The notes beneath the pieces were generated by a model. It was not told the DNA's origin. It ran no database searches and worked only from the letters and a program-made list of their open reading frames with translations. From Rickettsia typhi (GTDB taxonomy: Bacteria; Pseudomonadota; Alphaproteobacteria; Rickettsiales; Deianiraeaceae), in NCBI GenBank assembly GCA_945861605.1, contig CAMAVG010000001.1, forward strand, positions 1-37,169: a stretch of DNA of 37,169 bases, read 5' to 3'. The position numbers were made by a program, and so were the translations under genes. Positions within the stretch are counted from its first letter, which is position 1, and each line of letters starts with the position of its first letter. This document shows, in pieces, positions 1 through 37,169 of the stretch.

Positions 1-66
1 ACGAAATGTGAATATTCAATTATTTGTGCGTTTTTTCAAGTGTAATTTTTTTTATTTCCTTTTTTT

Positions 67-94
67 TGTTATAGTGTACTAGTACGCTATAACA
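67..94. repeat. 28-nt near-perfect palindrome just downstream of the PAP2-like gene stop
   Basis: tgttatagtgtactagtacgctataaca has arms that pair throughout apart from one T/G position. No flanking U-tract in terminator orientation exists for the minus-strand gene. Confidence 0.5.
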
Positions 95-98
95 GTTT

Positions 99-689
99 CT
101 AATAATTATAGCTTAACCTAAACATTGCACCCGTGCTGCCGTTTTCAACGGTTGGAATGAACGAAACTTGAAGGTTTTTCTGATTAAAACTTGTTGTCAA
201 AAATTGAGCAGAAAGCACGCCGACTAATCCCCCTGCAAGAACGCCCGCCACTGTGTGTTTTTCGGCTTCAATGCGGGAGTATCCCGTGAAAACTGCGCCT
301 GCGATTGGAAGTGCCGCGTATTTAATTCCATATCTTTTATACATAAACCACGCGTTGGCTGTCGTCCAAGATGCATGACCCGATGGGAAGTTTTTGTCTC
401 CGCCGTTTGGTCTTTCGCCAAGTCTTGTTCCACCAATTGTTACATTGTTGAAAGCATTTTTGCCGGCTTCGGTAACAACTGAAGAGGTTAAAAGGGTGTA
501 ACCAAGTTGTTTTGCACCTTCTTTATCCTTCTTAATTGCAACAGTTGCAACGGAATTTATGACTTCAATATACTGCATTGCGTTGCCGATGTCCTCAATT
601 TGAGTTGTTCCGCCAAACATGTAAGAAGCAAGTGAATTTTGTGAAAGAAACATTGAAATTGCCACTGCGATTATTGAAATTTTTTTCAT
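99..689 (-). CDS. exported PAP2-superfamily phosphatase-like protein
   Basis: 196-aa ORF with a signal peptide (MKKISIIAVAISMFLSQNSLA). PAP2 landmarks are ..GERP.., PSGH and SRIEAEKH. The motif-1 Lys and motif-3 Asp are not evident. The C-terminus ends aromatic (LSYNY). Confidence 0.6.
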   Translation of the reverse strand: MKKISIIAVAISMFLSQNSLASYMFGGTTQIEDIGNAMQYIEVINSVATVAIKKDKEGAKQLGYTLLTSSVVTEAGKNAFNNVTIGGTRLGERPNGGDKNFPSGHASWTTANAWFMYKRYGIKYAALPIAGAVFTGYSRIEAEKHTVAGVLAGGLVGVLSAQFLTTSFNQKNLQVSFIPTVENGSTGAMFRLSYNY

Positions 690-707
690 ATTGTAAAATA
701 AATTAAG

Positions 708-1313
708 CTATTTTTTGTAGAACCTCCAACAAATATACCCAGCAATGAGCAAACAAAAGCCAAGGGCTCCAATTTTAAGAATTGGCATGAGTTCGTGAAC
801 TTTTTGTGAATTCTGCCCAATGAAATAACCAACTGCGGTAAGGATTACCATCCAGATTGCACTTCCAAGAATTGTATAGAGGGAGAACTTCCAGAAACTC
901 ATTTTGACAAACCCCGCAGGAATTGAAATGAAATGACGCACGACGGGAATCAACCTTGCGATGAAGATTGAAATGTTGCCGAATTTTCTGAAAAATGCTT
1001 CCACGCGTTGGAGTTTTGCCTCCGAAAGGAAGAAGTATTTGCCGTATTTTACGATTAAAGGGCGACCGATGATGTATGCTCCAATATAATTTGCAAGCGA
1101 GCCGATGTAACTGCCGAGGACTCCGCAAAAAACCACCATGAAGAAATTCATTTCACCTTTTTGAGCAAGGACGCCGGCTGGAATCATGACGATTTCGCTT
1201 GGAAGCGGTACGAGGCTTGATTCAATTGCCATGCCGAGGATTATCCCGATATAGCCGAATTCTTTGACCAAATTCAAAACATATTCAGAGAGGAATGTGA
1301 TTATGTGTTCCAT
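708..1313 (-). CDS. DedA-family (SNARE-associated/VTT) membrane protein
   Basis: 201-aa multi-TM ORF with a typical DedA N-terminus (GYIGIILGMAIESSLVPLPSEIVMIPAG) and a later RLIPVVRHFISIPAG re-entrant motif. Confidence 0.8.
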   Translation of the reverse strand: MEHIITFLSEYVLNLVKEFGYIGIILGMAIESSLVPLPSEIVMIPAGVLAQKGEMNFFMVVFCGVLGSYIGSLANYIGAYIIGRPLIVKYGKYFFLSEAKLQRVEAFFRKFGNISIFIARLIPVVRHFISIPAGFVKMSFWKFSLYTILGSAIWMVILTAVGYFIGQNSQKVHELMPILKIGALGFCLLIAGYICWRFYKK

Positions 1314-1540
1314 TAATTTATGTATTTACCGTAAAGTTCGTTTGGCATTTCATCGGAGATATCTGCCATAAGCTTTGTTCGCTGTGCTTCAGATTCAAAA
1401 ACTTGGACGGTTATGTCGTCAATATCGCCACCCATTTTTTCGACTTGATCCACGATTTCAAGGAGTTCAGACATGCGTGAGCGATCGTTAAAAAGAACTT
1501 GGATTGAAAGAAAATTGTGTGCTTTAGGATTCCGTTTCAT
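1313..1540 (-). CDS. small acidic hypothetical protein
   Basis: 75-aa ORF packed tightly between ssb (7-nt gap) and dedA (TAATG stop/start overlap). I recognise no motif. An internal Met at residue 23 is an alternative start. Confidence 0.4.
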   Translation of the reverse strand: MKRNPKAHNFLSIQVLFNDRSRMSELLEIVDQVEKMGGDIDDITVQVFESEAQRTKLMADISDEMPNELYGKYIN

Positions 1541-1547
1541 TGGTTTT

Positions 1548-1988
1548 TTAAAATGGGATGTCGTCTTCTATGCCGGATGGGGAATCGTGAGATTCATCGT
1601 ATCCTTGGGAGTATCCGCCTGAAGATGAGCCTTCGCCTTCTTTGCGATTATCAATGATTTCAAGCTTGTTGTTGAAGCCTTGAAGGACGATTTCGGTTGT
1701 GTATTTTTCAATGCCGTCGTTTCCTGTCCATTTTCTGGTTTGAAGAGAGCCTTCGACGAATAATTTCGTGCCTTTTTTTATGTATTTTTCAATAATGCCG
1801 ACGAGTCCGTCCGAAAAAACAACAACCCTGTGCCATTCTGTCTTTTCGCGAGCTTCGCTGGAGTTCTTGTCCTTCCATTTTTCGGATGTCGCGAGGGAGA
1901 ATGTCGCGATTTTTTTACCGTCCTGAGTTGAGCGAATTATTGGATCGCCACCAACATTTCCAAGCAATATAACCTTATTTATTGACAT
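1548..1988 (-). CDS. ssb: single-stranded DNA-binding protein
   Basis: OB-fold N-terminus (INKVILLGNVGGDP...TEWHRVVVF), a Gly/Ser-rich linker and the acidic C-terminal tip DDIPF. I prefer the ATG at 1988 over the TTG at 1997 used by the ORF track. Confidence 0.93.
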   Translation of the reverse strand: MSINKVILLGNVGGDPIIRSTQDGKKIATFSLATSEKWKDKNSSEAREKTEWHRVVVFSDGLVGIIEKYIKKGTKLFVEGSLQTRKWTGNDGIEKYTTEIVLQGFNNKLEIIDNRKEGEGSSSGGYSQGYDESHDSPSGIEDDIPF

Positions 1989-2045
1989 AAAACACAAAAA
2001 TCTTTTTAATTCAAGGGAAACAAGTTTTTATTAAGTCAAGTTTTT

Positions 2046-3131
2046 TTATTTTGTGCGATCAATCTGTTTTTTTACAGAATTCACAATTTTTTTCAATTGC
2101 TCTGTGCCACCAACATAACTAATCATTGATTTTGTGCGCATCCCATGGCGATTGCGTCCAGATCTTAAATTGCTCCAAGTGATTTCAAGATCTAGAGATT
2201 GCCTTTGAATGTCACTCGAAAGCTTTGAAAACAACCTGTTTTTATTGCCTCTTCTACTTTTTAAACCACCGAAATTCTGAGCTTTTATATAAAATGCCAT
2301 AATTTCGTTACAGCTAAGTTTCTTAAATACTTCATTCTTCTGCAGTAAGTGCGTTAAAAGTTTTGTTGCTTTTTGAATATTTGAGTCGTTTCCTTCTGGT
2401 GGTTTGTTATTGTTGGGTTGGGTGTTTACTCCTGTTACCACAACTTTTTTTGGTACAATTTTTAGTTGTGCCCCTTGTGCTGGATTTTGATTGGTTTGTT
2501 GTACTGTTGGCGTTGTGCTGCTTGGTTTGTTGTACTGTTGGCGTTGTGCTGCTTGGTTTGGTTGTTGCTGAAATGTGTTGGTTGTTGTTGGTTGTAGGGT
2601 TGGGTATGCTGATAGGTTTGTGCCTCTTGTTTGTGCCTGTTGTTGTTTGGTGGTTGTTGGTAGGTTTGTTTGTGCCTGTTGTTGGATTCCTGCTTTTGCT
2701 TCTGCTTCTCTCACTACTTGTCCTGCATAACGCATTAAAGCCTTCTCTTTTTGAGCAGCATCCAAGCTATGCAAACCCTTAAGTTCAACAGGTATGTTGG
2801 CGCTTTTTGAAAGCTCTCTCTGAGTAGTACAATCCAAGTAATTACGAACTTGGTCTGCGTAGTCTTTAATCTTTTTATCAAGTGCTGGATCATGTTTAAG
2901 TGCTGGAACAGTTGAATCTTTAAGTTGGTCTAATCTTTTTTGTAGATCATTTATCCCTCTCTTATCAATAAACGGCTGAGCATCTTTGCGCATTTTATTC
3001 AACCAATTAAAAGCTTCTAGAGACCTTTCAGCGTCCGTCAGTGGTATACCCAGTTGTTGCCTCACATTCAAAGTATCTGTCATTGTCTTCCTTAATGCAT
3101 CATCCGTGATACGTTTATTATAATGACCCAT
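2046..3131 (-). CDS. hypothetical protein with a central Q/T/N/P-rich low-complexity region and a basic C-terminal tail
   Basis: 361-aa ORF with no signal peptide or TM segment. It has a structured-looking N-terminal part of about 150 aa, a Q/T/N/P-rich core of about 90 aa and a C-terminal part of about 110 aa ending KKIVNSVKKQIDRTK. The flanks look lower in GC than neighbouring genes. It contains the 31-bp tandem duplication. Confidence 0.6.
   Translation of the reverse strand: MGHYNKRITDDALRKTMTDTLNVRQQLGIPLTDAERSLEAFNWLNKMRKDAQPFIDKRGINDLQKRLDQLKDSTVPALKHDPALDKKIKDYADQVRNYLDCTTQRELSKSANIPVELKGLHSLDAAQKEKALMRYAGQVVREAEAKAGIQQQAQTNLPTTTKQQQAQTRGTNLSAYPTLQPTTTNTFQQQPNQAAQRQQYNKPSSTTPTVQQTNQNPAQGAQLKIVPKKVVVTGVNTQPNNNKPPEGNDSNIQKATKLLTHLLQKNEVFKKLSCNEIMAFYIKAQNFGGLKSRRGNKNRLFSKLSSDIQRQSLDLEITWSNLRSGRNRHGMRTKSMISYVGGTEQLKKIVNSVKKQIDRTK
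2491..2552 (-). repeat. perfect 31-bp direct tandem duplication inside a CDS
   Basis: ttggtttgttgtactgttggcgttgtgctgc occurs at 2491..2521 and again at 2522..2552, followed by a partial third start (ttggtttgg). Confidence 0.95.
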
Positions 3132-3209
3132 AAACCATTTAAAATTATATTCCCATATAAGATAACACGATGTTTAAAATTTTGCAAGTTTTTTTCTAAA
3201 ATTTTATTC

Positions 3210-3238
3210 TTGACTTGTAAAACCCTTAAATCTTAAAT
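3210..3238 (+). promoter_or_regulatory. candidate sigma-70-like promoter of tig
   Basis: TTGACT (3210..3215), a 17-nt spacer and TTAAAT (3233..3238), about 30 nt upstream of the ATG. Confidence 0.3.
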
Positions 3239-3267
3239 GTTTCAGAACAAAAATTTTCATAAACAGT

Positions 3268-4581
3268 ATGTTATACCAAGCAAAATTAAAAGAAGATAAA
3301 GGTCTTGTTAAAATCTTTGAATGTATTATTTCCGGCTTTGAAGTTGGCAAACAAACAGAAGAGGAGCTCAACAAATTAAAAGAAAACGCACACTTGAAAG
3401 GCTTTCGCAAGGGCAAGGCACCAATGTCAGTTATTCAGGAATCATACTTTGGAAAAGTCTATTTTGACATCGTAAACAAGGAGGCAAACAAATGTATTTT
3501 TGAAATCGCAGAAGAAAATAAATTCAATTTGGCGTCGTCTCCTAAAATTGAACTTGATGCTGAATCAAGCCTTCCTGCCGATAGAAACACCGCAAACATC
3601 AGGGATATCACCATCACAATCACATACGAAGTATTTCCTGAAATCCCTGCGTTTGATTTCTCAAAAATCTCAATTGAAAAGGTTTCCGCAAACATTACAG
3701 ATGCCGACCTTTCAGAAGAGCTTTCAAAACTCGCAAAAAACATGGCAACAACTGAACCAAAAACAGAGGGAGCAATCGAAAACGGCGATGTCGCAATCAT
3801 CGATTTCGCAGGATACGAATCCGGAGTTGCCTTCCAAGGCGGAACAGCAAGCGATTATCGTCTTGAAATTGGCTCAAAATCTTTCATTGAAGGCTTTGAA
3901 GAGGGGCTTGTTGGTGCAAAAATTGGCGAAGAGAGAAGTCTTATGCTGAAATTTCCGGAAGCATACCACGCGGAAAACCTTGCCGGAAAACCTGTTGAAT
4001 TCAAAACGACCGTTAAGGAAATCCACAAGTCCGTTCCTGCTGAACTTAACGATGAACTTGCTAAGAAATATGGCTTTGAAACTCTTGATTCTTTGAAAGA
4101 GGACATGAGAAAATCCATTTCCGCAAACTACGAAAACGCGTACAAGGCTCGCCAGAAGGACACTCTTTTCAACCAAATGAAAGAACATCTGAACTTCGAA
4201 GTTCCGGCTTCGGTTGTCGAAAGAATTACAATTGGTGAACAAGTTGCCGATTCCTCAATCAAAGATGCAAGACTCAGCGTGTTCCTTATGCAATACGCGA
4301 AGGAAAAATCTATTTCCGTGACACAAGAAGATTTCTCCATATATGTGGAATCAATCGCGAGAATGTACGGTCAAAGTGCGAAATCTTTGCTTGGATTCTA
4401 CGAAAAAAACGAGCAAATGCGCGAATCAACCATGAACAGCATTTTTGAAAACAAAATTTTCGAAGCACTTTACGACGCAGTTCCAGTTACCGCAAAATCG
4501 GTTTCAAAGGCTGAAATTGAGGAAATTCTGAAGCCTGAACCGCATGTTCACACTGAAGACTGCGATCACTCCGCCGAATAG
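3268..4581 (+). CDS. tig: trigger factor
   Basis: 437 aa with the ribosome-binding signature GFRKGKAP near the N-terminus, a central FKBP-like block (GDVAIIDFAGY...FIEGFEEGLVGAK) and appropriate length. Confidence 0.9.
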   Translation: MLYQAKLKEDKGLVKIFECIISGFEVGKQTEEELNKLKENAHLKGFRKGKAPMSVIQESYFGKVYFDIVNKEANKCIFEIAEENKFNLASSPKIELDAESSLPADRNTANIRDITITITYEVFPEIPAFDFSKISIEKVSANITDADLSEELSKLAKNMATTEPKTEGAIENGDVAIIDFAGYESGVAFQGGTASDYRLEIGSKSFIEGFEEGLVGAKIGEERSLMLKFPEAYHAENLAGKPVEFKTTVKEIHKSVPAELNDELAKKYGFETLDSLKEDMRKSISANYENAYKARQKDTLFNQMKEHLNFEVPASVVERITIGEQVADSSIKDARLSVFLMQYAKEKSISVTQEDFSIYVESIARMYGQSAKSLLGFYEKNEQMRESTMNSIFENKIFEALYDAVPVTAKSVSKAEIEEILKPEPHVHTEDCDHSAE

Positions 4582-4597
4582 TTAAATTTATTTCAAT

Positions 4598-5500
4598 ATG
4601 GACGGCTCACTTTTTGATTTTCCCCCAGAAAAAAAAGCCGAGCCTCCAGTTTCTATCAAAATTGAAAAGAAGGAAATTATTGCAAACGAAAACCTTGCTT
4701 TTCTTTCCCTTTTTAAGGAGGAATTCTCCCATCATTGCTTGCTAATTTCGGATATTTACTCCTTCCAAAACAACAAACTTTTGCTGGAATTCCTTTCGGT
4801 TAGGCATCAGAAATCTGTTCACGAAATGATTGCCCACCCCGATTTCCTCTTCTACGCGGAATTCTCGCAAAGGCAGGTTCCACTTAAGGTTGAGGACGCA
4901 CGCGACATAATTACATTCGCCCAAAACACGGGTTTTTCGGGAACAAAAGTGATTGTTGTGAATAAAATCGAAGAAGCCACGCCAAGTGCGTTGAATTGCT
5001 TGCTCAAAATTATTGAAGAGCCGCCCGCAAACACTTTTTTCTACTTCATTTACTCAAACGAAAAGCGACTCCCAGCGACGATTCGCTCCCGCGGAATAAT
5101 TCTCCACGAGAACATCGCAAATGAGGAAAATTTCCTCAAAATTACGCAATTTTTCGAAGAACAGGCAAATTTTCAAGTTTTTGTTCAATCGGGATACAAT
5201 TTCCACATTTACCGCAGGCTCCTCGCAGTGCAAAATTTTTCGTTTTTTCAAGTCAAGAAAAAGCTTTCCGAGAAACTCGACGAGGAATTCATTGAGCAAA
5301 CTCAGGTTTTTTTGGAAAAAACCCTCAACAAAATGGCAATTTTAGTAAAGAATTTCGAAAAAATGCACGAAATTTATGAAATCACGCAAAGGCTATTATT
5401 TTTGAGGAAATCCGCAGAACAGCTGAACACCAATAAACAACTGGCTTTGATGGAAATCGCCGATAAAATTCACTCAATATTACAGGAATCAAAAGCTTAA
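4598..5500 (+). CDS. holB: DNA polymerase III delta-prime subunit-like protein
   Basis: 300 aa with clamp-loader box motifs ALNCLLKIIEEPP and ATIRSRG (cf. NALLKTLEEPP / TIxSRC). The N-terminal P-loop region is degenerate. Confidence 0.7.
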   Translation: MDGSLFDFPPEKKAEPPVSIKIEKKEIIANENLAFLSLFKEEFSHHCLLISDIYSFQNNKLLLEFLSVRHQKSVHEMIAHPDFLFYAEFSQRQVPLKVEDARDIITFAQNTGFSGTKVIVVNKIEEATPSALNCLLKIIEEPPANTFFYFIYSNEKRLPATIRSRGIILHENIANEENFLKITQFFEEQANFQVFVQSGYNFHIYRRLLAVQNFSFFQVKKKLSEKLDEEFIEQTQVFLEKTLNKMAILVKNFEKMHEIYEITQRLLFLRKSAEQLNTNKQLALMEIADKIHSILQESKA

Positions 5501-5503
5501 TTT

Positions 5504-6400
5504 ATGCACATTTTTCTTCTTTTTTTCTGGATTTTCACCGCAAACGCGGAGGTTTCACGCGACCTCAAAGAACACATTCCTGACGGAATCGTCATAACAA
5601 AAGAGGCTTCAAGCCAAATGCAACTTGATGAAATCCTCGAAAGAATCGCACAAATCACCGCCCAAAGCAAGCTGGACAGCCTCCTTGAAAAAGTCGCATC
5701 AAGCAAAAATGCCATTCAAAAACGCAAAACCAAAATGATAATAATCGACGCAGGGCACGGCGGAAAAGACCCCGGAACGACTGGAATTATGGGCACAATT
5801 GAAAAGGAACTCACGCTTCAATACGCGATTTTACTCGCACAAAACTTGAAATCTCTTGGATACAGCGTGCTTCTTACAAGGCAATCGGACGCATCACTCA
5901 CCCTGATTCAACGCAGAAAATTCGCACAGGATTCCAAAGGCTCGCTCATGATCGCAATCCACGCGGATTCGGCGGAAAACCTTGACGCGCGCGGCATTTC
6001 GTTCTACACGCTCTCGGGCGATGCCTCCGACGATATTGCAAAAATGCTCGCCGAAAGCCACTCAAACGGCGATATAACCTTCAAAACATCGGCAAAAGAT
6101 GAAATGGTGAAATCGGCCTTGATCAACATCGCACAGTCGGCGACGATCTCGCGTTCCGAACATTTCGCACAAATTCTGGTGAATAATTCGGAAAAAAACA
6201 AGCTTTTCGTGATTCCTCGCCCCCACAGAAAGGCGGGTTTTGCGGTATTGAAAATGCCAGATGTGCCTTCGGTGCTGGTGGAACTTGGGTTTTTATCCAG
6301 CCCTGAGGAGGAAATTTTGCTGAGATCGCAGGTGTATCGCAACCAAATTATCGATACAATTGGGCAGTCTATCGATGATTTTTTTGGAGTCAACGAATAA
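5504..6400 (+). CDS. N-acetylmuramoyl-L-alanine amidase (Amidase_3 family)
   Basis: Signal peptide (MHIFLLFFWIFTANA) and the Amidase_3 zinc-site block IIIDAGHGGKDPG ... AIHADS ... VLVELGFLS. Confidence 0.88.
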   Translation: MHIFLLFFWIFTANAEVSRDLKEHIPDGIVITKEASSQMQLDEILERIAQITAQSKLDSLLEKVASSKNAIQKRKTKMIIIDAGHGGKDPGTTGIMGTIEKELTLQYAILLAQNLKSLGYSVLLTRQSDASLTLIQRRKFAQDSKGSLMIAIHADSAENLDARGISFYTLSGDASDDIAKMLAESHSNGDITFKTSAKDEMVKSALINIAQSATISRSEHFAQILVNNSEKNKLFVIPRPHRKAGFAVLKMPDVPSVLVELGFLSSPEEEILLRSQVYRNQIIDTIGQSIDDFFGVNE

Positions 6401-6434
6401 AATTGCTGAGAAAAAACATTTTCCTAGCCGGAAA

Positions 6435-7922
6435 TTAGTTTTTCAACGCCTGAAATGAGAGGATTGGAGTTTTCGCGGCGAGGACATCATCGCACTTTTT
6501 CCTGAACAAATTTCGTGGTGCAGAAAGGACTTCTTGCGGGTTAGTTTTGGAATTTTCCGCAATTTCGAGCATAACGCGAATGAAATCGTCCAGAGTTTCC
6601 TTGGATTCGGTCTCCGTTGGTTCGATAAGCATCGCACCGCTGACAACGAGCGGGAAGAATGTCGTCATTGCGTGAATTCCGTTTTGCAGGAGGTATTTCG
6701 CAACATTTGTCGTGGAAATTCCCGATTCCGCTTTCTGGAGTTTGTCCGAAAATAGGCACTCGTGCATGCAGAATGGGTTGGTTTTTGCGTCAAAATATGG
6801 TGCAAAATAGTGGTTTTTCAGCTTGTGATAAATATAGTTTGCGGAGAGGACGGAATCCTGAGCAACATCTGCGAGGCCGTCCGCCCCTGTTGAAACCATG
6901 TAAGTTAGCGCGCGAACCATCACGAGGAATTGCCCGTAGAAGCCTTTGATTTTCCCAAATGCGAGGGGATCGCTGGAAATTACGCTGAATTTTCCGTCTT
7001 TTTCGACAATTTTTGGTGTTGGCAAATGTGGTGCAAGCTTTTCGCAAACTGCGATTGGTCCACATCCAGGGCCGCCGCCTCCGTGTGGAGTGGAGAAAGT
7101 TTTGTGCAAGTTAAAATGCATGACATCGACGCCAAAATCTGCCGGCTTGACTTTTCCAACGATTGCGTTGAAATTTGCGCCGTCACAGTAAAACATTCCG
7201 CCAATTGAGTGAATTAATTGGGCGATTTTTTTTGCATTTTTTTCAAAAAGCCCGCATGTGCTTGGGTTTGTAAGCATTATTCCGGCGATTTGGTCGCCAT
7301 ATTTTGCGATCGCTTCTTCGACTTGCTCAAGATTCGTGAAGCCGTCTGCGGTGATTTGGATGGATATTATGTTGAAACCGCACATTGCGGCAGTTGCAGG
7401 GTTGGTTCCGTGTGCGGATTCCGGCACGATTATGTATTTTCTTTGCGGTTGGTTTTGTGTTTCGAAGTATTTTTTGATACACATGATTCCGGCAAATTCA
7501 CCGTGAGCACCGGCCGCTGGGGTGAGTGTCACGAATGGTAAACCTGTAAGTTCGGCAAGCCAATTTTCGAGGACTTTCATCATTTTGAAAGCGCCTTGTG
7601 TTGATTTTTCAGATTGAATTGGGTGAAGATTGGCGAATCCGGGAATTCTTGCAACCTTTTCGTTCAATTTTGGATTATATTTCATTGTGCAAGATCCCAG
7701 TGGGTAGAAATTTGCATCAATTGAGTAATTTTGCGTGGAAAGGCGTGTAAAGTGTTTTACGACTTGGGGTTCGGTCATGGTTGGGAGTCCGCAATCTTTG
7801 CGAATTTCTTGACCGATTTTATTTTTTTTGAGGTCAGGCTTGCGAATATCTGCGCCTTGGAAGTCCGCAAAACTGTATTCAAATGAAAGTTTTTCTTCAA
7901 ATGGGATTGTTATTGCGGACAT
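6435..7922 (-). CDS. gcvPB: glycine dehydrogenase (decarboxylating) subunit 2
   Basis: 495 aa with the PLP-lysine region NLHKTFSTPHGGGGPGCGPIAV, diagnostic of the P-protein beta subunit. Confidence 0.92.
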   Translation of the reverse strand: MSAITIPFEEKLSFEYSFADFQGADIRKPDLKKNKIGQEIRKDCGLPTMTEPQVVKHFTRLSTQNYSIDANFYPLGSCTMKYNPKLNEKVARIPGFANLHPIQSEKSTQGAFKMMKVLENWLAELTGLPFVTLTPAAGAHGEFAGIMCIKKYFETQNQPQRKYIIVPESAHGTNPATAAMCGFNIISIQITADGFTNLEQVEEAIAKYGDQIAGIMLTNPSTCGLFEKNAKKIAQLIHSIGGMFYCDGANFNAIVGKVKPADFGVDVMHFNLHKTFSTPHGGGGPGCGPIAVCEKLAPHLPTPKIVEKDGKFSVISSDPLAFGKIKGFYGQFLVMVRALTYMVSTGADGLADVAQDSVLSANYIYHKLKNHYFAPYFDAKTNPFCMHECLFSDKLQKAESGISTTNVAKYLLQNGIHAMTTFFPLVVSGAMLIEPTETESKETLDDFIRVMLEIAENSKTNPQEVLSAPRNLFRKKCDDVLAAKTPILSFQALKN

Positions 7923-7933
7923 AAACTATTTAA

Positions 7934-8686
7934 TTAGTTGATAGGTTTTTTTACATAAGTTGAAATATCAACGCCTGTTGCTTTCATTCCGTCTTGAATT
8001 CCTTTGAGAATTGCTTCGGAGGCAAGGCGAAGGTAGAGATCGGAAGCTTTTGTTGAGTCGTCATTTCCGGGAATTACTAGGTCAACGCCGGCAGGATCGG
8101 TGTTTGTATCAACAACAGCGATGGTACGAATGCCCATTCTGTTTGCTTCCTTGATCGCGATTTGTTCGTGTTGAGCGTCGATTACAAAAATAGCATCAGG
8201 TTTTCCGTTTAATTGACGAATTCCACCGATGTTTTTTTCGAGTTTTTCCATGTTGCGTGTCATTCCCATGAGCTCGTTTTTTGTGTATTTAAGAGAGTCT
8301 TCGCGGATTTTCTTTTCGTAATCTTCAAGGGTTTTGATTGAAGAGAAAATTGTTTTCCAGTTGGTAAGAGTACCGCCGAGCCATCTGTGGTTGATGTAGT
8401 ACTGACCGCATTCGATAGCGTATTTTTTCACAAGTTTTGAACATTGTGGCTTTGTTCCAACGAAGAGGACTTTTTTGTTTTGTCTTCCAAGGTGGTAAAG
8501 TTCTGAAAGTGCACGGTTCAGGTTGTGGTAGGTTTTGATGAGGTCGATTATGTAGATTCCTTCTGATTCGCCGTAAATGTACGGTTTCATTTTAGGGTTC
8601 CAAAACTGTGTTTTGTGACCATAATGCACGGAGGCATCAAATAAGTCCTTTATTTCAAAAGCTGAACTATGTTCTTGTTTTGCCAT
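7934..8686 (-). CDS. rpsB: 30S ribosomal protein S2
   Basis: 250 aa with DLFDASVHYGHKTQFWNPKMKPYIYG and VDTNTDPAGVDLVIPGNDDS, both typical of S2. Confidence 0.96.
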   Translation of the reverse strand: MAKQEHSSAFEIKDLFDASVHYGHKTQFWNPKMKPYIYGESEGIYIIDLIKTYHNLNRALSELYHLGRQNKKVLFVGTKPQCSKLVKKYAIECGQYYINHRWLGGTLTNWKTIFSSIKTLEDYEKKIREDSLKYTKNELMGMTRNMEKLEKNIGGIRQLNGKPDAIFVIDAQHEQIAIKEANRMGIRTIAVVDTNTDPAGVDLVIPGNDDSTKASDLYLRLASEAILKGIQDGMKATGVDISTYVKKPIN

Positions 8687-8753
8687 TTATCTCAAATATA
8701 ATTTTATAACCCAATTAAACGCAAGTTTTTATTTTGCAAGATTTTTTTCACTT

Positions 8754-10553
8754 TTATTTGAAAAAACATTCTTGTTCAAGCAAAATGGAGTTTTTCCCGT
8801 GGGAAATGAAGGAGTCAGGAATTGTTTTGATTGCAATATTGTGTGTTGGAATATGGTTTTTGACGCATTCTTCGATAATAATTGAAGCCATGCCGCCTGT
8901 GGAATTTTCGTCCCATATTTCGATAATTTCTGCTTCCTGAATGTGTTTGAGGAGGGTTAAATCCAATGGTTTGATGAAGAACGGGTCGATTATTGTGTAA
9001 TCATGGAATTTTTCCATTTTGAGGGTTGTGCTGATCATCCTGCCGGAGGTTATGAGTAATTTGTTGTTTTGTTTTTGCTGGATTACAGTCAATTTGTGTG
9101 GTGTATATTGAACTTCTGGCAGGTTTTCAGGAATATTTTCGGGCAAATTTTCCTTTGGAATGCGAATGAATAGCGGTTTTTTTAAATTTTTTGCGTAATT
9201 CATTGCACAGTCAATGCTTGGTTTCAAAAATGTGTTGCAAATTTCGACATTTGGAATGATTCGCATGAACCCGATATCGAAAATGCCGTGGTGGGTGGGA
9301 CCATCTTCCCCTGTAAGACCCGACCTGTCAATTACAAAACAAATGGGAAGTTCTTGGAGGGCGACATCGTGGATTAGTTGGTCGTAAGAGCGTTGCAGAA
9401 ATGTGGAATAAATGAAGCAAAATGGCTTGAGACCAGCCTTGGATTGCCCTGCGGAGAATGTTACGGCGTGTTGTTCGGCGATGCCAACATCAAAAAAGCG
9501 ATTCGGAAATGCGTTTGCGAAGTTTTCAAGTGCAGAACCTTGTTTCATTGCGGGGGTGATTGCGGTGATTTTTTCATCAAGTTTTGCAATTTCAACAAGG
9601 GAATTTGAGACATATTGGCTGAGAGAAACCCCAGTGGAACTTGATTGATTGCCCGTTTCAACATTGAAGGGTTTGACGCCGTGGTACTTATCGTCGGCGT
9701 TTTCGGCGTGTGTGTAGCCTTTGCCTTTTTTGGTTATGATGTGTAATAAAACGGGTTTTGTTGCATTTTTTTTTATTATTTCAAGAATGTCAACGAGGGT
9801 TTTGATGTCGTGACCATCAACAGGACCAATGTATTCGTAGCCCAATTCTTCGAAAAAGTTCCCACCGCTGACGATTCCCTTGAATGCTTTTTGGGTTTTG
9901 GCACAGAGTTTGAAGAATTTTTGCGGGAAGTTTGAGAGAAGCTTTTTGCTTACGGCTTTGATGCTTTGGTAGCCGTGGCTCATGTAAAGTTTGGGAAGAT
10001 AGCGGCTGATTGCTCCCGTTGGTGGGGAGATTGACATGTCGTTATCGTTTAGAATTGTGATAAAGTTTCGATTGGCGTGGTCAATGTTGTTCATTGCTTC
10101 GAAAACCATGCCTGCGGAAATGGCACCATCGCCAATTATTGAAATTGTGAAGTTGTTTTGGTTGCGAAGTTTGTTTGCAGATGCCATTCCAATTCCAAGT
10201 GAAACGGAGGTTGAGCTGTGACCGGCGAAGAATGGATCGTGAATTGATTCCTTTGGGTTGGTGAAGCCGGAGAGTCCTCCAAATGAGCGAATTGTGTGGA
10301 AGTTTTGCATTCTTTCCGTGAGGATTTTGTGTGCGTAGCTTTGGTGTCCGATATCCCAGATTATGGAATCGAGTGGGGAGTTGAAGCAGTAGTGCAAGGC
10401 AACGGTTAGTTCAATAACACCAAGGGAGGCACCTAAATGACCGCCGGTTTTCGAAACTTGCTGAATAATAAATTGACGCACTTCAAGGCAAAGTGGTTCG
10501 AGTTGTGCCTTTGAAAGGTTTTTAAGATTCCGAGAATTAATATCTTCAAGCAT
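8754..10553 (-). CDS. dxs: 1-deoxy-D-xylulose-5-phosphate synthase
   Basis: 599 aa with TGGHLGASLGVIELTVALH, WDIGHQSYAHKILT and the ThDP motif IGDGAISAGMVFEAMNN. Confidence 0.95.
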   Translation of the reverse strand: MLEDINSRNLKNLSKAQLEPLCLEVRQFIIQQVSKTGGHLGASLGVIELTVALHYCFNSPLDSIIWDIGHQSYAHKILTERMQNFHTIRSFGGLSGFTNPKESIHDPFFAGHSSTSVSLGIGMASANKLRNQNNFTISIIGDGAISAGMVFEAMNNIDHANRNFITILNDNDMSISPPTGAISRYLPKLYMSHGYQSIKAVSKKLLSNFPQKFFKLCAKTQKAFKGIVSGGNFFEELGYEYIGPVDGHDIKTLVDILEIIKKNATKPVLLHIITKKGKGYTHAENADDKYHGVKPFNVETGNQSSSTGVSLSQYVSNSLVEIAKLDEKITAITPAMKQGSALENFANAFPNRFFDVGIAEQHAVTFSAGQSKAGLKPFCFIYSTFLQRSYDQLIHDVALQELPICFVIDRSGLTGEDGPTHHGIFDIGFMRIIPNVEICNTFLKPSIDCAMNYAKNLKKPLFIRIPKENLPENIPENLPEVQYTPHKLTVIQQKQNNKLLITSGRMISTTLKMEKFHDYTIIDPFFIKPLDLTLLKHIQEAEIIEIWDENSTGGMASIIIEECVKNHIPTHNIAIKTIPDSFISHGKNSILLEQECFFK

Positions 10554-10700
10554 TTGTGCTGTTTTGTTTGGAGTATTTATAATAAGTGAAAAACAAAAAG
10601 CAAATTATTTTTTTTATGATTATTCGTTTTTTGGGAAAAATCAAAAATCTTGACAACTAAAATTTACATTATTAATGTTTTGGAAATAATTACTGTGTTT

Positions 10701-11450
10701 ATGTCTGAAAATGGTGCGTCTCAAGTTCAATCCGCAAATGAAACAGAAGGTGTTTTGGCGGTTATTAAAAAGCTTTTCAGTGGCTCCGTTATGTTCGTGT
10801 TGGATGGTGTGCGGAATACTCACAAAGAAGGGCATATTTTCATTCTAATTGGCATAATTCTGACGCTTTTCGCCTATTCGCTCACAACATTTCTTGGGAA
10901 TATTTTCCTTGTGATAACCGTTTGGTGTGTGTGCTTTTTTCGTGATCCTGAACGCGTAATCCCACAACAAGCCGGAATTTTTGTTGCCCCTGCCGATGGC
11001 ATAATCACAGGTGTAATCGAAAACGAATATCTTCCCGAAGAACTTGGTGTTCATTCCGATGAAAAATTCACAAGAGTCTCAATCTTCCTCAATGTTTTCA
11101 ATGTGCATGTGAACAGAATTCCCGCAAAAGGAACAATTGAAAAGGTTTGCTATGTTCCGGGGAAATTCCTTAATGCTTCGATTGATAAATCTAGCAAAGA
11201 AAACGAACGAAATGTTTTACTCCTCAAAAATGAAGATGGCGAAACTTTTGCCGTGACACAAATCGCAGGGTTAATCGCCCGTCGAATCGTTTCCTATGCA
11301 ACACAAGGGGCGAATTACCAACGCGGCGAACGCTATGGAATTATCCGCTTTGGTTCAAGAGTCGATGTCTTCGTGCCTGCGAATTACAAAGTTTCCGTCC
11401 TGCTTGGGCAAACAATGGTTGGCGGCGAAACTGTAATTGCGTCAAAGTAA
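10701..11450 (+). CDS. psd: phosphatidylserine decarboxylase proenzyme (short alphaproteobacterial type)
   Basis: Two N-terminal TM helices, then FRDPER...APADG and the self-cleavage region IIRFGSRVDVFVP. The ORF-track start at 10650 is a TTG lying inside a TTGACA -35-like box, so I prefer the ATG at 10701. Confidence 0.85.
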   Translation: MSENGASQVQSANETEGVLAVIKKLFSGSVMFVLDGVRNTHKEGHIFILIGIILTLFAYSLTTFLGNIFLVITVWCVCFFRDPERVIPQQAGIFVAPADGIITGVIENEYLPEELGVHSDEKFTRVSIFLNVFNVHVNRIPAKGTIEKVCYVPGKFLNASIDKSSKENERNVLLLKNEDGETFAVTQIAGLIARRIVSYATQGANYQRGERYGIIRFGSRVDVFVPANYKVSVLLGQTMVGGETVIASK

Positions 11451-11455
11451 ATTAA

Positions 11456-13123
11456 ATGAACGAGTACTTCATTCGTGAACTTAAAAGCAAAATTACACTT
11501 TCCGACCTCCTCTCACGCTATATAAAAGTCACGAAAAAAGGCGGGAATTACCTTGCCTTGTGTCCTTTTCATGGGGAAAAAACGCCTTCTTTCAACATTG
11601 ATAACAACCGCGGGGCGTATCACTGTTTTGGCTGTAATGCAAGTGGGGACGCCATTTCCTTCATGCAGGAACACCTTTCGATGACATTCCCCGACGCCCT
11701 CAAGGAACTCTGTCTTTACGCCGGCGTTGAAATGCCACAACAAACTGTGCAATCTGCGGAAAGGACTGCGGCGATTAAAAAATCGCTCGATATCCTTGAA
11801 CACGCGATGGAATTCATGCGAAAAAATCTTCAAAATAACGCAAATGCAATGCGATATCTGAAATCTCGCTCAATTTCGCAAGAAACAATTGCAGATTTCA
11901 AAATTGGCTTTGGTGGTGTGGAAAAATCCTCACTTTTTAAGGAGTTACAAAAGGGATTTAGTGAGTCCGAGATTGAGAAATCAGGGCTTTGCATCAAAAC
12001 AAATTATGGAATGCTCGACCGCTTCCACAACCGCATAATTTTCCCAATTTTGTCGCATTCAGGTGCTGTGATCGGCTTTTCAGGGCGAATTTTCAACGGC
12101 GAAAAAGACACCGCAAAGTATGTCAATTCCCCTGAAACGGAGCTTTTCAAAAAGTCGCAAGTCCTTTATAATTTCCATAATGCGAGGAAATCCAAAGAAA
12201 AATTTGCGATAGTCTGCGAAGGATTTATGGATGTCATCGCGTTCCACAAAGATGGCATTACAAACGCTGTAGCCCAAATGGGGACTGCATTCACACGCGA
12301 ACACCTGCTTGCACTTTCATCGCGATTTGAAGAAATTTCGTTCTGCCTTGATTCCGATAACGCAGGCATTCTTTCGCAAAAAAGGGTGATAGAAATGCTA
12401 TTTGAAATTGTAAATGCGGAAAAAGTTTTCAGTTTTCTCGCACTCGTTGGCGAAAAAGACCCCGATGAGTTTTTGCTCAAAAATGGCACAGGTTCGCTGA
12501 AATCAAGCGTTGAAAAGCGGATTTTACTTCACGAACACGCGTGGAATTTGTGGACGAACGGCATTGATTTCCAAAACCCGATGGAAATGGTCAAGCTTGA
12601 GGGTCACATTACGGCTATTTTGGGCAAAAACCCTGTTCCGTCGGTGCAAAAACACTACGATCACTTCTTCAAAAACAAAATTTATCAATCAAAATTCATC
12701 AAAAAGCAGAAAAAAACGATCGCAGTTCATACTCAAAACGAGAAATTCCCACGCAATGAGGCGACTGCTCTTGCGTTTTTATACCAAAATTTCAACACAG
12801 TTCAGGAAACCGCAGACGACCTTGAAATGAAGTTCAAAACGCCTGAAATCCGCGAACTTGTGGAGAGGATTTTTGCGGGCGAGGATCTTTCTGAAGATAA
12901 AAACATGGAGGAGATTTTGAGCCAAAGCCTAGTTCCAGAACTTGAACCAGCCCAAATCCCTTACTACCACAAGCTTTTATACAATTCGCTTTTGCTGGAT
13001 GACATCGACGAAGAGTTGATCCAAAGCAGGCAAAATTTCGAAAAAATCGTCTTTCTTCACAAGGAAAAACAAAAAATTTTGAAGGAAATGGAGGAAATCA
13101 AGGCTTCTCTTTTCCCGCAATGA
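11456..13123 (+). CDS. dnaG: DNA primase
   Basis: Zinc-ribbon CPFHGEKTPSFNIDNNRGAYHCFGCNASGD, the RNA-polymerase core FHNRIIFPI and the TOPRIM block VCEGFMDVIA...DSDNAG. Confidence 0.95.
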   Translation: MNEYFIRELKSKITLSDLLSRYIKVTKKGGNYLALCPFHGEKTPSFNIDNNRGAYHCFGCNASGDAISFMQEHLSMTFPDALKELCLYAGVEMPQQTVQSAERTAAIKKSLDILEHAMEFMRKNLQNNANAMRYLKSRSISQETIADFKIGFGGVEKSSLFKELQKGFSESEIEKSGLCIKTNYGMLDRFHNRIIFPILSHSGAVIGFSGRIFNGEKDTAKYVNSPETELFKKSQVLYNFHNARKSKEKFAIVCEGFMDVIAFHKDGITNAVAQMGTAFTREHLLALSSRFEEISFCLDSDNAGILSQKRVIEMLFEIVNAEKVFSFLALVGEKDPDEFLLKNGTGSLKSSVEKRILLHEHAWNLWTNGIDFQNPMEMVKLEGHITAILGKNPVPSVQKHYDHFFKNKIYQSKFIKKQKKTIAVHTQNEKFPRNEATALAFLYQNFNTVQETADDLEMKFKTPEIRELVERIFAGEDLSEDKNMEEILSQSLVPELEPAQIPYYHKLLYNSLLLDDIDEELIQSRQNFEKIVFLHKEKQKILKEMEEIKASLFPQ

Positions 13124-13370
13124 CATTCCGCAGTTTGTAAAATAACACCGTTGAAGCGAAGATTAGCGTGAAAAAATTCGCGTAAAGAAGGGCGAAATCG
13201 TGCTTTAAAATTGCGTAAATCAGCCACAAAACAATGCCGATGTTCACGAAAATGAAGTAAAGCAGCGAAATTCCGTTGGTGCTTTTGGTTTTGATGGTTT
13301 TCCAGACCTGTGGAATGAAGCAAAATGTTGTGAAAGAGCCTGCAACGAAGCCGAGAATATCAATGTTCAT
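13098..13370 (-). CDS. SemiSWEET / PQ-loop family transporter
   Basis: 90 aa with three predicted TM helices and a PQ motif in TM1 (FIPQVWKTIKTKS), at the size typical of bacterial SemiSWEETs. Its 3' end overlaps the dnaG 3' end by 26 nt. Confidence 0.65.
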   Translation of the reverse strand: MNIDILGFVAGSFTTFCFIPQVWKTIKTKSTNGISLLYFIFVNIGIVLWLIYAILKHDFALLYANFFTLIFASTVLFYKLRNVIAGKEKP

Positions 13371-13597
13371 AACGATTTATTTTGAGAATTAATTTCAATA
13401 ATTGAGTTTTCGATGGCGGATATGTCGTTTTTGCATTGTTGAATTATTTGGTGTGCGGTTTTGTAGACTGAAACAATTTCGTTGATGGAGATTTCGCCTG
13501 CAATTTTTTTTGCAATTTGTTCAAGTTGTGCGATATTTTGTTCCAAAGATGCCGATTCAGATGGGCTTTCTGTGGGTTTTTCTGTCTTTTTTGCCAT
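13367..13597 (-). CDS. xseB: exodeoxyribonuclease VII small subunit
   Basis: 76-aa helical protein. LEQNIAQLEQIAKKIAGEISINEIVSVYKTAHQIIQQCKNDISAIE matches the XseB pattern (FE..l.eLE.Iv..Le...l.Lees...ye.G..L...C...L). Confidence 0.6.
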   Translation of the reverse strand: MAKKTEKPTESPSESASLEQNIAQLEQIAKKIAGEISINEIVSVYKTAHQIIQQCKNDISAIENSIIEINSQNKSL

Positions 13598-13602
13598 ATT
13601 AT

Positions 13603-16600
13603 TTACGATGAAAATGTTGTTCTGCGATAGCTTGTGTACTTGTTGATTTGTGAGAGATCGTTGGTGATTTCACAGGCTTCGTCTGTTTTTTTGATTTTGC
13701 TGGAAATGTATAATTTCATGACTTCCTTCAATCCTTTGTTGATGTCAAGGGCGGGAATGGCAAATTTGGCGATTATCTCAATTGTGGATTTGTTTTGTTC
13801 GCCAATTGTGAGGTTTCCGTAGCATACGCCGGCGGAATATGCGGTTTTGATGGTGCAGTCTTCGATTGCGAATGTTTTGTCGTTGCCGTTGAGGGAGAAA
13901 ATGAAGTTTGCTTTGGTTTTTGTGTCCTGTTCGAATGCGATTTTGAGGTAGTCGGTATCAAGTGCGGAAAGGTTTTTGTGGGCTTTTAAAAGATGTTGGG
14001 AGATGAAATCAAGGTTTAATTTTGAAAAATATGCTTCCTGAACGACGAATTTGGTTGTAAGTTTGAGTGTATTGAGGAATTCGGTGTATGTTGTTCCGCT
14101 GAATGAGACTGAGCCGCCGCCGTAAATCGCACCGCCGATGTCGGTTTGAAATGGGAGGATTGTTTTGAATTCCTCGATTGGGGCGTTGATTATCGTTGTT
14201 TGGAGGTTGAAAACTGGGATGCTGCGGCGGAGGTCGATTGTGCCGGAAAGCTTGCCTGAAAGGGGCTTTTCTGCGTTTGTGACGATTGAAGAAAATTGTG
14301 TTTCGGGGATTGTAAGAACCCCTTGCTTGAGGATGCCGAGAAGTTCGATTTTTTCGAATGGTTTGCCGAGGATCTGCGATTTTATGAGGGTGAAGTCGAT
14401 GTTTCCGTCAATTTTTTCGAAAGATGGGTATGATATGGTGTTTTTGTCGAATATGTTGCGAATGATGTTGTAGAATTTTTGCATGCTTTCAACATTTTGG
14501 ACGATTGTTTTGGAGTGAATGGTTGGTATGTTTTGTTGGATGTTGATAATCGTGGAGTTGGTGAGGGTGAAATCGGTAGTGTTGATATCAACGCTGTAGG
14601 TGATGGTGTCTTTTTGTGTGTCTTTTGTGATTGTGCCTTGGGTGATGGTGGTATCTTTGAATTTGGAGTTGATAATATTGAGGACTTTGCCGGTGTTTTG
14701 TGCGTTTTCGTTTATGACGCTCTGGAAGATTGTCATGCCTTGTGGTGTGGATATTCCGTCGATTTTGAGGTTGTTGAGGTCGGTGTTTGATATCGTGATG
14801 TTGCGAAATGATGATGGTGTGGTGTTTTCGGAGAAATGCTCCGTGAATTGTGTGGAACCTTGGAGGGAGAGGGTGTCTTGAATTTCGATTGAGACAGTGT
14901 TGATGGTTGTGGAGGGGGCTTTGTGAACGATTGAAAGGTTGACTGTGCTGGTTTCGTCTGTGATTGTTTTTGATATTTCGAAATCTGTGGCAAATTGTAC
15001 GATTTTGCTTACGATGTTTTTGTAATTGCCGTTGCCGGAGATCGAAATGTTGAGAATGCTCGTTGGATTGGATTGAATGTTGTTGATTGCACCGCTTGCT
15101 TCGATTTGAAGGTTTTCGCCGGCTTGAAGTTGGAGGGTGTGGAGGTCGATATTTTCTTTTGTGATGGTGAGGTTGGATTCGAGGTTTTTGAATAATGGTT
15201 CGTTTTGTGATGAAATATTTTTTGAGACGATTTTGATTTCAAGGGGCTTGGCTGGGTTTATGATGGAGAAAATGTTGAGGGCATGTGATTTGTTGATATT
15301 TTTTTTATTTTCCTCGGGTTTTTTGGTTTTTGTAATTGGGGGTGGTGTTTTGGTTTCGCCTATGATTTTTGATATAACTTCCGTTATGGAGATTGTTTCG
15401 AAGTTGACGGTTGCTTGGTAGGAATTTGGGGTTGTTTTGAGGGTGAAGAGTCCGATTGAATTGAGTGCGTTGATTTTCCCCTTGGAGACGCTGAATTCGT
15501 GATTGAGTGATGAGTGTTCGAAATCGAGTTGAATGGTGAGTTGTGGGAGGTTTTTGAGATATTGGGTGATTTTTGGTTTTCCGCCAAATATTGTGGTGAA
15601 TTCTTCGAGGTCGCTTATGATGAGTTCGATGTTGCCTTTGGTTTGGAAGTCTTTGGAGGCGGTGCCAAATGTTTTTTGTGTGCCGTTGATTGTGAAGTTG
15701 AATGATGGGGATTTGATTGTGGCTTCCAGTAAATGGTTGCTTTTGGTGTGGGAGTATTTGATTGTGATTGGTTTGGAGTTGGTGAGAATAGTCCCTGTGA
15801 TTGTGGATTTCTGTGGTGTATTGTGGATTTCGAGATGATCGATGGAGATGTTATCGATGATTTTGCCTTGTAGGTCTTCGACCGTGAGGGTGGTATCGGT
15901 GATTGTGATGTTTTCGAGCATTGGGGAGAACTCTTGATTGATGAGTTCGGTGAGTGTGTTTAGAATGTTGATATCATTTGTGCTTGTGATTTTGATGGTG
16001 GAATCGGATATTGTGAATGTTGCGTTTTTAAGATTGTGTTGGATGTTTGAGAACAACTTGGAGGAAAGTGATGTCGTTCCGTTGATTTCCATTGTGGTGG
16101 AATCGTTGAGTGCGATTTGCATTTGGGATTTGTGGAATATGAGTTTCTCGCGAATGGTGTATTGCATTTGTACGCCCTGTGTTTTTAGGATTTTGATTGT
16201 GCCGTTTTGAAATGTCGGAATGGATTTTGTGGTTATTCCAACTTGGCTTGCATAACCCCAAAGGGCTGAAATGAGGGCGAGTATTGCGATGAGAATGATT
16301 TTGGTTTTGTGGAAATCGATGTGATTTCCAAAAGTTTTTTTATTTTTTTTGATTGGTTTGTCAATTTTTGGTTTTTTGTGAGATATTTCCGGTTGTTCTT
16401 TGGGGCGAATCATTTGGGCGATTTTGCTACTTGTTGGTGTTTCTATGGGTGTTTCTTCTTCAGGCTCCTCTTCAAGGTTGAAGTCGTAGTCTTCGTCCGC
16501 AGCTTCCTCTTCGTTTTGTGGTTCCTCTTCAAGGTTGAAATCGTAGTCTGCATCATCAGATTCCTCTTCGTTTTGTGGTTCATCTTCAAGGTTGAAGTCG

Positions 16601-17208
16601 TAGTCTTCGTCTGCAACTTCGTCGTTTTCCTCATTTTGTTGATTAAACGATGTGGCGGATTGCATTTTGATTTCATCCATGCCGTCTAATTCGTCGAGTT
16701 CCTCCGCAAGGGTTTGTCCTGTTTCCGCTTCGGGGAGTGAATCGAAATCGTAGTCGTCTTCTGCAATTGCTTCCTCGCTTTCTTGCGTTTCCGCTTCGGG
16801 GAGTGAATCGAAATCGTAGTCGTCTTCTGTCACAATATTTTCCTCGCTTTCTTCAGTTTCCGCTTCGGGGAGTGAATCGAAATCGTAGTCTTCCTCTGTC
16901 ACAATGTTTTCCTCGTTTTCTTGCGTTTCCGCTTCGGGGAGTGAATCGAAATCGTAGTCTTCAACAGGTTCTTCTTCTTGGGTATCCTCGTCTTCGCCGT
17001 GGTGGAGGTGGAAGTCGTCAGTATCTGCGCCTTCGAGGTGTTCGGGATCGATTGGTTGATCGAAGTGAATGTCTAATTCAAAATCTTCTTCTGTATTTGG
17101 AGCAGGATTGGGCGCGATTCCCTTGCGGTTCGTGGAATTGTTGCTCACATTAAAAGAAAATTTTTTTTTTATTTTAGAAATCTTGTCTTTGGTTTTTGGA
17201 AAAATCAA
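13603..17208 (-). CDS. AsmA/TamB-like envelope protein with an acidic repeat-containing N-terminal extension
   Basis: 1201-aa ORF. About 297 aa of acidic repeats are followed by a single TM helix (KIILIAILALISALWGYA), about 880 aa of T/N/S/I-rich beta-prone sequence, and a C-terminal block (GGAIYGGGSVSFSGTTYTEFLNTLK...) resembling the AsmA C-terminal domain. The start is uncertain because the TTG at 17208 has no nearby in-frame ATG. Confidence 0.55.
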   Translation of the reverse strand: MIFPKTKDKISKIKKKFSFNVSNNSTNRKGIAPNPAPNTEEDFELDIHFDQPIDPEHLEGADTDDFHLHHGEDEDTQEEEPVEDYDFDSLPEAETQENEENIVTEEDYDFDSLPEAETEESEENIVTEDDYDFDSLPEAETQESEEAIAEDDYDFDSLPEAETGQTLAEELDELDGMDEIKMQSATSFNQQNEENDEVADEDYDFNLEDEPQNEEESDDADYDFNLEEEPQNEEEAADEDYDFNLEEEPEEETPIETPTSSKIAQMIRPKEQPEISHKKPKIDKPIKKNKKTFGNHIDFHKTKIILIAILALISALWGYASQVGITTKSIPTFQNGTIKILKTQGVQMQYTIREKLIFHKSQMQIALNDSTTMEINGTTSLSSKLFSNIQHNLKNATFTISDSTIKITSTNDINILNTLTELINQEFSPMLENITITDTTLTVEDLQGKIIDNISIDHLEIHNTPQKSTITGTILTNSKPITIKYSHTKSNHLLEATIKSPSFNFTINGTQKTFGTASKDFQTKGNIELIISDLEEFTTIFGGKPKITQYLKNLPQLTIQLDFEHSSLNHEFSVSKGKINALNSIGLFTLKTTPNSYQATVNFETISITEVISKIIGETKTPPPITKTKKPEENKKNINKSHALNIFSIINPAKPLEIKIVSKNISSQNEPLFKNLESNLTITKENIDLHTLQLQAGENLQIEASGAINNIQSNPTSILNISISGNGNYKNIVSKIVQFATDFEISKTITDETSTVNLSIVHKAPSTTINTVSIEIQDTLSLQGSTQFTEHFSENTTPSSFRNITISNTDLNNLKIDGISTPQGMTIFQSVINENAQNTGKVLNIINSKFKDTTITQGTITKDTQKDTITYSVDINTTDFTLTNSTIINIQQNIPTIHSKTIVQNVESMQKFYNIIRNIFDKNTISYPSFEKIDGNIDFTLIKSQILGKPFEKIELLGILKQGVLTIPETQFSSIVTNAEKPLSGKLSGTIDLRRSIPVFNLQTTIINAPIEEFKTILPFQTDIGGAIYGGGSVSFSGTTYTEFLNTLKLTTKFVVQEAYFSKLNLDFISQHLLKAHKNLSALDTDYLKIAFEQDTKTKANFIFSLNGNDKTFAIEDCTIKTAYSAGVCYGNLTIGEQNKSTIEIIAKFAIPALDINKGLKEVMKLYISSKIKKTDEACEITNDLSQINKYTSYRRTTFSS
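16468..16605 (-). repeat. in-frame tandem repeat, 3 copies, period 57 bp, encoding DYDFNLE(E/D)EPQNEEE
   Basis: The core (c/a)tcttcaaggttga(a/g)(a/g)tcgtagtc recurs at 16468, 16525 and 16582. Confidence 0.95.
16721..16959 (-). repeat. in-frame tandem repeat, 4 copies, period 66-69 bp, encoding DYDFDSLPEAET plus an acidic linker
   Basis: The 35-nt core gtttccgcttcggggagtgaatcgaaatcgtagtc recurs at 16721, 16787, 16856 and 16925. Confidence 0.95.
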
Positions 17209-17281
17209 GATTTTTTTTATTTAAAAATTTGCTTGACAAATTAACTTCTTTGTATTTATTTGTTATAAAATTAAAGAAATT

Positions 17282-17503
17282 TTGCAAATGGCAATTACTA
17301 TCGCAGTTCAAAACAACAAAGTTATGCAGTGTTATGCAAAGCTTAAAAAACAACTTCAACAGGATAACGTGATCCGCGTCTACAAACAAAAACGCTATCA
17401 CACAACGGCTCAACAGTTGAAAAAAGTGAAAATTTCTATGCGTGTAATGAGAGCAAAAGCCCTCAAAGTCGCACAAGCAAGAAATGTTTCTTCTGCTTCT
17501 TAA
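17282..17503 (+). CDS. rpsU: 30S ribosomal protein S21
   Basis: 73-aa basic protein. AITIAVQNNKVMQCYAKLKKQLQQDNVIRVYKQKRYHTTAQQLKK parallels the alphaproteobacterial S21 pattern (V.V.DNNV..AL..LKKK.Q.EG...E.K.R.YEKPS). Confidence 0.8.
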   Translation: MQMAITIAVQNNKVMQCYAKLKKQLQQDNVIRVYKQKRYHTTAQQLKKVKISMRVMRAKALKVAQARNVSSAS

Positions 17504-17515
17504 ACGAATTCTTAA

Positions 17516-18160
17516 ATGACTTTAGACCAAATAATCTCCAAAGGTTTCACATACCTTTACTCCCTTTGGTCTAAGGAATCTATTTCTACGATCGAAAAAA
17601 CGATAGATCTTCCTCACATCGCGTTCTTTGGTGCATCGAACGCAGGCAAATCCAGTTTGATTTCCAACATTTGCAGGAAAAAGAACCTTGCCTTTTCTTC
17701 AAAAATACCCGGAAAAACCAAGGAAATCATTCTTTTCACGCCAAATCACCCGTTTTTTCATAAAAAATCCTTCCTTGTCGATTTCCCCGGCTACGGTTAC
17801 GCAAAAGTTGCAAATTCAACAATATCCCAATGGGAGGCCATCCCCGAGTTCATTTCGCAGGTCAACATTGTAAAAAGCTACATTCTTTTGCCCGTCGAAA
17901 AGCCAATTCAGGAACACGATTTAATGCTTATGGACATGCTCGAGTACAAAACATTCGCCATTGTTCTGACAAAATGCGACCGCATTCCGTGGGAGCAAGT
18001 CAAACAAAAACAGGAAGAAGTTCGCAAACAATTGAAGCATTGCAGCAATTTCACGGGTCAAATTTTCCTTTTTTCGGTCAAAACCATCAAAAACAAAGAA
18101 AATTTAGAAATTTCGCAAGAAATATTTGATATTTTCAAAAACCATATTAATGGTATATGA
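17516..18160 (+). CDS. engB: ribosome-biogenesis GTPase EngB/YsxC
   Basis: G1 GASNAGKSSLISN, G3 DFPGYGYAKV and G4 LTKCDR, with about 200 aa typical of the family. Confidence 0.9.
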   Translation: MTLDQIISKGFTYLYSLWSKESISTIEKTIDLPHIAFFGASNAGKSSLISNICRKKNLAFSSKIPGKTKEIILFTPNHPFFHKKSFLVDFPGYGYAKVANSTISQWEAIPEFISQVNIVKSYILLPVEKPIQEHDLMLMDMLEYKTFAIVLTKCDRIPWEQVKQKQEEVRKQLKHCSNFTGQIFLFSVKTIKNKENLEISQEIFDIFKNHINGI

Positions 18161-18175
18161 AATTGATTTTTACTT

Positions 18176-19063
18176 ATGAAACAAATGGACGCCCTTAAAA
18201 AAGCCTCAGTTCTTACCGAAGCCCTGCCTTATATCAAAAAATTTGCCGGTGAAACTTTTGTCGTGAAGTTTGGCGGCTCTTCAATGGGTAATAAAAAAGC
18301 GATGGAAAACTTCGCCAAAAATGTTGTTTTACTGAAATCCTGCGGCATTAATATGGTCGTTGTTCATGGGGGAGGCCCTCAAATCAGCCAAATGCTTGAA
18401 CGCCTTGGCATAAAAAGTGAATTCGTAAACGGCGTGCGTGTGACTACAAAAGACATGATCGACATCGTTGAAATGGTGCTTTGCGGCTCGATCAACAAAG
18501 AAGTTGTTTCGGCAATTAATTCTTGCGGAGGCGTCGGACTTGGTCTTTCCGGCAAGGATGCTAACCTTATTAAGGCGAAAAAAATGCGTAAAACTCACAA
18601 AGAAACCGATTCAAATATCGAGAGAATCCTTGATCTTGGCTGGGTTGGAATGCCGGATATCATCAACGGGGATTTCTTTGACGCTCTTGAAAATACACCC
18701 GTAATTCCTGTTATCGCGCCTGTTGGTTTTGACGACGAAGGCAACACTTACAACATAAACGCGGATAATGTCGCCGGTGCAATCGCTGCGGAACTTGAGG
18801 CATCGAAACTGATTTTAATGACAGATGTTGACGGCGTTCAGGATTTTGAAAAAAACTTGATGGCGTCTCTCACCACATTTCAAGCGGAGGATATGATCAA
18901 ATCCGGTCAAATTACCGGCGGAATGATTCCAAAAGTTGAAACTTGCATTGAGGCCGTTCGTCATGGCGTTGAAACAGTTCATATAATCAACGGAAATAAG
19001 GAACACGCTTTATTGCTTGAAATCCTTACAGACACAGGGATTGGCACGATGATTTTTGAGTAG
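18176..19063 (+). CDS. argB: acetylglutamate kinase
   Basis: ALPYIKKFAGETFVVKFGGSSM, VVVHGGGPQI and NINADNVAGAIA are typical of AAK-family ArgB. The engB-argB adjacency is common in Alphaproteobacteria. Confidence 0.92.
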   Translation: MKQMDALKKASVLTEALPYIKKFAGETFVVKFGGSSMGNKKAMENFAKNVVLLKSCGINMVVVHGGGPQISQMLERLGIKSEFVNGVRVTTKDMIDIVEMVLCGSINKEVVSAINSCGGVGLGLSGKDANLIKAKKMRKTHKETDSNIERILDLGWVGMPDIINGDFFDALENTPVIPVIAPVGFDDEGNTYNINADNVAGAIAAELEASKLILMTDVDGVQDFEKNLMASLTTFQAEDMIKSGQITGGMIPKVETCIEAVRHGVETVHIINGNKEHALLLEILTDTGIGTMIFE

Positions 19064-19065
19064 AA

Positions 19066-20721
19066 TCAGATTTTATCGCGTCTTTTTCGGTGAGATGTTA
19101 TCACAAAACGGTGGGATTCGTCCCGCAGAACCTCGATGAAATACAACGCTTGTTTGCTTGAAAGCTTGAATCCATCAGGGTTTTGCCGTGTGAAAAAAGT
19201 CTCGTTTCCAGCATTGCGGTTTCGCCCTTTTGCGATTGAAACCACTGGAATTGTTATGCCGATCGCGTCCAAAACCCTTGTGACCGCATGGAATTGACCA
19301 AGTCCGCCATCGATTACAAGCAAATCCGGAAAATTGCCGATTGTGGAATCACTTGCGAAACGACGCGTCATAACTTCCGCCATCATTGCGTAGTCGTCGC
19401 CTCCTTTTGAATATTTTGCGTTAAATTTTCGATATTGTGACTTTTCAAACCCTTTTTGCGAGGCAACAACGAACGCACCCGTGAAAAATGCACCGGAAAT
19501 GTGGCTGTTATCGTAAATTTCGACGCGATTTGGCGTGAAATCAAGTGCAAATGCCTCGCGAATGTGCTCCATTCCAACCGCAAATTCGTTATTTTGTTTC
19601 GCGTCAATGCCAATTTGAAATTGAAGATTCGTCAGGACGAAATCCAGCAAAACCCTCGCTTCACCCTGCTTGGGATTGGAAATTTCCGCTGTGAGGGCAA
19701 AAAGTTCCTTGAAGAGAATCTTGAGGTTTTGCGTGGAAACTTCGTGGCTCGTGAAAATTTTTTTTGGCGGCGGATTTTCATTTGAATAGTATTCCAAAAT
19801 GAACGCCTCGAGGATTTCGGAAATTGTGCCGTCGTGTTTGTGGATTTCAAAAAGATTTCCACCCAGAGCATAGCCGTTTCGAATTGCAAAAACCTCAACT
19901 TTCGTAAGGCTTTCGCCGATTGCAACAACGTCAATGTTCTCAAATTTCGTGAAATTGACATCGTTTGAGGACGATTTTAGGTTTTCGATCGAAAGAATTT
20001 GGTTTTTGAGGAGTTCGGCCTCCACAAAATTTTCTTTTTGTGCAAGAATCGTGATTTTGTTTTTAATATTTTTGTAGATTTCGGAATCCGCGCCTTGTAA
20101 AAACTTTTTTGCGTTTTCGATGGATTTTTCGTAGTCCGCCTTGGAAATCATGCCGGCACAAGGGCCCGAGCAGGTTTTGATCTGGAATTCCATGCAAGGT
20201 TTGCCGCAAGATTGGTGGATGTTGAACTTGGAATCCTTGCATGAGCGAATTTTGAAAACCTTGTTCACGAATGTCGTGATGTATTTTATGGTGTCGTTCG
20301 TGGAAAATTTACTGCCTTGAATGTAGCCGAACGGTCCAAAAAGGGAGGCTTTTCGCTCAAACTTCCCGCGATATCGCACAATTGCGGGGAATTTGTGGTT
20401 GGAAAGCTTGATATATTGGCGAGATTTGTCGTCTTTGAGGAGAATATTGTACTTCGGTTGGTGTTTTTTGATGAGAGAAGCCTCTAAAATCAGTGCGTCT
20501 TTTTCCGTTGGCGTTATTTCAAATTCAATTGAGGCGACATTTTCAACGAGTGTGCGTGTTTTTGGGGAAAGTTCGCTGATTTTTGTGTAGGATTGCACCC
20601 GTTTTTGCAGGTTTTTCGCTTTGCCAATGTAAATTAGTGTGGCGTTGAGGTCTCGCATTTTGTACACCCCCGAAAGATTTGGCATTTCGGGGAGGGCGTT
20701 TTTAAGGATTTCAATGCTCAC
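19066..20721 (-). CDS. uvrC: excinuclease ABC subunit C, lacking the C-terminal (HhH)2 domain
   Basis: GIY-YIG N-terminus (GVYKMRDLNATLIYIGKAKNLQKRVQSY), a Cys-rich region, a UVR-like region and the endonuclease V-like domain ending LRDESHRFVITSHRKRRDKI-stop. Confidence 0.9.
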   Translation of the reverse strand: MSIEILKNALPEMPNLSGVYKMRDLNATLIYIGKAKNLQKRVQSYTKISELSPKTRTLVENVASIEFEITPTEKDALILEASLIKKHQPKYNILLKDDKSRQYIKLSNHKFPAIVRYRGKFERKASLFGPFGYIQGSKFSTNDTIKYITTFVNKVFKIRSCKDSKFNIHQSCGKPCMEFQIKTCSGPCAGMISKADYEKSIENAKKFLQGADSEIYKNIKNKITILAQKENFVEAELLKNQILSIENLKSSSNDVNFTKFENIDVVAIGESLTKVEVFAIRNGYALGGNLFEIHKHDGTISEILEAFILEYYSNENPPPKKIFTSHEVSTQNLKILFKELFALTAEISNPKQGEARVLLDFVLTNLQFQIGIDAKQNNEFAVGMEHIREAFALDFTPNRVEIYDNSHISGAFFTGAFVVASQKGFEKSQYRKFNAKYSKGGDDYAMMAEVMTRRFASDSTIGNFPDLLVIDGGLGQFHAVTRVLDAIGITIPVVSIAKGRNRNAGNETFFTRQNPDGFKLSSKQALYFIEVLRDESHRFVITSHRKRRDKI

Positions 20722-21203
20722 GCAACTTTGAGAGTCTTGATGATGCTGTCCGGAGTGTATTCAAGGACGGAATTTTCAAAATGCACTGAAATGCCAATGG
20801 TATTTTGGGTTTTGAAGATGAAATCCGCGGGTTGTGGGATTTTTTGGCTCAAGAATTGTGTGATTTCGTCAATTGAGAGTTCCTGTTCTTTGGCGAGGGA
20901 GATCACGACTACGGTGCGTTTGTGTTTTTCTTCGTATTCTTTTTGAAAAGCCTTCGTGATGGCGTTCATACTGCCGAGCATTTTCAGTTGGTTTATGTGT
21001 TTCAAGATGATTTGCATTTCGTTGGAAATTCCAAAAACCTTCATTTGATCAATTGCGATGAGGTCTTTTATCGTTTGTGAGAAATTTAATATTCCTGAAA
21101 AACCATAGAATTCCTTTAAAATCGCCAAGTGGAGTGATTCTGGGACGGCAATTATGCAAGTTCTGACGATTTTCTTGATCACTTCGTTCGCGCGTTCTTT
21201 CAT
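20718..21203 (-). CDS. hypothetical protein, possibly a divergent F-type ATPase delta (OSCP) subunit
   Basis: 161-aa ORF translationally packed between metK and uvrC. The C-terminal half (KRTVVVISLAKEQELSIDEITQFLSQKI...FKTQNTIGISVHFENSVLEYTPDSIIKTLK) follows the OSCP pattern V.V.SA..L....i...l....v.l....D..liGG..v..g..v.D.S....L..L. This comes from pattern memory only. Confidence 0.35.
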   Translation of the reverse strand: MKERANEVIKKIVRTCIIAVPESLHLAILKEFYGFSGILNFSQTIKDLIAIDQMKVFGISNEMQIILKHINQLKMLGSMNAITKAFQKEYEEKHKRTVVVISLAKEQELSIDEITQFLSQKIPQPADFIFKTQNTIGISVHFENSVLEYTPDSIIKTLKVA

Positions 21204-21207
21204 GTTT

Positions 21208-22356
21208 TTATAGATTAAACCATTGTTTTAAATTGTCGTGAAGATTGGTCTCCTCCCAAAGGAAAAAATTGCTTAGTGGAAGGGGTTCTCTGCCGAAGTG
21301 TCCAAAACTTGCGGTAGGTTTGTAGATGGGATTGTTCATTTTCAGGCGATGGCGTATTCCTTTTGGGGTGAGATCGATGTTTTTTGTGATAAATTCGATG
21401 AGATCCGAGTTTTTGACTTGGGAGGAATTGTCGGTTTTGATGTAAATTGAAACGGGTTGTGCAACGCCGATTGCATACGAAAGTTGGATTGTGCAGTGTT
21501 GTGCAAGTTTGGCGTGAACGATATTTTTGGCGAGGTATCGTGCGATATAGGCGGCGGATCGATCGACTTTTGTCGGGTCTTTTCCGGAAAATGCTCCGCC
21601 ACCGTGTGGGGCAGAACCGCCGTAGGTATCAACGATGATTTTTCTGCCGGTCAGACCTGTGTCGGAGACTGGTCCGCCAATGATGAAAGTGCCAGCCGGA
21701 TTGATGAAAGTTTTGTGTTTTGATGGCATGTTTGGCAGGGTTTTTTCAAGAACGCTTGTGACTTTTTGGCGGACTTCATCAAGGGAGATTTCCTTCGCGT
21801 GTTGAGTTGAAACCACAACGGATTCGACCGCAGTTGGGAGGCCGTTTTTGTATTCGAATGTTACTTGGGATTTTGCGTCAGGACCAAGACCCTCAATTCC
21901 AGCAAGGTTTTGAAGAATTCTGTGGGAATAAAAAATTGGCGCAGGCATAAGTTGTGGGGTTTCCTCGCAAGCAAAACCGAACATAATTCCTTGGTCGCCG
22001 GCACCTTCTTCTTTTTGATCGTTTTCATCAACACCGCTTGCAATTTCAGAAGATTGCGTGTGAATGTGGTTGTAAATTTTCACTTTATCATGTGCAAAAC
22101 CTTCGTAGTTGTGTCCAATTTCTTTGAGAGTCGCCCTTACGATTTGCTCGACATCGTTATTTGAAATTTCGTGATTTTTCAATCTAATTTCACCGCCAAC
22201 GACGACAGTATCCGTTGTTGCAAAGCATTCGAATGCGCATCGTGAGTCATTTTCTTTGGAGAGGCAGAAATCAAGGAGGGAATCGGAGAGGATATCGCAG
22301 GTTTTATCAGGATGCCCAGGAGCAACCGATTCACTGGTAAATAGTGATAATGACAT
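21208..22356 (-). CDS. metK: S-adenosylmethionine synthase
   Basis: SESVAPGHPDKTCD, GAGDQGIMFGFA and GGGAFSGKDPTKVDRSAAY signatures. Confidence 0.97.
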   Translation of the reverse strand: MSLSLFTSESVAPGHPDKTCDILSDSLLDFCLSKENDSRCAFECFATTDTVVVGGEIRLKNHEISNNDVEQIVRATLKEIGHNYEGFAHDKVKIYNHIHTQSSEIASGVDENDQKEEGAGDQGIMFGFACEETPQLMPAPIFYSHRILQNLAGIEGLGPDAKSQVTFEYKNGLPTAVESVVVSTQHAKEISLDEVRQKVTSVLEKTLPNMPSKHKTFINPAGTFIIGGPVSDTGLTGRKIIVDTYGGSAPHGGGAFSGKDPTKVDRSAAYIARYLAKNIVHAKLAQHCTIQLSYAIGVAQPVSIYIKTDNSSQVKNSDLIEFITKNIDLTPKGIRHRLKMNNPIYKPTASFGHFGREPLPLSNFFLWEETNLHDNLKQWFNL

Positions 22357-22373
22357 AAAGAATGGGTGTTATG

Positions 22374-22412
22374 TTACATTTGAAATGTAAATGAGCCAAA
22401 TTCAAAAGTCAA
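22374..22412 (-). promoter_or_regulatory. candidate metK promoter with an overlapping 8+1+8 palindrome
   Basis: The minus strand reads TTGACT (22412..22407), a 17-nt spacer and TACATT (22389..22384). The inverted repeat ttacattt-g-aaatgtaa (22374..22390) covers the -10 box. Confidence 0.3.
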
Positions 22413-22417
22413 GAAAA

Positions 22418-22885
22418 TTATTGTTCGTAGTCAAGCTTGATGTGGTAATTGTGGCGTGTTTGCGTGCAGTGTTCGTCGTAAATTTTCGGGCGGAAAATCT
22501 TGATTCCCTTGTGGACGAGTCCGCCTAATGACCACGACCAATACTTATCCATTAAGCACGCTTTGTTTTCGCCGTCGTAATAAACCGCTGCCATTTTGGA
22601 ATTGACATTAAATTCCACGGGTTTGTAGCCACTCATTTCAACAATCACTTGGGTGTTTTCCCCTTTTGGAACTTGCAGGTCTAACGGAGTTTGCCCCTGA
22701 ATGCTCACAATTTTGCCTTGGTAGGAATATTTTTGCGAATATTGGTAAATTTTATCGTAGATTTCCCCCGAATGAACAACCAAAACCGTTGCCCCGCTTG
22801 GTGCGGAGGTTATATATGTTCCACTTGTGCGTGGTGCTGTTAGGGAGCAAGCGGAAAGAATTAGGAGTAGGATTATGTGTTTCAT
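22418..22885 (-). CDS. lipoprotein with a PEGA-like domain
   Basis: Lipobox LILSAC after a short hydrophobic N-terminus. SAPSGATVLV ... GQTPLDLQVPKGENTQVIVEMSGYKPVEFNV matches the PEGA-domain pattern. Confidence 0.6.
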   Translation of the reverse strand: MKHIILLLILSACSLTAPRTSGTYITSAPSGATVLVVHSGEIYDKIYQYSQKYSYQGKIVSIQGQTPLDLQVPKGENTQVIVEMSGYKPVEFNVNSKMAAVYYDGENKACLMDKYWSWSLGGLVHKGIKIFRPKIYDEHCTQTRHNYHIKLDYEQ

Positions 22886-23583
22886 TTGGTGTTAAAAAAT
22901 TCATCTTGAAATGGTAGCATATCATAGGTCTCTTTATGTTTATACTTCTTCAAATCTTCCTGTTTTCTTCTAACTTCTTTCACTTCATCGGCTTTTTGCT
23001 TCAACCATGTATATTTTTCACTGTGTGTATCTTTGTATTTTTCATATAACTTTTCAATTCGCTTGAAATTTGTTAATCGTGTTAAGAATTCAATATATAA
23101 ATATCCATCACCATCTTTCTTATATTCACCTTGAATCATCTTCACAATTTTCTCTTCACACAGTGGATCAATAATAACTCGTGGGTAAAGAGCCTTCGAT
23201 TTTTCCAAATTATAAGCACGGTTAATAGCAGGACCAATAAATTGCGAACTCTTGTGGAATACCTTTCCATAAGTGATTGCCCCACGGGAGAGGAGGTTTT
23301 TCATTAACAATGCAGTTTGTATGCTAATTACCTTATCTACTATAACCTCAATATACTCACTACTTATGACAAATGTATCGGAAAATTGTGCAACTTCATT
23401 AAAATCTATATCATCAAATAACAAATATTGATTTGGATCTTGCTTTTTTTGCAAAATCTTATCAAATAAAGACAAAACCTTCCTCGCAAACTCCTCGGAT
23501 TTTTTTTCATCATTAACATAAGCCTCAAACCCCAGAATATCCAAGAACAGAACATATTTTTCGGTGTAAATACTACTCATCAT
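22882..23583 (-). CDS. minimal class-III nucleotidyl-cyclase-like (palm/CHD fold) protein with a K/E-rich helical tail
   Basis: 233 aa. VLFLDILGFE (D15), FSDTFVIS (D69), RGAITYG and GPAINRAYNLE line up with CHD landmarks ilFaDIvGFT, GDaymavf, R.GihtG and GdtVNlAsRlE. The gene is markedly AT-rich compared with its neighbours. It overlaps prfB by 11 nt and the lipoprotein gene by 4 nt. Confidence 0.55.
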   Translation of the reverse strand: MMSSIYTEKYVLFLDILGFEAYVNDEKKSEEFARKVLSLFDKILQKKQDPNQYLLFDDIDFNEVAQFSDTFVISSEYIEVIVDKVISIQTALLMKNLLSRGAITYGKVFHKSSQFIGPAINRAYNLEKSKALYPRVIIDPLCEEKIVKMIQGEYKKDGDGYLYIEFLTRLTNFKRIEKLYEKYKDTHSEKYTWLKQKADEVKEVRRKQEDLKKYKHKETYDMLPFQDEFFNTK

Positions 23584-24644
23584 TCCCCTTCTTTGAAAAA
23601 GTTATCATTTTGAAGATGAAATCGTCAATTCCGCCGTCTAAAACCTTTTGCGTGTTCATTTCTTCGTGTGAAGTTCGCGTATCTTTCACTAACTTATAAG
23701 GGTGTAAAACATAGTTTCGAATTTGATTTCCCCACGAAACATCATCTTTTTCGACGGAATCTCGCTTTGCTTGGCGTTTGCGTTCTTCAAGTTCGTAAAG
23801 TTTGGACATCAACATTTTCATGGCGGTTTCTCGGTTTTGAAGTTGAGACCTTTGGTTTTGACAAGCCGCGACAACTCCAGTTGGAATATGCGTCATTCGA
23901 ACGGCGGAATCTGTGACATTCACATGTTGCCCGCCTGCACCGGATGAACGGTAGGTATCGGTTCGAATATCGCTTGGGTTAATGTTAATCGTGATTGTTT
24001 CGTCAACCAGTGGAGTCACAAGCACCGAAGCAAACGAGGTTTGGCGTTTGTTTTGAGCATTAAACGGCGAAACTCTTACCAAGCGATGCACACCCGTTTC
24101 GTATTTCAACATTCCGTAGGCGTTCTCGCCTTCAATTGTAATAATCGATTGCTTAATTCCAGCTTCTTCCCCGTGAAGACGATTCACGATTTCCATTTTG
24201 AAATTCTTTTCCTCCGCCCAGCGAATGTACATTCTCTCCAACATTTCTGCCCAATCTTGGCTTTCGGTGCCGCCTGCTCCTGAATTTATTTCCAAAACAA
24301 CGCCAAGTTTATCGGCTTCGTCCGAAAACATTTCCGCCATTTCCATAAATTTCATTTTCTCGATGAGCTTTGGAAGTTCTTTGAAAATTTCGTTTCGAAT
24401 TTCGTCGTCTGCTATTTCGATTATTTCAGCGTAGCCTTCTATCGTGGAAGAAACTAATTCAAATTCAGCAATGTAGCGTTCAAGCGATGCCTTTTCCTTC
24501 AAAACCTTGATTTCATAATTTCCATCAAGAACTTGGTCTTCAAGAACTTTCAGACGCGATTTTTTGGAATCCAAGTTAAAGAAATTCCCTCAACTTTTGG
24601 AGGGAATTAAGGGTTTGATTCAATTCAATTGGAAGATCTTGCAT
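23573..24644 (-). CDS. prfB: peptide chain release factor 2, with a programmed +1 frameshift
   Basis: SPF tripeptide (RVSPFNAQ) and GGQ (SGAGGQHVNVTDSAVR). ORF0 runs from the ATG at 24644, encodes MQDLPIELNQTLNSLQKLREFL and stops at TAA (24578..24576). After the +1 shift, NLDSKKSRLKVLED... continues to 23573. The junction parallels E. coli LRGYL/DYDAKKERLEEV. Confidence 0.9.
24575..24590 (-). promoter_or_regulatory. RF2 +1 frameshift cassette (SD-like AGGGA, then CTT TAA C)
   Basis: The minus strand reads AGGGAATTT CTT TAA C. It has the same architecture as the E. coli cassette AGGGGGTAT CTT TGA C, but with a UAA stop. Confidence 0.8.
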
Positions 24645-24709
24645 ATCAAGTGTATAATTTTATTATGGAAAAAATAAAAAATATCCAAAGTTGAAATGCA
24701 AGGAATTAT

Positions 24710-25003
24710 TTACTCAACGGCGATGGAAATCTCAATTCTGTCGCCAGCTGAAACTTCGCATTTCTCGCGGATTTCCTTTTTTATGGGAATGATATAGGTC
24801 TCATCCTTGCGAAACATTGATGTCTTCCACGATTTTCCGCCAATTGTTGCGGTGATTTTCACAGAACCCCAGCCCAAATGCACGCAAGCTTTCTTGATTA
24901 CATCCGCGTAATATTTTGGAACGGAAATAAAATGCCACGAAGAGGTTTTTATTCCATCTTTTGGAACCCAAAGCCACATTTCTCCCGTGAATCTGTAAAT
25001 CAT
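24710..25003 (-). CDS. DUF1905-family small protein
   Basis: 97 aa. WHFISVP....A..IK......GWGSVKITATIGGKSWKTSMFRKDETYIIPIKKEIREKCEVSAGDRIEISI fits the DUF1905 (YdeI N-terminal-like) pattern. Its start overlaps the gpmI stop by 4 nt. Confidence 0.6.
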   Translation of the reverse strand: MIYRFTGEMWLWVPKDGIKTSSWHFISVPKYYADVIKKACVHLGWGSVKITATIGGKSWKTSMFRKDETYIIPIKKEIREKCEVSAGDRIEISIAVE

Positions 25004-26448
25004 AACAATCCTTCAACCATTTCGCTCGGTTTTGGAATTTCCATTAAATCAAGAATCGTCCCAGCAATGTTTGCAAGGCTTCCCGCCCTTAATTTATGCG
25101 GATTTTTCGAAACTAGAATCAGGGGAACGACTCCAGTCGTATGCTGAGTGTGAATTTCTCCGGTTTTGATGTCAACCATTTCCTCCAAATTGCCGTGGTC
25201 TGCGGTGATTAGAAGCTCGTATCCATTCTCCAAAACGCATTTTTCCAAATTCCCAAGGAAGATATCAATGTGCTGAGCCGCCTGTTTTGAAGCTTCAAAA
25301 TTCCCACTGTGACCAACCATATCCCCGTTTGCAATGTTGATTACGATGAAATCCTGCGAATTTTCTTCGATTTTTTGAAAAAGGCGTTCTTGGAGTTCGT
25401 AAATTGACATTTCGGGTTGAAGATCGTATGTTTTCACATTGGGCGATTGAATCAAAATCCGTTCTTCAAACTGCCCTTGAGCTTCCTTCCCGCCGTTGAA
25501 AAAAAATGTCACATGGGCATATTTTTCCGTTTCGGCAATGTGTAAATGTTTTTTGCCATGGAGTTCAAGAACATCAACAAGCGTGTTTTGAATGTTGTTT
25601 TGCGAAAACAGAACCGTCGTTTTGCTTGCGATATCCTTGGAGTACTGCGTCATGCAAATGATTTCTGAAAATGTGGAGGAATCAGTTCTCAAATCAATTG
25701 CCATTTGGGTTAATTGACGCATGCGGTCTGCTCTGAAGTTTGCAAAAAAGATGGAATCGCCGGAATTCACGCCGTTATAATTCCCAATTATTGCCGGCTC
25801 GAAGAATTCATCGGAAATTTTCTGCGAATGGAAAAACTCCGTTGCCTTTTGGATATCCCCAAACTTCATTGTGGAATCCCCCATTAAGGCGGAGAAATAT
25901 TTTTGAGTCCTCTCCAGTTTGTTATCCCTATCCATCGCGAAAAAACGCCCTGAAATCGTTGCAATGTTCAAGCCTTGAAACCGTTCAACCGTGGAGGCAA
26001 ATTCGTTTGGGGGAACATCTCGCCCATCGGTAATTATATGCAAAAAAACCGTTTTACCAAGGTTTTCAAGGGATTTGTATGTGTGAAGAATGTGCTGCAA
26101 ACTTGAATGAACGCCACCTGTGGAACATAGCCCGACTAAGTGGACTCTGCTCGTGATTGAAGTTTTCGCAAGTTTTGCATCAAATTCGCCATTTTGGATT
26201 GCAAGATTTATTCGCGGAAGATCCTGATAAATAACCCTTCCGCCACCAATTGTCATGTGTCCAACTTCGGAATTTCCCATTTGTCCTTCAGGCAGACCAA
26301 CCGCAAGCCCCGATGTTTCAAGTTCCGTGCTTGGATACTGCCCAAGCATTCGTTGGAAATTTGGCGTTTTACTTTGAAATATTGCGTTGTATTTGTAGGT
26401 TTTATCGCCAATGCCAAAGCCGTCTAAAATGCACAAAATCGTTTTCAT
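25000..26448 (-). CDS. gpmI: 2,3-bisphosphoglycerate-independent phosphoglycerate mutase
   Basis: MKTILCILDGFGIG start typical of iPGM, plus NSEVGHMTIGGGR, ADHGN and HT..VP motifs. The 47-codon upstream extension in the ORF track has no homology-like features, so I prefer the ATG at 26448. Confidence 0.92.
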   Translation of the reverse strand: MKTILCILDGFGIGDKTYKYNAIFQSKTPNFQRMLGQYPSTELETSGLAVGLPEGQMGNSEVGHMTIGGGRVIYQDLPRINLAIQNGEFDAKLAKTSITSRVHLVGLCSTGGVHSSLQHILHTYKSLENLGKTVFLHIITDGRDVPPNEFASTVERFQGLNIATISGRFFAMDRDNKLERTQKYFSALMGDSTMKFGDIQKATEFFHSQKISDEFFEPAIIGNYNGVNSGDSIFFANFRADRMRQLTQMAIDLRTDSSTFSEIICMTQYSKDIASKTTVLFSQNNIQNTLVDVLELHGKKHLHIAETEKYAHVTFFFNGGKEAQGQFEERILIQSPNVKTYDLQPEMSIYELQERLFQKIEENSQDFIVINIANGDMVGHSGNFEASKQAAQHIDIFLGNLEKCVLENGYELLITADHGNLEEMVDIKTGEIHTQHTTGVVPLILVSKNPHKLRAGSLANIAGTILDLMEIPKPSEMVEGLL

Positions 26449-26524
26449 TTCCCAAAAATAAATTTTCAATTGAAGTGTAGTCCATAAGTTTGGAAAAATC
26501 AAGGAAATCGCAATTTTAAAATTC

Positions 26525-26553
26525 TTGACATCGATAATTTCTTGCAAGAAATT
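26525..26553 (+). promoter_or_regulatory. TTGACA -35-like box followed by a perfect 18-bp palindrome (candidate operator) upstream of the luxI-like gene
   Basis: TTGACA lies at 26525..26530. AATTTCTTGCAAGAAATT at 26536..26553 is its own reverse complement and ends 27 nt upstream of the ATG at 26581. Confidence 0.4.
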
Positions 26554-26580
26554 TTGTTTGTAACTAACTAATAAATCCAT

Positions 26581-27216
26581 ATGTCGCAATACAAAATTCT
26601 AACATTTTCATTGCTTGATTCACACAAACACGGGAATATTTTAGAAAGACTTTTAAAATTCCGATACCAAGGCTTCGTTGTTGAGGAAAAATACGATATT
26701 CCAACATATAACGACACAGAATTTGACCAATACGACAACCCATTCGCCAAATATATCACCATTATGCAAGGCGATGAAATCGTCGCATGTTCAAGAATTA
26801 ACAGGACGGATATTCCTTATATGGCAAAAGATTGCTGGAGCCACCTAATTCCAAGCAATTTCCTTCCAAGCGATTCAAACTTTTATGAATGGACAAGGCA
26901 GTATGTTAGTTCCAAACTTATAATGGTTGAGAGGATGAAGATGGCTCGAATAATTTCCGCAGTAACATATTTCACCCTTATGGAATCAAATGCTGGCGGG
27001 GTTTGTTATGTTACGCATGCTTCGTTGCTTCATACGGCGGAAAAGCTTGGAATGAATCCACACTCTGTTGCAAGACTTAATCTTCCAGACTTTCCCAATC
27101 TTCATTTTGTGCATGTGAATGTGAATAATGACGACGCACAAAATGTTGCGAAGAACATCGTAGAAATGACAGGATTTGATATTATTCGGCATTTTCCGTC
27201 TGTGGATCTGGGTTGA
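26581..27216 (+). CDS. LuxI-family autoinducer (acyl-homoserine-lactone) synthase-like acyltransferase
   Basis: 211 aa. FRYQGFVVE..., TEFDQYD (the E-x-D-x-x-D acidic cluster), IVACSRINRTDIPYM (cf. G..RL.PT..P.ML) and FYEWTRQYV (cf. WE.SRF.V) reproduce the conserved N-terminal LuxI signature. Confidence 0.7.
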   Translation: MSQYKILTFSLLDSHKHGNILERLLKFRYQGFVVEEKYDIPTYNDTEFDQYDNPFAKYITIMQGDEIVACSRINRTDIPYMAKDCWSHLIPSNFLPSDSNFYEWTRQYVSSKLIMVERMKMARIISAVTYFTLMESNAGGVCYVTHASLLHTAEKLGMNPHSVARLNLPDFPNLHFVHVNVNNDDAQNVAKNIVEMTGFDIIRHFPSVDLG

Positions 27217-28213
27217 TTTTAATTGGGTTTTTCAGGAATTTTACTTCGGAGACGAACCTTATGCCACCTGCGCCGCGTTTAAGTTGAACGATGATATCCA
27301 CAACTTGCGTGATATAACTTCGCACTTCGTCCGGTTCCATTCCAAGACCAGCCTGCATAACCATCAACTTAAGTTGCTCGACTGCCATGGTTGGGGAATC
27401 GGCATGGAGGGTGGAAATTGAGCCGGGGTGTCCTGTGTTGATTGCTCGAAGGAATGAAAAGGCTTCTTTACCGCGAATTTCCCCCACGATTATTCTGTCT
27501 GGTCGTAGACGAAGACAGGCTTCGATGAGATCCTGCGTTGAAACATCACTTCGCCCTTGTCCGCCTTTTGAAGAGACCAAATGAAGCTTATTTGGGTGCA
27601 GATTCAACACGACTTCTCTTGCGTCCTCTACGGTTATAAGCCTTTCTTCTCTTGGAATTTCTTGAAGTAGGGCGTTTGTGAATGTTGTTTTACCAGTGGA
27701 TGTTCCTCCGCTGATAATCAGGTTTTTTTTGAACCGAACGCAACCGCGAAGGAAATCTTTTATGCGGTTTTGTTCAAGGAGGGCTTGAAGAATGTAGTCG
27801 TTTCTATCTTCTTGTTTGGATATCGCCGATTTGGTGAATGCTCCCATTTTTTCGTAATCTTCAAGGGTGTAGCTCGTCGTTGATGGTTTTCTGATTGAAA
27901 ATGCAACGGTTCCTTTTGGGCAAACGGGCGGAAGGACGACCTGAACACGACATCCGTTTGGAAGAGTTGCCGAAAGAAGTGGCTTTTCTTCGCTGACGAT
28001 TTGATCCGTTGATTGAGCAATAAGCTTTGCAAGACCATACAGGTGTTTGTATGTAAAAACGGGGAGTGAAACGGAATACATTTTGCCAAATTTTTCAACC
28101 CAGCCTTTTTCAGGTTCATTGATGGAAATCTCCGCAACGCCTTCTTGTGCAAGAATTTCCTCCAACGGTTGAAGATATGTGTTCAAAACCGTGAAATTGC
28201 TGATAGAATTCAT
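27182..28213 (-). CDS. virB11: type IV secretion ATPase VirB11/TrbB family
   Basis: 343 aa with a VirB11-like N-terminus (LQPLEEILAQEGVAEISINEPEKGWVEKFG), Walker A GGTSTGKTT, an Asp box/Walker B (RPDRIIVGEIRG) and a His box (NTGHPGSISTLHA). Confidence 0.85.
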   Translation of the reverse strand: MNSISNFTVLNTYLQPLEEILAQEGVAEISINEPEKGWVEKFGKMYSVSLPVFTYKHLYGLAKLIAQSTDQIVSEEKPLLSATLPNGCRVQVVLPPVCPKGTVAFSIRKPSTTSYTLEDYEKMGAFTKSAISKQEDRNDYILQALLEQNRIKDFLRGCVRFKKNLIISGGTSTGKTTFTNALLQEIPREERLITVEDAREVVLNLHPNKLHLVSSKGGQGRSDVSTQDLIEACLRLRPDRIIVGEIRGKEAFSFLRAINTGHPGSISTLHADSPTMAVEQLKLMVMQAGLGMEPDEVRSYITQVVDIIVQLKRGAGGIRFVSEVKFLKNPIKINPDPQTENAE

Positions 28214-28338
28214 GCTTCATAATATTTATTATTTGTAATATATTCAAAATTCATAATTTCAAGGTTTTTTTACAATGTGGAACTTGAACTTGACAATTAA
28301 TTTTATGGAAGCATTTCTTTCATTATTTTAAAAATAAA

Positions 28339-29526
28339 ATGTTCAAGGAAAACTTCAGCGGAAAATTTGGAAAAAGTGAATTTGGCGGGCAATATATTCC
28401 CGAACTCCTCATGCCACTTGTTAAGGAACTTGAGGAATCCTACAATTTTCACAGAAAGACTTCCGAATTTTGGGCAGAATTTTCTTATTATCAAAAGCAT
28501 TATACCGGTCGCCCTTCACCACTTTATTTCGCAGAAAGGACGACTCAACACTTTGGCACGGCAAAGGTTTATTTCAAACGCGACGAACTCAACCACACGG
28601 GTTCGCACAAAATTAACAATTGCATCGGGCAAGTTCTTTTAGCGATGAAAATGGGAAAAAAACATATAATCGCCGAAACTGGAGCAGGGCAACACGGCGT
28701 TGCAACCGCGAGTGTTTGTGCGAAATTTGGTCTTAAATGCACAATTTTTATGGGAGCAAAGGATGTCGCACGCCAAGAAGTCAATGTTTTCAAAATGAAA
28801 CTTCTCGGGGCTGAAGTCCACGCTGTTGAATCGGGATCGAGGGGACTCAAAGACGCAATGAACGATGCCATGCGTTTCTGGGCAACGAACGCCGAAACCT
28901 GTTACTACCTCATCGGAACTGCTGCGGGACCACACCCCTATCCAACAATGGTGAAGGAATTTCAATCTGTCATTGGAACTGAAGCACGCACGCAAATTCT
29001 TGAAACGGAAGGAAGACTTCCAACGCACATAATGGCGGCAGTTGGCGGAGGAAGCAACGCCATCGGGCTTTTTAGCGGTTTTTTAGGCGATGATGTAAAA
29101 ATTATTGGAATTGAAGCGGGAGGCAAGGGCATTGAAACAAATGAAACTGCGGCGACTCTCAACCTTGGAAAAATTGGCGTTCTTCACGGAAACAAAACAT
29201 ACATTATGCAAAACGACGAGGGGCAAATCCAAGAAACATACTCAATTTCCGCAGGGCTGGATTACCCCGGCATTGGTCCCGAACATTCATTTCTAAAGGA
29301 TTCCAAACGGGTGGAATACCACCCAATTAACGATGACGAAGCCATGGAAGCTCTGCGTCTTACTTGCAAACTTGAAGGAATAATTCCCGCAATCGAACCA
29401 AGCCACGCATTGGGATTCCTCTACAAAATATTACCGAATTTAACCAAAACCGATGTTGTAATCGTGAATTTGTGCGGAAGAGGAGACAAGGACATCAACA
29501 CCGCAATGAAATGGTTTGGAATCTAG
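28339..29526 (+). CDS. trpB: tryptophan synthase beta chain (TrpB1 type)
   Basis: FGGQYIPE, the PLP-lysine motif [20 protein letters not shown] and VGGGSNAIG. 395 aa. Confidence 0.95.
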
Positions 29527-30647
29527 CCAACAATTTTTTCAATATACCCACCGCCAAGCATTTGCGTTTCATTGTAAAAAACGGCGGCTTGCCCCGGGGA
29601 AATAAATGCGATTTTTTCTGAAAGTTTCACGGTATTTCCAGTGATTTCACAGGGGATTTCCTCACACGATGAACGGACGCGCGCTTTCAATTTTCCGCTA
29701 TTGCTCAGGGTTTGAAGCTCGGATTCATCAACTAAAAAGTGCGAATTTGAAATTGTGAAGGTGTCTCGAAGAAGGTTGTGATGCTTCCCAACGAAAACGG
29801 TATTTGTGGAGACATCAAGCTTAACAACATAAAGCGGATCTTCAAATGCAATTCCAAGACCACGCCTCTGCCCAAGCGTGTAGTGAATAATTCCCTTGTG
29901 CGTGCCAAGAATTTGACCGGATTCAATCTCCACAATTTCGCCAATTTTAAACGATTCAGGGTGATATTTTTGCACAACTTTGGCGTAGTCTCCGTCCGGA
30001 ACAAAGCAAATGTTCTGACTATCAGGCTTTTCTGAAATCTCAAGCTGGTATTTACGCGCAAGTTCGCGAGTCTCCGCCTTTGAAAAGCCGCCAAGTGGGA
30101 ATTCGAGGAAATCAAGTTGTTCTTGCGTCGTTTGGAAGAGGAAGTAGCTTTGATCCTTGGTTTTATCTGCCCCTTGGTGCATTTTTCCTTCTTTTTTTTG
30201 AACATAATGACCCGTGACGAGGGTATCCGCCCCAAGTTTTTTCGCAATTTTGAATAGGTCGCGAAATTTCACCGTTTGATTGCATGTCACGCACGGGATT
30301 GGGGTGTATCCTTGAATGTATTGGTCGGCGAAATTTTTAATCACTTCCTCGCGGAAGATGTCCTCATAATTTAACACATAGTGCTGAATCTCAAGCATTT
30401 CGCATGCCTTTTGGGCGTCGAAAATATCCTTACTGGCACAGCATGTTTTGGATTTTTTTTGAGTGGAATCCGTCGAACATGTTGCCTCGCCGTAGTCATA
30501 AAGTTGAAGAGTGACGCCGATGACATTATGCCCACGGTCTTTCATCAATGCGGCACAAACGGTGGAATCAACGCCGCCGGACATTGCTACTACAACTGTT
30601 TTTCTGGAGGTTTTTTTGGAAATTTGGTTTTCGAAACTCGAATTCAC
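29523..30647 (-). CDS. mnmA: tRNA-specific 2-thiouridylase
   Basis: PP-loop [13 protein letters not shown], catalytic Cys regions (ATCSTDS..CCASKD, ICFV) and appropriate length. Confidence 0.93.
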
Positions 30648-31582
30648 AGCGATTTGAGGAGTTCTCGAACGGAATTTATTGATATCCGCAGCATTGATTT
30701 CTCGCTTTCTGAAAGCTCGACTTCTATAATTTTTTCAACGCCATTGGCACCAATAACGACTGGAACACCGGCATAAATTGAGGTTTCACCGTATTGACCA
30801 TCGATATAAGATGCACAAGGTAGAATGTTTTTTTTGTCAAAAAGATAGGATTCGAGCATTTTTATCGCAGAGTGTGCGGGCGAGTAAAACGCTGATCCAT
30901 TTCCAAGAAGTGCGACAACTTCAGCCCCACCGTTGCGAGTCCTCTGCACAATTTCGTCAAGTTTTTCTTGGGAAATTGCCCCGCTTTTGACGAAATTTTT
31001 GAGTGGAATGCCGGCAATCGTGGTGTAGTCTAAAAGTGGAACCATTGTGTCGCCGTGTCCACCAAGAACGAAGGTTTTGACATCGGATCTTGAGACATTG
31101 AGTGCCTCGGCAAGGAATGTAGAGAAACGAGCAGTATCAAGGACTCCAGCCATTCCAACAACATTTTTATGTGGCATTTTTGAGATATTTTGGAAGTGTT
31201 GAACCATGATATCAAGCGGGTTTGTTATGATGATTACAAACGCATTTGGTGCATATTTCCCGACATTTTCAGCAACGGATTGGATGATTTTAGCATTTGT
31301 TGCGATCAAATCGTCGCGCGACATCCCCGGTTTGCGAGGAATTCCTGCGGTGATAATAACGGCATCGCTTCCAGATATTTGTGAGTAGTCGTCCGTGCCT
31401 GAAATTTGCGAGTCTGAATCAATAATGCAACCAGATTGTGAGATATCAAGAGCCTTACCTTGGGCAACGCCCTTGTTGACATCAAGAAGAATGATATCGG
31501 CGTATTGTTTCATAAAAAGCAAGTGGGCGATAGTCCCACCGATCATTCCAGAGCCTATAAGCGATATTTTCTTCTTTGACAC
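30644..31582 (-). CDS. mdh: malate dehydrogenase (LDH-like type)
   Basis: Rossmann motif KISLIGSGMIGG, ITAGIPRKPGMSRDDL and the catalytic LGGHGDTMVPL. I prefer the GTG at 31582, one nt after the rpsE stop, which gives 312 aa. The ORF-track ATG at 31660 would overlap rpsE by 77 nt and add a non-homologous extension. Confidence 0.9.
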   Translation of the reverse strand: MSKKKISLIGSGMIGGTIAHLLFMKQYADIILLDVNKGVAQGKALDISQSGCIIDSDSQISGTDDYSQISGSDAVIITAGIPRKPGMSRDDLIATNAKIIQSVAENVGKYAPNAFVIIITNPLDIMVQHFQNISKMPHKNVVGMAGVLDTARFSTFLAEALNVSRSDVKTFVLGGHGDTMVPLLDYTTIAGIPLKNFVKSGAISQEKLDEIVQRTRNGGAEVVALLGNGSAFYSPAHSAIKMLESYLFDKKNILPCASYIDGQYGETSIYAGVPVVIGANGVEKIIEVELSESEKSMLRISINSVRELLKSL

Positions 31583-31583
31583 A

Positions 31584-32174
31584 TTATGCGGAAACAGTTT
31601 CTTCTTTTTCGTCGGATAAATCTTCGCCTTCGGAGTGCTTGGAATCTTTGATTGAAGCAACCATTTCTTTCATTGTTTTTCCACGAAGAGCGGCAATTGC
31701 ACGAAGTGAGTTTGTGTTTTCAAGCGCTTCAGCTGTTGCACGAAGACATGTGTATGAGTTGGATGATCCAACAACTTTTGTTACAATATCTTGAATCCCG
31801 ATTGACTCCAAAAGTGCACGAACAGCACCACCAGCCACGATTCCGGTACCGGGTGTTGCGGGTCTCAATACAACTTTTGTTGCACCGCATTCACCGTCAA
31901 TTGAGTGATGAATTGTTCTTCCGGCACGCAAGTTAATTTTCACGAGCCTGTTTTTTGCCATTGAAATTGCCTTTTTTTTGGCTTGAGTAACATCTAAAGC
32001 TTTGCCTTTTCCAATTCCAAAAACGCCTTTTTTGTTTCCGATGATTGCAAGAACACTGAAAGAGAAGATTCTACCGCCTTTTACAACCTTCACAACTCTG
32101 CGAATATCGATGATTGTGTCGAAAAAAACCGGTGCTTTTTTGTTATTGTTACTGTTATCTTTTTTGCGATTCAT
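31584..32174 (-). CDS. rpsE: 30S ribosomal protein S5, with an acidic C-terminal extension
   Basis: IDIRRVVKVVKGGRIFSFSVLAIIGNKKGVFGIGKGKA and GTGIVAGGAVRALLESIGIQDI. The extra tail is KDSKHSEGEDLSDEKEETVSA. Confidence 0.95.
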   Translation of the reverse strand: MNRKKDNSNNNKKAPVFFDTIIDIRRVVKVVKGGRIFSFSVLAIIGNKKGVFGIGKGKALDVTQAKKKAISMAKNRLVKINLRAGRTIHHSIDGECGATKVVLRPATPGTGIVAGGAVRALLESIGIQDIVTKVVGSSNSYTCLRATAEALENTNSLRAIAALRGKTMKEMVASIKDSKHSEGEDLSDEKEETVSA

Positions 32175-32179
32175 ATTTA

Positions 32180-32533
32180 TTAGATATTAATTCCTGATTC
32201 TCTGATGCTTTCTACGACTGATTTTACAAGACCGTGGAATTTATAATTCATTTTGTTGAAGTAGATTTTTTCGATGTTCTTTGATTTGCAAAGTTCAGCG
32301 AATTGTTTTCCGATTGCAACCGCGTCTAAAGTGCGTGTTTCAGCGTGAACAAAACCTGCCGGGCGTGTGGATATTGATGAGATATCTCTTTGTTCTGTTT
32401 TGTCATAAAGAACGGCAACGAGGTGTCTGTTCGTTTTGAGAATGTATAATTCATGCTGAGTATCGCCAGATTTCCCACGGGATTTCCTGCGTTTTTTGAT
32501 GACTTTTGGATCGAAATGTTTGTAAGAAGACAT
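32180..32533 (-). CDS. rplR: 50S ribosomal protein L18
   Basis: 117 aa with KRRKSRGK, LYILKTNRHLVAVLYD and YKFHGLVKSVVESIRESGI, the L18 pattern. Confidence 0.9.
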   Translation of the reverse strand: MSSYKHFDPKVIKKRRKSRGKSGDTQHELYILKTNRHLVAVLYDKTEQRDISSISTRPAGFVHAETRTLDAVAIGKQFAELCKSKNIEKIYFNKMNYKFHGLVKSVVESIRESGINI

Positions 32534-32546
32534 ATTTTCTGATTAA

Positions 32547-33086
32547 TTATTTCTTTTTTCCTTCTTTGATTGTAATTGTCTCGTCGTTCACAAACACACC
32601 TTTTCCTTTGTATGGCTCAGGTTTGCGAAGATTACGAATTGTCATTGCGATGCTCATCACAATTCTGCGGTCAATTCCCGTGATTTCAATTAAAGTATTT
32701 TGTGTGACTTTTAATTCAACAGTTGTAGGGATTGAAATTTTGACAGGGTGACTGAAACCGAGCGACAAAGTAAGGATATTTCCGGCAAAAACTGCTTTAT
32801 AACCCACACCTTTGAGTTGGATTTTAGCGGTAAATTTGTTTTGAATGTCCTCAATTGCTCTTCTGATTGAAGCGTAAAGAGTTCCAAGAATTGAACGCGC
32901 AGTTCTGTTTCTTGATTCTTGTTTTAGTGCGAACGAAACTGTTTCGCCGTCTCTGATCATTTCAACGATTTGGTTGAACGGGTAAAGAACGGTGTTGGAT
33001 TTACTTTCGATTTTGATTAGGTTATCAATAACGGTAAGGTTTACGCCTTGCGGAACTTTAACCGGTATTCTTGCAATTTTTGACAT
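32547..33086 (-). CDS. rplF: 50S ribosomal protein L6
   Basis: MSKIARIPVKVPQGV start typical of L6, with PEPYKGKGV near the C-terminus. I prefer the internal ATG at 33086 over the ORF-track start at 33128, which would overlap rpsH. Confidence 0.93.
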   Translation of the reverse strand: MSKIARIPVKVPQGVNLTVIDNLIKIESKSNTVLYPFNQIVEMIRDGETVSFALKQESRNRTARSILGTLYASIRRAIEDIQNKFTAKIQLKGVGYKAVFAGNILTLSLGFSHPVKISIPTTVELKVTQNTLIEITGIDRRIVMSIAMTIRNLRKPEPYKGKGVFVNDETITIKEGKKK

Positions 33087-33093
33087 ATATATA

Positions 33094-33492
33094 TTAAAAA
33101 ACTTTGCATAAAATTTCACCACCAACATTCAACTGGCGAGCGATGTTATCTGTGATAATGCCCTTGCTTGTTGAGAAAATGTAGAAACCAAGGGAATCGT
33201 AGTATGGTAGAAGTGATTTTGGCGAAGAATAAATTCTTTTACCAGGAGTTGACACAACTTTGAATTCTTGAATTGAATGCTTTCCTTTTACATAACTTAG
33301 TGATATTTTCACAAATTTTACATTTGGACGCTCGTCATAGACTTCGTACGATGCGATGAAGCCTTCGTCAAGAAGGATTTTTAAAACACCACCGACTAAA
33401 TTGTTGAATGGAAGTTTGATTGCAGCTTTTTTTACTGCTCCAGCGTTGTTTATTGAACTGATTAATGCGCTGATTGCGTGATTTGTACTCAT
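33094..33492 (-). CDS. rpsH: 30S ribosomal protein S8
   Basis: 132 aa with ISALISSINNAGAVKK and a GGEILCKVF C-terminus, typical of S8. Confidence 0.93.
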   Translation of the reverse strand: MSTNHAISALISSINNAGAVKKAAIKLPFNNLVGGVLKILLDEGFIASYEVYDERPNVKFVKISLSYVKGKHSIQEFKVVSTPGKRIYSSPKSLLPYYDSLGFYIFSTSKGIITDNIARQLNVGGEILCKVF

Positions 33493-33502
33493 ATATTATA
33501 TA

Positions 33503-33814
33503 TTACCAACTAGATTTCTTAAGACCGGATATCAAACCAAATGATGCGTAATGGCGAATTGCATTTCTTGAAAGACCGAATTTTGAGAAAAACCCACGAG
33601 GACGCCCAGTAAGAGCACATCTGTTGCGGTGTCTTGTTGCTGAACCGTCGCGTGGAAGCTTTTGGATTGCGATCATCGCAGCAAATTTTTCATCGTACGA
33701 AACATTTTCAAGCGAAGCTTTTAGAATTTTTACAAGACCATCGCGTTTTGTTGCTTCTTTTTTAATAGTGTCGGCAACTCTATTGTTTCTTTCAATTCTA
33801 CCTTTTTTTGCCAT
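33503..33814 (-). CDS. rpsN: 30S ribosomal protein S14 (long form)
   Basis: RHRNRCALTGRPRGFFSKFGLSRNAIRHYASFGLISGLKKSSW C-terminus, diagnostic of S14. Confidence 0.95.
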   Translation of the reverse strand: MAKKGRIERNNRVADTIKKEATKRDGLVKILKASLENVSYDEKFAAMIAIQKLPRDGSATRHRNRCALTGRPRGFFSKFGLSRNAIRHYASFGLISGLKKSSW

Positions 33815-33835
33815 TTTTGAAAAATAATTAAATTT

Positions 33836-33864
33836 TAATTAATTGTTTGGTTTTTATTTGTCAA
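33836..33864 (-). promoter_or_regulatory. candidate internal promoter at the rpsG/rpsN junction
   Basis: The minus strand reads TTGACA (33864..33859), a 17-nt spacer and TAATTA (33841..33836), inside the 57-nt rpsG-rpsN gap. Confidence 0.25.
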
Positions 33865-33871
33865 GTATATT

Positions 33872-34348
33872 TTACGCAAAGTGTGCGAAAGCTTTGTTGG
33901 CCTCGGCACTTTTGTGCATTTCTTCTTTTTTCTTAACTGCGGTTCCTCTGCCTTCAAGAGTTTCAACGAAAACATTTGTAAGAGCTTGAACCATTGGTTT
34001 GCCAGATGCAGACCTTGCCGCCTCGATCAACCATTTCATGGCGATCATTTCGCTTTCGCGAGGCTCCAACGGTTTTGGAACTTGGTATGTTGCACCACCA
34101 ACACGACGAGATTTCATTTTCACGCGTGGTTTGATTGATTCGATGATGTTCACGAAGAGGTCGAGAATTGAAACATTCTTTTCTTGTGCAGTCTTTGCAA
34201 GGTTTGCTAGTGAAGAATAAACGATGTTTGAAGCAACTGTTTTTTTACCATCAGACATTACTTGATTGATAAATTTTGCAACAAGAAGACTGTTGTATTG
34301 AAGATCTGGAGTTAAGCGAACTTTAAATGTTCTTGCTTTACGAGGCAT
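33872..34348 (-). CDS. rpsG: 30S ribosomal protein S7
   Basis: MPRKAR..., SDGKKTVASNIVY, SRRVGGATYQVP and the C-terminal EANKAFAHF. Confidence 0.96.
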   Translation of the reverse strand: MPRKARTFKVRLTPDLQYNSLLVAKFINQVMSDGKKTVASNIVYSSLANLAKTAQEKNVSILDLFVNIIESIKPRVKMKSRRVGGATYQVPKPLEPRESEMIAMKWLIEAARSASGKPMVQALTNVFVETLEGRGTAVKKKEEMHKSAEANKAFAHFA

Positions 34349-34364
34349 ATTTTAATTTAACAAA

Positions 34365-34739
34365 TTACTTTTTAGGTTTTTTCGCACCATAACATGAGCG
34401 AGACTGCTTACGGTTTTTTACACCTTGAAGATCGAGGGCACCTCTGACAATGTGGTATCTTACACCGGGAAGATCCTTTACACGACCGCCACGAATCAGC
34501 ACTACGCTGTGTTCTTGAAGATTATGCCCTTCACCTGGGATATAAGCAATGACTTCGTAACCATTGGAAAGACGAATACGAGCAACCTTACGAAGAGCCG
34601 AGTTCGGCTTCTTTGGGGTTGTTGTATAAACCTTTACACAAACACCACGCTTTTGGGGACATTCCTCCAATGCTGGCGATTTCGACTTATAAACTCTAGC
34701 AGTTCTATTCTGCCTTACTAACTGATTTGTTGTTACCAT
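34365..34739 (-). CDS. rpsL: 30S ribosomal protein S12
   Basis: [28 protein letters not shown] and [21 protein letters not shown] prefer the internal ATG at 34739, which gives 124 aa. Confidence 0.96.
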
Positions 34740-34803
34740 ATTTTTAGCTTTACAATAAAAAAATACTACTTTATCCAAAGTTCAGTTAATTATAACATTT
34801 AAT

Positions 34804-37140
34804 TTGTCAATCTTTTTTTTGAAGTTTTTATTTTTCCTTGCATTTTTCACCATTAGCAATGTTTCTTTTGCGGATATCCCACCGATCACCGCCATTGAAA
34901 GCGAGGCAAAAATTGAAGTCATTGGTAATAAAAGTATTGAAGCAAATACAATCAAGCTTTATTCTGACCTCACAGCAAATTCAGATTCAACCAAGGTTTT
35001 TTCCGATGCCACCCTTTCGAATGCAATAAAAAAAATTTACAAAACCGGCTTTTTCAGCGATGTCAAAATCACACGGAAGGAGGGCGGAATCACAATTTCC
35101 GTTATTGAGACCCCCGTAATAAAAAAAATCCAATTCAACGGCAGAAAAGCAATTGGCAAGGATAAAATCCTCGAGGAAATCTCCACAAAAGAAAAAAGAT
35201 TCTTCTCCAAAAACGATTTACTAAACGATACCAAACGCCTCACAATGATTTACCAAAAAATGGGATATCTCAATGTCAAAATCAAACCCATGGTTGAATT
35301 CCTTGAAGACGGCACGCGTGTTATTGTAATTTTTGACATTCAAGAAGGCAAAAAAGCACAAATCGAAAAAATCTCCATTGAGGGAAACGAAAAATTTAGC
35401 GATTCCCAGCTCAAGGAAATCCTCCACATTCGCCCACGAAGCATATTCAAACTGAACCTTGGCGCATCATTTGATAACGAATCCGTTCAAAACGAACAAG
35501 AGGCTCTCAAAAGATTCTACCTAACCAAAGGTTACCCGCAATTTCAAAATATCCATGTTTTAAGCACATATTATAATAATAAAAATTTATTCGCCATTCA
35601 ATACTTCATCAATGAAGGAGAGAAATTCCACTTCGGGAAGCACAAAATTGAAAATTTCGTCGAAGACCTTGATATAAGCCACTTCAAAGAAGACGAAATC
35701 CTCAACAAGGAGGGCGAAGTTTTCAACATTGAGAAAATCGAAAAGACCATCGGGAACTTACAGCAATATCTTCAAAAAAACGGATTTATTTTCGCCCAAG
35801 TCGAACACAAAGACGAACCAACCCCAGAAAAAACCATTGATATCACCTACATTTTAAAGAATTCCCGCAGAATCTATCTTCACAAAATCACCATAATTGG
35901 CAACAACAAAACCTCCGACCAAGTAATCCGCAGGGAAATCCTTGTAAAAGAGGGCGATGTCTACGACATTTCCAAAGTGCAACGGTCAATGCAACGAATT
36001 CGCAATCTCCAATATTTCGACGATGTCCAGATCGAAGAAAAACTCATCGATGGCACGCAGGACAGAATGGCGGTAACAATCACCGTCAAGGAGCGTTCAA
36101 CCGCCAGCATCAACGCTTCAATTGGTGGCGACCAATACAACGGGGTCTCAGGAAATGTCTCGGTTAATGAATCCAATTTCCTTGGCGAAGGCTATAATGC
36201 GGGAATTTCACTCGATAAAAGCATGTACGGAGAAAACTACAGCCTTTCCTTTTCCGAACCTTACTTCAAAGGCAGGGATATCCTTTTTGGAACACAGGTT
36301 TCCTATTCCAAATACGGCAACCCAAACTTCGTCCCATACCAATCCAACACATACTCCACAAGCTTCTTCATGGCATATTCCATCACGCAATATCTTCGCC
36401 ACAACATAAGCTATCGCTACCAAAATTCCGTCATTGAACAGCTTTCAAACCTTTACAGTCCCTACATAATCGCACAACTTGGAAGTTTCCAAACCTCGGC
36501 AATTGGTCACACACTATCATACGATAAACGCGACAACAACTTCATTCCATCGGGGGGGTACTCCTTCATTTTAAAGCAAGAAATCGCAGGATTAGGCGGA
36601 AACATGAAGTATATTTCCAGTGAAATCCGCGGTGATTATTACAAAAAACTCTTCAATTTTGAGGAACTCGTCTTTGGCATAAAAGGCAGATTCGCCACAA
36701 TTCAAGGCATCGGCGGTTCTGCTGTCAATGTTCAGAATCTTTATTCCCTTGGTGGCGGTTTTGGAATGAGAGGCTTCAACTATCGGGGTGTTGGTCCAAG
36801 GTATCAATACTCTTCAGGACAATACGACTCCTATTCCTACGGCGGGCAGAATTTAGGATTAGTCTCAACCGAAATTCGTTTTCCAAACGGGCTATCGAGG
36901 GATCTTGGCATTACAACATACCTCTTCACCGATTTTGGAACCCTTTATGGAATCGACGCAAGCAAAATTATCGGAGGAAAAATGTACGACGAATCTTCCA
37001 TAAGAATCGCAAGTGGCGTCGGTGTTTCGTGGAGGTCTCCCATGGGACCAATCGGCTTTGCATTTGGAAAAATAATAAAGTCTCAAGAATATGACACACC
37101 ACTTTCGTTCCTTGTAACATTCGGCGGACAAATGCAGTAA
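34804..37140 (+). CDS. bamA: outer-membrane protein assembly factor BamA (Omp85)
   Basis: 778 aa with a signal peptide ending SFA, repeated POTRA-like units (I..I.i.GN......i) and a C-terminal beta-barrel with alternating aromatic pattern and RGF/GG motifs (GGGFGMRGFNYRGVGP). The start is a TTG at 34804 and is uncertain. Confidence 0.9.
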   Translation: MSIFFLKFLFFLAFFTISNVSFADIPPITAIESEAKIEVIGNKSIEANTIKLYSDLTANSDSTKVFSDATLSNAIKKIYKTGFFSDVKITRKEGGITISVIETPVIKKIQFNGRKAIGKDKILEEISTKEKRFFSKNDLLNDTKRLTMIYQKMGYLNVKIKPMVEFLEDGTRVIVIFDIQEGKKAQIEKISIEGNEKFSDSQLKEILHIRPRSIFKLNLGASFDNESVQNEQEALKRFYLTKGYPQFQNIHVLSTYYNNKNLFAIQYFINEGEKFHFGKHKIENFVEDLDISHFKEDEILNKEGEVFNIEKIEKTIGNLQQYLQKNGFIFAQVEHKDEPTPEKTIDITYILKNSRRIYLHKITIIGNNKTSDQVIRREILVKEGDVYDISKVQRSMQRIRNLQYFDDVQIEEKLIDGTQDRMAVTITVKERSTASINASIGGDQYNGVSGNVSVNESNFLGEGYNAGISLDKSMYGENYSLSFSEPYFKGRDILFGTQVSYSKYGNPNFVPYQSNTYSTSFFMAYSITQYLRHNISYRYQNSVIEQLSNLYSPYIIAQLGSFQTSAIGHTLSYDKRDNNFIPSGGYSFILKQEIAGLGGNMKYISSEIRGDYYKKLFNFEELVFGIKGRFATIQGIGGSAVNVQNLYSLGGGFGMRGFNYRGVGPRYQYSSGQYDSYSYGGQNLGLVSTEIRFPNGLSRDLGITTYLFTDFGTLYGIDASKIIGGKMYDESSIRIASGVGVSWRSPMGPIGFAFGKIIKSQEYDTPLSFLVTFGGQMQ

Positions 37141-37169
37141 ATTACGGCATAAATAAAAAAAAAAAAAAA

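Follow-up and report, generated by a model that had tools for sequence, protein, structure and literature searches.

Class III nucleotide cyclases carry a base-specifying pair of residues, Lys/Asp for ATP and Glu/Cys for GTP. The Pycsar cyclase PycC is reportedly a small cyclase-fold protein of defence islands, and CapRel SJ46 is said to be a fused toxin-antitoxin sensor in which a toxic nucleotide-enzyme core is joined to a hypervariable region. The cyclases mentioned by DefensePredictor and by a domain-centric screen are DAC, cGAS and PycC only, and our literature search found no standalone cyclase-fold defence protein described. Only one relative of the protein considered here has been characterised, the PanT toxin encoded by Burkholderia prophage phi52237. 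This 'putative nucleotide cyclase' of the type II PanA-PanT pair arrests growth, is toxic in E. coli, inhibits mainly transcription, and is bound and neutralised by PanA (Kurata 2022, PMC8832971).

The window (the entire 37,169 nt stretch of DNA that was analysed) comes from an uncultured Rickettsiales clade represented by MAGs, and contains a standalone cyclase-homology-domain (CHD) gene between prfB, which encodes RF2, and a lipoprotein gene (Table 1). A secretion-type ATPase gene lies elsewhere within the window. The longest open reading frame shares 11 nt with the end of prfB and 4 nt with the start of the downstream lipoprotein frame; this frame, both overlaps, and the motifs VLFLDILGFE, FSDTFVIS, RGAITYG and GPAINRAYNLE, all read from the letters in an earlier note, were confirmed. 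The true start is probably the second ATG at 23580, which gives a protein of 232 aa and an 8-nt overlap with prfB and matches the start in all relatives (ATGAGTAGT, encoding MSS). Prediction between the operon genes returned no promoter or terminator. The Shine-Dalgarno-like GAAGGGG and the overlapping stop and start together suggest, as features of the nucleotide sequence, that the cyclase-fold gene may be translationally coupled to prfB.

Table 1. Features of the prfB-CHD-lipoprotein locus in window coordinates (res, residues of the 233-aa frame)
Feature	Coordinates	Strand	Remarks
Standalone cyclase-homology-domain ORF	22882..23583	minus	longest ORF, 233 aa; stop 22882-22884
Block C1, res 1-33	23485..23583	minus	beta1 + D-I-L-G-F motif; D15 invariant, n=92
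D15 codon, first metal Asp	23539-23541	minus	aligned to class III cyclase metal Asp
Hypervariable cassette V1, res 34-65	23389..23484	minus	alpha2 C-terminal half + loop; mean pairwise identity 20% among close alleles; GC 25%
Block C2, res 66-75	23359..23388	minus	Q-F-S-D-T beta2-beta3 hairpin; F67, S68, D69 invariant
D69 codon, second metal Asp	23377-23379	minus	aligned to GD of cyclases
Hypervariable cassette V2, res 76-97	23293..23358	minus	alpha3; conserved only at buried i/i+3/i+4 positions 85, 88, 89, 92, 93, 97
Block C3, res 98-141	23161..23292	minus	catalytic core beta4-beta5-alpha4-beta6; R100, G101, G106, H110, G117, E127, P134, R135; pairwise identity 85%, GC 42%, omega ~0.1
Hypervariable cassette V3, res 142-183	23035..23160	minus	alpha5, beta7-beta8 surroundings, next helix; includes conserved hairpin D157-G-D159-G-x-x-Y163
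Block C4, res 184-200	22984..23034	minus	conserved helix K-Y-x-W-L-K; K190 invariant, W193 near-invariant
Optional K/E-rich C-terminal tail cassette, res 201-233	22885..22983	minus	present in 5/22 close alleles
prfB (RF2)	23573..24644	minus	precedes the CHD gene in the operon of all relatives; CTT TAA C (24575-24581) is a programmed +1 frameshift site
Lipoprotein gene, 155 aa	22418..22885	minus	downstream operon partner; signal peptide + lipobox LSAC; PEGA domain
Shine-Dalgarno-like GAAGGGG	23585..23591	minus	within final prfB codons

Judged by alignment, the window protein is a homologue of the PanT toxin. PanT (YP_293707.1, gp8 of phi52237) aligns with the window family over 194 columns (hhalign 99.4%, E 2.3e-21) and is found by BLASTP at E 1e-15, with ~25% identity. 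The likeness extends across the entire cyclase-fold domain, with every family-invariant motif aligned (DILGF, FSD, RGxIxxG, H, GPA, AYxxE, PRVI and DGxxYI). In each case the protein is small, has one domain and is encoded on mobile or accessory DNA; the window gene differs in its chromosomal location, its fixation in the prfB operon and its hypervariability. PanT also differs in having a ~45-aa N-terminal extension, in lacking the KYxWLK helix and tail, and in its neighbour: the DUF4065/Panacea antitoxin gene panA adjoins it 3 nt upstream, whereas the window gene has none. When the window and 91 related loci were searched for PanA by tblastn and phmmer, no match fell under E=1 apart from that at L093, the PanA locus itself.

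The family to which both proteins belong is very large and unnamed. It comprises 13,677 clusters of standalone proteins from many phyla and matches phrog_23933 (E 5e-27) and phrog_21097 (E 4e-7); relatives are encoded on 145 matched stretches among the 185,579 species genomes searched, on 84 plasmids and in 6 P2-like prophages. Most members are from free-living Bacteroidota and Proteobacteria, and one homologue is found in Legionella. With a clear PanT homologue and a family of thousands, the contention that the protein is 'not explained by any known system' falls. A qualitative listing of neighbourhoods places homologues between PglX and PglZ (BREX) or embedded with HsdM/HsdS (type I R-M), and near KAP NTPase, PIN, AbiV, mad5/6, PD-T4-6 kinases or relaxase; a recurrent partner gene was sought in 80 loci, and none occurred in more than 5 of them.

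These neighbourhoods, and the cyclase fold itself, could be taken for those of a split Pycsar- or CBASS-like signal generator whose cyclic nucleotide, produced upon infection, switches on an unlinked effector. PycC resembles the window protein in being a small cyclase-fold protein of defence islands, but the window gene has no adjacent TM or TIR effector bearing a cNMP-binding domain. We regard a split generator as very unlikely: no PADLOC model of PycC or any other cyclase matched (one spurious Cas9 match, E 0.02), no effector-like neighbour recurs among the 80 loci, the genes on either side encode RF2 and an exported PEGA lipoprotein, and the PanT homologue is toxic alone in E. coli. The Pycsar-type idea of the earlier note accordingly loses its footing, while its description of the gene as standalone is upheld, no recognisable receptor adjoining it.

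The AF2 model of the window protein (pLDDT 82, pTM 0.77) adopts the palm fold of class III cyclase-homology domains. Foldseek comparison of this predicted structure to PDB gave 77 matches at E<=1e-3 (best E 9e-6, TM(target) up to 0.68), of which the best 50 are all AC/GC domains, with no GGDEF or Cas10 palm among them; against BFVD the best matches are guanylate-cyclase domains, weak (best E 1e-3), and GGDEF proteins are confined to E>0.1. The proposed fold is borne out, but its extent had been drawn too short: the modelled domain covers residues ~7-165 in place of the first ~130 aa, and the K/E-rich tail, put at ~100 aa, is limited to residues 201-233; residues 184-200 form a conserved helix. 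The window protein has no match to Pfam PF00211 at E<=10, and of 40 homologues only 3 matched it, all below threshold (best E 0.024). Checked for GGDEF/mCpol affinity, the protein has no Pfam GGDEF match, and its hairpin reads Q-F-S-D-T. The family profile reaches PDB cyclase sequences only at sub-significant values (E 0.4-1.4) confined to beta1/alpha1, a broader 92-sequence profile matches no cyclase among PDB sequences, no meaningful match came from single-sequence searches of Pfam, NCBIfam, PADLOC or PDB sequences, and a protein search seeded with a 46-aa Rv1625c segment returned two fragments only.

Thirteen residues are invariant in 92 diverse homologues (D15, F67-S68-D69, R100-G101, H110, G117, E127, P134-R135, D159, K190). 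Profile-profile alignment to canonical cyclases, drawn from cyclase genes on annotated plasmids, maps the metal-binding Asp pair to D15 and D69, as first proposed, and likewise aligns N121 with the transition-state Asn and N125 with the canonical Arg. The Asn was nonetheless wrongly called 'kept', its column reading N/T/V/I across the family, and the canonical Arg position is variable in members other than the window protein. The base-specifying positions align, at modest significance (E 0.0015), with A65 (S/T in the family) and P118 (a near-invariant Pro). As read from these alignments, the predicted two-metal (D15/D69) plus R100 nucleotide-triphosphate site is intact, and the canonical Asn/Arg and base-specifying residues are absent or not conserved; the reaction may be cNMP formation, another nucleotidyl transfer or a different one altogether. 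The family resembles class III CHDs (Rv1625c, Rv1900c, CyaC, mammalian AC C1/C2) in predicted fold and secondary-structure order, in the two metal-binding Asp, the beta4 Arg and the alpha4 Glu, and departs from them in its missing PF00211 match, its unconserved Asn/Arg and Lys/Asp, a beta4-beta5 arm 7 residues shorter in the window protein, and the extra invariant H110, R135, D159 and K190. In P0041, a member made of two copies fused in tandem, the N-terminal copy is degenerate (D69->N, R100->C) and the C-terminal one intact, as in C1/C2; by this analogy it resembles pseudo-heterodimeric cyclases, an indirect hint of a link to the head-to-tail dimer.

In this Rickettsiales lineage the gene is a fixture of the prfB-CHD-lipoprotein operon, with a conserved core and recombining surface cassettes. 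It occupies the same slot in every relative recovered, and alleles are reproducible across independent assemblies. Flanking proteins are 86-99% identical in amino acid sequence between strains, as against 48-63% for the window gene product; the lipoprotein (67-89% identity across relatives) is not hypervariable, with omega 0.12-0.18. Among the close alleles (n=22) the cassettes are 20-24% identical and the conserved blocks 81-85%. Comparisons at the DNA level, which cover few alleles, place the fall in identity (to ~40-55%) only inside cassettes. Indels and the replacement of whole segments distinguish the cassettes, which have been reassorted between alleles: L001 and L005 have V3 in common (dS 0), the window tail is nearly identical to that of the L005 allele (dS 0.07), and dS in some cassettes (0-0.07) is well under that of the flanks (0.33-0.65). 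Cassette dN (0.6-1.2) is at least equal to dS, in blocks so saturated and indel-rich that dN/dS is unreliable there. By contrast, the conserved core has a flank-like dS (~0.7), omega ~0.1 and GC 42%.

Two origins for this pattern were considered and rejected. A diversity-generating retroelement does not suit cassettes that vary through indels and exchange of entire segments, and the immediate neighbourhood, looked at only incidentally, gave no hint of a reverse transcriptase. The gene is indeed GC-poor, as had been noticed (31.8%, GC3 30%, versus 41.9% in prfB, 40-44% in other neighbours and 41.0% in the window), but only its hypervariable cassettes are low in GC, and whole-gene foreign insertion, the explanation then offered, conflicts with the conserved prfB-lipoprotein slot, the core GC and the core dS. 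A tblastn search of the window for silent donor cassettes or extra copies found none. Of two metagenome scans, the one with single-protein patterns had no match, and the one with clade patterns recovered only one already-known locus.

It is hardly credible that the gene is a decaying remnant, a one-time toxin that lost its antitoxin and has since been under neutral drift, even though the antitoxin is absent and parts of the gene are very fast-diverging and of low GC: 22/22 close alleles are intact, all 13 family-invariant residues are kept, core omega is ~0.1, buried helix positions are conserved inside the variable blocks, and identical cassettes are common to diverged genomes. The same purifying selection on the core, taken with the cyclase fold, both metal Asp, the beta4 Arg and fixation beside essential prfB in every relative, would suit a housekeeping second-messenger cyclase whose cAMP, cGMP or related signal is read by a receptor encoded elsewhere. 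That reading is unlikely, because the transition-state Asn/Arg and base-specifying Lys/Asp are not conserved, PF00211 does not match, three recombining hypervariable surface cassettes are not expected of housekeeping enzymes, the family elsewhere is patchy and found in BREX/R-M operons, plasmids and prophages, and its sole tested relative is a toxin.

A hypervariable surface around a conserved catalytic core might also be expected of a secreted effector (with a type IV system as one possible route) that acts against a eukaryotic host and diversifies under host immunity, if these bacteria are symbionts. The Rickettsiales lineage, the single Legionella homologue, the optional charged C-terminal tail cassette and the secretion-type ATPase gene in the window are in keeping with it; yet the protein has no signal sequence, the tail is missing from 17/22 alleles, and the family is mostly from free-living Bacteroidota and Proteobacteria, in R-M/BREX operons and prophages. 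We think export against a host quite unlikely.

The explanation we favour, with confidence a little above even, is that this ~232-aa cyclase-fold protein of the PanT-related family is a toxin-like conflict enzyme that regulates itself and whose recognition surface diversifies. Such a protein would be an NTP-using enzyme of the abortive-infection type, made constitutively at a low level through coupling to prfB and keeping itself inactive, self-inhibition being invoked in view of the missing antitoxin gene. A fast-evolving trigger or inhibitor, perhaps a phage, mobile-element or host protein, would be recognised through the hypervariable alpha2/alpha3/alpha5-beta7-beta8 surface, and activation would shut down transcription and translation, as PanT is reported to do, by way of a nucleotide product or modification. 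CapRel SJ46 offers a partial parallel, a conserved core and a hypervariable region in one polypeptide, with a recognition role for the latter drawn by analogy only; it has a RelA/SpoT fold in place of the cyclase palm, and the window protein has no identified antitoxin-like domain and has its variable segments interspersed in the catalytic domain. Several points count against a self-regulated toxin-like enzyme: a toxin co-transcribed constitutively without antitoxin would need a mechanism of self-inhibition, PanT is distant in sequence (~25% identical) and has a dedicated antitoxin absent here, and fixation in all sampled relatives is atypical for defence genes. More tentatively, and with considerable doubt, we suggest that a single ~230-aa polypeptide of cyclase fold could be sensor and effector at once in immunity or conflict, tied to the essential prfB of a reduced genome by translational coupling. 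Its recombining alpha2/alpha3/alpha5-beta7-beta8 cassettes would sense invader or host proteins directly, and its core would carry out a growth-arresting nucleotide reaction. With H110, R135, D159 and K190 invariant but the Asn/Arg and base-specifying residues lacking, this reaction would not be cNMP synthesis of the classical kind.

A very large unnamed family is now tied to one experimentally toxic protein, PanT, and is a prime target for finding a new toxic or signalling nucleotide reaction on the cyclase fold. At the Rickettsiales locus a small genome keeps a toxin-like gene as a stable part of an operon with an essential gene. This amounts to a natural experiment in which the core evolves as a housekeeping gene would and surface cassettes are shuffled between strains whose neighbouring proteins are 90-99% identical. 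This shuffling marks the face of the protein that is under conflict-type selection, and the natural alleles are ready-made swaps for tracing its partner or trigger.

Single-sequence searches with the protein of the cyclase-homology-domain (CHD) gene, including the Pfam profile search proposed in the earlier note, gave no meaningful match in Pfam, NCBIfam, PADLOC or the PDB sequences. None of the 40 homologues recovered carries a Pfam domain, and their source names are 'hypothetical protein' apart from one NusG label, evidently wrong. The modelling and structure search proposed alongside were more productive. A confident AlphaFold2 model built from the homologue alignment (pLDDT 82, pTM 0.77) has the element order of a cyclase homology domain across residues ~7-165, then two helices. 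Foldseek returned 77 PDB matches at E<=1e-3 (best E 9e-6; TM on target up to 0.68), and the best 50 of the 77 are without exception class III adenylyl or guanylyl cyclase catalytic domains; among viral models guanylate-cyclase domains were best, with GGDEF and reverse-transcriptase palms far weaker. The anticipated cyclase fold is borne out, over a domain of ~165 residues rather than the ~130 first supposed.

Across 92 diverse family members thirteen residues never vary (D15, F67, S68, D69, R100, G101, H110, G117, E127, P134, R135, D159, K190). Profile-profile alignment of the family with nine canonical class III cyclases from annotated plasmids (E 0.0015 as a single comparison, 136 columns) places D15 and D69 on the two metal Asp, R100 on the beta4 Arg, E127 on the alpha4 Glu, N121 on the transition-state Asn and N125 on the transition-state Arg, while P118 and A65 occupy the base-specifying Asp and Lys positions, respectively. 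Because column 121 is N, T, V or I across the family, column 125 is variable, and P118 and A65 map as they do, the family retains the two-metal NTP site without the residues that define class III cyclisation and base choice. It differs from class III cyclases also in a beta4-beta5 arm 7 residues shorter and in an invariant set of its own (H110, R135, D159, K190). A housekeeping signalling cyclase is a reading we consider unlikely. A metagenomic representative of 475 aa (P0041) is a tandem fusion whose N-terminal copy has lost D69 (to N), R100 (to C) and K107 and whose C-terminal copy is intact, an arrangement like that of pseudo-heterodimeric (C1/C2) cyclases, which hints at a dimer as the working unit.

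An exhaustive profile search recovered 13,677 clusters (50% identity) at E<=1e-3, of which 1,307 remain at E<=1e-30; almost all are standalone proteins of ~260 aa. Among species-representative genomes there are 145 matched stretches that encode relatives, and they are spread across Bacteroidota, several classes of proteobacteria, Spirochaetes, Firmicutes, Verrucomicrobia and other groups. The closest come from freshwater Rickettsiales MAGs, and these give the lineage of the window. The CHD protein hits phrog_23933 (E 5e-27), with a weaker match to phrog_21097; homologues, always annotated as hypothetical, are carried by 84 plasmids and six P2-like Burkholderia prophages. The homologue of prophage phi52237 is gp8 (YP_293707.1), whose gene follows a DUF4065 gene by 3 nt within the int-Q accessory region; the two are a validated type II toxin-antitoxin pair, PanT-PanA (Kurata et al. 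2022, PMC8832971). PanT, a 'putative nucleotide cyclase' by HHpred (97%), shows toxicity in E. coli, and PanA binds and neutralises it; its main effect is to inhibit transcription, followed by inhibition of translation, with RelA-dependent induction of ppGpp and no depletion of ATP (PMC8832971). The family aligns with PanT at 99.4% probability (E 2.3e-21, 194 columns) with all invariant motifs matched, and pairwise BLASTP gives E 1e-15 (25% identity); on these alignments the CHD protein is homologous to the validated toxin. The earlier note held that no known system explains the gene; proteins of this kind, PanT-type toxins with a cyclase fold, are already known from one experiment. Unlike PanT, which has PanA as its partner, the CHD gene has no PanA-like sequence in the window, and none was found at 91 other loci searched.

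Outside the Rickettsiales a search for recurring partner genes found no neighbour family in more than 5 of 80 loci, and a signal generator of a split Pycsar-like pathway is improbable. At roughly half of the loci a gene lies close by on the same strand, and these neighbours form a mix of defence and mobile-element genes (HsdS/HsdM, PglZ, MADS mad5/mad6, PD-T4-6-like kinases, HEPN AbiV, RhuM, ORF6N, ABC-3C domain, MobA, ParB). In Nitrosomonas (L047) the homologue lies inside a BREX operon, between PglX and PglZ; in Akkermansia (L032) it is flanked by HsdM and a PIN protein, in Treponema (L017) by HsdS and a KAP NTPase, and in Legionella (L034) it follows a MobA/TraI relaxase; other loci have AAA_15/AAA_21 ATPases, a resolvase, a transposase, SMEK or M78+PIN. 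By neighbour inspection this qualitative pattern fits a single-gene passenger of defence islands, and the CHD protein belongs to a huge standalone family associated with defence and mobile elements. Two independent contigs carry a Bacteroidota-type homologue, P0024, and after it on that strand two large proteins (510 and 533 aa) without a Pfam domain, with a Peptidase_M78 and PIN/DUF4411 pair nearby; the arrangement may be a lineage-specific multi-gene module.

The order prfB, CHD gene, ~155-aa lipoprotein gene recurs in every close relative recovered, and in L097 it persists despite rearranged surroundings (tsf and NUDIX upstream, tuf downstream); in L015, a Rickettsiales genome further removed (prfB 75% identical), the homologue still overlaps the prfB stop and the downstream gene differs. 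Because the prfB slot is occupied in all relatives, with no empty prfB-lipoprotein site among those recovered, the gene is no recent insertion. The earlier note had read it as foreign and had suggested this synteny comparison, which gives no sign of insertion; the low GC is moreover confined to the cassettes described below. Its open reading frame and motifs are present, its overlaps (11 nt between prfB and the longest ORF, 4 nt with the start of the 155-aa downstream ORF) are correct, and its GC estimates of ~31% and ~42% for the gene and prfB become 31.8% (GC3 30%) and 41.9%, with other neighbours at 40-44% and the window at 41.0%. Because the start codon in all relatives corresponds to the second ATG (MSS...), the true product is likely 232 aa with an 8-nt overlap; a Shine-Dalgarno-like GAAGGGG inside prfB precedes this ATG. 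No promoter-like or terminator-like sites were predicted between prfB, the CHD gene and the downstream gene. The prfB frameshift site has UAA as its in-frame stop, against the canonical UGA, and so it does in all close relatives (L001, L003, L005, L014 and L097); the more distant L015 has the canonical CTT TGA C. At the DUF1905 position relatives have ilvC (KARI) and/or a MORN-repeat gene, so the region directly upstream of prfB varies by strain.

Features of the window, blocks of the CHD protein (233-aa numbering; mean pairwise identity) and the P0024 loci
Feature	Position	Strand	Remarks
1201-aa ORF	13603-17208	-	no Pfam match; + strand GC skew about +0.5, AT skew about -0.4 over 3 kb (extreme); 57- and 69-nt tandem repeats in 5' part
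161-aa gene	20718-21203	-	between metK and uvrC (4-nt uvrC overlap); no Pfam match; position kept in all relatives, 66-88% identity
CHD ORF	22882-23583	-	233 aa; second ATG at 23580
prfB	23573-24644	-	stop TAG, 23573-23575
prfB programmed +1 frameshift site	24575-24581	-	GAGGGAATTT CTT TAA C
DUF1905 gene	24710-25003	-	97 aa; between gpmI and prfB
LuxI-type autoinducer synthase gene	26581-27216	+	PF00765, E 4e-9; in a Rickettsiales genome
T2SSE-family secretion ATPase gene	27182-28213	-	adjoins LuxI-type gene; pair also in L001, L005
C1	residues 1-33		61%
V1	residues 34-65		20%
C2	residues 66-75		81%
V2	residues 76-97		24%
C3	residues 98-141		85%
V3	residues 142-183		24%
C4	residues 184-200		61%
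Tail	residues 201-233		16%
P0024 locus, L010	8804-11941
P0024 locus, L011	4577-7414

Neighbouring proteins in the closest relatives, L001 and L005, are 84-99% identical to those of the window (prfB 97-98%, argB 98-99%, uvrC 94-95%, metK 90%), some falling to 66-76% in the more diverged L003; the CHD protein is only 48-63% identical to its relatives. Conserved blocks (C1-C4) alternate with hypervariable cassettes (V1-V3, tail), and in alpha3 conservation is limited to buried i/i+3/i+4 positions. Cassette types are reassorted among alleles (in the order V1-V2-V3-tail, P0004 is B-A-B-B, P0006 B-A-C-A, P0009 A-B-C-A and P0008 A-B-A-A), and the K/E-rich tail occurs in only 5 of 22 alleles. DNA identity is 85-95% in flanks, 77-87% in the core and about 40-55% in cassettes; between L001 and L005, V3 is 97-100% identical and V1 ~40%. 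By the Nei-Gojobori method, flanks have dS of 0.33-0.65 among the three close genomes and up to 1.6 against L003 (omega 0.03-0.18), core block C3 has dS ~0.7 (omega ~0.1), and cassettes have dN of 0.6-1.2, at least equal to a saturated dS; that the gene is a decaying remnant is very improbable. Because dS is 0 in V3 (L001/L005) and 0.07 in the tail (window/L005), set against flank dS, some cassettes passed from genome to genome later than the divergence of the flanks. V1 and V3 have a GC of 25-26% and C3 one of 42%, so low GC is a property of cassettes, not of a foreign gene; in relatives with 35-38% GC genomes the CHD gene, at 34-37%, is unremarkable. No silent donor cassette copies were found within the window. 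The variation is no assembly artefact, since the very same alleles turn up in separate, independent assemblies of different samples. This Rickettsiales lineage has a fixed operon slot, a core under purifying selection and surface cassettes that recombine.

Model and alignment together show an enzyme of cyclase fold whose two-metal NTP site is intact, and on balance we lean, modestly, towards a toxin-like conflict enzyme. Translational coupling to prfB would hold it at a low constitutive level, it would be kept inactive with no separate antitoxin, it would contact a fast-evolving trigger or inhibitor through its hypervariable alpha2/alpha3/alpha5-beta7-beta8 surface, and activation would bring PanT-like growth arrest. 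That surface includes the alpha2-alpha3 groove, the binding site of G-alpha subunits in mammalian cyclases. A secreted effector directed at the host is unlikely, slightly less probable than a housekeeping role and slightly more probable than the Pycsar-like one. What is new is the scale of an unnamed standalone clade, the absence of any antitoxin and the non-canonical active site, and in the Rickettsiales the combination of prfB-operon fixation with cassette-type hypervariability; we regard the finding as more interesting than a simple orphan.

What the first reader, a model, noticed from the sequence alone, without database searches (positions are those of the whole stretch)
26581..27216. LuxI-type autoinducer synthase-like gene with no LuxR partner in a reduced genome
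The ORF keeps the diagnostic N-terminal LuxI signature: R28, F32, the E-x-D-x-x-D cluster in TEFDQYD, CSRIN..IPYM, and EWTR in place of WELSR. No LuxR-type HTH protein is encoded anywhere in the window. The neighbours are gpmI (divergent) and virB11 (convergent). Quorum-sensing synthases are unexpected in streamlined intracellular bacteria. The related N-acyl amino-acid synthase branch of this family is an alternative, so the product could be an unusual acylated signal or lipid rather than an AHL.
Basis: partly seen in the sequence, partly recalled or inferred. Interest (0 to 1): 0.65.

Follow-up and report, generated by a model that had tools for sequence, protein, structure and literature searches.

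The report
Orphan LuxI-type synthase shared with phages
A freshwater Rickettsiales bacterium carries an intact, conserved but divergent gene for a LuxI-type signal synthase with no receptor gene nearby, and tailed phages from the same lakes carry close copies of it, so this reduced lineage and its likely viruses appear to share a chemical-signal gene.

Summary
ORF 26581..27216 (+) encodes a 211-aa LuxI-family protein. It passes the Pfam PF00765 cut-off. It aligns over its full length to LuxI-type proteins by profile comparison (probability 100%). Its confident model (pLDDT 90.5) has solved acyl-homoserine-lactone synthases as its 12 best fold matches. The invariant N-terminal residues are kept; only the Trp position varies.

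No LuxR-type gene lies in the window.

The host is a Rickettsiales lineage from lakes, probably the algal-epibiont family UBA1997. A preprint already mentions "quorum signaling" capacity in that family.

New here:
- The gene sits in the same gpmI / virB11 slot in at least two diverged relatives.
- It has co-diverged with its neighbours but evolves 2-5 times faster (dN/dS about 0.2).
- Copies 60-84% identical sit in tailed-phage contigs of about 30% GC. Two of these contigs also carry an SSB 86-88% identical to the window's.
- No LuxR was seen in the phage DNA examined.

Most likely this is a working orphan acyl-HSL-type synthase that phages have captured. The product and the receptor are unknown.

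The parts
26581..27216 (+). luxI-like gene, 211 aa; a divergent LuxI-family (PF00765) acyl-homoserine-lactone-synthase homologue
   Evidence: Pfam 36.8 bits (cut-off 24). Model pLDDT 90.5. The 12 best fold matches are all AHL synthases (TM up to 0.79). The invariant residues R28, E47, D49, D52, R72, E103, T105 and R106 are kept.
26449..26580 (.). 132-bp divergent intergenic region between gpmI and the luxI-like gene. It holds a conserved TTGACA (26525-26530) and a conserved TGTAACTAACTAA block (26559-26571). The 18-bp palindrome at 26536-26553 is not conserved.
   Evidence: TTGACA and the TGTAACTAACTAA block (26559-26571) are kept in most relatives; L041 varies in the block. The palindrome is imperfect in L007, L009 and L040 and absent in L041 and L034. 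The consensus scan called no promoter or terminator here.
25000..26448 (-). gpmI (cofactor-independent phosphoglycerate mutase), the divergent neighbour; conserved synteny anchor
   Evidence: Metalloenzyme + iPGM_N domains. The same neighbour is present in L007, L009, L041, L034 and L035.
27182..28213 (-). virB11 (type IV secretion ATPase), the convergent neighbour; its 3' end overlaps the luxI-like gene by 35 nt
   Evidence: NF010475 VirB11 equivalog, 547.6 bits against a cut-off of 389; TrbB models are far below their cut-offs. (61-68% identity to Rickettsiales and Anaplasma VirB11).
21208..22356 (-). metK (S-adenosylmethionine synthetase): an in-house supply of the presumed amino-donor substrate
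   Evidence: all three S-AdoMet synthetase domains, E 3e-62 for the C-terminal domain.
1548..1988 (-). ssb; the second window gene that has close copies (86-88% aa overall) in two of the phage contig types that carry the luxI-like gene

Best explanation
The gene most likely encodes a working LuxI-type synthase of a distinct, fast-evolving subfamily. By analogy with solved LuxI enzymes, it would bind S-adenosylmethionine through its conserved N-terminal residues, and SAM can be made in-house by the metK in the same window. It would then take an acyl group from an acyl-thioester (acyl-ACP or acyl-CoA; unresolved) onto the SAM amine, lactonise it, and release an N-acyl-homoserine lactone plus methylthioadenosine.

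It is an 'orphan' synthase: no LuxR-type receptor lies next to it or anywhere in the window. The gene is a stable chromosomal resident of a freshwater Rickettsiales lineage (probably the algal-epibiont family UBA1997), inherited vertically in the gpmI / virB11 slot. Tailed phages, probably of that lineage, have captured it, and two of the phage contig types examined also carry the host-type SSB.

Shown: family membership, fold, residue conservation, purifying selection, synteny and co-divergence, and the phage copies. Inferred: catalysis, the product, the acyl donor, who senses the product, and which host the phages infect.
For: Family and fold:
- PF00765 is above its cut-off in the window protein and in all 47 family members.
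- hhalign against 50 LuxI-type representatives gives probability 100%, E 7e-43, over 198 columns.
- The AlphaFold model has pLDDT 90.5 and pTM 0.90. Its 12 best PDB fold matches are all AHL synthases: RpaI/BjaI/MesI at TM 0.78-0.79 and TofI/LasI/EsaI at 0.64-0.71. FeeM reaches only 0.53-0.57.

Residues:
- Every invariant column of the LuxI-type set (R, E, D, D, R, R) and the near-invariant E, T and Y are matched.
- They are kept in 45 of 47 family members, including all cellular copies.
- The EWTR motif is also seen in MesI.

Selection and inheritance:
- dN/dS is 0.14-0.32 in all pairs.
- Synonymous divergence of the luxI-like gene matches its neighbours. Window vs L041: 0.58, against 0.68-0.80. 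Window vs L034: 1.66, against 1.2-1.7. This indicates vertical inheritance in the same slot.

Other:
- metK is in the window.
- Phage copies at 60-84% identity sit in contigs with ThyX, ERF/RecT/YqaJ, RNR, lysozyme, and baseplate and tail-fibre genes.
- The phage SSB is 86-88% identical to the window's.
- A preprint reports 'quorum signaling' capacity in the freshwater epibiotic family UBA1997.
Against: - There is no biochemical evidence of any kind.
- Direct sequence matches to characterised synthases cover only the N-terminal half. NCBIfam TraI models score far below their cut-offs.
- The conserved Trp of classical LuxI enzymes (W33/34, numbering from memory) is Tyr here and varies across the family: Y, F, C, Q, N or W.
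- No receptor was found in the window or in about 50 kb of phage DNA, so a signalling role is unproven.
- Two phage alleles have lost invariant residues: P0009 has R106M, and P0040 has D49C and R72M.
- Expression evidence is a single 130-nt metatranscriptome fragment.
- AU tests do not reject monophyly of the cell copies or of the phage copies, so the direction and number of transfers are only moderately supported.
Confidence: 0.6

Rival explanations
1. The protein has the LuxI fold but different chemistry. It acylates another amine (an amino acid, lipid head group or polyamine), giving an N-acyl amino acid or lipid rather than an acyl-HSL, as in the FeeM/OlsB-like branch.
For: The C-terminal, acyl-binding half is too diverged for direct HMM matches. 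28 of 47 family members give weak PF13444 hits. The L055 relative weakly hits TIGR03694. The classical Trp is not conserved.
Against: The SAM-site residues that N-acyl amino-acid synthases lack are invariant under purifying selection. The window protein itself hits neither PF13444 nor TIGR03694 at E up to 10. The fold match to FeeM (TM 0.53-0.57) is much poorer than to AHL synthases (0.79).
Confidence: 0.17
2. Mainly for the phage copies: the value of the protein lies in consuming or sequestering SAM or acyl-thioesters in the infected cell, as a counter-defence or metabolic take-over comparable in outcome to phage SAM lyases, rather than in making a signal.
For: The gene lies in the early, replication and recombination region of the phage contigs, as a stand-alone cassette with changing neighbours and no LuxR. 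LuxI chemistry cleaves SAM to MTA plus a lactone (established knowledge).
Against: Several of these phages carry SAM-dependent DNA methylases right beside the gene, which argues against SAM depletion. This reading does not explain long vertical retention in the bacterial chromosome. Lactonisation in LuxI enzymes normally needs prior acylation (established knowledge).
Confidence: 0.08
3. A decaying relic: a horizontally acquired luxI remnant with no present function in the bacterium.
For: It evolves 2-5 times faster at non-synonymous sites than its neighbours (omega about 0.2 against 0.04-0.10). Its GC3 is slightly lower than theirs (0.37 against 0.41-0.45). No partner gene was found.
Against: The ORF is intact in every cellular copy across divergences with dS above 1.5. 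Omega is well below 1. All catalytic residues are kept. A conserved promoter-like region lies upstream. The structure prediction is confident.
Confidence: 0.03
4. The gene is functionally tied to the type IV secretion system, as a relic or analogue of the plasmid traI-trbB-trbC arrangement, with its product controlling or accompanying T4SS activity.
For: In the window lineage the gene is convergent with and overlaps virB11. In a roughly 45% identical relative (L055/L057) it is convergent with a TrbC/VirB2 pilin gene (34.1 bits, above the cut-off). In L066 a TrbC-like gene lies 2.7 kb away. The best NCBIfam names for the protein are TraI models.
Against: The orientation is convergent, so this is not an operon. 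The ATPase is a VirB11 equivalog, not TrbB. Rickettsiales T4SS genes are scattered and virB2 is multi-copy (established knowledge), so adjacency could be chance. The TraI scores are far below their cut-offs.
Confidence: 0.1

Closest known systems
CoA-dependent AHL synthases BjaI, RpaI and MesI (PDB 5w8c, 6wn0, 6wns)
   Same: They are the best fold matches (TM 0.78-0.79, rmsd 2.2-2.5 Å). BjaI is the best single-sequence PDB hit (E 1e-8). MesI shares the E-W-T-R motif. The R/F, E-x-D-x-x-D and R residues are the same.
   Different: Only about 19% identity. In an N-terminal tree the family is a 100/100 clade on a long branch, on the other side of a well-supported split from the BjaI/RpaI/MesI clade. 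The acyl donor is therefore not established as CoA.
Acyl-ACP-dependent LuxI enzymes LasI, TofI and EsaI (PDB 1ro5, 3p2f, 1k4j)
   Same: Same family and fold (TM 0.64-0.71). LasI is the best hit of the family profile (E 7e-12). The N-terminal catalytic residues are conserved.
   Different: The classical Trp is replaced by Tyr or is variable. The Ser of the E-x-S-R motif is Thr. The C-terminal half is not alignable by plain HMM. No adjacent LuxR partner.
Phage-borne LuxI/LuxR modules: xre-luxR-luxI operons of Roseobacter prophages (bioRxiv 10.64898/2026.07.02.736140) and a coral phage with raiI + bjaR1 (PMC11309003)
   Same: A LuxI-type gene carried by phages of Alphaproteobacteria and exchanged between host and phage.
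   Different: Here no luxR or xre partner lies beside the gene. No integrase was seen in about 50 kb examined. The neighbours change between phage types. The presumed host is a Rickettsiales epibiont, not a roseobacter.
TraI of Ti/Rhizobium plasmids (traI-trbB-trbC operon)
   Same: A LuxI-type gene next to a VirB11-family ATPase (window) or a VirB2/TrbC-type pilin (relative L055/L057). TraI models are the best NCBIfam names.
   Different: Scores of 30-33 bits against cut-offs of 250-292. Convergent, not co-transcribed. The ATPase is VirB11-type, not TrbB-type. The setting is chromosomal.
N-acyl amino-acid synthase FeeM (PDB 2g0b) and PEP-CTERM-associated acyltransferases (TIGR03694)
   Same: Same GNAT-derived superfold; weak PF13444 hits in some relatives.
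   Different: TM is only 0.53-0.57. The window protein has no TIGR03694 or PF13444 hit. The SAM-site residues are retained.

Membership tests
LuxI / autoinducer synthase family (Pfam PF00765) | Score above the curated Pfam gathering threshold | tested here: met
   36.8 bits against 24 for the window protein. All 47 family members match, best E 2.8e-14. The match covers only profile positions 9-116 of 183.
LuxI / autoinducer synthase family (Pfam PF00765) | Homology over the whole length, including the acyl-binding C-terminal half | tested here: met
   hhalign of the family profile (A1) against 50 LuxI-type representatives (A3): probability 100%, E 6.9e-43, 198 aligned columns.
LuxI / autoinducer synthase family (Pfam PF00765) | AHL-synthase fold (GNAT-like alpha/beta/alpha sandwich) | tested here: met
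   Model pLDDT 90.5, pTM 0.90. PDB ranks 1-12 are all AHL synthases, TM 0.64-0.79, E down to 2e-13.
LuxI / autoinducer synthase family (Pfam PF00765) | Conserved N-terminal residues (LasI numbering from memory: R23, F27, E42/D44/D47, R70, E101, S103, R104) | tested here: met
   R28, F32, E47, D49, D52, R72, E103, T105 (Ser to Thr, as in MesI and in the A3 consensus) and R106 align to them. They are kept in 45 of 47 members.
LuxI / autoinducer synthase family (Pfam PF00765) | Conserved Trp (W33/W34) of the SAM/acyl pocket | tested here: not met
   Tyr38 in the window protein. The column varies across the family: Y 31, C 6, F 5, Q 2, N 2, W 1.
LuxI / autoinducer synthase family (Pfam PF00765) | Makes an N-acyl-homoserine lactone plus MTA from SAM and an acyl-thioester | not testable with these tools
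   Needs expression and LC-MS/MS or an in-vitro assay.
Canonical LuxI/LuxR quorum-sensing circuit | A cognate LuxR-type receptor (Autoind_bind + GerE HTH), usually adjacent | tested here: not met
   No such domain in the 30 of 33 large non-nested window ORFs scanned, in the syntenic relative L034, or in about 50 kb of phage contigs.
TraI equivalog (NCBIfam NF052393 / NF010408) | Score above the curated equivalog or subfamily cut-off | tested here: not met
   29.9 and 32.8 bits against cut-offs of 250 and 292.
CoA-dependent AHL synthase clade (BjaI/RpaI/BraI/MesI) | Phylogenetic placement inside the clade | tested here: not met
   In the N-terminal-region tree the family is a separate 100/100 clade, and the CoA clade is set apart by a 95/91 branch. 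Fold similarity is nevertheless highest to these enzymes. The tree has few columns, so this is weak.
N-acyl amino-acid synthases (FeeM-like, PF13444; TIGR03694) | HMM match and closest fold | tested here: not met
   The window protein has no PF13444 or TIGR03694 hit at E up to 10. FeeM TM is 0.53-0.57 against 0.79 for AHL synthases.
Phage xre-luxR-luxI lysis-lysogeny module | luxI in an operon with luxR and xre inside a prophage | tested here: not met
   The immediate phage neighbours differ by phage type. They are a K/E-rich 195-207-aa protein, 94-114-aa proteins of unknown function, or YqaJ. The nearest HTH_3 and Sigma70_r4 genes lie about 9 kb away.

The most novel reading that the evidence does not exclude
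An extracellular Rickettsiales epibiont of freshwater algae makes an acyl-HSL-type molecule without any LuxR receptor. Tailed phages that infect it have captured the synthase, together with the host's SSB, to make or jam that molecule during infection. The signal would then be read by the algal partner, by an unconventional receptor or by the phages themselves. This would give the first phage-host pair, and the first signal-synthase auxiliary gene, for environmental Rickettsiales.
Probability: 0.25. Interest if true: 0.8.

Novelty: new variant of a known kind. Interest (0 to 1): 0.6.

Why it matters
LuxI-type synthases are textbook quorum-sensing enzymes of free-living Proteobacteria. A conserved orphan copy in a reduced Rickettsiales lineage suggests that chemical signalling, to kin or to a eukaryotic partner, persists during the shift towards host dependence.

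The close copies in tailed-phage contigs, two of which also carry a host-like SSB, provide a testable handle on which viruses infect environmental Rickettsiales. Apart from Wolbachia phage WO and related prophages, little is known about this. They also extend phage-borne LuxI genes beyond the luxR-luxI modules of roseobacter prophages to stand-alone synthases.

The subfamily's diverged acyl-binding half may also make a new kind of acyl-HSL.

Tried and rejected
Tools and searches that gave nothing:
A genome-wide LuxR search was therefore impossible.
- A genome-contig scan with the protein itself found no relative. The distribution of the gene across GTDB species is therefore unknown.
- A scan of IMG/VR viral contigs with the family alignment found nothing.
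- The named-phage collection holds only a distant N-terminal match, in Pseudomonas phage Y5 (31.6%).
- The phage helicase has no relative among named phages.
- One contig look-up was lost to a wrong minus-strand coordinate.

Readings rejected:
- The 18-bp palindrome as a lux-box-like operator: it is not conserved in relatives.
- A TraI-TrbB relic: the ATPase is VirB11-type and the genes are convergent.
- The conserved phage upstream protein as a receptor: it is K/E-rich and coiled-coil-like, with no Pfam or PHROG match.
- Membership of the CoA-type clade.

Inconclusive:
- AU tests could not establish the nesting of phage copies inside the cell copies.
- The supplement of the UBA1997 preprint gives no detail on the quorum-sensing genes and does not list the related MAG name. 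The family assignment stays inferred.

Full report
**1. The observation**

The ORF at 26581..27216 (+) is real and encodes 211 aa.

Pfam PF00765 (Autoind_synth) scores 36.8 bits against a gathering score of 24, but only over residues 20-126, which is profile positions 9-116 of 183. NCBIfam TraI models match far below their cut-offs. The best PDB sequence hits are BjaI (E 1e-8), LasI, TofI, MesI, RpaI and EsaI, again mostly over the N-terminal half.

The neighbours are as described. gpmI is divergent. Its long TTG-started ORF that overlaps the luxI-like start is an artefact: the real ATG is at 26448, which leaves a 132-bp intergenic region. A type IV secretion ATPase is convergent and overlaps the 3' end by 35 nt. 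It is a VirB11 equivalog (547.6 bits against a cut-off of 389), not a TrbB.

**2. Is it really LuxI-type over its whole length?**

An exhaustive search of 1.8 billion representative proteins found only about ten 50%-identity clusters that match full length. Everything else matches the N-terminal half only. This is therefore a separate subfamily with a diverged acyl-binding half.

Three results settle family membership:
- **Profile comparison.** The family alignment (A1, 47 sequences) against 50 LuxI-type representatives (A3) gives probability 100%, E 6.9e-43, over 198 columns.
- **Fold.** The AlphaFold model is confident (pLDDT 90.5, pTM 0.90). Its 12 best PDB fold matches are all AHL synthases: RpaI/BjaI/MesI at TM 0.78-0.79 and TofI/LasI/EsaI at 0.64-0.71. 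The N-acyl amino-acid synthase FeeM reaches only 0.53-0.57.
- **Residues.** The six invariant columns of A3 (R, E, D, D, R, R) and the near-invariant E, T and Y all coincide with R28, E47, D49, D52, R72, R106, E103, T76 and Y58. The Thr in E-W-T-R is the consensus of the nearest LuxI-type proteins and is seen in MesI.

The one classical residue not kept is the Trp (W33/34 in LasI/EsaI, numbering from memory). It is Tyr38 here and is freely variable in the family.

In an N-terminal tree with the PDB segments printed, the family is a 100/100 clade on a long branch. It lies outside the CoA-dependent BjaI/RpaI/MesI clade. The acyl donor therefore stays open.

**3. No LuxR**

Thirty of the 33 large non-nested ORFs were scanned with Pfam. 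They are housekeeping genes (tig, holB, amidase, gcvP, rpsB, dxs, psd, dnaG, engB, an amino-acid kinase, uvrC, metK, gpmI, virB11, trpB, mnmA, mdh and ribosomal proteins) or have no match. The 1201-aa giant, prfB and the 778-aa Omp85-like ORF were not scanned. None has an Autoind_bind or GerE domain.

metK at 21208..22356 shows the organism can make SAM itself.

**4. Which organism?**

The VirB11 protein finds 24 loci in species-representative genomes. One is a 'Rickettsiales bacterium' MAG at 94% identity. The others, at 61-68%, are Rickettsiales, Rickettsiaceae and Anaplasmataceae MAGs and Anaplasma species. An SSB relative at 73% identity is named 'Candidatus Deianiraeaceae' by NCBI. DNA runs holding the region are all freshwater, lake or estuary metagenomes.

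A preprint (10.1101/2023.01.31.526412) describes a Rickettsiales family, UBA1997, that fits this picture:
- It is restricted to freshwater.
- It has small genomes.
- It lives as an extracellular epibiont on cryptophyte algae.

I infer, but could not prove, that the window belongs to this family or a close one. If so, the 'intracellular' framing is wrong, and the presence of a quorum-sensing gene has already been noted in one line, without analysis.

**5. Vertical inheritance in the bacterium**

The word-index search found 48 close homologues (43-100% identity; 47 at 60% or more), all from metagenomes.
- **Close relatives.** Contigs L007-L009, L040 and L041 keep the gpmI / luxI-like / virB11 arrangement. 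Their LuxI-like protein is about 80% identical to the window's, VirB11 88-96% and GpmI 91-95%.
- **A more distant relative.** L034/L035 (34% GC) keeps the whole block from gpmI to the rps cluster and bamA. VirB11 is 91% identical, TrpB 88% and GpmI 77%, but the LuxI-like protein only 62.5%.

Synonymous divergence of the luxI-like gene matches that of its neighbours. For window vs L041 it is 0.58, against 0.68-0.80. For window vs L034 it is 1.66, against 1.2-1.7. dN/dS is about 0.17-0.20, against 0.04-0.10 for the neighbours. The gene is therefore old in this lineage, under purifying selection, and evolving 2-5 times faster than its neighbours.

None of the 23 other Rickettsiales virB11 loci has the gene within 6 kb. 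Their gene order also differs, so this is not an 'empty site'.

More distant family members (42-47% identity) are also chromosomal in low-GC reduced-looking genomes. In L055/L057 the gene is convergent with a TrbC/VirB2 pilin gene and lies beside dnaX and dnaG. In L066 a TrbC-like gene lies 2.7 kb away.

**6. Copies in phages**

Homologues at 60-84% identity lie in contigs of 41-92 kb and about 30% GC. These contigs carry ThyX, YopX, ERF or RecT plus YqaJ, SSB, ribonucleotide reductase, dUTPase, thymidylate kinase, two sliding-clamp genes, NinG, Bro-N, DNA methylases and a phage lysozyme. They also carry baseplate-wedge, tail-fibre and minor-tail PHROG matches. They have no relative among named phages or in IMG/VR.

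The only two genes these contigs share with the window are the luxI-like gene and ssb. The phage SSB is 86-88% identical in protein to the window's. It falls within a continuum of SSBs that includes a cellular 653-kb contig at 88%.

Both genes have GC3 values between those of phage genes and host genes.

In maximum-likelihood trees the L034-type cellular copy branches first. The phage copies group with the window-type cellular copies (branch support 98/98 and 97/95). Phage-to-L041/L007 dS (0.57) is far below L034-to-window dS (1.66). This fits capture of the gene by phages from the window-type clade, or allele exchange with it, after the split from the L034 lineage. However, AU tests do not reject monophyly of the cell copies or of the phage copies (p 0.22 and 0.47). 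The direction and number of transfers are therefore only moderately supported.

No LuxR-type gene or integrase was seen in about 50 kb of one phage type or in the other fragments. The immediate neighbours of the gene differ between phage types, so it behaves as a stand-alone cassette.

Two phage alleles have lost invariant residues: P0009 has R106M, and P0040 has D49C and R72M. All cellular copies are intact.

**7. Mechanism**

The best-supported reading is a functional LuxI-type enzyme. It would take SAM (from metK) plus an acyl-thioester and produce an N-acyl-homoserine lactone plus MTA.

The receptor is unknown. It could be an unlinked LuxR, an unconventional sensor, the algal partner or the phages.

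What phages gain is also unknown. Options are manipulation of the host's signal, phage-phage communication as in roseobacter prophages (10.64898/2026.07.02.736140), or consumption of SAM or acyl-thioesters. The adjacent SAM-dependent methylases argue against the last.

Evidence for expression is a single 130-nt metatranscriptome fragment over 27069-27198.

**8. Comparison and novelty**

The protein is a member of the LuxI family but of none of its characterised subgroups.

Phage-borne LuxI genes are known (PMC11309003; the roseobacter prophage preprint above), always with a LuxR. A stand-alone synthase shared between a reduced Rickettsiales lineage and tailed phages is a new variant.

The presence of quorum-sensing genes in UBA1997 has been mentioned before. 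The subfamily, its synteny, its rate of evolution and the phage link have not, as far as the searched library shows.

**Verdict**

Interest is 0.6.

Noticed in passing
window 1548-1988 (-): The chromosomal ssb is 86-88% identical in protein to the SSB of two of the ~30%-GC phage contig types that carry the luxI-like gene. ssb and the luxI-like gene are the only two genes shared between those contigs and the window. This is a candidate phage-host link for an environmental Rickettsiales lineage.
   Followed up: partly
window 25000-26589 (-): The listed gpmI ORF starts at a TTG at 26589 and overlaps the luxI-like start. The conserved start is the ATG at 26448 (MKTILCILDG...), which gives about 482 aa, as in relatives (479-481 aa).
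   Followed up: yes
window 26536-26553: The perfect 18-bp palindrome AATTTCTTGCAAGAAATT in the luxI-like upstream region is imperfect in L007, L009 and L040 and absent in L041 and L034. The TTGACA at 26525-26530 is conserved throughout, and TGTAACTAACTAA at 26559-26571 in most relatives (L041 varies). An operator role is therefore doubtful.
   Followed up: yes
L055 744-1859; L057 2-1056; L066 4438-8624: Distant members of the same LuxI-like subfamily (42-47% identity) in other reduced, low-GC genomes also lie next to or near T4SS pilin (TrbC/VirB2) genes. In the window the neighbour is virB11. There may be a functional or historical link between this synthase and the rvh-type T4SS.
   Followed up: partly
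phage alleles P0009 (L004 10001-10624) and P0040 (L036 1262-1903): Two phage-borne alleles have intact ORFs but have lost otherwise invariant catalytic residues: R106M in one, and D49C plus R72M in the other. P0009 was recovered from three samples.
   Followed up: partly
family members P0029, P0035, P0034 (alignment A1, columns about 120-190): These alleles carry a very different central segment (…HAYEVTRVYTNSKLPVRQRSIIARSIVVATYVYALTNN…) between N- and C-terminal parts that are typical of the family. This suggests mosaic recombination.
   Followed up: no
L063 5337-8657; L060 13274-13849: The 65-kb phage contig encodes two sliding-clamp (DnaN-like) proteins, thymidylate kinase, ThyX, dUTPase, RNR and a SocA_Panacea-domain protein. 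It has no relative among named phages.
   Followed up: partly
window 27069-27198: One freshwater metatranscriptome contig (130 nt aligned, 2 differences, flanked by adapter sequence) covers the 3' end of the luxI-like gene and its overlap with virB11. The strand is unknown and DNA carry-over is possible.
   Followed up: partly
OQ572407.1 15212-15493 (Pseudomonas phage Y5): An unannotated record gives a 31.6% match to the N-terminal LuxI region (E 4e-7). This may be a LuxI-like gene in a cultured Pseudomonas phage.
   Followed up: no
window 28339-29526 (+): trpB stands alone between virB11 and mnmA, with no trpA beside it. The same arrangement is kept in relative L034.
   Followed up: no
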